Of a stretch of DNA of 20,000 nucleotides, positions 1 through 20,000 are shown piece by piece; position 1 is the first letter of the stretch; the number at the start of each line of letters is the position of its first letter. Made by a program: the position numbers and the translations under genes. The DNA is from Seison nebaliae. Its lineage: Eukaryota. The notes under the pieces are model-generated. The model saw nothing but the letters and a program-made list of their open reading frames with translations. It ran no database searches and was not told the origin of the DNA. The stretch is from contig JALJEE010000451.1 in the NCBI GenBank assembly GCA_023231475.1, positions 46,200 through 66,199 of the forward strand. The letters are read 5' to 3'.

Positions 1-135
1 AATGTGAACAATTGATGAATCGATTTTCATTTCAAGTTGTAGGCTATATAATTTGATCAGTTTCTATAGGACGTTCTAAGCCGAAGAGGAAATTTAATTT
101 TAACGAATACGATTTGCCAATTTTTTTAAATAGAA

Positions 136-3100
136 ATGAGTTCATCCAAGATGAAATTTCGTGATGTGGATGATGACAACGTGTCGGAGACGAATGAAGT
201 GAATGAAGACAATCCGTTTTATGAGAATACAGAGAAGACGCAAGCGCCATCACAAGACGACGCAGCTTATTTCGAATTTACAGATATACCCGTCGATATG
301 GGTAATCATTCGAGAAATGGTGGAATGTGTGGTCGAGAGAAAATGTTTGATTTGGAGAAGAAAGTTAATGACAAGATACAAGATCGAACGGATAGGAAAT
401 TTGAATGTGATATGGAATATGAGGAGACGAAGAAGAATAAGAATGTTGATCAAGAGAATAATCGATTCGGTTATGAGGAAAAGAAGAAGTTCCATGAAGA
501 GAGAGAAGAATGTGCATATTGTGGATATGATGATGATATGTGTATTGGGAAATGTCTATCATCAGGCAGATGGTTCTGTAATCGAATGAGTCGTAATGGA
601 AGTTGTAGTCATATCGTTTATCATTTAATACGAAGTGGATTCAAACGAGTACAATTACATCCTACCGGTCCATTAGCTGGTATTGAACTCCAATGTTATT
701 ATTGTGGAAATGACAATGTTTTCACTCTCGGTTACATTCCTGCGAAACGGGAAAGTTTCGTCATAATTCTTTGTCGGACCAATTGTCCCCAACAAGTGAT
801 CGAGGAAGCGGATTGGGATTCACATGAATGGGAACCGTTAATTAAGGAACGACGATTTCTTCCATGGATTTTGAAAGAATCGAAAAAATTGTCATCTGTC
901 AATAATGATAATTTGCCAATGATTACGAGAAATCAGATGGATAAAATGGAGCAGAAATGGCGATTGGAACGTGATATGCAAGAGACATCAGAATATGATG
1001 AAAAGAATATTCCTCAACTTGAACAATTGAGACATATGGAAGCGAAATATGCAAATATTGAAGAATATTGTAAAATCTTTCAAGCTTTATTGACAGTGGA
1101 AGCGGATGAAGATCGTCGTCGAAAGGAGAGTATGAAACAAACGAAAGTGAATGTTCGTTGGGAACGTGGTCTCAACAAGAAGTTGTATGTTTATTTCGAA
1201 TTATCTTTAGCGACAGATGACGTTCGATTGTTCGTTGGTGATGAAGTGAAATTAGTACGATCGATTCCCATAGAGAAAGATGAGAATGATAAATCGATTA
1301 GTCGATTAACTGCTGATTTGTCGACGTTAATTCCATTCTCTACTGATCGTACACGAATCGAAACGGAAGATGGTCGATCGAAATTTAATCATGGACATTT
1401 GACGAGTGGTGGAAAACAATCGTCGAAGAAACAAAAACAACATGGTGATCCGAATGAATTGACGGGATATATCACTCGAGTGCCAACGCCATTTTCGAAC
1501 GAATTTCAAGTTCAATTGAGTGGCGATAAATTGCAAACGGATATAGTAGATGTAGAATTAGTATGGAATAAAACACCATTTAAACGAATGCAAGAAGCAT
1601 TGAAAGAATTAGAAGGTATTATGAATAAACAATTGCCTACATCTACTACCAGTCTTCGAGCAGCTCTCCAACGTGGACATTTGATATTATTGAAGAAATT
1701 ATTGGGTCAAATTTCATTTACTCAACAAACTTCTTATTTGACGTCACTTCTCCAAAAACATAATAATGTTAAGAATAATAGTAAAGGAAATTATTCGATC
1801 AAAGGTCTCCCTCAATTAAATCCCTCACAAATCGCTGCTGTTAAAGATGCTTTGAATAATGATTGTACATTAATTCAGGGACCACCAGGAACTGGTAAAA
1901 CGTCAACATCATCAACGATTGTTTATCATCTCTTCCAAGAAACGAAACAACAATTACTCGTTTGTGCTTCATCTAATTGTGCAGTAGATCAATTAGCAGA
2001 TAAAATCTATTCAACTGGTCTGAAAGTTGTACGCGTTTATTCAAAAGCGAGAGAAGCTCTCCCAACTATCGATTGTCCATATGCTCTTCATATGAAAGTT
2101 AAATCGGAAACGAATAATGAGAAATTAGCGAAATTACAAAAGTTGAAAGATGAATTTGGTGAATTGACAGTAGATGACGAGAAGGAATATATCACGATGA
2201 GATTCGCAGCTGAATCGAGAATTTTAAGAGATGCAAATGTCATTTGTTGTACATGTATCGGAGCGTTCGATCCCAGATTAAGTGGTATGAATTTCCCCAT
2301 CGTTCTCATTGACGAATCGACGCAAGCTGGAGAAATTCAATGTATGATACCAATAACGAAAGGATGTGGCAAATTGATATTAGTAGGAGATTATTGTCAA
2401 TTAGGACCGATCGTCTTATCGACACATGCAGCTGCTGCTGGACTTAATTCTAGTTTATTCGAAAGATTATTAGTTTTGGGAGCGAAACCGATTCGATTAC
2501 AAGTTCAATATCGAATGCATCCTTTCCTCTCCAAATTCCCATCGAATACTTTCTATGAAGGTTCACTTCAGAACGGCGTAACGGAAAGCGAACGAACATT
2601 AGATGTATTAGCGAAAGGTTCCTTCACTTGGCCAGTTGAACATATTCCCACATTCTTTTATTGTTGTAATGGACAAGAAGAGATATCAGCGACGGGGAAA
2701 AGTTGTCTCAATCGAATGGAAGCGACATATGTGAGAAATATTGTCGTACGTTTATTACGATGTGGATTGAATCCGGAACAAATTGGTATAATGACACCAT
2801 ATGAAGGACAACGATCATTTTTATTCCAACATATTCATCATTCTGGAGAGATATCAGTAGAGCATTGTGGTGAATTAGAAATATCATCAGTTGATGCGTT
2901 TCAAGGTCGAGAAAAAGATTTCATCATTTTAAGTTGTGTACGATCGAATGTGAAGCAAGGTATCGGATTCTTGAAAGATCCACGACGACTTAATGTCGCT
3001 ATTACTCGTGCAAAGTTTTAAATATTTATTTTATTCTATAATTTAGAAATTATCTTTTCCTTCTAATTCTTATTATAGATATGGATTGATTATTATTGGA

Positions 3101-4247
3101 AATGCGAAATTGTTATCGGAAGATAATATTTGGAATCATCTTCTTCATTTTTATCAGAATGAGAATTTGTTAGTTGAAGGACCATTGAATCAATTGAAAA
3201 AATCGAAAATAATCCTACATCAATTGGCACCATTAAAGAATCCGATTAATCCTGTTTAATTTCTTTAATTTCTTTCTCATCTCATTATTATTATTTATTC
3301 CAATTCTTTTAAAGGGATATCATTTCGCTTTCAAAAACTTTAGTCGATCCAATGCTGATGGTGATGGAAATGGAAGAAATGGAAAGAATGACGAATCTAT
3401 CGCCAATTCACAAATGCTAATTATGATGATGATGAACGATCGACAACAACAACAACAACAACAACAAGAGAGTCAACAAGGAAATGATCAATCAAATATG
3501 TCGAATCAAGGAACATTTGCGAATGATCGAGATATTCCATTATCAATTCCCAAATTTCTACCTGGTCGTTATAGTCAATTTGGGAGTACATCAAATAATT
3601 ATGGATCAGATATGATAACACAATCATCAATGAATATGCAAATGCCGATGTCGAATTCGAATGTTCATTATCCACCATCACTCCAACAACCACCACCATC
3701 TCATTCCAATCATCAGGATAATTCATATGAAATGACACAGACGAATGGTGTAGATAAGAGGAATCCAGTCAATCAAATTTATTATGAGAATAAAGACTCT
3801 CGATGTGTGTCATCTGAAGAATTCAGTCAATCCAATAACAAGAACAATTACAACAACAGTGTTCGATATGTCCAAAACCGTAATCGCAATCAGCAACCAT
3901 CTCATCCGATTATGGAGAGATATCCTGTTCCATTCAATTTGTTCGTCCCTCCAACAATCGATCAGTCTCAAGTTCATTCGATGGGCGATAATCATTCGCA
4001 TCAACAATCGAACAATTTCACCGATCATCTCTCCTCTCAATCCCAAACTCAATTGACTCAATTTGGCAATGAGGAAGGTTCCCAAATGTTATACACTCAA
4101 CATCCCGGCCAATTATCTGATCAACGAAATTATCAATTCTCTCAACAGATGCCACAATCACAATTGACGACGGAGACTATGCACAGTCAATTGTCATTCC
4201 CTGATGGGAATTTCTCCCAATTTCCTGAAAATGATCGTCACTTATAA
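136..4247 (+). CDS. UPF1: Regulator of nonsense transcripts 1 (UPF1/RENT1) SF1 RNA helicase; exons 136-3014, 3079-3253, 3315-4247; ~1328 aa
   Basis: CH zinc domain (CAYCG...WFCN...SHIVYHL...CYYCG...LLCR-like IILCR), Walker A QGPPGTGKT, DESTQA, GDYCQLGP, LQVQYRMHP, SVDAFQGREKD, RRLNVAITRAK. Removing introns 3015-3078 and 3254-3314 (GT-AG) restores TRAK|YGLIIIGN...EGPLNQLK...NPINP|GYHF and joins the SQ/TQ-rich C-terminal ORF (3414-4247). Confidence 0.97.
3443..3467 (+). repeat. (CAA)n microsatellite encoding poly-Gln in the UPF1 C-terminal region
   Basis: About 8 CAA copies, read as RQQQQQQQQE. Confidence 0.9.
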
Positions 4248-5001
4248 ACGATCATCAACATTGGAAGTCTAACAACGTTTCATTATGCATCCCCTCACGC
4301 AATGTGTATTGCGTTTAAATTTTTTTTTTTAGATTGACAATATATCTATCGTCTCGTTTCAGAAGCATCCTCCTTTTCCTCTATGGATATCGTCCACCTT
4401 TTTTCTCAAATGGTAAAAAGAGAATAGAACGAATTGATTCGGCATTTTTATTTCATCTTTCATTTCCTCAATAATCCAGACACATACACATACGAGGGAT
4501 ATTTGTGTCTTTGGGATGATGATTGTTTGTGTGAGAGAAAGAAATAAAATTCATTTTCACCATTACGATCAGATTAATTAGTTTTCAAACGTTTCTTGTC
4601 TATCCGCACATGTTTTCCACAAAGATAAAAATAAAAAGAAAATTAAATAAATTAAAATTGATTTGAATTCCTGTAGCAATCGATTAAAATGGAAATGATT
4701 AGTCCCAAAATCTTCAAAGCATCAACATCTCATACTCCATTGCCTTCTCCTCCTCCTCCTCCTCACTAATATGAGATTTGTCAGGAAAGGGCAAATGTCA
4801 GTGAAGAATAGTTGCCTCCGAATTTTAGCGACAAAAAAAAAGGATTAGTAGGAGAGAAAAGAAGAAAAATAAAATTCACATCGGAATCAATGTCTTCTGT
4901 GAGTTGATCGTGTGTAGGTGTGTTTTTTGTGTATGTTGATCCTTTCTCAGAATGACATGTGATTTTTAAGAGCAAACATTTCAATCGAATAAGTTAAATG
5001 G

Positions 5002-5872
5002 TTATTCCATTTGATAGTGGGGAGTTTCCATTTCTCGTTGATACGAACCTTTTGTGACGACATATGAAACGATCAATCCAAAGAAGACGATACACATTCC
5101 ATAGATGTTGATGAGAACGCCTTCTCCCGACATTTCATTATATCTTTTTTAAATATGAGAATTAATCGAGAATAAATAGAATTGAGAAATTTGATTAGAA
5201 GAAACTTGATAGATGCAGAAATGAATGTCACTTTTTCCATAATTCCCAAGAGAGCGGAAAGACAAGATAAAATGAAAATTGCCACACCCCAAAATCTGTG
5301 TTTGGGCATTAATGCTGTGCGTAACGTGTCACTGAGTTTGGGAAAGAGAAATGCAACGAAGCCAGACATCCATTGCAAAGTGAAGAGAATTATTGTCGTC
5401 ATACCAATCCATGAATGGAGTGTGTACATATTGGGAATTGGTGGCTCTTTCAAATTGTGAGTGTCGAATACAGCCACCAATCCCACGATGGAGAAGATGA
5501 ATGCAGCCATATGCAATGTAGCATGTATTATTTTTATGTGTGTTTTCTTCATGTTTCGAAAGACACGAAACAACAATATCGCTAATAAAATACAATTGAT
5601 AATGAGAGAAATAATGATGATGATAAGAAAATCGAACAATTCCCATAGAAGAAGATGAGACCGATCGTCATGAATAAAGGATGATAATTAAATTCCCGAG
5701 TTAAATCAGAACGACCAGCTAAACCGCCTCGATATTTCCAAATCCAAAAACTTACGAGAACAATGGCGAGAGAACCGAACACTTCGGCAATCACCACCAG
5801 AATGGAGAAGATGTTCGCCATTCGCTTTCCATTATTAGCTGTGTCCATTAGATTCCGTTGACTATCGTACAT
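5002..5872 (-). CDS. Cytochrome b561 family transmembrane ascorbate-dependent reductase (CYBRD1/CYB561-like); exons 5872-5638, 5581-5206, 5143-5002; ~250 aa
   Basis: Four heme-ligand His (FNYHP, KIIHA, TLHSW, KHRFWG), SILLFRVFR and TLHSW substrate motifs, and multiple TM helices. Introns 5637-5582 and 5205-5144 (GT-AG) restore the frame to ...GEGVLINIYG...YQME*. Start is ATG 5872 or 5848. Confidence 0.93.
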
Positions 5873-6356
5873 CGAACGAGAGAATCCTGAGAAAAGTTCC
5901 ACGTAGCACACTTATCTTCTCTGCTTATACAAATGGTTTGTCGATCTTTTGTTATGTTAGATAAAATTATCGGATAAAAATTATTTTAAATAAAATTCAA
6001 AGGAAATTACGTAGAGCAACCTCCACTTGATCTGGTGTAAAATGAATTAAATTGATCATTTTCCAATACAAAGCTTGATATAAAATTTTATATTTATATT
6101 TTATTTTATTTATTTAACATTTATTTATTTAACATAAATTTATATAATAACAATTTTTATTCATTATAATTAAATGTTCTTGATCAATTATTAAAAATAT
6201 TCGTAAAAATATTTGGAGATCCAACAAACAATTCCTCTATCAATAACAAAATTTTCATATCTCTTCAATTTTTAGCTTTGACGTCAAATCATTTCAATTT
6301 CCCCATTTTCAAAACAATAACATCAATCAACAATTGTCAATCTTAAAGATATGATA

Positions 6357-7692
6357 TCATGATAAAATCTTTGAGATTTGATGAGTTTTATCTGTCGATC
6401 GAAATTCATTGTAATCGCCAAATAGCTTAATAGCTAAACTGTAACTACTCTTGTCCCATCCACCATTATGCGTACCGTTGACAATGCGGACTAAGCACGA
6501 TCGATTTTGATTGGAACAACGAACGATGTCATATAATTGTTCCATCATCGACGGTGGTACCTGAAATGAATGGAGAAGAATGAAGAGATGAAATGAAAGA
6601 AATGTGAACTAATTCATCCATTTCACCCGAGAGAAATAGAATTGGAATATTCTTACTGATCATTTTGAGTTTTCCTTCTGAATTGAATTTGGAAGCGACG
6701 AGAAAATTTGGCAATTTGTTGACCCAATTTGCACCAGCGATCTCTCTTCCCATTTTTGGTATGGAAAGGAATGTGTTATCGATAATGACTCCCGCCAAAT
6801 CATTTTGTCGTCGATACATGAGATCGATGGCGACTGCTCCACCTAAACTTCGTCCAAATAAAATAATTGGCAATTTGGGAAAATTGTTTTTGACGAAATC
6901 GAGAACATATAATGAATCTTTCTCCAAATATTTCTCATTAGGGAAGGAGGACGATAATCCAAATCCACGATATTCTACCAACAGAATGTGACAATTGAAA
7001 ATGTTCTGGAATTTGGGTATTTCATATTGACGATCGAAAACAGAACCGGCATTCCCATGGAAATGGATGATGAAAATCTCCTTCAACTTTTTATTGGTGA
7101 GAGAATTGGGCGGGAAATAAAGTGAATGGATTTTATTATCATCGAATGATTTAATATGAATGGATTTAGTGAAGAGATTAGATTGAGATTGTTGATGGAG
7201 TGCTGAATAGGTTGATGTTTTCCTTATTGGAGTATTGAGAGAGAATAGATCGTGAATATCCAATAATTGATGTCGTCGCAAATAGGCGGAATAAAGTAAA
7301 TTTGGATAGAAGAGAAACGAATCCTCCAACTTGTACAAAATGTTGAGGAGACAAATGGAGAAGATGAGAAGAAGTAATAAGAAGAATATAAAATTGTATA
7401 TGATCGAATAAATGGTAAGAAGAGGTAGAAGAATAAGAAATGAATTCCGACACATCTCCTTCTTGTCACCAAATGATTTTTGATAAATGAATTGAATAGT
7501 TTGAAAGAAATCGAACGATGAATTATTTTTCTTCAAATTCATGATGTCTTTATCCATCTGTGATATCCAACTGTCATCCAAAATGACATTCTCTTCACAA
7601 TCACTCTCTCCCGACACATAACCAAATGATTCGTCGACCGACTCATTCTCCAGACGGATAAATGGAGTGTTCTTCATTTCCCCATCAAACAT
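6357..7692 (-). CDS. ABHD13: ABHD13-like alpha/beta hydrolase; exons 7692-6610, 6560-6357; ~428 aa
   Basis: TM helix then LFYP, HFHGNAG, VEYRGFG, nucleophile GRSLGG, IIDNTFLSI. Intron 6609-6561 restores DEL|VPPSMMEQLY...GTHNGGW (catalytic Asp and His). First in-frame ATG is at 7692; the ORF-track extension to 7884 is non-ATG. Confidence 0.88.
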
Positions 7693-7963
7693 CTGTCCAA
7701 TGGGAAATGCAGGTGATGAAAAAGAAAAAAAGTTTTTGAAAAAAAAAATAATTGGATATGTCAAAGGTGAAATGGATTGAGGAGGGGCAAAAGAGTGAAC
7801 AAGCTTCAAAATTGAAGATGACACTCTCTTAATCCATTCAACACATGGAGGAAGTGGATTGAAGAAAATAATAAAGTTTCCCAAAATTCTTCCGAAACAA
7901 TCTTCATTTATATTTTACGAAAATTCAAAATTTAACCTTACGATCTGGTGTGGACGAATATCC
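7693..7963. promoter_or_regulatory. Probable bidirectional promoter between the head-to-head ABHD13-like and DDB1 genes
   Basis: Divergent ATGs at 7692 (-) and 7964 (+) are only 271 bp apart. Inferred from geometry only. Confidence 0.6.
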
Positions 7964-10900
7964 ATGATGCGATCGACGAAAACTCCCTTCTACGCTTATG
8001 TAGCTGAAGTGGAGAAGGGCGATGCTATTGTTGATTGTGTAGTGGGCAATTTTGGATGTAAACACAAACAAATACTAATTATGGGAAGGAATCAATCACT
8101 CGATATTTATGAGATGAATGACGAAGAATTAGTTCGATTAAAATCCTTCAAACTTTATGGGGAAATTAATCGATTGAGCAAATTCGAAGTGGGACAACGT
8201 GATTATCTCGTCATATTATTCTGCAATTTCAAAGCGATCATACTCACTTTCTTTGATGATAATGATGATAATCGAATGACAGCTCAAACTTTAGCTAGTG
8301 TTGATCTGATGATGGTGAATGGTCGTGAAACTGGTAATGGAAATTTAATAGAAGTTGATCCGAGAAATCGAATGATCGCTCTCCATCAATTTGATGGTAT
8401 TCTAACATACATTCCAATTCATATCGATCAACCAATTAATCCTGAAAAAAATCGTCATTGTTATTGGAAAGTTCTTCATACTCTCATCAATTCGATGGAT
8501 TTGGTTGATATGAAATTCCTTCATGGTTATGAAGAGAGTACTCTCGCTATTATTCGTCGAGTGAAAGGTAATCGATTAACATATTCTCGAATTCAAATAG
8601 ATATAAATCGATCGGAAATATTATTATGTGAACCATCGGAATATTTCCTTCTCGATTGGTACGAATTAAAGAAAGAACGTCCACATATCATGATTTCGAT
8701 AAAGGGACCGATGTATGGCGTTTTCATCGTCGACCGTACAGGAATCACATATTTGAATGATAATTTATATATGAATGATTATCATATTCTTCCAATCATT
8801 CAACGATTAGCAGATTTGAAAGAGAGGAAGAAATTTGAAATTGACATGAAACGATTATTGAGGAAATTCAATCGACAAATCTTTTCAACAAATCTTTTGA
8901 AGAATAACGAAATTTTATGTTACGTTGAATTGAAAGTGACAGAATATTTATTGTTGAGTAATAATGGAAGTATGTATCGATTATCGATGGATTGTATGGA
9001 AGTATGTCAAGGAATTTTCCGTCCAACAAATATGAAATTGAAATTCGTTCGAGATACAACCCTCCCACAAACTATGTCTTTATTGAATGATCATTTCCTC
9101 TTTATTAGTAGTCGTTTAGCAAATCATGAATTATATCATATTGATGATAATGGTCAATTGAGATTGATGAAGACATTCAATAGTAATGGACCTTTGGCTG
9201 ATGTTTGTCTCATTAAATCTGATAATTATTCAAGTGATTCATTGATTATGGCATGCAATGCTCATCGACATGGTTGTGTGAAAGTGATGAGGAAGATGGT
9301 AAGAACGGAGAAAATGGAGAAGATTACATTGGAATCAGAATTGATGGGAATTGATCAAATTTCAAATATGTTCCCAATCAGAATAAAATCTTCTTTAAAA
9401 TTATTCGTGAATTATAAGGAACGATCAAAATTGATAAAAGTGAAAGGTGATGACTCTTTCTTCCACAATTCCTCCATTATCGATAAAATTGAAAATAAAT
9501 GTTGTGTTCATGTTCAACAATTGAAATTTGATGAAGATTTCTGGTTGATTGTTCAATCGAATCATCTTCTTTTTATCAAGAATGATAAAATAATATTTGA
9601 GAGAAATTATGAGGATGATGTGGATATAACGGTAGTGAGTTGTCGAATGAACGAGAGATGTGTGATATCTATTGCTTTCGCTTCAACAAATAAATTATTT
9701 CATATAAAATTCCAGTTGGTCAATGAAGAATTGACGATTGAGAAGGAGGAGAAGGTTTGGGAATTTGACTATTTCATTTCGTGTATCGATCTTTCTTCAT
9801 TATCATTCAATCTGTTAGCATTGGGATTATGGGAGAAGGATGTGATGAAAATTATTGATTTAACAGATGATCAAATAATGAATTATGATGAATTTGATGA
9901 ATTTCGTGTACGTTCTGTCAAATTCTTATCGATCGTCGATCGTTACGAATTGTTATTCGTTGCCCTTTTTAATGGAATGTTAAAATATTTTCAAAAGATG
10001 GACAATTCTCATATTTATGAGTTGATCGGTCAAGTGTCCATTTATGGTAAATTGTCGGTCATTCGTAGAATTATTTATTTGAATGACAAACCTGCTGAAG
10101 ATTATTCCTATAAAATGGATCATCGATTGTTTGAAGATAATGTGAATGTTCGAGAGGTAATGGCGAGACAGAGGAGAGGAAAGAAAATTGAAATCCTTCA
10201 TTTGGATACGGGAGAAGGAATGCTTATTTTCCCTGAAAGAAATGACATGAATTATCGATTAATTTTCGCTGATTTATCATCACATTCTTCCTCCATTTGT
10301 CGATCATTCGATTTCGTCAAGAATCATCTCTCCTTCCTTCAAGAAACGAGAAATCGTAAATTGAACAAATGGATCAGTGACGATTATTTAATCTCTCAAC
10401 AAGGCGATATTGAATTGATGGAAATGGAATTGGTGGAGAAATATCATGTTTTACGTCTGCCTTTTGGAGAGACGACCAATAAACTCATTTGTCAAAAGAG
10501 GAATGGTATAATTGGCGTTACAACTTTCCGGACAGATATCACATCTCATATCGTCAAATTTGATAAAGAAAAATTTAAAACGATTCCCTTCGTCGATGAG
10601 AGACGACGATCAAAAAATCATTGTTTCGTACGAACTATTCCTGTTCCGCTTATGAGAGAAGAGAAAGTAGAAGATTATCCAGTCAGTATTCGATTGTTAT
10701 ATGATAATACGGATCGAACGAAAACATATGTTGTCGCTTATTCTCATTATACACAAATTCGTGAATATATTAATGATTTGGTGGAAGTGGAAGGAAGTGA
10801 TGATATATTAAATGATTTATCATCTATTCTTTATGCAACTAAATCGACGAAGAAAGAAGCGACAAATTTCCATTTTCGATTCCATGACATCTTCCAAGGT

Positions 10901-13262
10901 AATATGACATTTCGTGGACGAATTAAAGAATTAAGAACGGACAATTCTAATAAAGTCGATCGAATGTTCATTGCAGGTACACCAATCGAAGTACATAATG
11001 TGACGATAATGGATCGATTTAGTTATCGTCCTTTATTCACTATGCAATTTGATGTAACAGAATGTATTCATTCTCTTATTACTGGACGATTGATAATCGA
11101 TGCTCATTCAGATGACGAGACCGGTGATCATGTAAATACCTCGTCATTCAAACATGAGATTGATGAAGATCTCTATTTTACGGAGAAAGATGAAAACATT
11201 TGGATGGATGAACGAAATGGAGGGAAAAAATGGTCAGATGAATATTTTTTCGTTGGAACATCATTCGCTTCATTGTTTGAGGATGAAGTGAAAATTGGAA
11301 GAATTGTCATATTGAAATGGGAGAATAGTTTCTTTTTCATTTATTCTCTCTTCTTCTTTCATTCTCTCTTTCTTATCAAGACGAATTGATCATGTTTCGA
11401 GAAAAATTAACAAATGGTGCTGTTCATTCATTGAATATTGTGAATGGATGTTTAGTAGCGACAGTGAACGCTTCTGTTATTATTAATATTATTATTTTCA
11501 TTATTTATTTGAAATTTTTATTTATTTTTAATTATTTTTTTATGATGACAGACGAGAATGTTCAAATTGTCAGGAAAAGAATTGAAATTAGAATGTATTA
11601 AAGGAACGTCAAATGTCAATGTGTTGGCAGTGAGAAGTAAAACAGCATCCGTTATAAATGAGAACGATATCAAAGAGATTAAGGAGATCTCTTGCACAGA
11701 ACTCGTCCATCGATCCTTCATCAATAATTCAGATAGAAATTATTTCTTCTCACCTCAAACGGAAGGTAAAGCATTGGTGTTAGTTGGAGATTTGTGTCAA
11801 ACCGTTTCACTTTATGCTTTTAATGCGAAAAAAATGTGTCTCCAATTCGTTCGTCATTTCCTTTATTTCTATCTATCTATATTTATTTCTTTCATCATCA
11901 GTTGGCACATGATCGATATCCCAGTTGGTGTAACGATATGGATTTTCTAGATTTTTCTAGAGGAATCGGATGGAAAGATGATGATGATGATCTAACATCA
12001 TTCATCTCAATTTTAGCAGCAGATGGTAGTGGTAATCTCATTCTTTATTTATATGAACGAGCTGAACGACCAGAAAAACAATTAGATCTCAAATCATTAA
12101 ACATCGACTTCTCCACTGGTCTACCAAATCAACATCGACAATCATGGGATGATCAACTTCCTGAATCGACACTCTCAGCTGAAGTATCCGCCATCATCAA
12201 AGCGAATCATGAACCTGACGAATTTCTGAATGATCCGTTAACTGGTGGATTCTCTCGTTCCACCATCGCCAAATCAACATTACATCGAATTGGACATTTT
12301 CATTTGGGAGAGAATGTCAATCAGATAAGAAGGACTCGATTATGTTCAAATTATTATTCGTTCGTCAAAGAATGGGAAGATAATAATGAACCGATTATTG
12401 AATTTGATATAGATAATAATTTGAAAAATTTTTTCGGGAAAATTTCAGTAAAGAAAGATCCAGGTATTAAATCTCTTCCTACTATGTGTGAGGCAGCATT
12501 TGAAGATCGTCCAATTGCAGAAGAGATGAGTCATAAAGGCAAATTGAGAAATCCATTAAATGTCAATAGTGAATCATTATTGTTAATGAGTGTATCGGGA
12601 GCACTTCATGCTGTTTATTCGATTTCTTACGAAATTTATCAAATTTTGAAGAGAATTGAAACGATAATGACTGCCGGAATCTACACCGAATTACTTCATG
12701 CCAAAATGGAAAATAAAATTATTCCGCTGAACATTTTCAAAGAGATTCAGTCGACTATTAGTCGGACACATCACATCGTATTTCGCTCATTTCACACAGA
12801 ACGAGAATTTATCATGTCAGAAACGTTCATTGATGGAAGTATCGTAGAAAAATTCATTTTATTACCATTCGACGTGCAGAAATATCTCCTCAAATATAAT
12901 AATATTATGAAAGATGTGAGGAGAGCGTCGACGGGGAAGATGATGAAGAAAAATGCACAACAAATCAAAGAATTGATGGAAAAAGAGGAAGTGACAGGAA
13001 ATACGAAAGATTTAATAAGAGAAGAATTCGTTGAAATTGAAACGAAAAATGAGAATTTCTGGCGTGATCAAAAGAAGAGAGCGAACGAATCGATGGAAGA
13101 GAATGTTGTGAAAAAGACGAAGAGTTTCAAAGTGAAAATTTTTCATAAGCAAATCAATAATATCATCTACAATTTTATTTATTCACATTAGACCGTTTGA
13201 TGGTGGTAGTAGTATTGTTAATATTGAGAGAAGAATTTATTAATAAACTTTCTCCCAACTAG
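7964..13262 (+). CDS. DDB1: DNA damage-binding protein 1 (DDB1), divergent and expanded; exons 7964-11327, 11381-11475, 11552-11848, 11902-13123, 13192-13262; ~1682 aa
   Basis: Recognisable DDB1 segments in order: YVAEVEKGDAIVDCVVGNF, GRETGNGNLIEVDP, DMKFLHG, SNGPLADV, EVHNVTIMD, YFFVGTS..EDEVKIGRIVIL, GAVHSL...LVATVNAS|TRMF, LVGDL, AHDRYPSW, IGHFHLGENVN, FRSFHTER, FIDGSIVEKF. The last intron donor is uncertain (13124 GTT preferred; 13132 GTG would end the CDS at 13200). Confidence 0.9.
13236..13247. terminator. Palindromic bidirectional polyadenylation signal TTTATTAATAAA
   Basis: Perfect 12-bp palindrome giving AATAAA on both strands, located at the junction of two convergent genes. Confidence 0.5.
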
Positions 13263-13284
13263 TAACTGGAAGAGAATTCCATTC

Positions 13285-14166
13285 TTATTTTCCTTTCTGT
13301 TCCATTAGACGATTTCTCATATTTGCATAGAATTCTGGTGGTAATGATGGTTTTCGACTTTTCACCCAATTCTCATGTAAATCGACTGCACGTCCTCTCG
13401 GATGTGAGACGATTCGATATCCGGTAACTGTTTCCGTTCGCTTATTATCATTCCGATGATGTCCCGTTTTCATTTTCCTTCGATAAATATTTTTATCTTC
13501 CATAATCGATGAGGAATTATTCGGATAATATTGATGTTGTTGATAATTGGTTATGGATGAAGGAGGAGGTACATTCTGTTGATAGTTTGGATAAGAATTA
13601 TTCGATTGAAATTGTTGTTGATTATATTGTGGTTGATGAGAATGATTGTTTACCGTTTGTTGATGGTTCGAATGATATTGATGATTCTTATTATATAATG
13701 GTTGTTGATAATTGGGGAGAGTGGGAAGATTATTGTTGAGATCATAGGAATAATGATCTGGTTTTTCATAAGTTCTTTTGGGAAGTAATGATGGATGAGA
13801 TAAAGTGAGAGGATATGAATTATCCAAATCGCCCGAGATATCATAATAAGTAGTTTGGGAGGACATGTTGGAGAAATCGACAGGAATATGTCGCGTATAC
13901 GTCATGGAACGATTAGCAGATAATGGTGATGAATATCGGAAATTTGAAGATGATGACGATAACGAAGAAGTTGACGAAGACAACTTATTTCTCCGTTTCG
14001 ATGTTCCATAATAATCGTTCATTGGCAAATTATCTTTTCGACCTATATCATAAGCAACCGTATCATAAATGGTGGAGGTGTTATCTGATAAAATTGAATA
14101 GTTCTCATCTGAATTATAGTTGGATGATTTCGCTGTAGAATAAATATAAGTTCTGCTTCGACTCAT
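13285..14166 (-). CDS. Hypothetical intronless ~293-aa protein, Ser/Asn/Gln/Tyr-rich low complexity
   Basis: 882-nt ATG-initiated open frame in AT-rich DNA (MSRSRTYIYS...RLMEQKGK*). No family recognised. Confidence 0.75.
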   Translation of the reverse strand: MSRSRTYIYSTAKSSNYNSDENYSILSDNTSTIYDTVAYDIGRKDNLPMNDYYGTSKRRNKLSSSTSSLSSSSSNFRYSSPLSANRSMTYTRHIPVDFSNMSSQTTYYDISGDLDNSYPLTLSHPSLLPKRTYEKPDHYSYDLNNNLPTLPNYQQPLYNKNHQYHSNHQQTVNNHSHQPQYNQQQFQSNNSYPNYQQNVPPPSSITNYQQHQYYPNNSSSIMEDKNIYRRKMKTGHHRNDNKRTETVTGYRIVSHPRGRAVDLHENWVKSRKPSLPPEFYANMRNRLMEQKGK

Positions 14167-14584
14167 TTCCCTTTCGATTCTCTTCAATAATTTTATTCTT
14201 TTGTCAATTTCCTTCTCATTCCACTTCGATCACAATCACCTATTAATCAATTACATCGTTACTATGACATTCCTATTCCATTGTTATATTTCACTTTCTA
14301 TCATCATCATATCATCATCCAACCTTCTCATTATTGTCATATAATGGCATTATTCTTCTAAATTTTTGCTTGCAATTCAACCTAATAATTATTATGAACA
14401 TATCTCATAAAACTCTAATTTCTAATCCTTTTACCCCGAATTATAATTCAACTTCAATTAACCTCTGTTAACAAACATTAACATCAGGAAACGGTTTCAA
14501 TTTGAGAGAGAGAGTTATTGAAAATAAACGAAAGAAATTTGAAATTTATTCAAACAAAATGCGAAATTAATTTCCAATTGTCTG

Positions 14585-17500
14585 TTACTCACTCTCTGCC
14601 GCCTGCTCTACTCCAGCAGTTACTTTGATATAATCCGTCAGTACTTTTTCTGCACTCATTGAAGGATATTGGCCAACCGTAGATGGTGGAACTTCGTCGT
14701 TATGGGCGAAAGATACTATATTTTGAAATCTCGAACATCTTGGTGATTCCAATTGATCATTCCTAATAAATTTCAACAGTTGTGCTCGAAGTCCCATTTC
14801 AAGATCCTTGTTTTGTGCATCAGAAGTGTCCGCTACCACATCAGTCCAAGCTACTGCCGAATCACCAATCTGGGCTGCTTTCGCTATGTCCAATGCATAA
14901 TCATAGTTGTCTGACATGAACTTTAAACGCATATCAACAAGTTTAAGCACAGTCCCCAAATCAGTAAAACGGCAATCACTCTTCAAACCATTGTAATTTT
15001 TTGTATAGACGAAAATATTACTTTCCTCCAATTTCGTATATTCCGTTTGTAATGCTTTTCCTTTACCACCCGGTTTCATTGCTGTATTGAATTTTGTCAG
15101 ATCGAAACCGTTGTCAGTACCGTCATCTTTGAGAACAGCTAGATATTTATAGCCAGTTGGCTCCACAAATTTTGTATCAAACTCCGCTTTGGCAACTGTT
15201 TCCTGAACCAATATCTCATTACATGTGGACAGTTTATCAGGGAAATAATGAGGTAAGATTTTCCCAAGGATATCTACATCAAACCGAATATGATTAATGA
15301 ACGATCAATGATAATTTCAATGATAATACCGACTTCTATATTTGACAAACATATCGACGCTTTTGAATAAATTATCCGCAGCGAGTTCACTTTTCACCAC
15401 TGTGTTTTTTAAAAATTGATTCGAAACAAATGTTTTACTTAGTATTCTCTCATTAATATTATTCTAACTATTTTTTAATATGTCATGTTTCTTATATGGT
15501 TGAACTTCTTCGAACGCTTTCTTGATTGCTGCCGTATCTGATAAGTCGCTTGGTAACGTCAAATGTTCTAGTGATTTATCTATTTTATCATATATTAGAA
15601 TTAGTGTAGAAATTTCAGAATGTTAACGATCTTCTTGAATATCTTTCGTTATCAGTTTTACCATTCCCAATTGTAGTTCTAACTCTAAAAGACCACCAAT
15701 TATCTTTCAATCAAAGTGAAAAGAGAAACCTTTAGCCAGACTCAATTCCAGCAGTGCCAATTCCTCTTTCGACATATGTCCAACTAAAATAATTTTTTAT
15801 TTATCACTCACAATCAAAATGATTAACCGACAATCTCTTCAATCTTCAAATTATCAGTAATCAATGAATTCTGCAGAGCTAAAAACATAATAAATTTCAA
15901 TTTTTTCATCCTTCCCACCATCAACTAACTAGATAATAAAATATCGATACTCTTTTGTTCCTCTGTCATACTCATCTTCAGGTTAGTTATCGTGTAAATC
16001 AGTTTCGCTAATTCCGCCATTTTATTCTTCAATTCTATCCTCTTCTCATTGTAGGCTGATTAAGAAATGTATTATTCGAATTAGTTATTTGATGAGACAA
16101 ACTGCTAGTGTCCGCCATAAATTCAGTTAATAATTTTTTCACGAATGATTTCAATGTTTCGATTGATTGATCTAACGTACGTATTAATGTCGTGACACAA
16201 TGATCATTTGAAAAGTAACCTGCTGTATAAATACTCTTGCTACTCGTCAAATGTATATCGTTCAATTTCTCCATTTCTTTCATATCACAATTACTTTTTA
16301 CACAAATTCTCAGAAGGATAAACCTCGTTCAATTGCCACTAATTGTTTCTGAGAGATTTCATTCGATTGTCTCAACGAAGAAAGTTCAGATTCTAAACGA
16401 AGAATTCACATAAAAAAACCAATTTTGGAATGTTAACGGAGTAATACTAATTCATCTTTCAACGATTGTTTCTTGCCAATTTGATTATAGAAAACTAAAG
16501 GAAACGTCCAGTGAAGATAACTAAATAATATGATGCTAACCAGTTTCCAGCGATTGTTGTTCTCGTTTCAAACGTGCTAGAATTGATCGTTTTTCCGTGA
16601 TCTTGTCGTCTATATCCATCTCCACCATTATACAGGGCAAAAACAATCAAAAAATAACCAAGAAGTGAAATATTTTTCATCGAAGCCGCTCTCGTTGTAA
16701 ATTTGGAGACTTCGTTATAAATTGCGATTGTACTTTCCGTGTCATCAATTTTATGGTTAAGTAATCGAACATCTCGTTCTTAAGAAGAGATTTCTATGAA
16801 GGATTTTCCCCACATGAAATTGAGAAAAAAACTTAAAAATTTCTCTTGTTCTAAAATGTCATCCAAATCTGTTTAAATTTTGAAAATAATAATCATGAAT
16901 CATGATGAACCATAAGAGAAATGGTTAACATGATTGTAGTGGCATATTGTTTGTCAAAACTTCATTGAGTATATGCTCCAACACACGACTTCCTTTTCAC
17001 ACACATTTATTATTGAATTCATACATCATAAATGATTCGTTAACTTAATTTTGATTTTTTGAATAACGATTCTCTTTCTTCAAATTTATTTTTTGCCGAA
17101 TTGATTCTTCCGTCTATCTCATCGACTTTATTATGAATCTTTTTCAATTCTTTCTCCTTTTCTACGTATCCTTCGAAAGACACAATCATTTCAACATCTA
17201 CACACATTTCTTTCTAACCTTTCTCTAAAGTGTCTAATTTCAATTTATTCTCCAATAATTTCGACTCTGTTATTGCTTGTTGCTGATCTATATTTGAAAA
17301 AATGAAAACTCTCTCTAAACTGAACGATTGAACACAAACCAAGAATTCGATATTCTCCTTTTTGTTTTGTTAATTTCTCACCTAAATATCAATTTTAGAG
17401 AGGAGACAAATCCACCCACTTTTCCCATTAATCGAACTAACTCATATATCGAATATCTTCCGTTTCCTTTATGTCATTACTCTTTCGATTTTCTACCACT

Positions 17501-18168
17501 AATTTTCAGGAATATTCACTTAATTTCAAAATGGGGAATATGATTAACTATCTCCCAAACGAGTCAGATAACGCTGTTGATCTAACAATTGTCTAAAGAT
17601 GGGAACTGAATTTTTTCTTAGAATTATCATTGATATTAAAATGAAAACCGTTGCCTTCCAACCCACTAAGTTTGGATTGCCAAAATTCGAATTCTTTTTT
17701 AAAGAGTAAATTAAAAGGTATAAAAATGCGGAATAAACCCAATCGTTTTTCTCCCAAAGTTCTTATCAAATTTTTTTCCTTCATTTCTGTTCGGCAACAA
17801 ATGAAAATAATCTATGAATTAGGAAATGTAACTCTCAAACTCCTTGGCCTTTATTGGAGAGAATTCAATTCTTTCAAATTCATTCCCCTTCGACCACTCA
17901 ACTTTATCTTCCTTGTATGGTGAGATGAAGGAAGGAGTTATGATTTTTTCATCATTATTATTCTCCCCATAATTATAATTATAGTCATAACCATATGTAT
18001 CATAAGAATAGCCTATTTGGATTATTATAGAAAGAAAAACTGAGAAATATTTTAAATGAACTGGATGCAGACGACTGTTCCACTAGAACTACATTAACAA
18101 TAAATGATGGAATAAAATCATTAGAAAAATTAACATAAGACAACACTGCACAAGTAAATAATAATCAT
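14585..18168 (-). CDS. Secreted coiled-coil micro-exon protein, 25 exons, ~792 aa, unknown family
   Basis: Exons (5'->3'): 18168-18135, 18088-18062, 18012-17833, 17786-17739, 17693-17649, 17605-17549, 17498-17442, 17381-17340, 17287-17219, 17170-17045, 16992-16930, 16868-16833, 16778-16659, 16609-16541, 16494-16438, 16392-16324, 16276-16220, 16171-16103, 16055-15930, 15878-15828, 15783-15730, 15684-15628, 15579-15469, 15399-15334, 15273-14585. The spliced frame (2379 nt) is stop-free, begins with signal-peptide-like MIIIYLCSVVLFLVEQSSA and is E/K/L-rich and heptad-like. Every intron is a 43-69 nt GT-AG. Confidence 0.85.
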
Positions 18169-18929
18169 AATTCAATAGTTTTCCGAGAGAGATTCCTTGG
18201 ATGGTCGGTCTTATCATTAAATATAAATAGTACTTACAGAATCCAAAGAAAACATTTGACACATGATTCCTAAAACTTACTTGCTGTCCATTCAATTTCA
18301 TTTATAGAAAGTACCACTTCAATAACAATAACCGTTTAAGGTTTCAACATTTTACCTTCTTCATCGAATATTATGTATCGTTTAATTTATGTTAATATAA
18401 GAGATTTGTCCGAAATCCATACTAACCATCGATTAATTAACCGTTGGAAATAATTATTGAAAAATTTCTTTTTTATATCCATCACATTGGATTGTTTCGA
18501 TTCGAAATTAACTATAGTGACCTACAACTAATAATGGTACAATCTTATCTGGAAAATATCTGGCGGAAAATTTTAGAACTAGAACAAAAGTGGAAAATTC
18601 GGCAATTTTAAAGCACGCAAAAAAGTAAACTGATTTAACGGTCAGCATATAGGAATAGCAATCAAATAAACTGCATCATTCATATTTATGAATTAGTGGT
18701 TCAATATTCAATGTGTTCTTCATTTATTAAATACAGTACTTATTTATGGAAATAGATAGTAGAGAAACTAACAATATGTAATTGTAAGACGATAGCAATA
18801 TCTTAATATCGCCAATTATCGGAACTACAGAAAGCGTGTACAAATTTAAGCTGTGAGCACCTTTTTTGCTCGATGTGTAATAGTCTTACCACAAAATAAT
18901 AGAATTGTGATTTTGGACAATAGAAAAAA

Positions 18930-19533
18930 GTCTTCGAAATTGACTGATTACATTAGATGCAAATTTTTGCGGAAGTTCTATTCTTTCTTTCTTCGTTGCA
19001 AATTCTTTCCTATTTCGCTGAAAGTTCGATTGTTTATAACTTATGGCTGTGATTTCTATGGTCTCGCTGCCTCATTATCGTCAACTCATAAGTCATTACG
19101 ATCACTCGATCGAACATACAACAGAACAATACGAATGTTACTCGGTTTTGGTAAACCTTTCAACAGAGCCTTCATGTTCTCTATCTCGGAGCTGAAGCCC
19201 TTAACACTTCTTCTCGCGGTTTGGTACGTTAAATTACTAGAATCTGTAACTTCTTCCGATTTTCCGATTCCATATTTTAATCAATGTGAGATATTCTCTT
19301 CTCCTATCAACTTCTTTTCGCTTTATTATTCATTAACGGTACCTACTTCTCTGGAGGCCGCCCGCTCTATGATCAACAACAATACCTAATATCGATTCCT
19401 TCATTCCTGACTCTTTACGTACTCACGTGGAGCAGGGTAAATCACTTATTTCCAATAACTCATCTGATGAGTTATCTCGTTTCCTTTATAATTTACCCCA
19501 CGGGGATTTGTTGTATTAATAAAAAAAAAAAAA
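18930..19533 (+). mobile_element. 5'-truncated non-LTR retrotransposon (LINE): ORF2 C-terminus, 3' UTR and poly(A) tail
   Basis: ORF segment RKFYSFFLRCKFFPISLKVRLFITYGCDFYG...LDRTYNRTIRMLLG...AFMF resembles the post-RT region of LINE ORF2 proteins (recognised from memory, clade not assigned). Stop at 19389, AATAAA at 19518 running into A13 (19521-19533). No RT core upstream; the 5' boundary is approximate. Confidence 0.75.
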
Positions 19534-19728
19534 CTATTGCTGTAGATCATCATCAAACGGTCATAGATCTGAATAATTGAATTTGCATAAGTAATAGATA
19601 TAGAATAAAAGAAATCATCAATAATACAAGTTGATTTTTAATGTATAAGTGACGTTTCTTTCATTTTCTTTTTCTCCATAAAAGTTTATTATGGAACATC
19701 ATTTTTTAGATTCTTCAAAATGGCCAAC

Positions 19729-19900
19729 TATTCACCTCTAACCACTTATTGACCACATACCTCTTACTGACCGTGTATCACATATTCACCACTAACCACT
19801 TATTGACCACATACCACTTACTGACCGTGTATCACATATTCACCACAAACCACATATTCACCACTAACCACTTATTGACCACATACCACTGATTGACCAC
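19729..19900. repeat. Minisatellite: ~9.5 copies of an 18-bp unit with a 54-bp higher-order repeat
   Basis: Units A tattcaccactaaccact, B tattgaccacataccact and C tactgaccgtgtatcaca in the order A B C A B C A' A B, then a partial unit. Confidence 0.92.
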
Positions 19901-20000
19901 CAGAATTAAAAGGACCAACCACCAATCGTTCATACTTATTGATTATTATTTTCACTTCCACTGTTAGCTCTCCGGGCTACATATGTCGATAAGCTCTAAA

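What the first reader, a model, noticed from the sequence alone, without database searches (positions are those of the whole stretch)
14585..18168. Hidden 25-exon micro-exon gene with 24/24 phase-1 introns encoding a secreted coiled-coil protein
Seen: the ORF fragments here join into one stop-free 792-aa frame using 24 short GT-AG introns, and every intron falls after the first base of a codon. All 23 internal exons are 3n (27,180,48,45,57,57,42,69,126,63,36,120,69,57,69,57,69,126,51,54,57,111,66 nt). The neighbouring housekeeping genes have only 1-4 introns each with mixed phases (2,0; 1,2; 0; 1,0,0,1), so this pattern is gene-specific. Known: symmetric micro-exon arrays in secreted proteins define the Schistosoma MEG genes, where exon skipping generates variants, although MEG exons are usually shorter; phase-1 symmetric exons also mark exon-shuffled extracellular proteins. 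Inference: any subset of internal exons could be skipped without frameshift or NMD, giving a combinatorial, length-tunable secreted rod. It is a candidate undescribed variable secreted, adhesive or host-interface protein family.
Basis: partly seen in the sequence, partly recalled or inferred. Interest (0 to 1): 0.88.

Follow-up and report, generated by a model that had tools for sequence, protein, structure and literature searches.

The report
Rotifer rod gene, all phase-1 introns
A tiny rotifer that lives on marine crustaceans carries a 25-exon gene in which all 24 predicted introns cut a codon at the same point; it encodes a predicted secreted coiled-coil rod with no relatives found, its tidy layout likely records repeated copying of small exons, and mix-and-match splicing remains untested.

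Summary
The gene model holds. On the minus strand (18168-14585), 25 exons give a 792-aa protein identical to NCBI's hypothetical SNEBB_003806 of Seison nebaliae, so it is not hidden. All 24 introns (43-69 nt) are phase 1. A chain of 23 symmetric exons exists only in phase 1 (best of 200 shuffles: 7). A second genomic copy of the 5' part differs in introns 1-2 but not in exons 1-2, which supports those boundaries.

It is not a Schistosoma-type micro-exon gene: 3 of 25 exons are <=36 nt (4% of the coding sequence). No RNA run was available, so splicing and skipping are untested; tiny introns argue against frequent skipping.

Intron spacing follows the heptad (23+19 = 42 residues), and two same-length exon pairs keep faint similarity. 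The best reading is a lineage-specific secreted coiled-coil rod built by old tandem duplication of symmetric phase-1 exon units and mostly spliced one way. No homologue or fold was found. The scan noted similar same-phase small-exon arrays before on other DNA (fungi, a diatom), mostly with mucin-like stalks; a heptad-registered helical one was not among those returned. Interest 0.42.

The parts
14585..18168 (-). Whole gene, 25 exons, 792 aa (= NCBI SNEBB_003806). Exons 5'->3': 18168-18135, 18088-18062, 18012-17833, 17786-17739, 17693-17649, 17605-17549, 17498-17442, 17381-17340, 17287-17219, 17170-17045, 16992-16930, 16868-16833, 16778-16659, 16609-16541, 16494-16438, 16392-16324, 16276-16220, 16171-16103, 16055-15930, 15878-15828, 15783-15730, 15684-15628, 15579-15469, 15399-15334, 15273-14585
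18062..18168 (-). Exons 1-2: predicted signal peptide (residues 1 to about 19); intron 2 falls at codon 21, just after the inferred cleavage site
   Evidence: hydropathy peak at residues 1-14, none later; both exons unchanged in the second copy while introns 1-2 differ; cleavage site is inference
17833..18012 (-). Exon 3: Tyr/Asn-rich then charged N-terminal segment (residues 21-81)
   Evidence: 8 replacement and 3 silent differences in the second copy
15628..17381 (-). Exons 8-22: predicted coiled-coil rod (about residues 150-505); exons 14-19 are 69,57,69,57,69,126 nt, placing introns every 23/19/42 residues
   Evidence: 3.5-residue hydrophobic period; intron spacing and heptad-class tests; long helices in a low-confidence model
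14585..15273 (-). Exon 25: intron-free C-terminal region (residues 565-792, three Cys), no known family
17614..18551 (-). Stretch (upstream region, exons 1-5, most of intron 5) with a second, roughly 90-95% similar copy in DNA runs; that copy continues with unlike sequence inside intron 5
   Evidence: (tables 3, 4, 7, 8)

Best explanation
This is a 25-exon rotifer gene whose 24 predicted introns are all phase 1; it likely encodes a secreted coiled-coil rod with a compact C-terminal end, was likely built by old tandem duplication of small symmetric exon units, and is likely spliced mostly one way. Inferred steps: (1) a phase-1 intron beside the signal peptide seeded the phase; (2) only exon units with phase 1 at both ends could be duplicated without breaking the frame, and units of whole heptads (23+19 = 42 residues) also kept the coiled-coil register, so these survived; (3) the copies then diverged almost beyond recognition; (4) the product would act as an extracellular structural or adhesive rod (surface coat, attachment secretion, or egg or sperm-packet coat), which is a guess from architecture and lifestyle only.
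For: Shown: model identical to the NCBI protein; 23-exon phase-1 chain against at most 7 in 200 shuffles; second copy has 0 of 99 exonic and 13 of 95 intronic substitutions over 17975-18168, P=6e-5, plus a 13-nt deletion in intron 4 and an acceptor that reads as moved by 6 nt, which keeps phase 1. Duplication traces: six intron pairs 42 residues apart (P=0.016 for any distance 25-70); 8 of 15 rod introns in one of 7 heptad classes (P=0.003); 7 of 14 adjacent exon pairs sum to whole heptads; exons 10/19 are 43% and exons 7/22 53% identical in DNA against 30% background (P=0.0024 and 0.0008 among 17 same-length pairs). Literature (passages): phase-1 introns are enriched near signal-peptide cleavage sites and class 1-1 units dominate animal extracellular proteins (PMC8001218; PMC7259759); skipping goes with short exons between long introns (PMC6142364).
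Against: The duplication signal is faint and the 42-residue period was spotted by eye before testing. Shuffling the order of the real exon lengths reaches six pairs in 7.7% of trials. The protein shows no self-similarity at offset 42 (z<2). The four 69-nt exons are no more alike in DNA than background, and their peptides only slightly (P=0.02 over 24 residues, 0.06 over 42). Same-length exon pairs as a group are not more alike than others (P=0.19). Introns show no significant mutual similarity outside the donor consensus (P=0.47 and 0.98). The signal peptide lacks a basic N-region and was judged by hydropathy only. Structure models are unusable (pLDDT 39 and 31). How NCBI's model was made was not found, so its agreement may not rest on transcripts.
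Confidence: 0.6

Rival explanations
1. MEG-like variation by splicing: internal exons, singly or as 23+19-residue pairs, are skipped to give a ladder of rod lengths at the host interface.
For: All 23 internal exons are 3n and phase 1-1; 7 of 14 adjacent rod exon pairs and 4 of 15 single exons keep the heptad register; frame-preserving skipping is enriched in bilaterians (PMC8001218); alternative splicing is reported for Seison lamins (PMC10125929).
Against: Introns of 43-69 nt are the opposite of the short-exon/long-intron layout linked to skipping, though that paper names exceptions (PMC6142364); 11 of 15 rod exons would shift the register if skipped alone; exons are mostly far above MEG size. 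Symmetry is explained without skipping.
Confidence: 0.15
2. Exon shuffling between genes: the promoter, signal peptide and exons 1-5 form a header shared with another gene, and phase-1 uniformity lets downstream exon blocks be swapped at the DNA level. This is compatible with the best explanation.
For: A second copy of 17614-18551 occurs in runs of both listed studies with the same differences in exon 3 and upstream. One contig aligns for 183 nt and then continues for 36 nt unlike intron 5/exon 6 (tables 7-8). If the printed loose end abuts the joint, it reads as an AG acceptor followed either by a 9-nt phase-1 exon and a GTT donor or by a frame that stops after five codons (inference).
Against: Only short contig pieces were seen; the copy may be a truncated duplicate, a diverged haplotype, or the second lineage described for this species (PMC8351084). 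No annotated protein sharing the N-terminus was found at 30-434 or 435-1386 aa.
Confidence: 0.15
3. Introns were gained into a pre-existing coiled-coil gene and phase 1 was kept by selection, because this organism's GTTAA/GTTAG donor puts a stop codon in frame in phase 1, so a retained intron is stopped at once.
For: 12 of 24 donors carry an in-frame stop at intron positions 3-5, against 0 of 8 neighbour donors with that motif (P=0.014); 9 of 11 3n introns hold an in-frame stop. Density is 14 introns per kb over exons 1-24.
Against: It does not explain the 42-residue spacing or the similar exon pairs; neighbours use mixed phases; junction codons are varied with no shared insertion site; introns are not copies of one element. 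Shared donors are also expected from common descent.
Confidence: 0.07
4. The model is partly an artefact of threading GT-AG pairs through AT-rich DNA.
For: No RNA junction was seen; 9 of 24 introns have a non-phase-1 alternative; introns 4 and 17 are 3n and stop-free if retained.
Against: Shuffle test, identity with the NCBI protein, intron-confined changes in the second copy.
Confidence: 0.03

Closest known systems
Schistosoma micro-exon genes (MEGs), as described in reviews PMC4015677 and PMC8293314 (passages read; DeMarco 2010 itself not read)
   Same: Lineage-restricted, signal peptide, runs of symmetric exons, host-associated animal
   Different: MEGs are mainly exons of 36 nt or less (up to 75% of coding sequence), encode small proteins and have sequenced skipped isoforms. 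Here such exons are 4% of the coding sequence, the product is 792 aa with a heptad rod, and skipping is untested. No homology.
Class 1-1 exon-shuffled extracellular proteins of animals (PMC8001218, passages)
   Same: Secreted, phase-1 intron beside the signal peptide, symmetric 1-1 exons
   Different: Known class 1-1 modules are folded, mainly beta domains; here exons are 9-42-residue pieces of a predicted continuous helix with no Pfam match.
Same-phase small-exon stalks in secreted proteins noted earlier by this scan in fungi, a diatom and protists (e1-7701183, e1-7616474, e1-9997532; AI notes, unchecked)
   Same: Uniform intron phase, small symmetric exons, signal peptide, read as exon duplication, no evidence for skipping
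   Different: Those stalks are Thr-rich, Cys-repeat or cadherin-like with visible repeats; this one is a helical rod with almost erased repeats in an animal.
Secreted coiled-coil rods with a C-terminal head such as fibrinogen-related proteins, EMILIN/multimerin and matrilin (recalled, from no call)
   Same: Signal peptide, long heptad region, terminal compact region
   Different: No sequence or fold match; analogy of layout only.

Membership tests
Schistosoma-type micro-exon gene (MEG) | Coding sequence mainly from exons of 36 nt or less | tested here: not met
   3 of 25 exons, 4.1% of 2379 nt; median internal exon 57 nt
Schistosoma-type micro-exon gene (MEG) | Symmetric (3n) internal exons | tested here: met
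   23 of 23
Schistosoma-type micro-exon gene (MEG) | Signal peptide | tested here: inconclusive
   Hydrophobic residues 1-14, no later membrane segment; SignalP not available
Schistosoma-type micro-exon gene (MEG) | Transcripts with skipped exons | not testable with these tools
   Only DNA-like contigs could be laid
Schistosoma-type micro-exon gene (MEG) | Small protein | tested here: not met
   792 aa, about 89 kDa after the signal peptide
Schistosoma-type micro-exon gene (MEG) | Raised dN/dS | tested here: inconclusive
   Exon 3 versus the second copy: 8 replacement on 146 sites, 3 silent on 31 sites, ratio about 0.6; too few changes
Class 1-1 exon-shuffled modular protein | Units flanked by phase-1 introns | tested here: met
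   24 of 24
Class 1-1 exon-shuffled modular protein | Exon borders match known mobile folded domains | tested here: not met
   No Pfam family passes (only ATG16 at E 0.39); internal exons encode 9-60 residues
Class 1-1 exon-shuffled modular protein | The same unit occurs in another gene | tested here: inconclusive
   Second copy of exons 1-5 with unlike continuation, locus not assembled
Gene grown by tandem exon duplication | Recurring exon lengths in one phase | tested here: met
   57 nt x5, 69 nt x4, 126 nt x2; 57+69 = 126
Gene grown by tandem exon duplication | Residual similarity between copies | tested here: inconclusive
   2 of 17 same-length pairs above background, group test P=0.19; introns not similar
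Introner-type recent intron invasion | Introns are near-identical copies at a shared target site | tested here: not met
   No significant intron similarity; varied junction codons

The most novel reading that the evidence does not exclude
Seison has a family of secreted coiled-coil rods in which phase-1 exon cassettes registered to the heptad (23+19 = 42 residues) are exchanged behind a shared signal-peptide header or skipped in pairs, tuning rod length without breaking frame or register: a MEG-like variation system of independent origin in the sister group of the parasitic thorny-headed worms.
Probability: 0.15. Interest if true: 0.75.

Novelty: new variant of a known kind. Interest (0 to 1): 0.42.

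Why it matters
Same-phase symmetric exon arrays are known in secreted animal proteins, but as folded beta modules or as tiny exons of small disordered proteins. An orphan helical rod cut into 23 phase-1 exons whose spacing tracks the heptad is an unusual case of exon structure shaped by both reading frame and coiled-coil register, in a genome whose neighbouring genes run about 1000 codons without an intron. It gives a cheap test (existing Seison mRNA reads) of whether such symmetry is a fossil of duplication or is used for variation, and a candidate surface or attachment protein in a lineage informative for the origin of acanthocephalan parasitism. If it is spliced one way, it is a curious orphan gene and no more.

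Tried and rejected
No RNA holder listed; the five holders behave as DNA contigs and show no spliced joints, which says nothing on expression. No whole genome is held, so genome-wide phase use and paralogues could not be scanned. No counterpart of exons 6-25 appeared among the listed pieces at 80% likeness, but that table was cut (33 pieces not shown) and lack of cover proves nothing.

Protein searches found only the protein itself, nothing for residues 1-140 among short proteins, and nothing in metagenome contigs; long proteins (>1386 aa) were not searched with the N-terminus. The phmmer hits to abalone VERL (E 8e-23) and an unnamed fibronectin-III repeat protein were rejected: they sum weak scores over 19 and 5 repeats, and each single match is about 28 bits. 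PDB sequence search gave only FliS at E 0.03. Both Atlas searches gave no usable hit. Single-sequence models had pLDDT 39 and 31 and Foldseek found nothing at E<=0.001; VIA-align was not run on such models.

An eye-catching 16-of-18 match at the exon 15 and exon 22 donors and intron-pair z-scores did not survive a column-preserving control and are not counted. No Rfam match in 14000-20000. Paper searches found no description of this gene or of this layout: 'SNEBB' (unrelated hits), Seison + microexon, all introns + phase 1 + exon duplication + heptad, intron phase + symmetric exons + coiled coil + tandem exon duplication (0 with 3 of 4 terms); two searches returned nothing relevant. The library lacks most subscription journals, and supplements of PMC8351084 were not opened; they may hold transcript mappings.

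Full report
Observation. The finding lies on the minus strand from 18168 to 14585. The 792-aa solution is identical to P0001, which NCBI names hypothetical protein SNEBB_003806 of Seison nebaliae, KAI3388594.1. The gene is therefore annotated, not hidden. I could not find how that annotation was made, so its agreement is a second prediction, not proof from transcripts. Seison is a strictly sexual rotifer living on Nebalia crustaceans, with a genome of about 46 Mb, compact genes and two described lineages (PMC8351084: abstract, passages, sections 3, 6, 9).

Is it more than chance? All 24 introns are phase 1 and 43-69 nt, with donors GTT (23) or GTC (1). At a phase-1 share of 0.25-0.40 the chance of 24 of 24 is 4e-15 to 3e-10; the usual 0:1:2 ratio is about 5:3:2 (PMC7259759, passages). 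To guard against biased threading I measured the longest chain of symmetric exons with such introns: 23 in phase 1, 2 in phase 0, 3 in phase 2, 2 on the other strand, and 2-7 in 200 Markov shuffles. Among 50 alternative frame-keeping splice pairs, 37 are phase 1; 15 of 24 introns have no other-phase option and 9 do. UPF1 and the DDB1-like gene (Pfam) run 959 and 1120 codons without an intron, against 14 introns per kb over exons 1-24 here.

Comparative support. No RNA run holds the stretch, so junctions and skipping are untested. DNA contigs show a second copy of 17614-18551, with the same differences in runs of both listed studies where both cover it. Over 17975-18168 it has 0 substitutions in 99 exonic bases and 13 in 95 intronic bases (P=6e-5), with indels only in introns and upstream. 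Intron 4 has a 13-nt deletion, and its acceptor reads as lost and regained 6 nt further on, which keeps phase 1 (inference from the listed changes at 17694 and 17689; 7 of that contig's 13 differences were shown). Exon 3 has 8 replacement and 3 silent changes and no stop. One contig continues for 36 nt unlike intron 5/exon 6. Whether this is a paralogue, a truncated duplicate, a haplotype or the other lineage cannot be told from these pieces.

The protein. Residues 1-14 are the only strongly hydrophobic stretch; a cleavage near residue 19 is my inference, and intron 2 falls at codon 21. Hydrophobic residues recur every 3.5 positions in 140-300 and most clearly in 290-440, and self-similarity peaks at offsets 14, 21, 35, 49 and 63 but not 42. 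Exon 25 encodes 228 residues with three Cys. No homologue, family or fold was found; the VERL and fibronectin-III hits are repeat-summing artefacts. Structure models are too poor to use.

Why all phase 1? Exon lengths recur (57 nt five times, 69 four times, 126 twice, and 57+69 = 126 nt = six heptads). Six intron pairs lie 42 residues apart (P=0.016 for any distance, 0.002 for heptad multiples, but 0.077 when the real lengths are only reordered). Eight of 15 rod introns fall in one heptad class (P=0.003), and 7 of 14 adjacent exon pairs but only 4 of 15 single exons are whole heptads. Exons 10/19 and 7/22 are 43% and 53% identical against 30% background (2 of 17 same-length pairs). Against this, the period was seen before it was tested, the 69-nt exons are at background in DNA, the group test is not significant (P=0.19) and introns are not similar. 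I read this as old tandem duplication of symmetric units under a double filter of reading frame and heptad register, seeded by a phase-1 intron beside the signal peptide, where such introns are known to be enriched (PMC8001218, passages). This explains the symmetry without any skipping (confidence 0.6). The function as an extracellular structural or adhesive rod is inferred from layout and lifestyle only.

Rivals. Splicing-based variation (0.15) is allowed by the frame but disfavoured by 43-69-nt introns (PMC6142364, passages, which also names exceptions) and by register shifts for 11 of 15 single exons; paired skipping stays open. DNA-level shuffling behind a shared header (0.15) rests on the second copy. 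Intron gain with selection for a built-in stop (0.07) rests on 12 of 24 donors placing a stop in frame at positions 3-5 versus 0 of 8 neighbours (P=0.014). A threading artefact (0.03) is nearly excluded.

Comparison and novelty. It fails the MEG size criterion: MEGs are mainly exons of 36 nt or less and encode small proteins with sequenced skipped forms (PMC8293314 and PMC4015677, passages), whereas here such exons are 3 of 25 and 4% of the coding sequence. It shares the phase of class 1-1 modular proteins but not their folded, mainly beta modules. The scan's notes list similar same-phase arrays in fungi, a diatom and other eukaryotes (unchecked); look-ups by place, by sequence and for a heptad-registered animal case returned nothing. 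Paper searches found no description of this gene or layout. Verdict: a real, annotated but undescribed orphan gene; a new variant of a known kind; interest 0.42, rising to about 0.75 if paired skipping or header shuffling is shown (probability about 0.15).

Noticed in passing
window 136-4247 (+): UPF1 RNA helicase (Pfam PF09416, PF13086, PF13087) with two candidate introns near its 3' end and a long Gln/Asn/Ser-rich tail.
   Followed up: partly
window 7967-13190 (+): DDB1/RSE1/CPSF1-type beta-propeller gene (PF10433), very long and diverged, with 1120 intron-free codons followed by three candidate introns.
   Followed up: partly
window 5073-5911 and 6357-7914 (-): Two spliced genes that look like a cytochrome b561 and an alpha/beta-hydrolase (labels recalled from motifs, from no call).
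   Followed up: no
window 13288-14163 (-): 292-codon Ser/Tyr/Asn/Gln-rich frame directly downstream of the finding, with no Pfam match.
   Followed up: no
window 15885-15936: A 52-nt stretch covering most of intron 19 has a close copy (at least 90%) on another contig with unrelated flanks in all five runs laid; unexplained, possibly a short dispersed repeat.
   Followed up: no
donors of introns 1,6,7,9,10,11,14,15,19,20,22,23: GTTAA/GTTAG donors put a stop codon in frame at intron positions 3-5 in phase 1 (12 of 24; 0 of 8 neighbour donors). Worth a genome-wide test.
   Followed up: partly
window 18850-19389 (+): 179-codon stop-to-stop frame upstream of the gene; part of it recalls the tail of non-LTR retrotransposon proteins (recalled, untested).
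   Followed up: no
window 19729-19900: Tandem repeat with 54-nt period, 2.8 copies at 91%, and an 18-nt sub-period.
   Followed up: no
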